Shown: positions 1-8,446 of the stretch, piece by piece
Position numbering within the stretch: position 1 is the stretch's first letter
Layout of the letters: every line of letters starts with the position of its first letter
Source of the DNA: a virus
Taxonomy: Duplodnaviria; Heunggongvirae; Uroviricota; Caudoviricetes
IMG/VR virus record: IMGVR_UViG_2684622670_000004
Location: 1-8,446 of that record
Length of the DNA: 8,446 nucleotides
Reading direction: 5' to 3' (one strand)
Notes under the pieces: generated by a model
What the model was told of the DNA's origin: nothing
The model's input: the letters and a program-made list of their open reading frames with translations, nothing else
Database searches by the model: none
Position numbers and translations under genes: made by a program

Positions 1-57
1 TGCACTCCATGTGTTAGCCGTGCTCAACAGGGGGATCTTTTCACCGCTTGTGCCAAG

Positions 58-83
58 TTCTCTTAAACCAAGGTTTAGGATTG
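58..83. other. Candidate cix/gix/hix-type crossover site of a DNA-inversion system (TTCTCTTAAACC-AA-GGTTTAGGATTG)
   Basis: Two imperfect inverted 12-bp half-sites (8/12 complementary) flank a central AA dinucleotide. From memory it fits the hix/gix pattern TTC..T.AAACC.AGGTTT.GGAT (about 19/26 identical to gixL as I recall it). It overlaps the stop codon (75-77) of the adjacent invertase gene. No partner site is present in the window. Confidence 0.5.
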
Positions 84-635
84 AAATGATGACGCAGGAA
101 ACTTTTTATAAAGCGTGGAAACAGCAACATCATAGATGATTGCAACCTGCTTACGGGGGATGCCATTCTCCAGCAATCGACGCATTTGCTGCCATGTTTC
201 TTCCGGGTATTTAGGTCTGCGGCCTCCTATTCGACCTTCTGCGCGAGCTGCATCAAGTCCAGCGCGTGTACGTTCAACGATAAGCTCGCGTTCCATTTCT
301 GCCAGTGCCCCCATTACGTGAAAGAAAAAGCGCCCCATTGGTGTACTGGTGTCGATGGAGTCAGTGAGACTCCGGAAGTTAATTCCTCTGTCACGTAGCT
401 CTTCCACCAGCACAACCAAGTGACGCATGCTGCGCCCAAGGCGATCTAACTTCCATACGATCAGGGTGTCACCTCTGGAAAGCATACGCAAAACCTTTTT
501 TAGCCCTGGGCGTTCAGCCTTTTTGCCGCTCGCCTTATCCTCAAAAATTAGCTCACATCCTGCGCTTTCAAGAGCGTTTCGTTGTAAAGCAGTGTTTTGT
601 TCATTTGTTGATACGCGTACATAGCCTATTAGCAT
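75..635 (-). CDS. cin: Serine recombinase, Hin/Gin/Cin/Pin-family DNA invertase (186 aa)
   Basis: N-terminal catalytic motif GYVRVSTNEQ with the active-site serine. Conserved WKLDRLGRS, SLTDSIDTS, MGRFFFHVMGALAEMERELIVERT and GRIGGR motifs, plus a C-terminal HTH (GIPRKQVAIIYDVAVSTLYKK). The symbol cin is inferred from the P1-like neighbourhood; the family call is firm, the exact orthologue (cin, gin or pin) is not. Confidence 0.9.
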   Translation of the reverse strand: MLIGYVRVSTNEQNTALQRNALESAGCELIFEDKASGKKAERPGLKKVLRMLSRGDTLIVWKLDRLGRSMRHLVVLVEELRDRGINFRSLTDSIDTSTPMGRFFFHVMGALAEMERELIVERTRAGLDAARAEGRIGGRRPKYPEETWQQMRRLLENGIPRKQVAIIYDVAVSTLYKKFPASSFQS

Positions 636-763
636 ATTTTCTGCTCACTATCGTTATTTATAGCAAGCTGCGGATTTTAATTAACAAAAAACCAGTATGT
701 GTGGAAATCACAAAGTACATACCGTTTCCCAATGAGATTTAATTCACTATTGAGGAAATAGTT
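636..763. promoter_or_regulatory. Divergent intergenic control region between the invertase gene and the lysis/dar operon
   Basis: AT-rich 128-bp spacer between divergent genes. Minus strand: possible -35 TTGTTA (plus coords 681-686) and -10 TATAAAT (655-661) with a 19-nt spacer, upstream of the invertase ATG. Plus strand: strong SD GAGGAA at 752-757, 6 nt before the ATG at 764. No clear sigma70 -35/-10 pair for the rightward operon, which would fit an activator-dependent late promoter. Confidence 0.3.
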
Positions 764-1045
764 ATGTTTGATTTCACAATAATGCTCCTCTCCATCCTTG
801 GCGGGGTGCATTCGTTTCTGAATGGGGTTCGTGAAAAACGTTACGAAGCGTCATGCAGGCAATTGATGGCCGAGTGTATTGCTGCCGTACTTGCAGGCTT
901 TATAGGCATGTATTTCGCGGAATATAAGGGTATGGATGAAAGTCTTCAGAATTGCGTGACTATTATTTGCAGCATCAATAACAGGCTCATTCTTGAAAAG
1001 TTACAAAGGATTATCGATTCGTACCTCAGTAGAAATGCCTCTTAA
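764..1045 (+). CDS. Small two-TM membrane protein, holin-like paralog of the downstream LydA-like gene (93 aa)
   Basis: ORF with a good SD. Two hydrophobic segments (FTIMLLSILGGVHSFLNGV and CIAAVLAGFIGMYFA). Clear paralogy to the next ORF (SILGGVHSFLNGVREKR vs SVIGGIGTFLMDVRDGRQ; VTIICSINN vs VTIASNN). Confidence 0.75.
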   Translation: MFDFTIMLLSILGGVHSFLNGVREKRYEASCRQLMAECIAAVLAGFIGMYFAEYKGMDESLQNCVTIICSINNRLILEKLQRIIDSYLSRNAS

Positions 1046-1086
1046 GCAACAAATGACCGGTTGAGAAGTTACTTTGCATACCATTA

Positions 1087-1106
1087 CCTCCTGACAACGT
1101 AGGAGG
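1087..1106 (+). promoter_or_regulatory. Possible SD-sequestering hairpin ahead of the LydA-like gene (CCTCCT-8 nt loop-AGGAGG)
   Basis: A 6-bp perfect stem in which the 3' arm is the AGGAGG Shine-Dalgarno of the GTG-initiated ORF at 1113. Could modulate holin translation. Seen only as sequence complementarity. Confidence 0.3.
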
Positions 1107-1112
1107 GAACTT

Positions 1113-1442
1113 GTGCTTGACACACAGGAATTAGCTCCAGTTGCTATTGCGCTCCTGCTTTCAGTAATTGGTGGGATAGGCACGTTCCTGATGGATGTCC
1201 GAGACGGTCGCCAGTCTGGCAATTTGTTGGGATTGGTTACGGAGATCTGTGTTGCAGTGACAGCTGGCGCGGTGGCGTACCTATTGGGGCAACATGAGGG
1301 CTGGGAGTTATCAATTACGTACTTAATGGTAACGATAGCCAGCAATAACGGTCATGAGGTGATTTCAGGGATGAAACGAGTGAATATCGATAGCATTCTG
1401 AATGTTCTTACAAGTTTGGTGAAAAAGGGAGGCGGGAAATGA
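1113..1442 (+). CDS. lydA: Holin, LydA-like (109 aa, GTG start)
   Basis: GTG start 6 nt after GGAGGG. Two to three predicted TM segments (LAPVAIALLLSVIGGIGTFLM, LLGLVTEICVAVTAGAVAYLLG). Its position immediately upstream of lydB-like/hdf/darA matches the P1 lysis-dar operon as I remember it. The stop overlaps the next start (ATGA). Confidence 0.75.
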   Translation: MLDTQELAPVAIALLLSVIGGIGTFLMDVRDGRQSGNLLGLVTEICVAVTAGAVAYLLGQHEGWELSITYLMVTIASNNGHEVISGMKRVNIDSILNVLTSLVKKGGGK

Positions 1443-1882
1443 TTGGCTGGGGTGTATGCGCTCTTGCGGCAGCCTTAGCTGATCGCTATTTGCTAAAACG
1501 CAAGGACATCACGAATTTAGAGCTTGGTGATGTGGAAATTAAACCGGGATTTATCCGGGTGCCGTTCAAATATCGGTCTAAATTCCCGTTTTTGCGCGGT
1601 GCAACGGTCAGATATTGGATCCGTGATGTTCAGAAGCCGACGACAGTGATTGAAGGCGAACAACGTTGCCTGACGTCGGCTGAACAGGGCGAAAACAGTG
1701 AATGGTTGTACATACCCACTGAATATATGGGTAAAGGAGAACGACTGTGGCATTTCAACGTCATGGTTACGCACGGCGACTCGTTCATTAACCCGTTGTA
1801 TCGGATTTTCCCTGTTACTCAGCAAATCCGCAGAAGTTACGTAATAAATCTCGCACAGGATGTGTCAGATGACGAAAAATAA
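1439..1882 (+). CDS. lydB: LydB-like holin antagonist / lysis regulator (147 aa)
   Basis: Start coupled to the lydA stop (ATGA overlap), with a GGGAGG SD. N-terminal hydrophobic segment (MIGWGVCALAAALA). Size and position match P1 LydB as recalled. Function inferred from synteny only. Confidence 0.65.
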   Translation: MIGWGVCALAAALADRYLLKRKDITNLELGDVEIKPGFIRVPFKYRSKFPFLRGATVRYWIRDVQKPTTVIEGEQRCLTSAEQGENSEWLYIPTEYMGKGERLWHFNVMVTHGDSFINPLYRIFPVTQQIRRSYVINLAQDVSDDEK

Positions 1883-2471
1883 GTATGCAACGGTCGATTT
1901 TGGCCAGGTTAATGAAAAGGGGCTGAAATCCCTTATCGCGGCGATCAATAAAACCGGTGTTACGGTAATTGAGGTTGACTCCAGCAACCGCGCAACAACG
2001 AAAGATGGCGTTAAAGTTAAAACCGCAAAGCTGGTTCTTAACGACGGACAAATTCTTGCCATACAGGTAAACGATACTGGTGATATATCGTCTGTGAAAC
2101 TGAATGGAAAAGCTATTCCTAATGCTCAATCGCCAGATATCAAGACGCTTGGTACCGTCATGGGGCAAGCGGCCCACAAAAACGCTGCAAAATTCCAGAA
2201 ATCACTGATCGCCAAAGCTAAACGTGTTGCCAATCCGGTAGACAAGAAACCGGCAGTTAAATCCAACTTTCAGCGCCTGCAAGAGGCAAAACAGCGGAAT
2301 GCTCAGGTGGTTGCCGCTTATAAATCCGCGCAGAACTCGGTGTCTTTCAATCAACAGCAGATCACTGATTTGCGGGCGAAGCTGGATAAGGAGACAGGTC
2401 GACTCAATAACGAAAAGGCCAGGAATGGCGAACTCAAACGCCGTCTTAAGCAACTGAAAGCAGGAAATTAA
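1860..2471 (+). CDS. hdf: Hdf, homolog of DarA fragment (203 aa; alternative start at 1869 gives 200 aa)
   Basis: Shares alignable blocks with the N-terminal third of the downstream 639-aa protein (LNDGQ-ILAIQ vs LSDGQ-TISIL; HKNAAKFQK vs EKNSAKFQR). C-terminal coiled-coil-like basic tail. The ATG at 1869 sits 9 nt after AGGA and is the more likely start. Confidence 0.75.
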   Translation: MCQMTKNKYATVDFGQVNEKGLKSLIAAINKTGVTVIEVDSSNRATTKDGVKVKTAKLVLNDGQILAIQVNDTGDISSVKLNGKAIPNAQSPDIKTLGTVMGQAAHKNAAKFQKSLIAKAKRVANPVDKKPAVKSNFQRLQEAKQRNAQVVAAYKSAQNSVSFNQQQITDLRAKLDKETGRLNNEKARNGELKRRLKQLKAGN

Positions 2472-2472
2472 C

Positions 2473-4392
2473 ATGGAACAGTTCAATATCAATAAAGGGG
2501 TGACGATTAAGCCGGGGCTTGACGTGCTTCCCCCGCCGGTGACTGATGATGAATATCGCGCATTAATGGCCGGTGAGGACCGCTATCTGATGACGGAATC
2601 CAACACCATGGAGGAAATCGAGGCTACGTTCTTCTATGACACGCCGATCCACTGGTGTACTACGGATTTACTGGAGGCGATTAGTTCTACTCGTTTGCAG
2701 TTACACCGGACCATGCAGGCATTTGTCCGGGCATTGAACCAGAAGCTTAATGGTACCGGAATCTCTGCGGGGAGTGATAAAACGGGGGATGTGGCCCAGA
2801 GCGGCACGCGAGCGATCGGCGGTGCTGAAATTGGCCGGGCACGTAACGTTAACGGGCTGCCGGTCCTGCCAGCCATTATTCCGCTCAGTGATGGTCAGAC
2901 TATCAGCATTCTGTTTCATAGCCTGACAGCGGAAAACCGGATCACCAATAGCGATACGCTGGTTGCTTTCCAGTTCTTACTGAATAAAAAAGACGTTACT
3001 CACACCGTTGCTCCGATGAGTGGACGTGATATGACGCTGGCACAGGTCACCATGAAACTTGCCAACCTTGCAGAGAAAAACTCGGCAAAATTCCAGCGTG
3101 CGCAGAAGAAGAAAAAAGCTCTTGTTGATGAAATAACCCAACTACAGGCTGACAGTGACCAGAAAGAGGATGCCATGAGCGACCTCGCGGATCAGGTGGC
3201 AGCGGTAGAAGGGCTGAAGGCAGATCTGGAGCAGAAAATTAACGCTGTTGCATCGGAAGCGGATTCTCTTTATGAAGAGAATGAGCGTTTGCAGACGGAG
3301 ATTGATCAGCTCAATCGCACAGGTGGGCGCGATACCATTGCTCCAGCGGGGATGACTGGTGGGCACTCGCGCGCGCTGACGGATCGCCTTGCCAGTATCA
3401 AAAATCGTATGCATATGAACGGGGAAGTGACGCTCAGTAATGGTGCATCAATGAAGCAATTCATTGAGGACGGCGAAGGGTATATCCAGTTAACCGATTC
3501 GGATGGCAGCGTGTACATGATCAAGGCTAAATCCATACAGGGTGTGGACATGGCAGATGCGATCGGCAAGCTGTTTAAAGCCTATAAAGCGGGTAATGTA
3601 TCGGAATATCTGGTCCAGCCAGAAGAACATAAACCAGAAAACGTCGAACCTGAACCAGCGGAGGATACCGGTAGCTCTTCGCCTGAACCAGAAGTCTCTG
3701 TAGGTGCATATCGATATGCCCTGCAAATGCGTCCGGCAGCCCCTGGCGCAATACCTGAAGGTAACAAAGCGATTCTGCCGCGCCCAGATGAAGGTGACCC
3801 GTATTATGAATATGCACGCTACGGCATTGCTACTTACGATACCCCGCTTTCTGATCAGCAAATGAGTGAGTACGACCTGAAGTTATTGCCTCGCGAGGAT
3901 TCTTTCGACTTCCTGGCGAAGACACTTACTAATGGTCCGTTTGGCAAATATGCACAAAAAGCTCTGGAGCTGGCCACCAGCTCACCAGACGAGTTCCGCG
4001 TAATGCTGAAAACTCAGTTTCAAAAAACTTTCCCCAATATTGCGTTTCCTGGGGGCGCAGGCACCGAGAAAATGGTGCAGAGCATGATCAATGCATTGCA
4101 GGCCGAAGTCGGTGAGATTACTCAACCAGAACCGGCCCCGGAACCGGCTGATGAAAAGGTTAGCGAAGCAGATGCAGAGGCTAATAAAGCCATTGAATAT
4201 CTCAATAACGTGATGGATATGCAAAGCACTGACATGGCGGAGATCCGCAACGCCAGGGGCAATGTCAGGGAAGCGATTGCTGCCCTTCAGGCTGCCGGAC
4301 GTTTTGATGAAAACGAAGAGCTGGTTAACGGCGCAGCTCGCCACCTGGCTGATCTGCTGGTAGCAATCCAGAAAGCGGGAGTAGCGGCATGA
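2473..4392 (+). CDS. darA: DarA-like capsid-internal anti-restriction / head morphogenesis protein (639 aa)
   Basis: ORF begins 1 nt after the hdf stop, with an AGGAAA SD. 639 aa matches my memory of P1 DarA. Has the internal Hdf-homologous segment, a central coiled-coil (KKKKALVDEITQLQ...EENERLQTEIDQLNR) and Pro/Glu-rich linkers (PENVEPEPAEDTGSSSPEPE; QPEPAPEPADEK). Confidence 0.8.
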   Translation: MEQFNINKGVTIKPGLDVLPPPVTDDEYRALMAGEDRYLMTESNTMEEIEATFFYDTPIHWCTTDLLEAISSTRLQLHRTMQAFVRALNQKLNGTGISAGSDKTGDVAQSGTRAIGGAEIGRARNVNGLPVLPAIIPLSDGQTISILFHSLTAENRITNSDTLVAFQFLLNKKDVTHTVAPMSGRDMTLAQVTMKLANLAEKNSAKFQRAQKKKKALVDEITQLQADSDQKEDAMSDLADQVAAVEGLKADLEQKINAVASEADSLYEENERLQTEIDQLNRTGGRDTIAPAGMTGGHSRALTDRLASIKNRMHMNGEVTLSNGASMKQFIEDGEGYIQLTDSDGSVYMIKAKSIQGVDMADAIGKLFKAYKAGNVSEYLVQPEEHKPENVEPEPAEDTGSSSPEPEVSVGAYRYALQMRPAAPGAIPEGNKAILPRPDEGDPYYEYARYGIATYDTPLSDQQMSEYDLKLLPREDSFDFLAKTLTNGPFGKYAQKALELATSSPDEFRVMLKTQFQKTFPNIAFPGGAGTEKMVQSMINALQAEVGEITQPEPAPEPADEKVSEADAEANKAIEYLNNVMDMQSTDMAEIRNARGNVREAIAALQAAGRFDENEELVNGAARHLADLLVAIQKAGVAA

Positions 4393-4754
4393 CACTATCA
4401 GCTATTGAGTTAATGGACCTCAGCGATAAGTTGGATGCTCTGATGTCCAAAGCTGCTACCGCGAGTGGCATGGAGTTGCTGGATATCAGCGATGAAATTG
4501 ACCAGATCATGCAACAGATGGGGTACGGCGCGTCCGGCGGCGGTAATGGCGAGGAAAAACAACCTTCGGTACATGATGGTATACCAAAACTGGTTGCTGA
4601 TTTCCTGGCTGATAAATTCGTCGATCAGAGCACCGATGCATTTATCGGTACGTTGCAGGACTTAAGTCAATATGTTGGCACATACATCGACCTGGACCAG
4701 GTTAAACAGCACACGGCGGTATGGATAGCCGCCAACATTAAAGAGGCAGCATAA
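4389..4754 (+). CDS. ddrA: DdrA-like small acidic protein downstream of darA (121 aa)
   Basis: Start overlaps the darA stop (ATGA), with a GGGAG SD. Acidic, with a Gly-rich loop (GYGASGGGNGEE). Position and size fit P1 ddrA as recalled. Confidence 0.65.
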   Translation: MTLSAIELMDLSDKLDALMSKAATASGMELLDISDEIDQIMQQMGYGASGGGNGEEKQPSVHDGIPKLVADFLADKFVDQSTDAFIGTLQDLSQYVGTYIDLDQVKQHTAVWIAANIKEAA

Positions 4755-4766
4755 GGCGTAACAGGG

Positions 4767-6455
4767 ATGAGTTTAAACGATCAGATAGTTATGACCACCA
4801 GCAGCGGATACAACGGTGTTGCGCCATATACCAGCTTGTTATTACATCGGGCATCCGGCATCAAAGATATTATTCACCTGATCCGGCTGCTTTCCCGCAC
4901 AGATCCCCAGGATGAACAGCTGGTACAAGTGCTTGCGCATTTTGTCCGAATCCCTGTTGCAGACGTGAAAAAATGGTGTCGATTATTCGGTATCAGCAAT
5001 TCGTTACTTCGCGGATTGTTAAATCACGCATCCTCCCTTGGGCGAGACGGCTTTGATGAGATAGCGCAGGCGATAAAAAACGGAGATATGCCACCAGCTA
5101 TTGACTGGTTTTCCATTCGCCCAACCAGGGTGAAAGCATTCCTTAGCGCGGCGCAATCAGCATCACCATTGGCAGAAATGGTTCAGAGGTTGTCGCTCAT
5201 ATTCACAGATCATACCGCGTTTGGTGATCTGGCTCTGGACGAGATGAAAGAAGCCGCCATTCAGTGGGCCGATCAACAAAATGAGGTTAACTCTGACTTC
5301 TTGCCAGCATTCAGGAAGGCCGTTAGTAAAGCGGATGATGCCCGTGGAATTATGAAGGCATTTAAGGCATTGCAAAGTCGGGTTAATAAACATGCCGGTG
5401 ATATCGATGGGGTAACGGCGGAAGGCCGGGATATCCTGAAAGAGCACGGCATAACGCCAGAATTTATTGATGAGATCAGGACGGATATGCAGCGTGAGGT
5501 CGTATCGTCTCTGCAAATCGTAGCCAGGGCGTTGGCGGATGCTAATCCGAAGAGTGCGGCCATTGTTAACCGGGTTATTGGTGATATTGAAGCATCTGAG
5601 GGCATGGGGGCACTGAAACTCTTCCTTTCGCGAGCGTTTAATCCTAACGGCAATATTCTTCCCGGCATTATTGGTGAGGCTAAAAAGTATGTCAGTGAAG
5701 AAGAACTTGAGCAGCTTGACCAACTACTTAAGCGATTCTCATATAACCCGCAGACACGCTGGCAAATGAATCAGCGAGGTATGGGTTTGGTCCACGAGAA
5801 AGTGTTATCTGCCATGAACAGTGCGATCGCAAACTCATCTGTATCTGAAGAAAAAGCTCTTGAGTGGGCCGACTCTTTTATCACGGAAGAAGTGGAAGAA
5901 GCCCGCGCTGGACAGAATGGTGGGATAGACCTGCGCAAGGAACTTGCTGATATTTATCGCCTGAGCGGCGGGAAAATATCGACCTTATCAAAGGTAGTTC
6001 ACCACCAGGGAAGGGCATATGCAAATCTAAATGGTGTTGTTGCTGTCAATTTGAACGATGAAAATGCAAGTGCACTGTGGCACGAGCTGGGTCATCATCT
6101 TGAGTACAGTAACCCTGGTTTGTTAGAGAAAGCCCGGTCATTCCTGAAGGCCAATGTTGAAGGGGATAAACCATCTTTCGTTAATATCGGTGGGCGTGGC
6201 AAGCCTGAATGGTGCTTCAGATCTCAATTGAGTAATATTTATATGGCGAAGGTATACCCGCCAGTCTCAGTAAGTAACACCGGGAAAATTCGGCAGAAAT
6301 CACCGACTATTTCCAAAACGTCAGCAACGGAAGTATTCTCTATGGCTCTTCAGTTGTATCATGACAAAGAGGCCGCTGCCGCATCACTGATGAATGGTGA
6401 CGGATTGCTGGAACTGTTATTAGGTGTGGCAAAGGAGCTAAATAATGCAGATTAA
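4767..6455 (+). CDS. HExxH-motif putative zinc metallopeptidase in the ddrB position of the dar operon (562 aa)
   Basis: Long ORF with operon-consistent codon usage. Near the C-terminus is WHELGHHLEY (HExxH zincin signature) with downstream Glu candidates (LLEKARSF; NVEGD) for the third ligand. I do not recognise the N-terminal two-thirds. I cannot confirm orthology to P1 DdrB from memory. Confidence 0.7.
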   Translation: MSLNDQIVMTTSSGYNGVAPYTSLLLHRASGIKDIIHLIRLLSRTDPQDEQLVQVLAHFVRIPVADVKKWCRLFGISNSLLRGLLNHASSLGRDGFDEIAQAIKNGDMPPAIDWFSIRPTRVKAFLSAAQSASPLAEMVQRLSLIFTDHTAFGDLALDEMKEAAIQWADQQNEVNSDFLPAFRKAVSKADDARGIMKAFKALQSRVNKHAGDIDGVTAEGRDILKEHGITPEFIDEIRTDMQREVVSSLQIVARALADANPKSAAIVNRVIGDIEASEGMGALKLFLSRAFNPNGNILPGIIGEAKKYVSEEELEQLDQLLKRFSYNPQTRWQMNQRGMGLVHEKVLSAMNSAIANSSVSEEKALEWADSFITEEVEEARAGQNGGIDLRKELADIYRLSGGKISTLSKVVHHQGRAYANLNGVVAVNLNDENASALWHELGHHLEYSNPGLLEKARSFLKANVEGDKPSFVNIGGRGKPEWCFRSQLSNIYMAKVYPPVSVSNTGKIRQKSPTISKTSATEVFSMALQLYHDKEAAAASLMNGDGLLELLLGVAKELNNAD

Positions 6456-6765
6456 AATCGCAGCGCCATTAGGCGGAGATGCCATTATCGAATTTGATGA
6501 TAATGAAGAAGTTTCCGGGCGTTTAAGCATTATCTCCGGTGACATTACCGAGGACATGATCGCTGAAGCCATAGCTGGGGCAAATCCCAATAGCTATATG
6601 GGATTCGTTAACACCCTTGATGCTCCCGCAAGTGATGTTCTCCGAACGCTGCATCTTTACGCTGGCTGGTTTGTTGATTGGCCAGCAGTAGATGGTGGCG
6701 ATGAGGATGATGATGACGATGAAGAGGGTTTTAGTGATGAAACAGTCAACCAACTCTTGTATTGA
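6445..6765 (+). CDS. Hyperacidic small protein, possible DNA-mimic-type anti-restriction factor (106 aa)
   Basis: AAGGAG SD 8 nt before the ATG. Overlaps the preceding stop by 11 nt. About 27 Asp/Glu against 3 Lys/Arg, with a C-terminal DGGDEDDDDDEEGFSDE tract. Last gene of the operon. Confidence 0.7.
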   Translation: MQIKIAAPLGGDAIIEFDDNEEVSGRLSIISGDITEDMIAEAIAGANPNSYMGFVNTLDAPASDVLRTLHLYAGWFVDWPAVDGGDEDDDDDEEGFSDETVNQLLY

Positions 6766-6894
6766 CAGGAATTGGCATAGAATTGATTGTTCAAATTTCA
6801 TCCATCACATAGACGACTTCATGTTATTTGCCTGATAATTATGGCCTTAATAACCCATGTATATCTTTTGGGTTATATTCTTATCTTTAACAAG

Positions 6895-6940
6895 GTTATA
6901 AGAGCGACAATGATAAATTTATCACTATCGCTCTTATAAC
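6895..6940. repeat. 46-bp near-perfect palindrome (21 of 23 base pairs complementary, no spacer)
   Basis: GTTATAAGAGCGACAATGATAAAT / ATTTATCACTATCGCTCTTATAAC. The only mismatches are at 6908/6927 and 6910/6925. Followed by TCTTTGTT. Lies 130 bp downstream of the operon's last stop codon. Confidence 0.85.
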
Positions 6941-6968
6941 TCTTTGTTAGCTATAGCTTTAAACAAAT

Positions 6969-7175
6969 TTAGTTTTGAGGCAATGCAACAAAAGTCAGCT
7001 CTTGATCTTTGATTAATGCTTTTGTTTGTTTGGATGTAATTCCCACTTTAGTTTTTACATCATTGTGGAGCTTCTTATACGCTTTTATTTCATCTGCTGT
7101 ATATCGGAAGCCATTTGCACTGTTACTGGACAGTTGAAGTGCGATTACGTCATCACTGACACCCGCATCGCTTAG
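6969..7175 (-). pseudogene. Start-less 68-codon protein-like open frame, possible remnant of a truncated gene
   Basis: Minus-strand frame translating to LSDAGVSDDVIALQLSSNSANGFRYTADEIKAYKKLHNDVKTKVGITSKQTKALIKDQELTFVALPQN*. It is bounded upstream by an in-frame TAG (plus 7176-7178) and contains no ATG. All three upstream frames are stop-rich. Composition is not typical of random AT-rich translation. Confidence 0.25.
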
Positions 7176-7469
7176 CTATGCGGGTAATAGTGTGGCCTGC
7201 GCGAGTGTTTGTGGTGGATATTTTGTCTAAGAAATTGTTCAGTTTTGCCATTGTTTACAACCTCTTACTTGAGTTTATTGCAAGTAGAATTGCTACTATT
7301 CTTTTGCCTCAACGAATCACAATGTACTGGAATAAGAAACTATGAGCAATACTTACGCTTTGCGAATACAGAAGATGAATAATCAACTTATTACTAAAAT
7401 GTTAATAATATTATTCTGTTACATAGTGTTCGCTATAACAATCGGGAGTTGAATGCTAATTCAATAAAT

Positions 7470-7497
7470 AAAGAACCCGCCAATTGGCGGGTTCTTT
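7470..7497. terminator. Bidirectional rho-independent terminator (AAAGAACCCGCC-AATT-GGCGGGTTCTTT)
   Basis: Perfect 12-bp GC-containing stem with a 4-nt loop. Flanked by a T-run on the plus strand (TTTTTA) and by ATTTATTTATT on the minus strand. Directly abuts the stop codon of the convergent 264-aa gene. Confidence 0.75.
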
Positions 7498-8292
7498 TTA
7501 ATCACTTTCCACTTCTTCCGTGGTGTTTTCTTGCAGTTCTGTTAATGCAGCACGACACAGGTTCCGGGCCTTGGCTATAGCCACACTTTTTACCTCATCC
7601 GTCATTGTGCAGGTAATGTACTGATCGAGTTCTTCAGCTCGGATGATGCTTTTCCCAATCATAAACTCTATTTGCCAGAGCAGATCGGCATCCATCGTCA
7701 GTATTTCAGCCTGGCCTTCTGGGCCTGCGGGGAAGCAAACATAAGACTGTTTTCCCAGGCCGATAACTCGACAACTTGCTTCAAGAATTGCGCGCTTGAG
7801 GTCTGACTTTGTAACGGAAACAGGTTGGTTTTCACCAGTGATTACGCCGTTGACATGGAAGTGGAAGGGCATGTAGCTTGAAATTCGCTCTACTTTCCAT
7901 ACGCCAGCAAGCGATCCTTCATGCAGCACAATGGGGGTAACCGCGAGTTTCATCTCACCATATAACTGCTGGCAGATAGCTGGATTGCTGAATACATCCA
8001 AAGGCTCACATTCAAACAGCGGCGCAATCTGCATGAGGTCCATCATGGTCATCCCTGGGGTCCGAGCAGTAATGAATTTGCGCATGCCAGTATCCATTGT
8101 GCGCCAGATAGCCATACCATGCTTTTTGCTCACTTCTTCAGTAAAACCAAGGTGGCACATGATGGTCTTTTCGATAGCCAGATCAGAGATAGAAACCTTT
8201 TCGCCTGGCACTCCATCATTATTGATGGTCACTTCGACACTCTGGCCATTACGTAGGCGGTATTGAATGGTTTTAGTATTTTGTGCTGTCAT
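7498..8292 (-). CDS. Hypothetical protein, function unknown (264 aa)
   Basis: Long uninterrupted ORF ending at the terminator. Weak SD (GAGAAAAGA) 14 nt after the stop of an upstream partial ORF, suggesting an operon. Contains His-rich segments (PIVLHEGS; MPFHFHVNG) but no motif I can assign to a family. Confidence 0.7.
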   Translation of the reverse strand: MTAQNTKTIQYRLRNGQSVEVTINNDGVPGEKVSISDLAIEKTIMCHLGFTEEVSKKHGMAIWRTMDTGMRKFITARTPGMTMMDLMQIAPLFECEPLDVFSNPAICQQLYGEMKLAVTPIVLHEGSLAGVWKVERISSYMPFHFHVNGVITGENQPVSVTKSDLKRAILEASCRVIGLGKQSYVCFPAGPEGQAEILTMDADLLWQIEFMIGKSIIRAEELDQYITCTMTDEVKSVAIAKARNLCRAALTELQENTTEEVESD

Positions 8293-8306
8293 AGTCTTTT
8301 CTCTGC

Positions 8307-8446
8307 TTAAAAACTGATGTATTGCGCCTTCAGGTTGGTTAGGAATGTTTTCCCACCAGCGAAAGCAATATCTCGGGGTGTTCTATTCGTTGTAGAGTAG
8401 GCCTCTGGTTTGAAGTCATCTCCCCAGCAGCCCCTCGTCAAACCGT
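8307..8446 (-). CDS. 3' end of a minus-strand gene truncated by the window edge (last 45 codons plus stop)
   Basis: Open frame from the window edge to TAA (plus 8307-8309), translating to ...GLTRGCWGDDFKPEAYSTTNRTPRDIAFAGGKTFLTNLKAQYISF*. It is 14 nt upstream of the 264-aa gene start. No start codon is visible because the 5' end lies outside the window. Confidence 0.4.
   Translation of the reverse strand, partial: GLTRGCWGDDFKPEAYSTTNRTPRDIAFAGGKTFLTNLKAQYISF

Follow-up and report, generated by a model that had tools for sequence, protein, structure and literature searches.

The biochemical steps by which the serine invertases Hin, Gin and Cin invert a DNA segment are established knowledge, and in the Min system of p15B six crossover sites and many cassettes are used. 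In Salmonella, Hin is a serine invertase dependent on Fis and an enhancer, which acts at two 26-bp hix sites and whose enhancer is located in the 5' part of the invertase gene (PMC3798978). In phage P1, the invertible C segment is annotated at 32225-36480 (NC_005856), and the exchange of S and S' changes the host range (bioRxiv 10.1101/2022.07.24.501295). The P1 features used in the following comparison rest on the curated GenBank annotation, bioRxiv 10.1101/2022.07.24.501295 and PMC3798978.

The stretch of DNA analyzed here, which is called the window, has a length of 8,446 bp and is a complete draft contig (BBVP01000041.1 of assembly GCA_001514785.1). Taken as a whole, the window shares about 97% identity with phage P1 and with hundreds of P1-like plasmids from Escherichia and Salmonella. 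It is very likely, with a probability of about 0.93, that positions 58-83 are the cixL site of a P1-type Cin/C-segment inversion switch on a P1-like phage-plasmid. A switch made of cixL and Cin is textbook P1 biology, which is already known and is not a discovery; the result places the contig in the cin/dar part of a P1-like phage-plasmid and matters little beyond correct annotation. When phages, plasmids and E. coli genomes were searched by megablast, no record identical to the window came up, and the best match reached 98.6%. Exact-pattern scans returned nothing in genome or metagenome contigs and two non-identical contigs among viral contigs, both of which break off inside the repeat as well; the scan of viral contigs for the right end returned none. 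The coordinates of the features are collected in Table 1.

Table 1. Features of the switch in the window, and the position of an inserted gene in close relatives.
Feature	Position	Strand	Basis
Cin-proximal C-segment end, Sv/Sv' cassette start	1..70	-	P1 alignment, translation match
cixL, Cin crossover site	58..83	.	26/26 bases identical to P1 cixL; unique in window
Central AA, strand exchange point and left segment boundary	70..71	.	P1 annotation, flank homology
cin, serine DNA invertase, 186 aa	75-635	-	Pfam, P1 Cin identity; P1 CDS 31660-32220
Recombinational (Fis-dependent) enhancer of C inversion, by homology	546..617	.	Identical to P1 31678-31749
cin upstream region	644..758	-	P1 annotation transferred by alignment
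Shine-Dalgarno of cin	644-646	-	Homology to P1
P1cin, predicted sigma-70 promoter	about 674-707	-	Homology to P1
P2cin, predicted sigma-70 promoter	about 732-758	-	Homology to P1
gldA insertion (relatives)	L002 12908-14011; L006, L009, L011 about 4625-5729		

As shown in Table 1, the 26-mer TTCTCTTAAACCAAGGTTTAGGATTG is identical to P1 cixL at every base. The site has a layout of 12 + 2 + 12 with an AAACC..GGTTT core, where the half-sites TTCTCTTAAACC and CAATCCTAAACC match at 8 of 12 positions, and the start of the window reads ...GCCAAG TTCTCTTAAACC AA GGTTTAGGATTG AAATG.... The 26-mer is present as a single copy, and matches with three or fewer mismatches appeared in none of 200 dinucleotide-preserving shuffles. 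When a degenerate 26-bp pattern was used to look for further cix sites in the window, two weak additional matches were obtained, which is within chance. The site overlaps the stop codon TAA of cin (75-77, minus strand), which lies within the right half-site. The sequence-only reading of this DNA had proposed a gix/cix-like 26-bp site overlapping the invertase stop codon, and the identity with cixL over 26/26 bases and the position of the TAA bear this out.

The P1 record (NC_005856) annotates the Cin-binding region at 32211-32241 and the cixL core at 32215-32234, which correspond to window 54-84 and 61-80, respectively. According to the same record, the crossover occurs within cixL between nucleotides 32224 and 32225, which are window positions 70 and 71 and form the left boundary of the C segment. 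The homology between the flank of cixL and that of cixR stops at 74/75, and the breakpoint of a rearrangement found in one relative (L007, described below) falls exactly at window position 70. The segment boundary is the central AA (70/71) and not 57/58, and the invertible DNA contained in the window comprises positions 1-70, where the outer half-site (58-69) is inside the invertible segment. The initial assignment of positions 1-57 to the segment was correct in that tail-fibre cassette DNA lies there, and it has to be extended to 1-70 because of the boundary at 70/71.

Read on the minus strand, positions 69 to 1 are the 23 opening codons of a variable tail-fibre cassette, to which one base (70) is added. 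The translation of this part, GLRELGTSGEKIPLLSTANTWSA, is the same as that of the S protein of the relative L010 right after the Sc/Sv junction (...VIQYL/GLRELG..., the slash marking the junction). L010 is a draft contig that is 100% identical to the window over 1-1902 and 99.6% identical over 1-8391. Positions 1-74 of the window align equally with both ends of the P1 segment, the cixL end directly and the cixR end as its reverse complement, and these two P1 ends diverge from position 75 on. Between P1 and window 1-57 there are three differences (at 49, 52 and 55), all of which are at synonymous third-codon positions in the cassette frame. The cassette-start frame and the shared repeat together indicate that a variable tail-fibre cassette begins in bases 1-70, within the terminal inverted repeat. 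The machinery for tail-fibre inversion that had been proposed from the letters alone can therefore be given its P1 names, where the site is cixL, the open reading frame is Cin, and positions 1-69 are the start of the S cassette.

The Cin protein matches the Pfam families Resolvase (5e-51) and HTH_7 (2e-17), the latter as a C-terminal helix-turn-helix. It is identical to P1 Cin at 183 of 186 residues (98%), with the substitutions V59I, Q144P and K157N, and the catalytic Ser9 is present in an intact VRVSTNEQ motif. Among the relatives, Cin with these three substitutions occurs with both orientations of the segment. The closest solved structure is that of Mu Gin (3UJ3, E = 1.6e-88), and gamma-delta resolvase is far behind with E = 3e-32. 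Residues Q150, R153 and L154 of Cin correspond to Q151, R154 and L155 of Hin, where the offset of one residue was taken from the alignment with Hin 1HCR, whose chain we take to begin at Hin residue 139. These three residues of Hin are described as uniquely conserved in Fis-dependent invertases and as contacting Fis or the enhancer (PMC3798978).

The enhancer sits in the 5' part of cin without any difference from P1, whose record labels the corresponding interval 'enhancer of Cin-mediated C-segment inversion'. The Shine-Dalgarno sequence and the two predicted promoters of cin were likewise located by their homology to P1 (Table 1), and a generic promoter scan of the window did not pick up the P1cin and P2cin sites. 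One additional A relative to P1 is found at window position 686, where it lengthens the A-run that separates the -10 from the -35 hexamer of P1cin, and it is also present in L010.

The second site of the switch was sought in ten relatives that have an intact cixL and enough sequence (P1; CP117679, CP117639, CP117661 and CP117572; and the draft contigs L006, L008, L009, L010 and L011). In all ten, exactly one inverted cixR was found, at a distance of 4,256-4,586 bp and inside gene S, and its sequence, TTCTCTTAAACCAAGGTATTGGATAA, is identical to that of P1 cixR. The check proposed along with the sequence-only reading, an inverted partner within several kb that flanks opposed cassettes, thus gave a positive result in each of these relatives (10/10). 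When distinct relative records reaching beyond cixL are counted, 10 of 11 have the full two-site arrangement. In L010, the segment has a length of 4,586 bp with Sv-U and U'-Sv' opposed to each other, and the two possible fibres are one of 972 aa with a gp37_C-type tip and one of 1,136 aa with a Gp53-like_C tip. The cixR partner and the cassettes of the source strain, which would lie off this contig, are inferred from these relatives and are probably of the same kind. If the partner is present in the source strain, the Sc-side end would read ...TTATCCAATACCTTGGTTTAAGAGAA followed by the reverse complement of window 1-57.

A comparison among the relatives gives indirect evidence that the segment flips. 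L006 has exactly the same Cin protein and the same segment (99.7% identical), which is inverted relative to that of L010, L008 and L011, and the endpoints of the inversion between L006 and L010 run precisely from crossover centre to crossover centre. With junction probes, both types of junction were found in complete plasmids, and two E. albertii sister plasmids from one study, CP117639 and CP117572, show opposite junction states. As seen in these records, both orientations of the 4,586-bp segment exist in nature among elements with identical Cin. We infer that the switch is probably active in the source strain as well.

In the proposed mechanism, dimers of Cin would bind cixL and an inverted cixR located about 4.6 kb away inside gene S, off this contig. 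The two sites would then be brought into synapsis at the Fis-bound enhancer in cin (546-617) on supercoiled DNA, where Ser9 of each subunit would make double-strand cuts with a 2-bp stagger at the central AA/TT (70-71). One half of the Cin tetramer would turn by 180 degrees, and religation of the ends would leave the segment inverted. Since Sc and its late promoter lie outside the segment, inversion would exchange the variable 3' cassette that is fused to Sc and expressed along with its matching chaperone, Sv-U for Sv'-U' or the reverse, and the host range would alternate.

The ends of the window are both breaks at repeats. At the left end, the contig includes 74 nt of a perfect 148-bp inverted repeat that belongs to the segment; the ends of an L010-type segment are perfectly identical over the window coordinates -73 to 74, which amounts to 148 bp. 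An independent viral contig (L004) ends 74 nt into the same repeat, and a metagenomic contig (L005) ends exactly 55 nt into it. The distances of 74 and 55 nt resemble k-mer overlaps where a repeat was not resolved, and the most plausible reading of the left end is that the assembly broke at the inverted repeat of the switch, as would be expected for short reads. The tail-fibre cassettes of the source strain must be sought on other contigs, and whenever such an element is assembled in draft form, the orientation given for the segment is either arbitrary or a mixture.

The right end falls within a group II intron that occurs in multiple copies. The last 55 bases of the window (8392-8446, minus strand) are the 3' end of this intron, and they align to the intron copy that interrupts hcaF in E. 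coli M8; there, the Rfam family Intron_gpII (RF00029) is found at L017 3502-3584(-), adjoining ltrA. Relative to L010, the insertion point is inside the stop codon of ssb (...DDIPF T/AA, the slash marking the insertion), with the intron on the same strand as ssb. An Rfam scan of the window did not detect the intron fragment and gave only sub-threshold hits, at a terminator hairpin and a palindrome.

The alternative that survives best, although it is unlikely, is that the source strain carries a relic, in which cixL and cin are intact but no inversion takes place, owing to loss or rearrangement of the partner site or of the cassettes. The DNA upstream of the window is absent from the contig, and the relatives with identical Cin include two with defects in this region, namely L007, where cixL is fused to kilA, and L013, which has an aberrant interior of the segment and a truncated S'. 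Because of the deletion in L007 and the aberrant interior in L013, an intact cixL and an intact cin are no guarantee of an intact switch. However, a deletion of the L007 type replaces the outer half-site and the start of the cassette, both of which are intact and in frame in the window. L010, identical to the window throughout 1-1902, has a complete switch, and so do nearly all of the distinct relative records extending past cixL (10/11, as given above). In addition, the position of the contig end 74 nt into an inverted repeat implies that a second copy of the repeat is present in the genome. These points favor a complete switch of the P1 type over a relic.

The two defective relatives deserve a description of their own. 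In L013 (CP117572.1, 10566-15143), the outer parts of the segment are inverted relative to L010, and the interior (L010 segment 1641-2653) is not. About 235 bp of the segment are missing and about 219 bp are duplicated in inverted form, and the products are a 1,041-aa S' without the normal tip and a single chaperone gene. This odd interior could be the result of a secondary recombination or of an assembly problem. In L007 (10553-10578; GCA_025720475.1, ABIVTB010000020.1), a relative with identical Cin, the homology to the window is lost at position 70. The junction reads CAATCCTAAACC-TT-CATCAAAATGTC, in which the half of cixL on the cin side is followed by the central TT and then by kilA sequence, and the parental site in the kilA gene of P7 (L016 387-412) reads ATATATCAAACC-TT-CATCAAAATGTC. 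The event in L007 looks like a Cin-type recombination with a quasi-site in direct orientation in kilA. Such a deletion would take out about 17 kb in P7 coordinates, with the C segment and tail genes among the DNA lost; the L007 contig has a length of 80.9 kb compared to 92-101 kb for the relatives. The junction between cixL and kilA was found in 0 of 500 matching complete plasmids, and it is a single observation in a draft assembly.

A second candidate quasi-site, TTCAGTAAAACCAAGGTGGCACATGA, is located at window 8137-8162, inside an isaA-like open reading frame (7498-8292, minus strand). Over the left half and the centre of cixL, this sequence agrees at 14 of 17 positions, in direct orientation and with an AA centre, where 0.01 such matches are expected by chance. 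At this site most relatives read AAAGCC, and the window and L010 carry a G-to-A change that brings the sequence closer to cixL. The deletion junction predicted for cixL and the site at 8137 was in no plasmid searched. It is very unlikely that cixL in P1-like plasmids is also a natural hotspot for Cin-driven deletions with quasi-sites; if it were, Cin could remove the cin-lyd-dar block of 8.1 kb in one piece by recombining cixL with the site at 8137.

A further alternative, which is less probable still, is a multi-site system of the Min/p15B type, in which cixL would be one of several sites that shuffle more than two cassettes. There are P1-like plasmids related to p15B, homology to p15B around cin and lydA is noted in the P1 record itself, and the arrangement in L013 is more complex than a single inversion. 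Against this, a half-site scan of L010, L006, L013 and P1 found exactly two cix sites per element, each matching at 24/24 positions. The threshold of the scan was 17/24, a value which shuffled sequence reaches 0.3 times per scan and which no third site reaches. The segment in the relatives carries just two cassettes and two chaperones, as expected for the two-site P1-type switch and not for a system that shuffles more cassettes.

The remaining idea, that the site is a chance palindrome, a resolvase res site or a terminator at the end of a recombinase gene and has nothing to do with inversion, draws on the imperfect dyad symmetry at the gene end and on the match of the protein to the general Resolvase family of Pfam, but it is practically negligible and can be regarded as refuted by the identity with P1 cixL, a characterised crossover site whose 26 bp the shuffles never matched, and by the inverted partner in every relative with an intact cixL and enough sequence, and also by the lack of a T-run as in a terminator, by the presence of a single dimer-binding site without accessory sites, and by a protein that is 98% P1 Cin and far closer to Gin than to gamma-delta resolvase in the E values given above.

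Several other differences were seen between the window, P1 and the close relatives. The ddrB gene (window 4767-6455) is a short allele, which encodes 562 aa compared to 995 aa in P1 and is common to L009 and L010. Where P1 has about 1.3 kb (L001 11303-12606), this allele has 5 bp, and the reading frame is kept. The annotation of iddB falls in the absent stretch, which presumably also accounts for the match of the long alleles to ddrB-ParB (PF18763); no Pfam family is hit by the short protein. In several close relatives, the gene gldA for an Fe-dependent glycerol/propanediol dehydrogenase is located between ddrA and ddrB (Table 1), and it is absent from the window. The same applies to a Tad2-like/DUF2829 gene, which some close relatives have between the isaA-like gene and ssb.

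The interval from isaB to IS1 in P1 is replaced in the window by positions 6766-7497, and the window does not have IS1. A near-perfect palindrome of 46 bp is found at 6895-6940, and a strong hairpin resembling a bidirectional terminator at 7470-7497. A deletion of 5 bp after position 7169 relative to L010 shifts the frame of a 95-aa open reading frame that the relatives have on the minus strand (about 6969-7256).

Compared with the known systems, the locus is closest to Cin/cix of P1. The overlap with the cin stop codon, the crossover position, the enhancer and the frame of the Sc/Sv junction are the same in P1 and in the window or its relatives, and the gene order cin-lydC-lydA-lydB-hdf-darA-ddrA-ddrB of P1 is also that of the window. 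The switch had been noted to sit beside an anti-restriction operon, and it does, where the adjoining dar operon is simply the normal gene order of P1. Within the window, the switch differs from P1 in the three Cin substitutions, which may be conservative, and in the three synonymous changes in 1-57. Outside the window, the segment measures 4,256 bp in P1 and 4,586 bp in the closest relatives, and the terminal inverted repeats measure 0.62 kb and about 200 bp (148 bp perfect), respectively. The cin-proximal cassette of the closest relatives, which has the Gp53-like_C tip, gives no megablast-level match to the P1 cassettes beyond the shared 5' repeats, and their other cassette is only 83% identical to Sv'-U' of P1. 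Because the cin-proximal cassette is unlike that of P1, the host range is not transferable from P1 to these elements.

The Min system belongs to p15B, a P1-related plasmid prophage, and resembles the system of the window in its Cin-like invertase and its tail-fibre cassettes; it differs in the number of sites, which is only two in each of the relatives scanned here. In the Hin system, a promoter segment of about 1 kb that controls flagellin genes is inverted with hin itself inside it, whereas here the invertase lies outside the segment and the segment carries tail-fibre cassettes.

The Gin/gix system of Mu is a switch of the same kind, in which a serine invertase acts at 26-bp sites and the S/U and S'/U' tail-fibre cassettes are opposed, and the P1 record notes that the G segment of Mu has a DNA identity of 92-94% to parts of the P1 C segment. 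The gix site of Mu, TTCCTGTAAACCGAGGTTTTGGATAA, matches the site of the window at 19 of 26 positions and has the centre GA, not AA. The gin gene (35092-35673) starts 67 bp beyond the boundary of the G segment (35025) and is transcribed away from it, so that its 5' end adjoins the site. The overlap of the site with the stop codon had been described as an arrangement of the Gin/Cin type, which holds for Cin and fails for Gin, since the gin gene of Mu faces away from its segment. This arrangement of site and stop codon is therefore specific to Cin, as in P1 and in the window.

Follow-up and report, generated by a model that had tools for sequence, protein, structure and literature searches.

The locus analyzed here raises the question of whether a compact run of lysis and anti-restriction genes resembling those of phage P1 is a diverged variant with new cargo at its distal end, or the P1 operon itself. 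The whole stretch of DNA examined, referred to below as the window, comprises the 8,446 nucleotides of IMG/VR record IMGVR_UViG_2684622670_000004. The open reading frame listing of the window places eight consecutive plus-strand ORFs at 764-6765, exactly where a first-pass annotation, made from the sequence without database searches, had described eight same-strand genes with minimal or negative spacing. Their order is lydC, lydA, lydB, hdf, darA, ddrA, ddrB and hxr, and the spacings between them are, in that order, 67, -4, -23, +1, -4, +12 and -11 nt, all seven equal to those annotated in phage P1 (AF234172). The junctions named in that annotation are all present in the sequence, namely the ATGA overlaps at 1439-1442 (lydA/lydB) and 4389-4392 (darA/ddrA), a spacing of a single nucleotide between hdf and darA, and the 11-nt overlap of ddrB with hxr. 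Three further junctions complete the picture: a 23-nt overlap of lydB with hdf, a 12-nt gap between ddrA and ddrB, and a 67-nt gap between lydC and lydA.

Identity to P1 at the DNA level is 96.8% across window positions 1-4803, 4809-6720 and 7498-8390, the proteins are 93-99% identical to their P1 counterparts across all genes, and the Pfam and PHROG assignments of all genes are consistent with the P1 roles. Because the seven spacings equal those of P1 and every product matches a P1 protein at 93-99%, a chance pattern is ruled out. We therefore conclude with high confidence that the window originates from a P1-like (Punavirus) phage-plasmid and that the operon is the canonical P1 dar (darA) late operon; this degree of confidence applies to our best explanation as a whole, that is, to the identity of the operon together with the short-DdrB parts described below. 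A late operon joining lysis genes to capsid-packaged anti-restriction genes is already known and is a textbook feature of P1.

The first gene, lydC (764..1045, plus strand), encodes an accessory class II holin of 93 aa that is 96.8% identical to P1 LydC and matches Pfam PF16083 and the PHROG 1527 holin family. It had been taken for an extra holin-like paralog; P1 itself carries it at the same place, where it lies upstream of the dar operon and is described as monocistronic, with a putative early promoter (PMC9025707; P1 annotation). Across the lydC-lydA spacer (1046-1112) the sequence shows 100% identity to P1; the spacer includes, immediately upstream of lydA, the late promoter LPdar (1066..1084, plus strand), with a -22 box, AAGTTACTT, at 1066-1074 and a -10 element, TACCAT, at 1079-1084; these 19 nt match the annotated P1 feature exactly. 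Because LPdar falls within this 67-nt gap, the late operon consists of seven genes and lydC is a separate unit upstream of it. The tight coupling previously attributed to all eight genes holds for the seven at 1113-6765 and fails for lydC, which is followed by the promoter-bearing gap. Within the seven-gene unit, the order lydA-lydB-hdf-darA-ddrA-ddrB-hxr runs on one strand in abutting or overlapping frames, as in P1.

Downstream of the promoter, a hairpin of the form CCTCCT-N8-AGGAGG (1087..1106, plus strand) pairs the lydA Shine-Dalgarno sequence. It has an RNA folding energy of -12.7 kcal/mol (z -2.5) and is identical in P1, and we infer for it a role in translation control. The holin gene lydA (1113..1442, plus strand; 109 aa, GTG start) is 99.1% identical to its P1 counterpart at the protein level and matches PF16083, while lydB (1439..1882, plus strand; 147 aa), encoding the LydA antagonist or antiholin, shows 96.6% identity to P1 LydB and a match to PF16084 with an E value of 3e-101.

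The expectation that a P1 darA operon would continue from lydA and lydB into hdf, darA and ddrA is borne out by identity to P1: the 203-, 639- and 121-aa proteins, whose similarity to Hdf, DarA and DdrA had been proposed as decisive for this reading, are 97.5%, 96.9% and 95.0% identical to them, respectively. The first two are further identified by full-length matches to chains H and I of PDB entry 9ukm, which are P1 cryo-EM chains. Hdf (1860..2471, plus strand; 203 aa as annotated in P1) matches 9ukm_H and contains a DarA_N domain (PF18788). Translation probably begins at the 1869 ATG, which would make the protein 200 aa long, given that an AGGA lies about 9 nt before this codon and none is usefully placed before 1860; the later ATG is also the start used in RefSeq plasmids and in a diverged relative. 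The capsid-internal protein DarA (2473..4392, plus strand; 639 aa) contains both DarA_N and DarA_C (PF18789) and matches 9ukm_I over residues 1-639. DdrA (4389..4754, plus strand; 121 aa) belongs to PHROG 1855, DdrA-like anti-restriction protein.

The next gene, ddrB (4767..6455, plus strand), is a short allele encoding a 62-kDa protein of 562 aa, compared with 995 in P1. It comprises the P1 ribosome site, start codon and first 9 codons, followed by the C-terminal 553 residues (P1 residues 443-995), which hold a helical region and an HExxH zincin-like domain; accordingly, it matches PHROG 2299 at positions 445-995. According to the protein alignment, P1 residues 10-442 are absent, and with them the ddrB-ParB domain, a helical linker and the antisense gene iddB. 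The ddrB-ParB model (PF18763) has no Pfam match in the window DdrB, whereas P1 DdrB matches it at residues 36-167 (E 2e-39). The 433-codon junction relative to P1 is in frame and reads VM/TTSSG/YN (4788..4814, plus strand), with nucleotide identity to P1 breaking between 4803 and 4809. The C-terminal zincin-like metallopeptidase (MPTase) domain spans residues ~335-562 (5769..6452, plus strand), including HELGH at 6081-6095, and all eight invariant residues of the family are kept, as is the HExxH peptidase that characterizes the C terminus of DdrB-type polyvalent proteins. Searches of the short DdrB against PDB sequences gave no match at E up to 1, and no Pfam or NCBIfam model matches its C-terminal domain.

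As to the origin of this allele, a simple deletion from P1 itself was considered and rejected. A few bases at the junction depart from the P1 sequence on either flank, and there is no clear microhomology, so another long allele was the parent. We also considered a deletion that placed a DarB-like capsid-targeting helix at the DdrB N terminus. In a local comparison the first 30 residues of DarB align best with residues 22-43 of the short DdrB, a score equalled by 3.6-5.2% of shuffles, and this is a weak lead only. Across the operon, this minority ddrB allele, which does not have the nuclease-like domain, is the only real difference from P1.

The same contiguous junction was found in 21 of 466 plasmid records and in 9 of 475 E. 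coli genomes, in varied hosts; it occurred in 0 of 19 isolated-phage records, a sample in which only about one was expected. A natural, in-frame, ParB-less ddrB allele is circulating in about 2-5% of P1-like plasmids while being annotated as a pseudogene. Short DdrB forms are also present among relatives of 31-40% identity, and a diverged P1-like contig encodes a DdrB of 558 aa that is 45% identical and has the same N-terminal boundary, in the order lydA-lydB-hdf-darA-ddrA-ddrB-hxr and with darB also present; the ParB domain is kept in 7 of 10 distant relatives. A rule that short ddrB accompanies the loss of darB and ulx was examined and set aside. The counts (5/15 versus 20/451, Fisher p 6e-4) do not come from independent cases, three of which are crane isolates that are nearly identical, and the rule is further contradicted by pE148-2, in which short ddrB is found with darB.

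The last gene of the operon, hxr (6445..6765, plus strand), encodes an acidic orphan protein of 106 aa, 93% identical to P1 Hxr, whose frame overlaps ddrB by 11 nt and which we infer to be translationally coupled to it. The tail differs from P1 after nt 6720, affecting the last 11-15 residues. An AlphaFold2 model of moderate quality (pLDDT 71) shows a beta-beta-beta-alpha-alpha core and a disordered poly-D/E tail, and a fold search found no match among solved or viral predicted structures. A relation to DNA-mimic anti-restriction proteins of the Ocr/ArdA type was also considered for Hxr: the protein is strongly acidic, and it gave no sequence or fold match to any solved or viral predicted structure, the fold being judged from a model with a pLDDT of only 71.

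Beyond hxr, the window contains the remnant of a 95-aa ORF (6969..7251, minus strand), which is frameshifted by a 5-nt slip, the loss of one GCTTA tandem copy at ~7170, and is intact in pEA4_97 (9016-9303 of that locus). Further downstream, a perfect palindromic hairpin (7470..7497, no strand assigned) folds at -21 kcal/mol on the plus strand (z -7.1) and at about -22 kcal/mol on the minus strand (z -5.4), with U-rich tails on both strands. It is a probable bidirectional intrinsic terminator closing the dar transcript and the convergent isaA, and the dar transcript probably extends to it. Searched in full against Rfam with E up to 0.1, the window gave nothing near a gathering score, the matches at 7392-7502 being driven by this terminator hairpin.

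These observations bear directly on the proposal of the first-pass annotation that the operon is a diverged P1-family variant with an extra holin paralog, whose two distal, unassignable genes may be novel anti-defence cargo. Variation among relatives lends this idea some plausibility: the region beyond hxr carries isaB and IS1 in P1 and ompC in some plasmids, the 732-nt spacer that follows hxr here is found in only 15 plasmids, and in E. albertii relatives ddrA and ddrB are separated by an inserted gldA. Relatives do vary past hxr, but in the window this region holds only the frameshifted small ORF, without a family match, and the terminator. The distal pair corresponds to ddrB and hxr of P1, their aligned parts being 94.5% and 93% identical, the supposed extra holin is P1 lydC, and an operon with the nucleotide identity reported above is not diverged. 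Judged by the alignments, the operon shows loss of sequence relative to P1, amounting to 433 ddrB codons, and no gain. We regard the novel-cargo reading as scarcely credible, since the P1 alignments and per-gene identities already refute it at the sequence level. The variation itself marks the ddrA/ddrB boundary and the segment past hxr as sites of cargo gain and loss in P1-like elements (gldA, ompC, IS1). It is similarly very improbable that Hxr is an Xre-type helix-turn-helix repressor regulating from the operon end, as the P1 annotation would have it. The protein has no Pfam, NCBIfam or helix-turn-helix match at E up to 0.01, its net charge of -22 and pI of 4.05 are unfavourable for DNA binding, and its model begins with three beta strands and offers only two helices besides the poly-acidic tail. 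The label "Xre homolog" is unsupported and should not be propagated.

The status of the short ddrB is a closer matter. One reading holds that it is a dead deletion remnant, passively carried in a Dar system that is effectively ddrB-null. RefSeq flags it as a pseudogene ("incomplete; missing N-terminus"), published P1 work describes ddrB as non-essential and dispensable for plaque formation, most D6-group phage-plasmids lack the gene, and one relative (L006) has two indels or frameshifts in it. In addition, short ddrB is found in 5 of 15 plasmids without darB and ulx, which could reflect relaxed selection on the DarB-loading branch. Against decay, the original start and ribosome-binding site are kept, and 6 of 7 loci have an unbroken 562-codon frame even though dS among them reaches 0.09; dN/dS is 0.14-0.20 (about 0.15), although this low ratio could also stem from selection in long-allele backgrounds followed by recombination. 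The invariant residues and the overlap with hxr are likewise preserved, the same architecture recurs in the darB-bearing relative at 45% identity, and pE148-2 has short ddrB alongside intact darB and ulx. We consider the pseudogene reading unlikely. From its sequence features, the short DdrB would be expressed and functional as a peptidase-plus-helical-region protein, even if ParB loss may cost it some function, and if it is functional, the ParB-like module would be an accessory effector and not the DdrB core. A broader proposal, which we put forward tentatively as a possibility still short of an even chance, is that the short DdrB is being kept as a working "minimal" DdrB, that the ParB-like module of the P1 Dar system is a swappable accessory effector, and that Hxr, conserved at the operon end, is an acidic, non-helix-turn-helix anti-defence factor and not a repressor. 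Were this true, the ddrB N-terminal slot would be a module-exchange site in P1-like phage-plasmids (ParB present or absent, gldA inserted, DarA fusion). The short allele offers a ready-made natural experiment for telling apart what each half of DdrB does.

The functional roles given to these genes are carried over from P1; late Lpa-dependent transcription, head packaging and cis protection from type I restriction are properties of P1 that would apply here by analogy. In P1, late-infection transcription begins at LPdar, the holin LydA and the antiholin LydB set the timing of lysis, and Hdf and DarA attach to the inner wall of the capsid where pentons and hexons meet, make contact with DNA and set head size (published P1 work). 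The published P1 work also describes Hdf and DarA as required for loading DdrA, DdrB, DarB and Ulx, and the loaded proteins as ejected with the DNA, which they protect in cis from type I restriction; DarA, Hdf and DdrA counter the EcoA family and DarB, Ulx and DdrB counter EcoB and EcoK. DdrB has a form of 76 kDa in P1 virions. By extension, the operon in the window would be transcribed from LPdar late in infection, LydA and LydB would time lysis, and Hdf and DarA, on the inner capsid wall, would set head size and load DdrA, DdrB, DarB and Ulx. Ejection of these proteins with the DNA would then confer cis protection from type I restriction, with the short DdrB acting as a peptidase and helical region without the ParB-like module.

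Head-loaded proteins that are ejected with DNA and counter restriction are also known from T4, where IPI* (cited in PMC5512222 and PMC9024508) is the example; the likeness is drawn from the P1 literature, there is no sequence or fold relation, and the Dar proteins, unlike IPI*, also determine head size. Polyvalent proteins of the DdrB type combine a ddrB-ParB domain with a C-terminal zincin MPTase (Iyer et al. 2017, PMC5512222). The window DdrB shares their HExxH peptidase with all invariant residues, but it is no longer polyvalent, because the defining N-terminal ddrB-ParB domain is absent. The closest known system is the dar operon of P1 itself (AF234172/NC_005856; Iida 1998, Lobocka 2004), with the same gene order, strand, seven spacings and LPdar, and with lydC upstream in both; the window differs in the loss of DdrB residues 10-442 (ddrB-ParB and linker) together with antisense iddB, and in having a 732-nt AT-rich spacer in place of the downstream isaB and IS1. 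Among plasmids, E. albertii pEA18_2 (NZ_CP117639.1) is 99.0% identical over window positions 1-6722 and has the identical short-ddrB junction, but has neither darB nor ulx and, where the window has the spacer, carries a different gene, while E. coli pE148-2 (NZ_AP024520.1) is a P1-like phage-plasmid with the same ddrB allele. Two further records, NZ_CP117630 and NZ_CP043272, resemble the window in combining the short ddrB with the 732-nt spacer.

The interval 764-6765 is filled by eight consecutive plus-strand open reading frames (ORFs, called on the window), and the junctions that the first-pass annotation had described are all present in the sequence: ATGA overlaps at 1439-1442 and 4389-4392, a one-base gap separating the 203-aa ORF from the 639-aa ORF, and an overlap of 11 nt where the last two ORFs (ddrB/hxr) meet. 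The remaining junctions are gaps of 67 nt between the first two ORFs and 12 nt at 4755-4766, and an overlap of 23 nt at 1860-1882; all seven spacings (67, -4, -23, +1, -4, +12 and -11) are equal in the window and in P1. Among phage genomes, megablast placed P1 and its relatives closest, at 95-97% identity, and 586 plasmid records match the window, most of them Escherichia plasmids that are non-mobilizable and about 90-100 kb in size. The window aligns with P1 (AF234172) at 96.8% identity in three blocks, in which positions 1-4803, 4809-6720 and 7498-8390 correspond to P1 locus positions 1501-6302, 7607-9518 and 11264-12156, respectively.

According to the P1 annotation, the eight ORFs are, in order, lydC, lydA, lydB, hdf, darA, ddrA, ddrB and hxr. 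Their products show 96.8% (LydC), 99.1% (LydA), 96.6% (LydB), 97.5% (Hdf), 96.9% (DarA), 95.0% (DdrA), 94.5% (DdrB, shared part) and 93.1% (Hxr) identity to the P1 proteins, so that the naming of the 203-, 639- and 121-aa products as Hdf, DarA and DdrA holds. Pfam and PHROGs are consistent with the assignment of every operon gene, and DarA and Hdf gave full-length matches to chains of the P1 cryo-EM structure 9ukm. Together, these identities, spacings, family matches and structural matches identify the operon, at the level of sequence, as the already known P1 dar operon. To its left, the window begins inside the P1 invertible C segment (end of Sv'), and positions 1-635 then carry the cixL crossover core (61-80, P1 annotation) and, on the minus strand, cin (75-635), encoding a resolvase-type invertase 98.4% identical to P1 Cin.

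The supposed extra holin-like paralog at the 5' end is lydC, which P1 carries in the same position; there it is described as monocistronic, with a putative early promoter, as lying immediately before the dar operon and as encoding an accessory canonical holin (PMC9025707). The entire lydC-lydA spacer is identical to P1, and the late promoter LPdar lies inside this 67-nt gap, with all 19 bases exact at 1066-1084; the tightly coupled late unit therefore comprises seven genes, at 1113-6765. A hairpin at 1087-1106 (CCTCCT-N8-AGGAGG, 6-7 bp, -12.7 kcal/mol, z -2.5), also identical in sequence in P1, pairs the lydA Shine-Dalgarno and may damp holin translation. As for hdf, the start annotated in P1 (ATG 1860) lacks a usable ribosome site, and ATG 1869, from which RefSeq plasmids and a diverged P1-like relative (L008) begin the gene, has AGGA about 9 nt upstream; on this basis, Hdf is probably 200 aa long rather than 203.

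The two genes first left unassigned are ddrB and hxr, both known in P1, and in place of the novel distal cargo that had been suggested, the operon contains nothing new relative to P1, its sole structural difference being a loss. P1 DdrB (995 aa) has a ddrB-like ParB domain (PF18763) at residues 36-167, then a helical part and, at its C-terminus, a zincin-like metallopeptidase (Iyer et al. 2017). The window DdrB, of 562 aa, keeps the start codon and the nine N-terminal residues of P1, followed by the five-residue junction TTSSG and P1 residues about 448-995; missing are the ParB domain, about 270 linker residues and the antisense gene iddB, and a Pfam search of this protein gave no ParB match. 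Its structure matches include PPEP-3 (7.6, 141, 3.4), PPEP-2 (7.2, 133, 3.3), lethal factor (6.6, 139, 6.3) and MtfA (6.5, 131, 3.2), the others in the same list being helical bundles aligned to the N-terminal half. For the DarB N-terminus, whose capsid-targeting role is defined by experiment, the best alignment is with residues 22-43 (nt 4830-4895, SLLLHRASGIKDIIHLIRLLS), at marginal significance, an equal score being reached in 4-5% of shuffles; in P1 DdrB these residues lie internally (455-476), and the deletion moves them near the N-terminus.

The short junction is contiguous in 21 of the 466 plasmid records carrying the region, from E. coli, E. albertii and E. fergusonii (horse, human, cranes, crow, poultry, swine and veal), and of 475 complete E. 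coli genomes that harbor a P1-like element, 9 have it; among 19 phage records it was found in none. At least four more E. albertii plasmids carry a short ddrB with an insertion. This is gldA (glycerol/propanediol dehydrogenase), which separates ddrA from ddrB and runs in the opposite orientation (pEA4_97, NZ_CP117679.1, locus L002, 5247-6793), a metabolic cargo within a late anti-restriction operon. Other rearrangements were seen among related proteins: P0031 (693 aa, 74 contigs), widespread and named DarA in UniRef, fuses DarA residues 1 to about 345 in frame to the C-terminal ~350 residues of DdrB, dropping the DarA C-terminus, ddrA and the N-terminal half of DdrB, and P0022 joins ParB straight to the C-terminal part, without the linker.

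RefSeq labels the short ddrB of pE148-2 (NZ_AP024520.1, L011 2294-3952, LDN98_RS25105) an incomplete pseudogene missing its N-terminus, an annotation that accounts for the gap at short ddrB in PLSDB gene tables. Despite this label, the reading frame there begins at the P1 start codon and is unbroken over 562 codons, and the ORF is intact in six of the seven loci examined. Pairwise dS across the short loci reaches 0.09, with dN/dS of 0.14-0.20, the same as against the P1 long allele; these low ratios may have been earned in long-allele backgrounds. A diverged P1-like contig, 61-78% identical from LydA through DdrA and ordered lydA-lydB-hdf-darA-ddrA-ddrB-hxr, has a 558-aa DdrB with the same N-terminal boundary, together with a 2254-aa DarB, and among ten more distant relatives the ParB domain is present in seven and absent from three. 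We favor reading the short ddrB as a working gene minus an accessory module. In the window lineage, a deletion would be the parsimonious account of its origin, since the short gene agrees with the long allele in its first nine codons and in the region upstream. The short allele occurs together with intact darB and ulx in pE148-2, and without either in pEA18_2. The latter (L009 11450-12500) and 14 further P1-like plasmids run from lxc directly to the portal gene prt, without ulx and the 2255-aa darB, and five of these 15 carry a short ddrB; a link between this absence and a short ddrB is suggestive, the cases being non-independent and the link not strict.

The P1 record labels Hxr a possible Xre-like repressor on weak grounds, and we found this label unsupported. 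Hxr has no match in Pfam or NCBIfam, and its homologues form only 15 clusters, every one in P1-like elements. The predicted fold (pLDDT 71) has three strands and two helices, then a disordered poly-Asp/Glu tail; net charge is -22 and pI 4.05. A 44%-identical relative keeps the operon-end position, overlapping start and acidic tail, and another (P0007, 184 aa) carries two tandem copies of the core domain ahead of the same acidic tail. P1 hxr is non-essential, and Hxr is not among the virion proteins listed. That it acts as a DNA mimic is only a guess.

Past hxr, the window enters an AT-rich stretch (36-38% G+C) and leaves P1: in place of isaB and IS1 it has 732 nt that just 15 plasmid records contain. 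Some short-ddrB plasmids carry ompC (porin) at this position instead (L004 5795-6205; L007 4808-5226), which marks the stretch after hxr as a cargo exchange point. Within the spacer, a minus-strand remnant (6969-7251) of a 95-aa ORF of no known family, intact in pEA4_97 (L002 9016-9303), is frameshifted near 7170, where one of two tandem GCTTA copies has been lost; this could be real decay or sequencing error. Between hxr and the isaA stop lies a perfect palindromic hairpin of 12 bp (7470-7497). It has U-rich tails on both strands and likely serves as a terminator in both directions, ending the dar transcript and that of isaA; the Rfam scan of the window returned nothing real. The right flank is isaA, named from the P1 annotation (minus strand, 7498-8292), a 264-aa ORF compared with 320 aa in P1; within 7498-8446 similarity to P1 stops at 8390, so the isaA 5' region differs.

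The interpretation of the locus as a dar operon thus stands, without the extra holin, the unassignable genes or novelty relative to P1; two by-products, minor but of use, are the ddrB allele lacking ParB and the Hxr annotation that has no support. In P1, LPdar is active late, the timing of lysis is set by LydA and LydB along with an unlinked lysozyme, and the inside of the capsid is lined, where pentons and hexons join, by 55 DarA-Hdf pairs that touch DNA. DarA and Hdf determine head size and are needed for loading DdrA, DdrB, DarB and Ulx, and DdrB is listed as aiding DarB addition to the capsid. The loaded Dar proteins exit together with the DNA, shielding it in cis against type I restriction and BREX. 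Set against this system, the window element would retain a complete DarA/Hdf/DdrA branch, with DdrB cut to its helical and peptidase parts.

Follow-up and report, generated by a model that had tools for sequence, protein, structure and literature searches.

The closest described system to the locus analysed here is the lysis module of bacteriophage P1. In the P1 record NC_005856, whose annotation derives from Lobocka et al. 2004, the homologous stretch reads cin, lydC, LPdar, lydA, lydB, hdf, darA, with lydC, lydA and lydB denoted as P1_gp028, gp027 and gp026. P1 lydC (YP_006498.1, record positions 31251-31532) lies between cin and lydA and carries the record note 'holin by homology; 30 pct identical to LydA holin of P1'.

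Mutants of P1 lydC, lydA and lydD were constructed by Bednarek et al. 2022 (PMC9025707), and the literature assigns the holins to class II (two TMDs, N-in/C-in). In that study, cloned lydC or lydA was lethal or growth-arresting, lydA mutants did not lyse E. coli liquid cultures, and lydC mutants showed delayed lysis in E. coli and Enterobacter cloacae alike. The lydA lydD double mutant formed zero plaques, and LydC alone is therefore insufficient. When the SAR-endolysin Lyz was replaced by the cytoplasmic lambda R, lysis was supported by LydA and LydC and not by the pinholin LydD, so that both LydA and LydC behave as canonical holins. LydB, which has no transmembrane domain, delayed LydA-dependent lysis (PMC9025707). 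A genome-wide CRISPRi study of P1 found lydC non-essential, with a plating efficiency of 1.1, and reported plating efficiencies of 0.12 for lydA and 0.023 for lydB, which was classed as essential (PMC10695390).

The stretch of DNA analysed here (the window, 8,446 nucleotides), searched as a whole, has matches among P1-type phages and in several hundred plasmids of Escherichia and Salmonella. The closest records are Escherichia albertii phage-plasmids, one of which, NZ_CP117679.1, covers 99% of the window at 98.1% identity. Positions 600-2100 are 98% identical in DNA to P1 (NC_005856, AF234172) over their whole length, with the same gene order. The left neighbour of lydC, as in P1, is the DNA invertase (serine recombinase) gene cin (75-635, − strand; PF00239 Resolvase, E 5e-51, plus HTH_7), and the divergent cin-lydC spacer (636-763) holds the Shine-Dalgarno sequence of lydC and, by the P1 annotation, cin promoters on the minus strand. 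We have little doubt that the window is the cin-lydC-lydA-lydB-hdf-darA-ddrA-ddrB-hxr-isaA segment of a P1-type phage-plasmid (Punavirus) in which LydA is the main holin, LydB its antiholin and LydC an accessory holin, taken as one joint reading. Identity, homology, family membership, promoter position, hydrophobic segments and distribution were established in the window itself; the functions are taken from the P1 literature.

The gene lydC (764-1045, + strand, 93 aa) starts with ATG behind a GAGGA Shine-Dalgarno sequence at 752-756. It occupies the slot between cin and LPdar/lydA, between flanks that are 98% identical to P1, and its product is 97% identical to P1 LydC (differences F2C, R30C and S88N), which identifies it as the orthologue of P1 lydC; a gene 100% identical to it is present in the E. 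albertii plasmid NZ_CP117679.1. The published functions of LydC should be read as those of the P1 allele, from which the window allele differs at these three residues. Downstream, lydA (1113-1442, + strand, 109 aa) encodes the main canonical holin and starts with GTG behind a GGAGG Shine-Dalgarno sequence at 1102-1106. The gap between the two genes is 67 bp. LydA of the window was aligned with its P1 counterpart, as an earlier sequence-only reading of this DNA had asked, and is 99% identical to it, with the single residue F46C setting it apart from both P1 and P7 LydA. Codon 46 (1248-1250) specifies Cys in TMD2 here and Phe in P1, P7 and 813R1. Just 1 of 620 matching plasmid records attains at least 99% identity to the window LydA, which makes the substitution rare. 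A residue change within a holin TMD could alter lysis timing.

That reading had supposed P1 to have no second lydA-like gene at this position, had suggested that the pair might be specific to this element, and had set beforehand the presence of the same two genes in P1 as the finding that would count against it. P1 does carry both, since NC_005856 annotates lydC at this position, and lydC is found at the same position in P7 and in many other P1-like phages and plasmids, so that the claim of element specificity falls. P1 and the window share gene order, spacing, the location of LPdar between lydC and lydA, and the ATGA overlap of lydA and lydB. The window differs from P1 in the residues listed above (three in LydC, one in LydA) and, further downstream, in a shortened ddrB and in missing IS1 and isaB, and these differences leave the lydC-lydA-lydB architecture unaltered. 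The arrangement is thus the already known P1 lysis module, real but ordinary. Its significance beyond correct annotation is small, as the components of the P1 module have already been knocked out and characterised; the corrections to annotation are that lydC is present in P1 and that its transcription unit is separate from that of lydA-lydB.

The suggestion that the two proteins share transmembrane topology and sequence blocks was borne out as regards homology and matching hydrophobic segments. A formal pairwise alignment, also called for by the sequence-only reading, was significant: by BLASTP, LydC and LydA are identical at 26 of 84 positions (31%), with 56% positives, one gap and an E-value of 3e-13. 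The Smith-Waterman score is 113. Fully shuffled sequences gave 25.3 +/- 4.5 (z = 19) and those shuffled within the hydrophobic/polar pattern 27.1 +/- 5.4 (z = 16); with 2000 shuffles of each type, none scored as high as the real pair. As pattern-keeping shuffles do not attain this score, the similarity reflects real homology, beyond membrane-protein composition. Both proteins pass the gathering score of the Pfam family PF16083 (Phage_holin_3_3, LydA holin; 28.4 bits), LydC with 31.1 bits and LydA with 31.4 bits, and both match phrog_1527 'holin' (LydC, E 1e-39; LydA, E 2e-48). No NCBIfam model matches LydC, LydA or LydB.

Hydrophobic segments were called by a hydropathy scan (mean of 1.4 or more in a 17-residue Kyte-Doolittle window). 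Each protein contains two, at about residues 1-22 and 31-54 of LydC and about 3-30 and 35-61 of LydA, and these coincide in the alignment, as expected for small holins with TMDs (93 and 109 aa). A third hydrophobic stretch is shared, with I68, S70 and N72 invariant, and is too short for a TMD. The N-termini of both proteins are acidic and the loop between the TMDs of LydC carries a net positive charge (4 K/R, 2 D/E), a combination that has no obvious good fit to the N-in orientation of the published class II assignment. The C-terminal tail of LydA (79-109) is basic, with 5 K/R against 2 D/E, and shows the positively charged C-terminal tail of holins. The tail of LydC (55-93) is nearly neutral (5 K/R against 4 D/E) and has no KKGGGK-type end, a weak showing of the hydrophilic, positively charged tail of holins. 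We also considered a dual-start motif at Met1/Met7 of LydC and rejected it, as it is unconserved among alleles and has no basic residue between the starts.

The missing basic KKGGGK-type tail of LydA-type holins, together with the shared family and the aligned TMDs, allows LydC to be read mainly as an antiholin or timing modulator that acts in heteromers with LydA, like lambda S107 with S105, and not as an independent hole-former. Two published points lean the same way: a lyz::R lydC mutant lysed E. coli slightly earlier, and its authors propose that lydC, expressed early, may determine how LydA and LydD are balanced (PMC9025707). We regard this reading as unlikely, because the same study found that cloned lydC alone is lethal or growth-arresting, that loss of lydC from wild-type P1 delays lysis in E. 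coli and E. cloacae, and that LydC contributes to lambda R lysis in E. cloacae, and because the module already encodes an antiholin, LydB.

That antiholin gene, lydB (1439-1882, + strand), follows lydA directly and encodes the soluble LydA antagonist. LydB matches PF16084 (LydB) over positions 1-147 of 147 (E 3e-101) as well as phrog_1898, and contains no hydrophobic segment, its maximum Kyte-Doolittle window being 1.21; a full-length family match, no TMD and a position immediately after lydA are the features expected of the LydB antiholin. The ATG of lydB overlaps the stop codon of lydA (ATGA), which suggests that the two genes are translationally coupled. The rest of the dar operon (1860-6765, + strand) was assigned from the P1 annotation of the homologous stretch and from protein comparisons: hdf (1860-2471), with a DarA_N domain in its product, darA (2473-4392), ddrA (4389-4754), a shortened ddrB (4767-6455) and hxr (6445-6765), all on the + strand. 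No endolysin gene was found in the 8.4-kb window, so the holin genes do not show endolysin linkage, one of the features by which holins are recognised. In P1, lyz sits in an unlinked operon, an arrangement that is atypical (PMC9025707).

Taken with the P1 genetics, the module would operate as follows. LydA, the main canonical holin, would be transcribed late from the Lpa-dependent promoter LPdar and accumulate in the inner membrane; once triggered, it would form large holes through which the endolysin reaches the wall. Soluble LydB would antagonise LydA and so prevent premature lysis. LydC, a two-TMD accessory holin of the same family, would be expressed as its own unit just upstream of LPdar from a predicted early promoter; from its P1 phenotypes it would be toxic when expressed alone, its loss would delay and not abolish lysis, and it would not substitute for LydA. 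In P1, the genes for the endolysin, Lyz, and for the pinholin, LydD, lie elsewhere in the genome, outside the part that the window covers. The sequence-only reading had spoken of multi-layer control of lysis timing, and such control is documented experimentally for P1 (PMC9025707).

The arrangement resembles lambda S105/S107 in principle: in both, an antagonist delays the triggering of a small membrane holin. The lambda antiholin is an N-terminally extended form produced from the same gene. Here, by contrast, the antagonist is LydB, an unrelated soluble protein; LydC, the second member of the holin family, acts like a holin, and no dual-start motif is seen to be conserved.

The sequence-only reading had also grouped lydC and lydA as tandem genes upstream of lydB. 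That wording passes over a late promoter that stands between them. LPdar (1066-1084, + strand) consists of a −22 box, AAGTTACTT, at 1066-1074 and a −10 element, TACCAT, at 1079-1084, and does not differ from LPdar as annotated in P1 and P7. Given this promoter in the lydC-lydA spacer, the late dar operon starts with lydA and continues through lydB, hdf, darA and further genes, to the exclusion of lydC. Of 471 plasmid records, 447 have the 80 bp from 1056 to 1135 at 99% identity or more. The interval between lydC and lydA showed no terminator-like site.

P1 lydC has been described as a monocistronic operon with a putative early promoter ahead of it (PMC9025707). A sigma-70 scan of the + strand from 560 to 1500 returned one weak site (608-635, 9/12 matches), fewer than shuffles would lead one to expect, and the predicted lydC promoter gains no independent support from it. 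The P7 annotation places a C1 operator ahead of lydC, whereas no comparable operator-like site precedes lydC in the window. A C1 operator at this position was accordingly rejected, with no 17-mer near lydC matching ATTGCTCTAATAAATTT at 12/17 or better; within the window it is matched best at 6927 (+, 13/17) and 6892 (−, 12/17). As a separate observation, a 15-nt inverted repeat (642-656/1330-1344, 87% complementary) has its arms 673 nt apart, in the cin-lydC spacer and in lydA, and is probably due to chance.

Immediately downstream of LPdar, two RNA hairpins are predicted within 1087-1128 (+ strand). The first (1087-1093/1100-1106) pairs the lydA Shine-Dalgarno sequence AGGAGG and the second (1110-1115/1123-1128) pairs the GTG start. 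The predicted fold of 1080-1130 has an energy of −16.0 kcal/mol (z = −3.0), and 1 of 200 shuffles was as good. The distant homologues (Citrobacter, p92, Photobacterium) have unrelated lydA leaders without this hairpin, and the region is near-invariant in plasmids, which together preclude a covariation analysis of the leader hairpins. No Rfam family matches the window. As the −10 element ends at 1084, late LPdar transcripts should begin near 1091, inside the 5′ arm at 1087-1093, and would therefore be without most of the anti-Shine-Dalgarno arm. From these predicted hairpins we infer that the leader may serve as a translational insulator, in which early read-through from lydC keeps lydA untranslated while the Shine-Dalgarno sequence is free on late transcripts.

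The sequence-only reading had further held that one of the two genes arose by duplication of the other. Common ancestry is upheld by the alignments above; nothing indicates a tandem duplication in place. The lydC slot is occupied differently among relatives. P7 and vB_EcoM-813R1, like the window, carry a small PF16083-type gene between the invertase gene and LPdar, followed by P1-type lydA and lydB; their LydA is identical, lydB is at the same position, and their DNA is about 98% (P7) and about 92% (813R1) identical to the window. Slots homologous to 764-1045, between an invertase gene and LPdar, are located at 2207-2491 of L002 and 1495-1758 of L008. Compared with LydC of the window, however, the P7 allele is only 28% identical and that of vB_EcoM-813R1 62% identical, and the slot therefore holds at least three divergent alleles. 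Shortly ahead of LPdar, at about 1056, the P7 sequence again agrees with that of the window. The difference of P7 lydC is mentioned in passing in PMC9025707.

Among PLSDB plasmids, LydA is found at 95% identity or more in about 473 records. LydC in this collection is divided among the P1 type (at least 80% identity, about 222), the 813R1 type (60-80%, 152) and the P7 type (20). Between P1-type and 813R1-type lydC alleles, dN/dS is about 0.5. The picture is one of an invariant lydA beside an exchangeable and less constrained lydC. Such relaxed constraint, the non-essentiality of lydC in P1 (PMC10695390) and its absence from phage Ro157c2YLVW and distant relatives would also suit a decaying, non-functional holin remnant. 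We consider a remnant highly improbable: the open reading frame is intact and has a good Shine-Dalgarno sequence, the gene is intact in hundreds of plasmids, and toxicity and delayed-lysis phenotypes have been published (PMC9025707). An accessory holin remains our reading of LydC.

A single holin gene followed by lydB, hdf and darA-position genes, with no lydC, is found in Citrobacter freundii NZ_CP114569, E. coli p92_MLI108-1, Photobacterium damselae p1_510 and phage Ro157c2YLVW. These modules are like the window in having a LydA-family holin ahead of these genes and unlike it in having no second holin gene upstream. The lydC slot is thus an addition of the P1/P7 group and not universal to the module. 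In a multiple alignment, LydC is 39% identical to the single holin of the C. freundii plasmid, 36% identical to that of p92_MLI108-1 and 29% identical to its own LydA.

These comparisons bear on whether the pair arose by a recent tandem duplication of lydA in place, specific to the window element. The two genes are indeed neighbours with a shared orientation, and they encode homologous proteins. Such an event is nevertheless very hard to reconcile with the occurrence of the same pair in P1 as well as in some 370-390 records of P1-like plasmids, and with a LydC that is nearer to distant single holins than to its own LydA. At the DNA level, no direct repeats occur in 600-1500, and lydC and lydA have diverged almost to saturation at synonymous sites (pS 0.68, dS about 1.8). 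Cassette exchange better fits lydC alleles of 62% and 28% identity between flanks of about 98%. lydC and lydA are paralogues of long standing or cassettes that were exchanged, and not the product of a fresh duplication; an ancient duplication in a P1 ancestor could still lie behind the pair. That the spacer insulates lydA, that the lydC slot is an exchangeable holin cassette, perhaps tuning lysis to the host, or that both hold, we propose jointly and tentatively, as a possibility we would not yet favour. That lydC alleles are so diverse next to an invariant lydA could be of interest for work on host adaptation in P1-like phage-plasmids.

Further differences from P1 were observed downstream of the lysis genes. 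At the right end of the window, the longest open reading frame of isaA (7498-8292, − strand) encodes 264 aa that correspond to residues 57-320 of P1 IsaA (98% identical), and excludes the 56 N-terminal residues of the P1 annotation. Between hxr and isaA, where P1 carries isaB and IS1, the window has about 700 bp of AT-rich DNA (6770-7497) that contains no long open reading frames and is unmatched in P1 by megablast; the two C1-operator-like 17-mers at 6927 (+, 13/17) and 6892 (−, 12/17), the best in the window, are located in this stretch. DdrB (4767-6455) is 562 aa long, compared with 995 aa in P1. About 435 N-terminal residues have been lost in frame, and the protein retains P1 residues 1-12 and 448-995 (97% identical), including a C-terminal HExxH-like motif (WHELGHH).

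Follow-up and report, generated by a model that had tools for sequence, protein, structure and literature searches.

A recurring ParB-less allele of phage P1 ddrB with a predicted zincin domain and a putative Hxr-family partner

What is a protein with a zincin motif doing in the dar operon of a P1-like element, is it the DdrB known from P1, and if so what does the peptidase do there? The DNA analyzed here (the window, all 8,446 nucleotides of the stretch, from an IMG/VR record of the Caudoviricetes) is that of a P1-like plasmid prophage, with the gene order cin-lydCAB-hdf-darA-ddrA-ddrB-hxr. The features given below with coordinates all lie on its plus strand. The late promoter LPdar (1066..1084), identical to the annotated P1 site at 19 of 19 positions, is followed by hdf (1860..2471), which encodes a DarA_N domain, by darA (2473..4392; Pfam DarA_N 8e-41 and DarA_C 6e-17) and by ddrA (4389..4754; PHROG 'DdrA-like'), all of them upstream of the gene in question. 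This gene is an ORF of 562 aa with an ATG start (4767..6455), which in the late dar operon is flanked by ddrA and hxr, as ddrB is in P1. The start of hxr (6445..6765; 106 aa with an acidic tail) overlaps its stop by 11 nt. The initial annotation had picked out a 562-aa ORF with the motif WHELGHHLEY in a Dar operon, and both are indeed present.

Comparison with P1 settles the identity of the gene. Positions 1-4803 and 4809-6720 of the window match P1 DNA at 97% identity, with 1304 bp of P1 absent between the two blocks. In the protein alignment aa 1-12 equal aa 1-12 of P1 DdrB, while P1 DdrB aa 448-995 has its collinear counterpart in aa 15-562 (96.5% identity over 548 aa); the match to PHROG 2299 covers positions 445-995 of that family. 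The part deleted from the window gene, P1 DdrB aa 13-447, comprises the ddrB-ParB domain, the linker that follows it and the antisense gene iddB, and Pfam ddrB-ParB (PF18763), which matches P1 DdrB at aa 36-167 (2e-39), has no match in the window protein. The retained first 12 codons (MSLNDQIVMTTS; 4767..4802), present in all of the short alleles that were read, run into the deletion junction (..TS|SG|YNG..; 4803..4811), at which 433 codons are absent relative to P1. Since collinearity with the full length of the 995-aa DdrB is absent, and only the segments aa 1-12 and 448-995 are present, we file the window gene as a ddrB deletion allele and not as canonical DdrB. That the ORF is a ParB-less, in-frame deletion allele of P1 ddrB we regard as almost certain. 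Of the two options that the initial annotation had offered, DdrB or a replacement cargo gene, the alignment to P1 therefore upholds the first and disposes of the second, and the N-terminal ~430 aa that it had found unfamiliar are not foreign to the operon, as the collinear segment begins at aa 15. Both the ParB-less deletion state and hxr as a conserved partner of the peptidase clade had escaped it.

Downstream of the junction lies an all-helical middle region (aa 15-334; 4809..5768), modeled by AF2 in the full-length protein with pLDDT values of 40-95, for which neither Pfam nor NCBIfam gave a family match. A search for microhomology at the deletion junction in P1 found no clean repeat. The junction codons are AGC GGA TAC in the short allele and GGT AGT TAC in P1, and a clean repeat-mediated event from a P1-like parent cannot be shown from these sequences.

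That ParB-less ddrB recurs as a natural variant appears to be new as a finding. This allele accounts for ~7% of P1-like plasmids. The contiguous short junction occurs in 21 of the 483 P1-like plasmids in PLSDB, and an additional 15 E. albertii plasmids carry the short junction with gldA inserted upstream; nine of the 480 E. coli genomes that matched also have it, and the short allele is present in 6 of the best 80 P1-like loci in IMG/VR. The E. albertii plasmid pEA18_2 (NZ_CP117639) is one carrier of the short allele. Public annotation suggests that this is a decaying, functionless remnant of ddrB. In three E. coli plasmids PGAP treats the gene as a pseudogene, with the comment 'incomplete; partial in the middle of a contig; missing N-terminus', the E. 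albertii plasmids list no CDS at the ddrB position, and other deletion forms exist at the locus, among them a DarA::DdrB fusion (P0016) and truncated ORFs; moreover, ddrB is non-essential in P1 (PMC10695390). Decay is, however, hard to reconcile with a deletion that is exactly in frame and leaves the start codon and upstream context in place, or with the finding that all 12 short copies read are intact 562-aa ORFs with one common TSSGY junction, in three Escherichia species (E. albertii, E. coli and E. fergusonii). Pairwise dN/dS among six short copies is 0.13-0.20, the same as for the long alleles (0.21, long versus long). Furthermore, a divergent P1-like element carries a native short form: its DdrB (P0021, locus L008; 45% identity) is 558 aa long and is encoded at the corresponding place in the operon. 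We consider a pseudogene improbable and the ParB-less allele very likely to be functional: the PGAP flag is wrong, and the short allele is a polymorphism maintained by purifying selection rather than a gene in decay.

The short alleles are not monophyletic in the part that they retain, one of them (L006) lying 9 nt from the long allele of JL22 and 49 nt from the window. The first 12 codons (36 nt) of the short allele are ~77% identical in DNA to those of long ddrB, which indicates that the polymorphism is old and recombining. From its position behind an intact LPdar, short DdrB would be made late. The short gene thus provides a natural separation-of-function mutant of a kind that P1 geneticists lack, and makes it testable whether the zincin serves only for the release of ParB, as published, or has a Dar role of its own.

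What the short allele retains in full is the C-terminal domain (aa ~335-560; 5769..6446), a zincin of the MPTase type of polyvalent proteins. The motif WHELGHHLEY occupies aa 438-447, and its HELGH core (aa 439-443; 6081..6095), 123 residues before the C-terminus, contains the predicted zinc ligands and catalytic base, with H439, E440 and H443 all held in a model helix spanning residues 434-448. A search of 1.84 billion representative proteins returned 287 relatives at E<=1e-3. Every listed relative that covers the domain has HExxH, and the motif in the window is therefore no chance occurrence. In the alignments H439, E440, H443, R416, E481, Y492 and E522 are invariant, and E446 and Y497 invariant or nearly so. 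Beyond the base, the glutamates conserved to this degree are E446 of HExxHxxE (6102..6104), E481 (6207..6209), which lies 38 residues past H443 and is a candidate third ligand or pocket residue, and E522 (6330..6332), which opens a helix in an invariant TEVxS(M) and is a candidate glutamate-helix third zinc ligand. On this analysis E522 is more likely to be the third zinc ligand, in the gluzincin pattern described in PMC5512222. In an active zinc peptidase H439 and H443 would bind the metal, E440 would serve as the base, and E522 (or E481) would supply the third ligand; we consider it likely that the zincin is catalytically competent.

The same residues bear on the proposal that DdrB is a non-catalytic assembly factor, a structural adaptor in an ordered loading of Dar proteins whose HExxH is a relic. 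Such a role would fit the label 'aids DarB addition to capsid' (PMC9024508 Table 1), the ordered incorporation of the Dar proteins (PMC12810830) and the long helical region of DdrB. A relic, however, would not be expected to keep HExxH and six other residues unchanged or almost unchanged in 287 relatives that reach down to ~25% identity, and we consider this explanation highly improbable.

The peptidase idea itself is already published and not new: the P1 annotation calls DdrB a 'possible metallopeptidase', and the suggestion is also made by Lenart 2013 (PMC3650047) and by Iyer, Burroughs, Anand, de Souza and Aravind, who in 2017 gave P1 DdrB as an example of a zincin-like MPTase in polyvalent proteins (PMC5512222). 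Assignment to a known family is another matter. The window protein matches no Pfam family at E<=1, MPTase-PolyVal included, and 35 domain sequences searched against Pfam gave only sub-threshold matches, to other zincin families; Peptidase_M78 (ImmA/IrrE) is absent among these matches and eCIS_core (DUF4157) was matched by 1 of the 35 sequences, at E 0.14. The profile search against SprT, ArdC-C, ImmA/IrrE and DUF4157 that the initial annotation had proposed thus yielded no membership, and ArdC-C, SprT and Wss1 were set aside for want of any sequence or close structural similarity. Its view of the motif as a zincin in a catalytic-type context fared better, HExxH being conserved and the leading matches of the fold search being zincins; in the alignment to P1 DdrB the HExxH residues are kept, and the profile searches did not place the motif in a non-catalytic context. 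The structure prediction that it had recommended for the C-terminal part gives a model with a zincin fold. When this domain-only model was searched, the top matches were exclusively zincins, and the modeled fold is that of a gluzincin closest to M34 (the Pro-Pro endopeptidases and anthrax lethal factor) and to MtfA. The full-length model produced noise in Foldseek against the PDB (best E 1.9), because its long helical region dominates, and the BFVD search of viral structures gave uncharacterised phage proteins only.

Relatives of the domain are widespread, with 421 IMG/VR contigs encoding one. Among 76 homologues examined with Pfam, ddrB-ParB is present in 12, Phage_Mu_F in 6 and InPase in 1, and the majority have no other Pfam domain; in some homologues two or three zincin copies are scattered along a long multidomain protein. 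P0193 is a homologue with a WXG/LXG-like N-terminus, encoded in a toxin locus of a type VII secretion system. There its partner gene takes the immunity position, with an Ntox50/MafI2 pair alongside; this is a single locus.

For some twenty years hxr, the gene immediately 3' of the peptidase, has been annotated as a 'possible Xre-like repressor'. At E<=1 Pfam assigns Hxr neither an HTH nor any other family, HTH-like conservation is not seen in its family alignment, and an Xre-type repressor was rejected on these two grounds. Hxr instead seems, by sequence, to be a member of an uncharacterised domain family of ~100 aa that appears to be new, and whose genes lie just 3' of DdrB-clade zincin genes, usually overlapping their stops. 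By BLAST, Hxr connects to 24 further members, encoded behind DdrB-proximal zincins. In 88 of 112 diverse loci the family follows a gene of this peptidase clade and occurs at no other place in them: 88 of 2939 six-frame ORFs match it, and all 88 are immediately downstream of a peptidase gene. A gene beginning with an H or S domain follows 41 of 50 and 36 of 54 unique peptidase genes. The Hxr and S families align in hhalign with 85% probability and a P of 6e-6 (51% on the first alignment); the S-family HMM alone did not detect Hxr, and an iterative HMM built from Hxr alone gave no link either. The family spans proteobacterial, cyanobacterial and other phage loci, the pairing is found in cyanobacterial genomes too, and a reverse look-up agrees. 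Many phages have the partner domain at the N-terminus of large cargo proteins, and the longer partner proteins carry InPase, PBECR3 or LPD3. A ~150-aa C-terminal extension of the 600-650-aa zincins, considered as a fused partner domain, gave no match. In an island of Acinetobacter, an orphan homologue of the partner adjoins a Type ISP restriction enzyme. A text search of PMC5512222 did not find a conserved downstream partner domain. This gene neighborhood suggests that the zincin and the Hxr family form a peptidase-partner module, and we put a functional pairing of the two at slightly better than even. Hxr is absent from the P1 virion proteins detected by LC-MS/MS, and any pairing may thus be confined to the producing cell.

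DdrB itself does enter the head. In P1 virions it is represented by 39 peptides at 59.5% coverage (PMC9024508), its packaging depends on DarA/Hdf (PMC12810830) and it is reported to be processed to ~76 kDa prior to packaging (PMC5512222); in the Gonzales 2022 supplement the HHpred entry for DdrB reads 'ND', and a peptide map is absent. Short DdrB would be packaged by a similar DarA/Hdf-dependent route, although the deleted part might hold the signal that targets DdrB to the capsid. The processing of P1 DdrB speaks for the published account (Iyer 2017), in which the zincin does nothing but cut DdrB before packaging and the ParB fragment is the functional cargo. The interspersed zincin copies in long multidomain homologues, and the presence of ddrB-ParB, MuF and InPase among the co-domains, fit this account. 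It is, however, difficult to see what such an enzyme would do in a ParB-less protein that is conserved under purifying selection and has nothing left to release, or in the majority of clade members, which have no recognisable second enzymatic domain; neither would cleavage in cis alone explain a separate partner gene or a secretion-toxin context. Self-processing as the sole function we hold to be unlikely. The conserved ParB-less allele, together with the native short form in a distant relative, argues that the peptidase module is kept for more than the freeing of ParB, and the data presented here shift the weight somewhat towards such a wider role.

Our preferred explanation, which we consider reasonably probable as a whole, is a functional ParB-less ddrB with a zincin-Hxr module. 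In this model the job of the zincin would extend beyond freeing its own ParB domain, and the Hxr-type domain would dock on or inhibit the peptidase as the second part of a two-part module. Because the partner domain heads cargo proteins with InPase, PBECR3 and LPD3, the peptidase probably recognises that domain, and would either cleave after it or be held inactive by it until delivery. Its substrates would be the partner or Dar proteins, and possibly host proteins. The mild phenotype of a P1 ddrB knockout and the dispensability of the gene count against this model. That the zincin acts in trans rather than purely on itself is a possibility that falls somewhat short of an even chance.

The initial annotation had proposed an injected effector or a processing enzyme. 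In the effector alternative the zincin would be delivered with the DNA to degrade a host restriction or immunity protein, and Hxr would inhibit it, or confer immunity, in the cell that produces it. As a Dar protein DdrB lies inside the head, Hxr is undetected in virions, and the nearest folds are those of secreted endopeptidases and toxins; the WXG/LXG-like head of P0193, with its partner in the immunity position of a T7SS locus, and an orphan partner near a Type ISP enzyme, as orphan immunity genes are found, point the same way. Conversely, the toxin locus is a single example, and a domain that so often forms the N-terminus of large cargo would be an odd immunity protein. Piya and colleagues are also reported to have found, in 2017, that the sensitivity of P1 to EcoB and EcoK restriction falls rather than rises when ddrB is lost, a mild phenotype. 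We regard this effector role as rather doubtful.

Beyond P1, it is conceivable, if speculative, that the zincin and the Hxr-type domain are a widespread two-component module of phages, recruited by a T7SS locus, with the small domain as lock or docking tag and a trans-acting zincin. Should this be true, the small domain would keep the enzyme inactive in the producer, or tag cargo to be captured and then released by cleavage; Hxr-like orphans in the defence islands of bacteria would be host counter-measures; and the ParB-less P1 allele would be the minimal natural module, P1 hxr being no repressor. The tie in position between the hxr family and this peptidase clade offers a concrete hypothesis for the control or cargo loading of head-packaged peptidases, of relevance to P1-based protein delivery and to polyvalent anti-defence proteins.

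Among known systems, the closest is the Dar system of P1 itself, whose DdrB (YP_006491, 995 aa) occupies the same slot and has an identical HELGHH site, and from which the window form differs in lacking ddrB-ParB and iddB, at 562 aa instead of 995. The MPTases of Iyer and colleagues have in common with the DdrB clade the HExxH helix, the downstream conserved glutamate, the ddrB-ParB, MuF and InPase co-domains and the occurrence of multi-copy proteins; the window domain, by contrast, stands without any other enzymatic domain, and its clade has no significant Pfam match, MPTase-PolyVal included. Structurally, the nearest proteins are PPEP-2 and PPEP-3 of M34, anthrax lethal factor and MtfA (M90), at 13-16% identity and with no sequence-level match. 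The DdrB clade is set apart from these by a sizeable conserved insertion that separates the two active-site helices and contains E481, Y492 and Y497, and the M34/M90 proteins are enzymes of bacteria, either secreted or cytoplasmic, rather than components of virions. With the C-terminal metalloprotease of ArdC and with SprT/Wss1 the likeness is that of a zincin on an anti-restriction protein that enters with the DNA (PMC5512222). Finally, the arrangement of an enzyme gene followed by an overlapping, co-varying small gene recalls polymorphic toxin-immunity and effector-adaptor pairs, as do the one homologue pair in a T7SS toxin locus and the orphan small gene in a bacterial island, with the difference that many phages have the small domain fused N-terminally to a large cargo protein.

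By alignment, ORF 4767-6455 is P1 DdrB minus its ParB module, with no replacement cargo in its place. The initial annotation had described an ORF with the zincin motif WHELGHHLEY in a Dar operon, a description that holds (562 aa, motif at aa 438-447), and had left undecided whether this was DdrB or a cargo gene in its stead. In DNA alignments, window positions 1-4803 correspond to 501-5302 of the P1 locus (L001) and 4809-6720 to 6607-8518, with ~1.3 kb of P1, lying within ddrB, absent from the window. The proposed alignment to P1 DdrB matches aa 1-12 of the window protein with DdrB 1-12 and places aa 15-562 collinear with DdrB 448-995 at 96.5% identity, a net in-frame loss of 433 codons. The deleted part contains the Pfam ddrB-ParB domain (P1 aa 36-167, E 2e-39), together with the antisense gene iddB. 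The question is thereby settled as DdrB, and the N-terminal ~430 aa, earlier called unfamiliar, are DdrB's own middle region.

The 8446-bp window is 96-97% identical to P1 and P1-like plasmid prophages in DNA searches, and comparison with the annotated P1 record gives the gene order cin (75-635, minus strand), lydC, lydA, lydB, hdf, darA, ddrA, ORF 4767-6455 and hxr, with the P1 late promoter LPdar (1066-1084) unchanged. The nearest matches to the window are E. albertii plasmids, with 99.2% identity across the junction region. The DarA_N domain found in Hdf (1860-2471; Pfam, 1e-20) means that hdf and darA have a common N-terminal fold, in agreement with the DarA-Hdf pairing in the literature. 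Downstream of hxr an AT-rich stretch of ~730 bp (6766-7497, 36-40% GC), lacking a P1 counterpart, is followed by an isaA-like gene. In P1 the place of this stretch is occupied by isaB and IS1; phage vB_EcoM-Ro157c2YLVW has the same sequence, with a 95-aa ORF annotated there on the minus strand (locus L009, 7416-7703). The isaA-like ORF (7498-8292, minus strand, PHROG 2326) encodes 264 aa, a form annotated identically in the E. albertii plasmids and shorter than the 320-aa IsaA of P1.

A HMMER search over 1.84 billion representative proteins found 287 relatives of the protein, nearly all matching aa ~335-560 only, and among the matches listed HExxH is kept in every relative covering the domain, mostly as [WF]HExGHHxE. 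In domain alignments R416, H439, E440, H443, E481, Y492 and E522 are invariant, and E446 and Y497 are invariant or almost so. The profile searches suggested earlier yielded relatives that keep the motif, but no significant match to Pfam, NCBIfam or PDB sequences; the structure prediction, also suggested, gave a confident AlphaFold model of the domain alone (pLDDT 94.9, pTM 0.91). Within the limits of sequence and fold evidence the zincin reading is correct, but it is a rediscovery of a published prediction: the P1 record annotates DdrB as a 'possible metallopeptidase', Lenart et al. 2013 (PMC3650047) counted the DdrB family among suspected zincins, and Iyer et al. 2017 (PMC5512222) described a C-terminal MPTase in DdrB. 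In an active zinc site, H439 and H443 would be ligands and E440 the base, with E522 (in the TEVxS helix) the likelier third ligand by analogy with the gluzincin pattern (PMC5512222) and E481 the alternative.

The short allele is, judging from its distribution and coding sequence, a maintained natural variant. Its junction is found uninterrupted in 21 of the 483 PLSDB plasmids that match (E. albertii, E. coli and E. fergusonii) and in 15 more E. albertii plasmids in which gldA is inserted between ddrA and ddrB; among matching E. coli genomes 9 of 480 have the allele, as do 6 of the 80 best IMG/VR P1-like loci, and all three phage records inspected have the long form. NCBI PGAP labels the short gene a pseudogene. 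Conversely, all 12 short copies read have an intact 562-aa ORF with a common TSSGY junction, and six short alleles compared pairwise give dN/dS values of 0.13-0.20 (long versus long, 0.21; short versus long, 0.10-0.24), evidence of purifying selection on the short form. The PGAP (RefSeq) calls, at L005 3238-4896, L006 3235-4896 and L007 2115-3773, read 'incomplete; missing N-terminus' and put the start ~30 nt inside the ORF, and the PLSDB annotation of the E. albertii plasmids has no CDS at this position. In E. albertii p06-3542 (L004, 4614-5717) and ~14 similar plasmids the inserted gldA, encoding glycerol dehydrogenase, lies on the opposite strand; the short ddrB there is still an uninterrupted 562-aa ORF, whose head (MCLNDHTVMATSSGY) differs slightly. 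Over the retained part the short alleles are not a single group (one is only 9 nt off the long JL22 allele), and the first 36 nt are ~77% identical between the two forms as against 97% in the flanks, which points to an old polymorphism shuffled by recombination and not a recent accident.

It has been proposed that the MPTase cuts DdrB before packaging and that the ParB fragment then enters the head (Iyer et al. 2017, PMC5512222). The idea of self-processing as the only role is weakened by the present data. In a more distant P1-like element (L008), the ddrB position of the operon holds a native DdrB of 558 aa whose start falls at the same module boundary, and a ParB domain is found in only 12 of 76 distant homologues, most of which lack any further recognisable domain; on these comparisons the peptidase module is evidently kept for more than ParB release. 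A recurrent in-frame fusion of DarA (1-~345) to the C-terminal ~348 aa of DdrB (P0016, 693 aa) is present on 74 contigs. Its joint reads ..QLTDPDGS|VTAEGRD.., it lacks the C-terminus of darA, ddrA and the N-terminal half of ddrB but keeps the zincin, and its UniRef name is DarA.

The gene that follows, hxr (6445-6765), encodes a protein with an acidic C-terminal tail and bears the P1 annotation 'possible repressor; homolog of Xre', a label that is unsupported at the sequence level since Hxr has no helix-turn-helix or other Pfam match. Around distant homologues, an overlapping ORF of ~100 aa regularly comes next after the zincin gene, as hxr does after ddrB. Of the 58 unique small ORFs found downstream in 112 diverse IMG/VR loci, BLAST groups 25, Hxr among them, in one cluster and 27 in a second. 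HMMER alone gives no link between the clusters; by profile-profile comparison they may be homologous, a first alignment reaching 51% in hhalign and a later one 85% probability (P 6e-6, 72 collinear columns). For 41 of 50 unique zincin genes with a C-terminal domain, and for 36 of 54 with a C-terminal extension, the downstream gene begins with the partner domain. Many of the 600-650-aa zincin proteins at loci L094-L149 bear an extra conserved ~150-aa C-terminal extension (..GxYRVFSGxFRN..RNAKGY..), unrelated to the partner family and lacking a Pfam match. In a control scan of every six-frame ORF in the 112 loci (2939 in all), 88 matched the family and all 88 lay directly after a zincin gene; three cyanobacterial genome loci from outside model building have the partner, and a search in the reverse direction, starting from a partner protein, led to a zincin gene upstream of it. 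Members of the family are named only 'hypothetical protein', with neither a Pfam model nor a solved relative. This positional coupling of an Hxr-type domain to the zincin is a previously unannotated relationship.

It is plausible that zincin and Hxr form a working pair, the small domain either docking on the peptidase or blocking it. As an inhibitor or immunity protein, it would fit the type VII secretion toxin locus L013 (2190-8896, JGI metagenome 3300081625), a single toxin-type locus, where a protein of 394 aa, combining a WXG/LXG-like head with a DdrB-type zincin, stands between EssC-like FtsK_SpoIIIE and WXG100 genes on one side and Ntox50 with a MafI2 immunity protein on the other; the 100-aa partner follows it directly, in the immunity position. 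A partner subfamily also stands alone in Acinetobacter lwoffii (L259 and L260, 4001-4276, 91 aa, zincin gene absent upstream), where an AlpA/DUF927 integrative island places it beside a Type ISP restriction-modification enzyme of ~1640 aa, and by this context resembles an orphan immunity gene; the absence of Hxr from the reported P1 virion proteins favors the same reading. Alternatively, the domain may be a docking tag cleaved off cargo, as suggested by the many phages in which it makes up the N-terminal ~100 residues of a larger protein, ahead of an acidic linker and of InPase, PBECR3 or LPD3, which are typical domains of polyvalent proteins.

The main substance of this analysis is a ParB-less variant of a known protein together with a previously unannotated partner relationship. 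In P1, the ddrB knockout studied by Piya in 2017 reportedly has a mild effect and reduces restriction by EcoB/EcoK, an unexpected direction. By analogy with P1 DdrB, the short form would be expressed late and packaged in a DarA/Hdf-dependent manner.

Follow-up and report, generated by a model that had tools for sequence, protein, structure and literature searches.

The hyperacidic product of hxr, last gene of a P1-type Dar operon, co-occurs with the C-terminal metallopeptidase module of DdrB

What is the function of a small, hyperacidic protein encoded at the very end of an anti-restriction operon? The question is raised by an 8,446 nt stretch of DNA (the window) from a Caudoviricetes virus, IMG/VR record IMGVR_UViG_2684622670_000004. 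The first-pass annotation of this DNA singled out a 106 aa ORF as a candidate DNA mimic, with a role as an acidic chaperone for packaged proteins as a fallback. Ocr (T7 gp0.3) and ArdA, the mimics that it resembles in composition, are small, very acidic proteins of mobile elements, associated with anti-restriction against type I systems. Both have a rigid fold with surface carboxylates that follow the path of B-DNA, and their synthesis begins at once on entry into the cell.

The ORF lies at exactly the position reported, 6445–6765 on the plus strand, with an ATG start and a TGA stop. It is the ortholog of P1 hxr (gp021, YP_006490.1) and P7 odaA, and belongs to PHROG 2292 (E 8.5e-59; residues 1–106 against profile positions 1–105 of 105). 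Its product, Hxr, is 93–94 % identical to P1 Hxr and P7 OdaA, which are encoded in the same slot after ddrB with the same 11 nt overlap, and 100 % identical to a protein of phage Ro157c2YLVW. The dN/dS ratio of 0.14–0.26, the restricted family and the conserved overlap with ddrB, preceded by a Shine–Dalgarno site inside ddrB, establish that hxr is a real gene. Members of the family occur only in P1-like plasmid prophages of Enterobacterales.

The 3' end of the gene is mosaic. Similarity to P1 and P7 DNA stops at 6720–6722 (plus strand), inside a GAT/GAC poly-Asp tract; megablast matches to P1-type phages end at query positions 417–423, equivalent to 6716–6722 of the window, and the DNA alignment agrees. 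The final ~14 codons represent another allele, yet they still encode F-x-D-x-V-[DN]-Q-[IL]-[VL]-Y, with DEEGFSDETVNQLLY in the window protein as against DFGDHVDQIVY in P1 Hxr and P7 OdaA, and the window protein is four residues longer than these. Near-identical E. coli alleles differ in the length of the poly-Asp run, which is 4 to 8. A tandem-duplicated Hxr variant (P0007) was also recovered. A match to a 7048 aa protein (P0021) in the representative search was rejected as an artefact, this protein being highly repetitive and containing no single matching stretch.

Hxr contains 25 D/E residues, one H and only three basic residues, K4, R26 and R67. The strong acidity reported by the first-pass annotation is thus borne out, although the net charge comes to -22 (-0.21 per residue) and not to about -24. 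The poly-Asp/Glu tail that it quoted, DGGDEDDDDDEEGFSDE, corresponds to residues 83–99. The isoelectric point and charge distribution, which it had proposed to compute, are a pI of ~4.05, the lower bound of the calculator, and a charge of -10 in the core (residues 1–80) and -12 in the tail (residues 81–106). The window has 32 ORFs of 60 aa or more, of which Hxr is the most acidic, followed by DdrA at -0.11 per residue. In all 23 aligned family members, down to ~28 % identity, the net charge is between -11 and -22, and all 23 end in a tail of 20–26 aa that lacks K and R and is 30–56 % D/E. Core charge is not conserved and lies between -3 and -10. The acidity is kept by selection and is no local accident.

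Structure prediction divides the protein into two parts: a core of ~80 residues (6445–6684, plus strand), modelled as an orphan alpha/beta fold of order beta-beta-beta-alpha-alpha-beta, and a flexible polyacidic tail (6685–6762, plus strand), assigned as disordered from pLDDT and composition, with the hydrophobic tip VNQLLY. Residues 90–106 have pLDDT values below 50. In the tail, the family conserves composition and a terminal [IVL][VI][NY] motif but not the sequence itself; the tip is mostly I-V-N, and the Y ending is found only in the E. coli lineage. Readings of the C terminus as a beta-clamp-type motif (QLxLF) or as an SSB-type tip were discarded, the Q and the aromatic residue not being conserved in the wider family.

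Searches of Pfam, NCBIfam, PDB sequences and predicted folds detected no sequence or fold relative of the core. No helix-turn-helix (HTH) or other Pfam or NCBIfam domain was matched by any of the 23 family members, even at E values up to 10, and the PDB sequence search gave no match below E 0.6. Neither Ocr, ArdA nor HTH proteins matched Hxr in sequence or fold searches, known chaperones and immunity proteins showed no fold similarity to it, and the PADLOC defence models matched neither Hxr, the DdrB of the window nor orf264. An apparent similarity to the neighbouring acidic protein DdrA was rejected (BLASTP E 0.14 over 17 residues only).

The first-pass annotation described the gene as the last of an anti-restriction operon, and this holds. 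The order is lydA–lydB–hdf–darA–ddrA–ddrB–hxr, an Lpa-dependent, late operon on the plus strand behind the promoter LPdar (1066–1084), whose -22 box, AAGTTACTT, and -10 element, TACCAT, are identical to those of the annotated P1 LPdar. Known Dar (defence against restriction) genes in the operon are hdf (1860–2471; matching Pfam DarA_N and the Hdf-like PHROG), darA (2473–4392; DarA_N and DarA_C) and ddrA (4389–4754; DdrA-like PHROG). By its place behind LPdar and after hdf, darA, ddrA and ddrB, hxr is the seventh gene, itself conserved, of the P1-type Dar module. No promoter-like site was found upstream of hxr within 6000–6445. The AAGGAG Shine–Dalgarno sequence of hxr (6432–6437, plus strand) lies within the final codons of ddrB, 7 nt 5' of the ATG, and the two genes overlap by 11 nt (6445–6455, plus strand), an arrangement of translational coupling. 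Equivalent Shine–Dalgarno sites with an ATG, GTG or TTG start are present in P1, P7, Ro157c2YLVW, a Rosenbergiella plasmid, a metagenome contig, L007 and Cronobacter phage JK004. At every locus examined the overlap is 11–17 nt, down to ~30 % protein identity in Rosenbergiella, Cronobacter and metagenomic P1-like elements, and the 3' end of ddrB and hxr are contiguous in 478 of 483 plasmid records.

No plus-strand gene follows hxr. A strong hairpin at 6887–6950 (plus strand), ~125 nt past the stop codon, has a predicted RNA folding energy of -27.4 kcal/mol (z = -7.6), which none of 200 shuffled sequences equalled or bettered; it probably ends the operon transcript as a terminator. The region downstream of hxr is a mosaic hot spot, occupied by IS1/isaB in P1, a porin gene in P7, toxin–antitoxin genes in Rosenbergiella and other genes in the window. 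Relatives carry a Tad2-like anti-Thoeris gene two genes downstream; as the 3' end of the window encodes a different C terminus, none is assigned to it.

The neighbour of hxr is unusual in the window. The ddrB gene at 4767–6455 (plus strand) encodes only 562 aa: alignment to the 995 aa DdrB of P1 and Ro157, and alignment of the junction, place an in-frame deletion of codons ~14–446, and the match to PHROG 2299 is limited to positions 445–995. The C module, with its zincin motif HELGH, is kept. The ddrB-ParB Pfam domain, residues 36–167 of P1 DdrB, falls within the deleted codons and is therefore lost. Plasmids of Escherichia albertii show the same arrangement, the N module of DdrB being deleted and the C module and an intact hxr retained. 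Phage D6 presents the converse: it carries lydA, lydB, hdf, darA and ddrA, followed by a 454 aa DdrB equivalent to P1 residues 2–446 (the ParB-like part only), and has neither the DdrB C module nor hxr. D6 orf23 was considered as a displaced Hxr and rejected (hhalign probability 0.1 %). In the phage collection as a whole, the hxr core was found in 20 records, and the counts per organism match those of the 20 records that carry at least 80 % of the DdrB C module; DarA is present in these 20 and in D6. The distribution of hxr thus follows the C-terminal metallopeptidase half of DdrB and not the remainder of the Dar system, a co-occurrence in which D6 and the window/E. albertii type are the only two independent natural variants. 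Together these two arrangements, N module only and C module with hxr, define a clean boundary between two modules of DdrB at about residue 446.

Sequence divergence follows a similar course. Hxr is 46 % identical to its counterpart in JK004 and ~28–30 % to that in Rosenbergiella; the corresponding values are 32 and 23 % for the middle region of DdrB, 39 and 36 % for the C region, and 90 and 59 % for the N module. As judged from these comparisons, Hxr divergence tracks the fast-evolving middle and C regions of DdrB and not the N module. The short ddrB has no CDS listed in the PGAP annotation, so it is apparently treated there as a pseudogene; hxr may thus persist next to it only because the deletion is recent. 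Small ORFs that follow metallopeptidase-bearing proteins in Vibrio phages VAP7 and D506 resemble Hxr by eye, but homology was not established (hhalign ~1 %; shuffle p = 0.005, 0.0125 and 0.34), the two VAP7-type sequences being too few for a profile. As these ORFs are not detectably homologous, the pairing of Hxr with a metallopeptidase can be traced only within P1-like elements.

These observations lead to the tentative proposal, put at a little below an even chance, that the DdrB C module has in Hxr a cognate acidic partner, with the role of a chaperone or a protease gate. This reading is more likely than either a free Ocr-like DNA mimic or the annotated 'Xre-like repressor', because hxr always accompanies the C-terminal, protease half of DdrB. 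The chaperone role offered as a fallback by the first-pass annotation fits the findings better than mimicry does. We infer binding to DdrB, a role for the tail, and effects on processing, packaging and restriction from gene arrangement, distribution and composition. Hxr would be made late from LPdar, its translation coupled to the end of ddrB, and its core would dock on the C-terminal zincin-metallopeptidase (MPTase) module. The polyanionic tail could then occupy a conserved basic patch beside the HELGH active site; an alternative target would be another DNA-binding-type surface of the Dar cargo. The outcome would be a DdrB kept soluble and free of DNA, with its protease gated until processing and loading into proheads. 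The most basic conserved segments of DdrB, P1 residues 888–912 and 927–950, lie just past HELGH (872–876) at the level of primary structure, and the acidic tail could plausibly act as a mimic toward a basic surface of the DNA-binding type.

DdrB is processed to ~76 kDa before packaging, with its C-terminal MPTase predicted as the agent (PMC5512222). Another Dar protein, Ulx, is described as aiding the localization of DarB to the capsid (PMC9024508), and by analogy may be a precedent for the pairing of a large Dar effector with a small helper. In both cases a small accessory protein is encoded beside an anti-restriction effector, which for DarB is very large and ejected (PMC9024508). Ulx differs from Hxr in that its gene is upstream of darB and the protein is found in virions, so the analogy is functional only. 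The hxr gene is non-essential for plaque formation in a CRISPRi screen (PMC10695390). Late expression, absence from the virion proteome (see below) and non-essentiality fit a helper that acts in the producer cell. Gene adjacency and coupling are also compatible with a co-packaged effector.

Precedents for the parts of such a helper exist elsewhere. Class I chaperones of type III secretion, Im9 and barstar are acidic proteins of ~100 aa, co-translated beside a large translocated or toxic protein, which they keep inactive or transport-competent in the producer cell. Hxr is like them in being small, acidic, and adjacent and translationally coupled to the gene of a putative cargo. SSB, T7 gp2.5 and T4 gp32 carry a disordered polyacidic tail with a short hydrophobic tip; such tails bind basic surfaces of the DNA-binding type, in cis or on partners. 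Hxr shares with them a disordered acidic tail (pLDDT below 50, no K or R, 30–56 % D/E), but its model contains no OB fold and its tip is [IVL][VI][NY] instead of D-D-D-I-P-F with a terminal Phe.

A more specific version of the DdrB-partner reading is that Hxr, a new-fold polyanion, is a dedicated gatekeeper whose acidic, DNA-like tail plugs the basic MPTase cleft and so times both DdrB autoprocessing and capsid loading. This is speculative and, on balance, unlikely. If true, Hxr would be the first protease 'safety catch' for phage-injected cargo and a seventh, hitherto unrecognised, component of Dar; it might also act as a DNA mimic once ejected.

The free-standing mimic proposed by the first-pass annotation is doubtful, although parts of the argument for it stand. 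In this reading Hxr would bind the DNA-binding clefts of type I R-M enzymes or other DNA-targeting defences and titrate them in the manner of Ocr and ArdA, probably in dimeric form and possibly after packaging and ejection with the other Dar proteins. Its negative charge is indeed extreme and conserved, the gene does sit in an anti-restriction operon, and the tandem-duplicated variant suggests a dimeric core such as many mimics have; known DNA mimics share no common fold, so that the missing fold match is compatible with mimicry. The predicted structure, which the first-pass annotation had proposed as a check, nevertheless shows no Ocr- or ArdA-like fold, and no similarity to these or to any solved mimic was found. 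Twelve of the 22 net negative charges, about half, reside in a tail predicted to be disordered and not to form a rigid surface that might copy B-DNA phosphates, and the core of family members carries as little as -3. A mimic of the Ocr type would need to be present when DNA enters, by early expression or by packaging; hxr is by contrast a late gene expressed from LPdar only, and Hxr would therefore protect incoming DNA only if packaged. The published P1 virion proteome lists 27 proteins at a cut-off of two peptides, and neither this list nor its supplement includes Hxr (PMC9024508). The tryptic peptides of Hxr are of 4, 22, 41 and 35 residues, and it could thus escape this cut-off; with a single convenient peptide, its absence is weak evidence. 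The absence of hxr from D6, which keeps hdf, darA and ddrA, and its link to the DdrB C module also count against a mimic acting alone. No restriction assay on hxr was found in the literature searched.

Unlikely, too, is an accessory function unrelated to Dar (for example in lysis timing, in transduction frequency or on a host target such as a nucleic-acid enzyme), with hxr hitch-hiking at the 3' end of the operon. The variable moron region directly downstream and the dispensability of hxr under CRISPRi fit such a gene, but hxr, unlike the downstream morons, is never missing in the family, and its translational coupling to ddrB is kept throughout.

A packaged internal head protein, serving as an acidic counter-ion or spacer for DarA–Hdf or as an ejection aid and having no specific link to DdrB, is improbable. 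Other Dar head proteins are acidic (DdrA, -13 in 121 aa; DarA, -33), Hdf is strongly basic (+21), and DarA–Hdf presents a positive, DNA-facing surface with unassigned low-resolution density nearby (PMC12810830). Against this, the virion proteome does not include Hxr, D6 lacks it despite having Hdf and DarA, and hxr is coupled to ddrB, not to hdf or darA.

The annotated function, an Xre-type transcriptional repressor, stems from a P1 GenBank note of 28 % identity to an Xre phage repressor over residues 23–80 and has been copied to many P1-like records, but it can practically be discounted, as the domain, PDB and fold searches above returned nothing of the kind, a net charge of -22 with three K/R is hard to square with DNA binding, and a late structural operon is an odd site for a repressor gene. 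On the basis of these comparisons the 'Xre homolog' label is not supported, and the present analysis corrects it.

The Dar system has been described as comprising 'at least six' proteins (PMC12810830). Hxr is not counted among them, and its contradicted repressor label has spread to many genomes. P1 itself serves as a model phage, and in Enterobacterales resistance genes are commonly carried on P1-like plasmid prophages. If Hxr is a partner of the DdrB protease module, it would offer a handle on the processing and capsid loading of large anti-defence effectors.

The window covers the darA region of a phage-plasmid of the P1 family (Punavirus), and its nearest records are phage vB_EcoM-Ro157c2YLVW (99.8 % over 6300–6900) and Escherichia albertii P1-like plasmids. 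After cin (75–635, minus strand) the gene order is two LydA-type holin genes, lydB, hdf, darA, ddrA, ddrB and hxr, with a DarA_N domain in hdf and both DarA_N and DarA_C in darA. The plus-strand genes end with hxr, preceded by hdf, darA, ddrA and ddrB, which bears out the first-pass annotation of this ORF as the closing gene of an anti-restriction operon. The LPdar late promoter (1066–1084) has every base as in annotated P1 LPdar, and no sigma-70-like site was found in the 445 bases upstream of the hxr ORF. This suggests that hxr is expressed late, in one transcript with the Dar (defence-against-restriction) genes. A hairpin (6887–6950; −27.4 kcal/mol, z = −7.6) lies 3' of hxr.

The hxr ORF (6445–6765, plus strand; ATG start, TGA stop, 106 codons) has a Shine–Dalgarno sequence, AAGGAG, 7 nt upstream (6432–6437, plus strand) and overlaps the preceding 562-codon ORF by 11 nt across the latter's stop codon. 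The gene itself has long been known and is non-essential, as found by CRISPRi (PMC10695390); the P7 ortholog is odaA, and the P1 ortholog (gp021) is annotated 'possible repressor; homolog of Xre'. The family is PHROG 2292, function unknown, and no functional study was found in the literature searched. Hxr contains 25 Asp/Glu, three Lys/Arg and one His, and among the products of the window's 32 ORFs of 60 aa or more it is by far the most acidic. Its computed net charge is −22 (−0.21 per residue); the strong acidity first reported therefore stands, with the figure of −24 corrected.

The AlphaFold2 model of Hxr (23-sequence alignment) has a mean pLDDT of 76, with ten-residue block means of 84–91 in the core (71 for residues 21–30) and values below 50 for residues 90–106. 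Along the chain, the model predicts three strands, two helices and a final strand. The tail, of which DGGDEDDDDDEEGFSDE forms residues 83–99, is 20–26 aa long, lacks Lys and Arg and is 30–56 % Asp/Glu in all members. Beyond this composition, conservation of the tail is limited to a short hydrophobic tip, which is mostly I-V-N; the E. coli lineage has Q-[IL]-[VL]-Y instead. Even between nearly identical alleles the poly-Asp run differs in length, from 4 to 8. DNA similarity to P1 and P7 stops within the GAT/GAC tract encoding poly-Asp, so the last ~14 hxr codons of the window represent a different allele, although they encode the same C-terminal motif. Core charge is not conserved (−3 to −10 across the family), three basic positions retained by most other members being lost in the E. 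coli lineage. This indicates that selection acts on a folded docking domain with an acidic tail, and not on a uniformly acidic surface.

A free DNA mimic of the Ocr or ArdA kind, the role first proposed for this hyperacidic protein, is unlikely. Hxr showed no resemblance to Ocr, ArdA or other solved mimics in sequence and fold searches: no Pfam or NCBIfam family was matched (Pfam up to E 10, all 23 members), no PDB sequence fell below E 0.6, and Foldseek E values stayed at or above 1.4 against PDB and 0.16 against BFVD. Within the limits of the libraries used and of the model, the predicted core is an orphan fold.

Only ~30 Hxr clusters came out of searches covering 5.8 billion proteins and 1.8 billion representatives. 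The organisms named are all Enterobacterales (E. coli, Klebsiella, Citrobacter, Cronobacter, Enterobacter and Rosenbergiella), and many sources lie on 80–96 kb contigs, with P1-type synteny at the loci examined. Identity falls to ~28 %, with P8, G53, V65, L66, R67, W75, W79 and P80 invariant, and pairwise dN/dS is 0.14–0.26. At all loci examined ddrB lies directly 5' of hxr and overlaps it by 11–17 nt, with the Shine–Dalgarno sequence within the final ddrB codons and an ATG, GTG or TTG start. The ddrB 3' end and hxr core are contiguous in 478 of 483 matching plasmid records. In a 184-aa metagenomic variant (L007:8001–8555; contig ERZ1749178 NODE_426) the whole core is duplicated in tandem, with a single, long, terminal acidic tail on the second copy only; this hints that the core is normally dimeric.

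The 995-aa DdrB of P1 carries a ParB-like domain (PF18763) at residues 36–167 and a zincin motif, HELGH, at 872–876; its C-terminal metallopeptidase (MPTase) is predicted to autoprocess DdrB to the packaged ~76 kDa form (PMC5512222). In the window, ddrB is short (4767–6455, plus strand) through an in-frame deletion of codons ~14–446 (junction about 4803–4812), which removes the ParB-like domain and keeps the C-terminal 549 residues with HELGH. E. albertii plasmids pEA22_2 and NZ_CP043272 share this allele; neither record lists a CDS for it, and it was possibly called as a pseudogene. Phage D6 carries lydA, lydB, hdf, darA and ddrA, and a 454-aa DdrB equivalent to P1 residues 2–446 (64 % identity) with the ParB-like domain only, the exact complement of the short form; it has neither the DdrB C module nor hxr. 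Together, these complementary forms define a boundary near residue 446 between two modules of DdrB. In the phage collection, 20 records carry the hxr core and 20 carry at least 80 % of the C module, with equal per-organism counts; DarA occurs in the same records, plus D6. Ortholog divergence points the same way as this phyletic pattern, which ties Hxr to the C module. Identities to P1 DdrB in Cronobacter phage JK004 are 90 % (N module), 32 % (middle) and 39 % (C region), with 46 % for Hxr, and in a Rosenbergiella plasmid 59, 23 and 36 %, with ~28–30 % for Hxr (Hxr reference, window or P1 type).

In two unrelated Vibrio phage groups, represented by VAP7 (L009:4256–4528) and D506 (L008:4067–4330), an 87–90-aa ORF directly follows the gene for a DdrB-like zincin protein, with a 4-nt overlap or 2-nt gap. 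The products are neutral or basic, without an acidic tail, and no homology to Hxr could be demonstrated: hhalign gave about 1 %, and the best shuffle p was 0.005.

The best-supported reading, if a little short of probable, pairs Hxr with the C-terminal (MPTase) module of DdrB as its cognate partner. The small acidic domain would dock on this module and the flexible polyanionic tail would engage a basic surface; the most basic conserved DdrB stretches are P1 residues 888–912 and 927–950, just past the zincin motif. In the producer cell, DdrB could thereby stay in solution, clear of DNA or with its protease gated, until processing and packaging. Such help would resemble that of Ulx, described as aiding DarB localization (PMC9024508). 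Partnership with DdrB is consistent with late expression, absence from the virion proteome and non-essentiality, and is proven by none of them. An accessory function unrelated to Dar is quite unlikely. A packaged acidic internal protein is improbable: Hxr is not among the 27 proteins of the P1 virion proteome (PMC9024508), a result to be read with its two-peptide cut-off, hard to meet with tryptic peptides of 4, 22, 41 and 35 residues. A repressor is scarcely credible, as the Xre/HTH label finds no support in the Pfam, NCBIfam, PDB or Foldseek comparisons and the charge alone speaks against it. Explanations outside these retain the remaining probability.

The region 3' of hxr (6766–7497) is an AT-rich (36–40 % GC) mosaic hot spot, occupied by isaB and IS1 in P1, the nmpC porin gene in P7, a RelE/MqsA-type pair in the Rosenbergiella plasmid and an Arc-like gene at a further comparison locus (L005). 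Relative to Ro157c2YLVW and pEA22_2, a 5-bp deletion at about 7165–7175 (GCTTAGCTTAGC to GCTTAGC) frameshifts a 95-aa minus-strand ORF, intact in both and without a Pfam match, leaving fragments at 6969–7046 and 7153–7251 (minus strand). At 7470–7497, a perfect, GC-rich palindrome of 12 bp (AAAGAACCCGCCAATTGGCGGGTTCTTT) and a T-run make up a putative terminator of the minus-strand 264-aa gene at 7498–8292 (PHROG 2326, function unknown). The closest relatives encode a DUF2829/Tad2-like (Thoeris anti-defence 2) protein of 225–233 aa (PF11195, E 1.6e-22) in the second large gene 3' of hxr (L002:4993–5670, minus strand, in Ro157c2YLVW; L011:8499–9200 in pEA22_2). At the window's 3' end (8307–8446, minus strand) the encoded C terminus differs, so the window lacks this gene in that form.

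New here are the refutation of the Xre-repressor annotation, the core-plus-tail architecture of Hxr, the tie between hxr and the DdrB C module and the division of DdrB near residue 446 into two modules. Should the proposed function, itself inferred, prove right, Hxr would be an anti-restriction component of the small acidic partner or mimic type.

Follow-up and report, generated by a model that had tools for sequence, protein, structure and literature searches.

A low-GC module at the hxr/isaA junction of a P1-like phage-plasmid

The DNA analysed here (hereafter, the window) is a stretch of 8,446 nucleotides, positions 1 to 8,446 of the IMG/VR virus record IMGVR_UViG_2684622670_000004. A megablast search identifies it as part of a Punavirus (P1-like) phage-plasmid, with the window + strand corresponding to the P1 minus strand, and we named its genes by colinearity with the annotated P1 record together with BLAST. 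The gene order is cin (75–635, − strand) and lydC, after which comes the late 'dar' operon lydA-lydB-hdf-darA-ddrA-ddrB-hxr, in which darA (2473–4392), ddrA (4389–4754), and a shortened ddrB (4767–6455) precede the last gene, hxr (6445–6765, + strand). The ddrB product has 562 aa in the window compared with 995 aa in P1 and the phage Ro157c2, reflecting an in-frame loss of ~1.3 kb with the break at 4803/4809 that is common to Escherichia albertii plasmids such as pEA18_2. The P1 annotation gives Hxr as possibly an Xre-like repressor, and Hxr has no Pfam hit at E<0.1. Its C-terminal tail is strongly acidic (DGGDEDDDDDEEGFSDE), the last ~15 codons belonging to swapped-in sequence; encoded in an operon, dar, that serves anti-restriction, Hxr resembles acidic or DNA-mimic-type proteins more than it does a repressor.

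Homology to P1 ends at ~6720–6722, inside the 3′ end of hxr, and resumes exactly at the stop codon (7498) of isaA (7498–8292), which lies on the opposite strand and reads towards hxr. Between these sharp breaks is a lineage-specific module of 775 bp (6723–7497) with 35% GC, compared with 47% in its flanks, that comprises a 46-bp palindrome, a gene that we refer to as orf95, and the region upstream of orf95. The same interval is occupied by isaB and IS1 in P1 and by a 364-aa open reading frame in the E. albertii plasmid pEA18_2. The isaA-IS1-isaB segment corresponds to variable region 2, or RD-2, of P1-like phage-plasmids (PMC9603915, PMC6906374), and the genes neighbouring the palindrome are all non-essential in P1 (PMC10695390). 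In Ro157c2, a 225-aa gene with a Tad2-like domain (Thoeris anti-defence 2, PF11195, E=1.6e-22) lies at 9893–10570, between isaA and ssb, and is absent from the window (insertion point ~8282–8289), which suggests that the ssb-hxr hot spot collects anti-defence cargo.

orf95 (6969–7251, − strand) is an orphan gene of 95 aa that converges on hxr. It is intact in every relative (− strand, between 7256 and 6969; WP_000413423), these other carriers being 15 plasmids, 25 E. coli genomes (in a 780-bp form), and Ro157c2. In the window it is frameshifted by a 5-bp deletion near 7170 in which one tandem copy of GCTTA is lost, and orf95 is therefore dispensable. Orf95 forms three clusters among 5.8 billion proteins, and searches for its function returned no significant Pfam, PHROG, PDB-sequence, or Foldseek hit; its AF2 model is a low-confidence helical bundle (pLDDT 65). 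The only distant homologue (54% identity, 111 aa) is on metagenome contig Ga0226836_10283888 (234–864), from an AT-rich organism, where it comes second in a pair of overlapping genes whose other member is unannotated (100 aa), and where it is followed by an unrelated GC-rich hairpin lacking a U-tract. We found no strong sigma-70 consensus upstream of orf95.

Hairpins at the hxr junction in related elements

At the far end of the module, directly next to the isaA stop codon, is a canonical bidirectional terminator (AAAGAACCCGCCAATTGGCGGGTTCTTT, 7470–7497) with homology to the hxr/converging-gene hairpin of RCS47, pMB2910_2, p91, and pEA18_2, in all of which a textbook bidirectional terminator, AGAAATCCCGCCAAT(C/T)GGCGGGATTTTT, lies directly past the hxr stop. 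In pMB2910_2, p91, and pEA18_2 the terminator is followed directly by the end of the converging gene, whereas in RCS47 it is followed by a transposase gene (ISSod13) on the same strand as hxr rather than by a converging gene end. P1 and P7 carry a different hairpin at their hxr junction (GGCTTGCTT...AAGCAAGC(C/T)).

The simplest layout, that of pMB2910_2 and p91, is hxr, terminator, and converging isaA. Because the homologous terminator now lies beyond orf95, the inserted module has split hxr from its original terminator and brought a hairpin of its own; in the window lineage the terminator stays with isaA, and it is the palindrome that now separates hxr from orf95. This is the arrangement that a phage moron should have if its 3′ hairpin doubles as insulation against an oncoming late operon. 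Between hxr and the palindrome there is also a small + strand hairpin (6851–6880; AAUAACCCA...UGGGUUAU and then AUUCUUAUCUUU), which may act as a weak first hxr terminator or else belong to a small RNA as its 5′ hairpin.

A 46-bp spacer-less palindrome between hxr and orf95

The palindrome occupies positions 6895–6940 and consists of two 23-nt arms, GTTATAAGAGCGACAATGATAAA and TTTATCACTATCGCTCTTATAAC, with a spacer of 0. Its symmetry passes through the centre AAA/TTT, and 21 of the 23 pairs of positions are complementary. A match of at least 21 of 23 pairs is expected by chance 2.9e-7 times per window, or 1.3e-6 times at the local AT-rich composition; the best palindrome in 30 shuffles of the window reaches only 16/23, and no other inverted repeat of at least 16 nt is present in the window. 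The palindrome itself is thus confirmed as real, and the proposal in the earlier note that so long a spacer-less inverted repeat is improbable by chance (~3e-7 to 1e-6 expected per window) is borne out.

Mismatches occur at C6908/A6927 and A6910/C6925, in each case C/A on the + strand and hence G·U in RNA of the − strand; the earlier note had called them central, but their distances from the centre are 8 and 10 nt. That note had also placed the palindrome just downstream of the operon, which is correct insofar as it starts 129 nt past the hxr stop (6765), but the palindrome is closer to the converging orf95 stop (6969), with 28 nt between them, or 17 nt if the extended stem is counted. This extended stem results from weaker pairing of an A-rich 5′ flank, TTTAACAAG, with a T-rich 3′ flank, CTCTTTGTTAG, giving an imperfect inverted repeat spanning ~6887–6951 and lengthening the hairpin on both strands; the A-rich/T-rich arrangement is that of bidirectional terminators. 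Two further details of the earlier description are as it gave them: a T-rich tail, TCTTTGTT, follows the hairpin on the + (hxr-sense) strand at 6941–6948, and each arm contains the core GCTCTTATAA.

Distribution and conservation

The palindrome accompanies only the orf95 module, in ~45 copies that are essentially identical. Its carriers include 15 PLSDB plasmids from E. coli and E. albertii and the phage vB_EcoM-Ro157c2YLVW, with contig matches in IMG/VR (four) and metagenomes (two). Among 5,426 complete E. coli genomes it is present in 25, always in P1-like plasmids of ~90–103 kb, and these carriers are mostly STEC of O111, O157, and O103. We looked for diverged copies using blastn in a distant mode (phages, plasmids, and E. 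coli genomes) and degenerate-pattern scans (IMG/VR, GTDB, and JGI/ENA metagenomes). These blastn and pattern searches returned only identical copies and so none for covariation analysis, and the pattern scan of GTDB species-representative genomes gave no palindrome hits. Eighteen other metagenome hits share only 11-mer arms, and we discarded them as unrelated hairpins.

Across the window, seven plasmids, Ro157c2, and six IMG/VR and metagenome contigs, the palindrome is unchanged except for a single 1-bp deletion in the TT at 6896–6897 of pESA139_3; the adjoining 125 bp of spacer have three SNPs in the copies compared (6832, 6846, and 6880). The remaining carriers are 99–100% identical over 206 bp or 98–99% identical over the 775-bp module. 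Since the copies are essentially identical, conservation of the palindrome carries little weight.

The palindrome is not a recognisable C1 operator

The earlier note had likened the arm cores to the operator consensus of the P1 C1 immunity repressor and suggested that the palindrome may be a bipartite C1 operator. The consensus that it gave, ATTGCTCTAATAAATTT, equals that of the P1 operators: the RefSeq record of P1 annotates 20 for C1, and from these we derived a position weight matrix. (In this record, NC_005856, the 18-nt protein_bind feature for Omat at 2628–2645 is annotated on the strand opposite to the operator sequence, CATGCACTAATAAATAT, which is on the + strand.) The complete 97.9-kb plasmid pO111_2 of E. 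coli O111:H- 11128 carries an identical palindrome, and its C1 is identical to P1 C1 at 281 of 283 residues (99%); the P1 matrix therefore applies.

There is some likeness to the P1 C1 operators, both the monovalent 17-mers and the bivalent Oban and Oc1, in that the palindrome is AT-rich, shares the GCTCT-ATAA core, and has an AAATTT centre resembling that of the bivalent operators. The best 17-mer, ATCGCTCTTATAACTCT in the right half (6927–6943, + strand), matches ATTGCTCTAATAAATTT at 13 of 17 positions and is the top-scoring site in the window, at 8.3 bits; its mirror, GTCGCTCTTATAACCTT (6892–6908, − strand), has 12/17 matches and scores −2.5 bits. Both halves also fall within the range of consensus mismatches in real operators (0–7). 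However, 18 of the 20 P1 operators score at least 15 bits (15–28) when each is left out of the matrix in turn, and a score as high as that of the right half is expected 0.37 times by chance in shuffles of the 775-bp AT-rich module. In pO111_2, 22 sites score at least 14.5 bits, with CTAAT in 21 of them and CTAAC in one (the counterpart of P1 Oc1c), and a further 15 sites form a noise band at 7–12 bits; the palindrome half is among these 15, so that the matrix comparison proposed in the earlier note places it at noise level.

The base positions and geometry also differ from those of true operators. The conserved operator core is TGC(T/A)CTAAT, with A at position 9 in 20/20 and T at position 3 in 19/20 of the P1 operators, but the sequence of both palindrome halves is CGCTCTTAT, in which position 3 is C and position 9 is T. 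The bivalent operators Obanab and Oc1ab consist of convergent 17-mers overlapping by 6 bp around AAATTT, for a total of 28 bp, whereas the halves of the palindrome are divergent and separated by an 18-bp gap; aligned in the true bivalent register around AAATTT, they score 0.0 and −8.6 bits. The sites that C1 binds are asymmetric, and it does so as a monomer; the palindrome does not lie at a recognised early promoter. With up to one mismatch allowed, the half-sites CGCTCTTATAAC and GTTATAAGAGCGA occur in pO111_2 only at the palindrome and nowhere in P1, so the further copies that the earlier note proposed to look for are lacking in both. Noise-level scores together with the absence of the half-site elsewhere are what the earlier note had set, on the computational side, as grounds for refutation, and on matrix scores, core positions, geometry, and the genome-wide search we reject the C1 operator, which we now regard as very improbable.

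Folding and terminator-like features

On both strands the palindrome is predicted to form the stable RNA stem-loop characteristic of intrinsic terminators. The + strand RNA folds into a 13-bp stem, a 3×3 internal loop, and a 5-bp stem (ΔG −20.9 kcal/mol), and the − strand RNA into 21 contiguous pairs, including two G·U pairs, closed by a 4-nt loop (ΔG −28.7 kcal/mol); the z-scores are −9.9 and −11.8, respectively, and none of 200 shuffles folds equally well. As both mismatches are transitions that become G·U on the orf95-sense strand, the stem is perfect there, although G·U-compatible mismatches have a chance of ~0.2 under neutrality and are a weak argument. The location, at a convergent hxr/orf95 junction and 17–28 nt past the orf95 stop, is at the end of a transcription unit, as for a terminator.

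Other properties fit a standard terminator less well. Intrinsic terminators of E. coli typically have GC-rich stems of roughly 5–14 bp, whereas the palindrome stem has 21–23 pairs, only six of them G-C, and a base (GUUAUAA/UUAUAAC) that is A/U-rich beside the tail. The adjacent U-tracts are short and interrupted: the + strand tail, in which UCUUUGUU has 6/8 U, has a borderline score (3.7 summed over all positions, 2.7 counting T only), and the − strand tail, CTTGTTAA, in which CUUGUUAA has 4/8 U, is sub-threshold (2.8 and 1.5). A consensus terminator scan called the palindrome on neither strand. In addition, the would-be RNA loop, AAUU, keeps the dyad symmetry, which a hairpin does not need and which has a chance of ~1/16; this hints at symmetry at the DNA level. 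The best Rfam 15 matches over the palindrome are to eukaryotic miRNA-precursor models, at 20–28 bits compared with gathering scores of 64–249.

A candidate cassette-borne terminator

The explanation that we tentatively favour, at a little less than an even chance, is that the palindrome is a cassette-borne terminator or 3′-end hairpin that insulates convergent transcription. It would act as an RNA hairpin, the 3′-end or terminator element of a small imported 'moron' cassette consisting of a promoter region, orf95, and the hairpin, inserted at the hxr/isaA convergent junction of a P1-like phage-plasmid. Transcription of the − strand would produce an orf95 transcript closed by the 21-bp stem, or by ~28 bp with the flanks. 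For the late darA-hxr transcript on the + strand, the palindrome would be the first strong hairpin, and because it is followed by UCUUUGUU it would limit antisense read-through into orf95, isaA, and ssb. That transcription halts or is processed at the palindrome we infer from its position between converging hxr and orf95, 17–28 nt from the orf95 stop; from the hairpins, some of them canonical terminators, that relatives have at this junction; from the sharp boundaries and low GC of the module, which lies in a known variable region; and from the stable folds predicted for either strand, together with the A- and T-rich flanks and G·U compatibility on the orf95 strand. Sites acting as DNA gained no support as alternatives, the arm motif having no further copy in the window, in pO111_2, or in P1. 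Against it are the long AT-rich stem, the weak U-tracts, the lack of a consensus-scan call, and the symmetry through the loop. An AT-rich terminator was among the possibilities listed in the earlier note, and it is the one best supported by position and folding.

The palindrome resembles the hxr/isaA terminator of P1-like phage-plasmids (AGAAATCCCGCCAATYGGCGGGATTTTT) in lying between the same converging units, in having A- and T-rich flanks on both strands, and in forming a strong hairpin in either orientation. Unlike that terminator, to which it has no sequence similarity, it has a 21–23-bp AT-rich stem rather than an 8–12-bp GC-rich one, and its interrupted U-tracts escape the consensus scan. 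It would be an element of an ordinary type, apart from the unusual length and AT-richness of its stem. The module as a whole is similar to phage morons, in which a promoter, gene, and terminator lie between conserved phage genes: it is a low-GC foreign segment with an orphan gene, inserted in a hot spot between conserved genes, ending in a hairpin, and dispensable (frameshifted in the window), with a putative promoter and a putative terminator.

Alternative explanations

The palindrome could instead function as DNA: a DNA-binding protein, dimeric or tetrameric and encoded by the cassette (orf95) or by the host, may use it as an operator or nucleation site, and the target sequence would be the perfect 14-bp core, TGATAAATTTATCA, the outer arms, GTTATAAGAGCG, or both. 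The perfect spacer-less central symmetry, unneeded by a hairpin loop, would be accounted for, and the near-constancy of the palindrome next to three SNPs in the adjoining 125 bp points weakly in this direction. Orf95 is small and helical, and its best fold matches, although non-significant, are HTH-type N-domains of small terminases; yet it has no Pfam, PHROG, or PDB match, and its model is a low-confidence one (pLDDT 65). A weak promoter-like site (TTAACA-16-AATGAT) overlaps the left arm, but the region has two promoter-like hits, fewer than in shuffles (4.4). Searches of the window, the 97.9-kb carrier plasmid, and P1 gave no further copy of either target motif. The palindrome is moreover downstream of orf95, the only cassette gene, rather than upstream of it, and this is not a normal position for autoregulation. 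Similarity to a Fur box extends to only 11 of 19 positions, and we rejected this assignment. With nothing found that positively supports a DNA-binding role, we consider it unlikely.

A second role at the RNA level, which we think improbable, is as an RNase III processing site or a lambda sib-like retroregulation site governing the stability of orf95 or hxr mRNA, or as part of a small RNA produced from the hxr-orf95 spacer. RNase III needs roughly 20 bp of double-stranded RNA, and the − strand stem provides a near-continuous duplex of this length, with 21 contiguous pairs and ~28 with the flanks; since a stem of 21–28 bp is long enough, processing could occur instead of, or besides, termination. 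The + strand internal loop is like those of phage T7 processing sites, and, as with sib, the extended stem forms only in read-through transcripts. The spacer between hxr and orf95 also has a promoter-like site (6810–6839) and a 5′ hairpin. The lambda sib and T7 RNase III hairpins likewise have stems of at least 20 bp at the 3′ end of a phage transcript, with an extended form that needs read-through, but they have no sequence relationship with the palindrome and the analogy is purely structural. No Rfam family reaches threshold (20–28 versus 64–249 bits), and conservation is confined to one near-clonal lineage. Dedicated regulation of the orf95 cassette, with the palindrome either the DNA target of Orf95 or a sib-like RNase III retroregulator, likewise seems to us a long shot; in the first form, Orf95 would represent a new family of small DNA-binding proteins, and in the retroregulator form, late darA-hxr read-through could be coupled to destruction of the antisense orf95 message.

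The palindrome may also have no selected function, being a leftover of the creation or import of the module by inverted duplication or template switching, and at most a cruciform-prone or recombination-prone site. The narrow lineage and near-identity of the copies are compatible with this, conservation among such copies being uninformative on selection; orf95 is dispensable, a 1-bp deletion affects the outer arm in one carrier, and the central symmetry fits a DNA-level origin. Its placement exactly at a convergent gene junction, between A- and T-rich flanks, nevertheless looks functional, and we judge the absence of a selected function unlikely. A junction scar was rejected, as 170 and 560 bp separate the palindrome from the module breakpoints (~6722 and 7497, respectively). 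We compared the palindrome with recombination sites (lox, dif/cer, cix/hix, and integron attC) by eye only; in this comparison its outer ends, GTTAT...ATAAC, are in the opposite order to those of loxP (ATAAC...GTTAT) and attC (RYYYAAC...GTTRRRY), and its GATAA...TTATC core is reversed relative to hix/cix.

Implications

General interest in the palindrome is low, confined as it is to a small near-clonal lineage and lying beside genes that are non-essential in P1. The gain is a modest one: a wrong C1-operator annotation is kept out of the P1 immunity regulon, and a cassette in the isaA-IS1-isaB region would be seen to bring its own transcription-insulating hairpin when it parts an operon from its original bidirectional terminator. 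Since P1-like plasmids spread resistance and anti-defence genes via such hot spots, this cassette architecture is useful to know.
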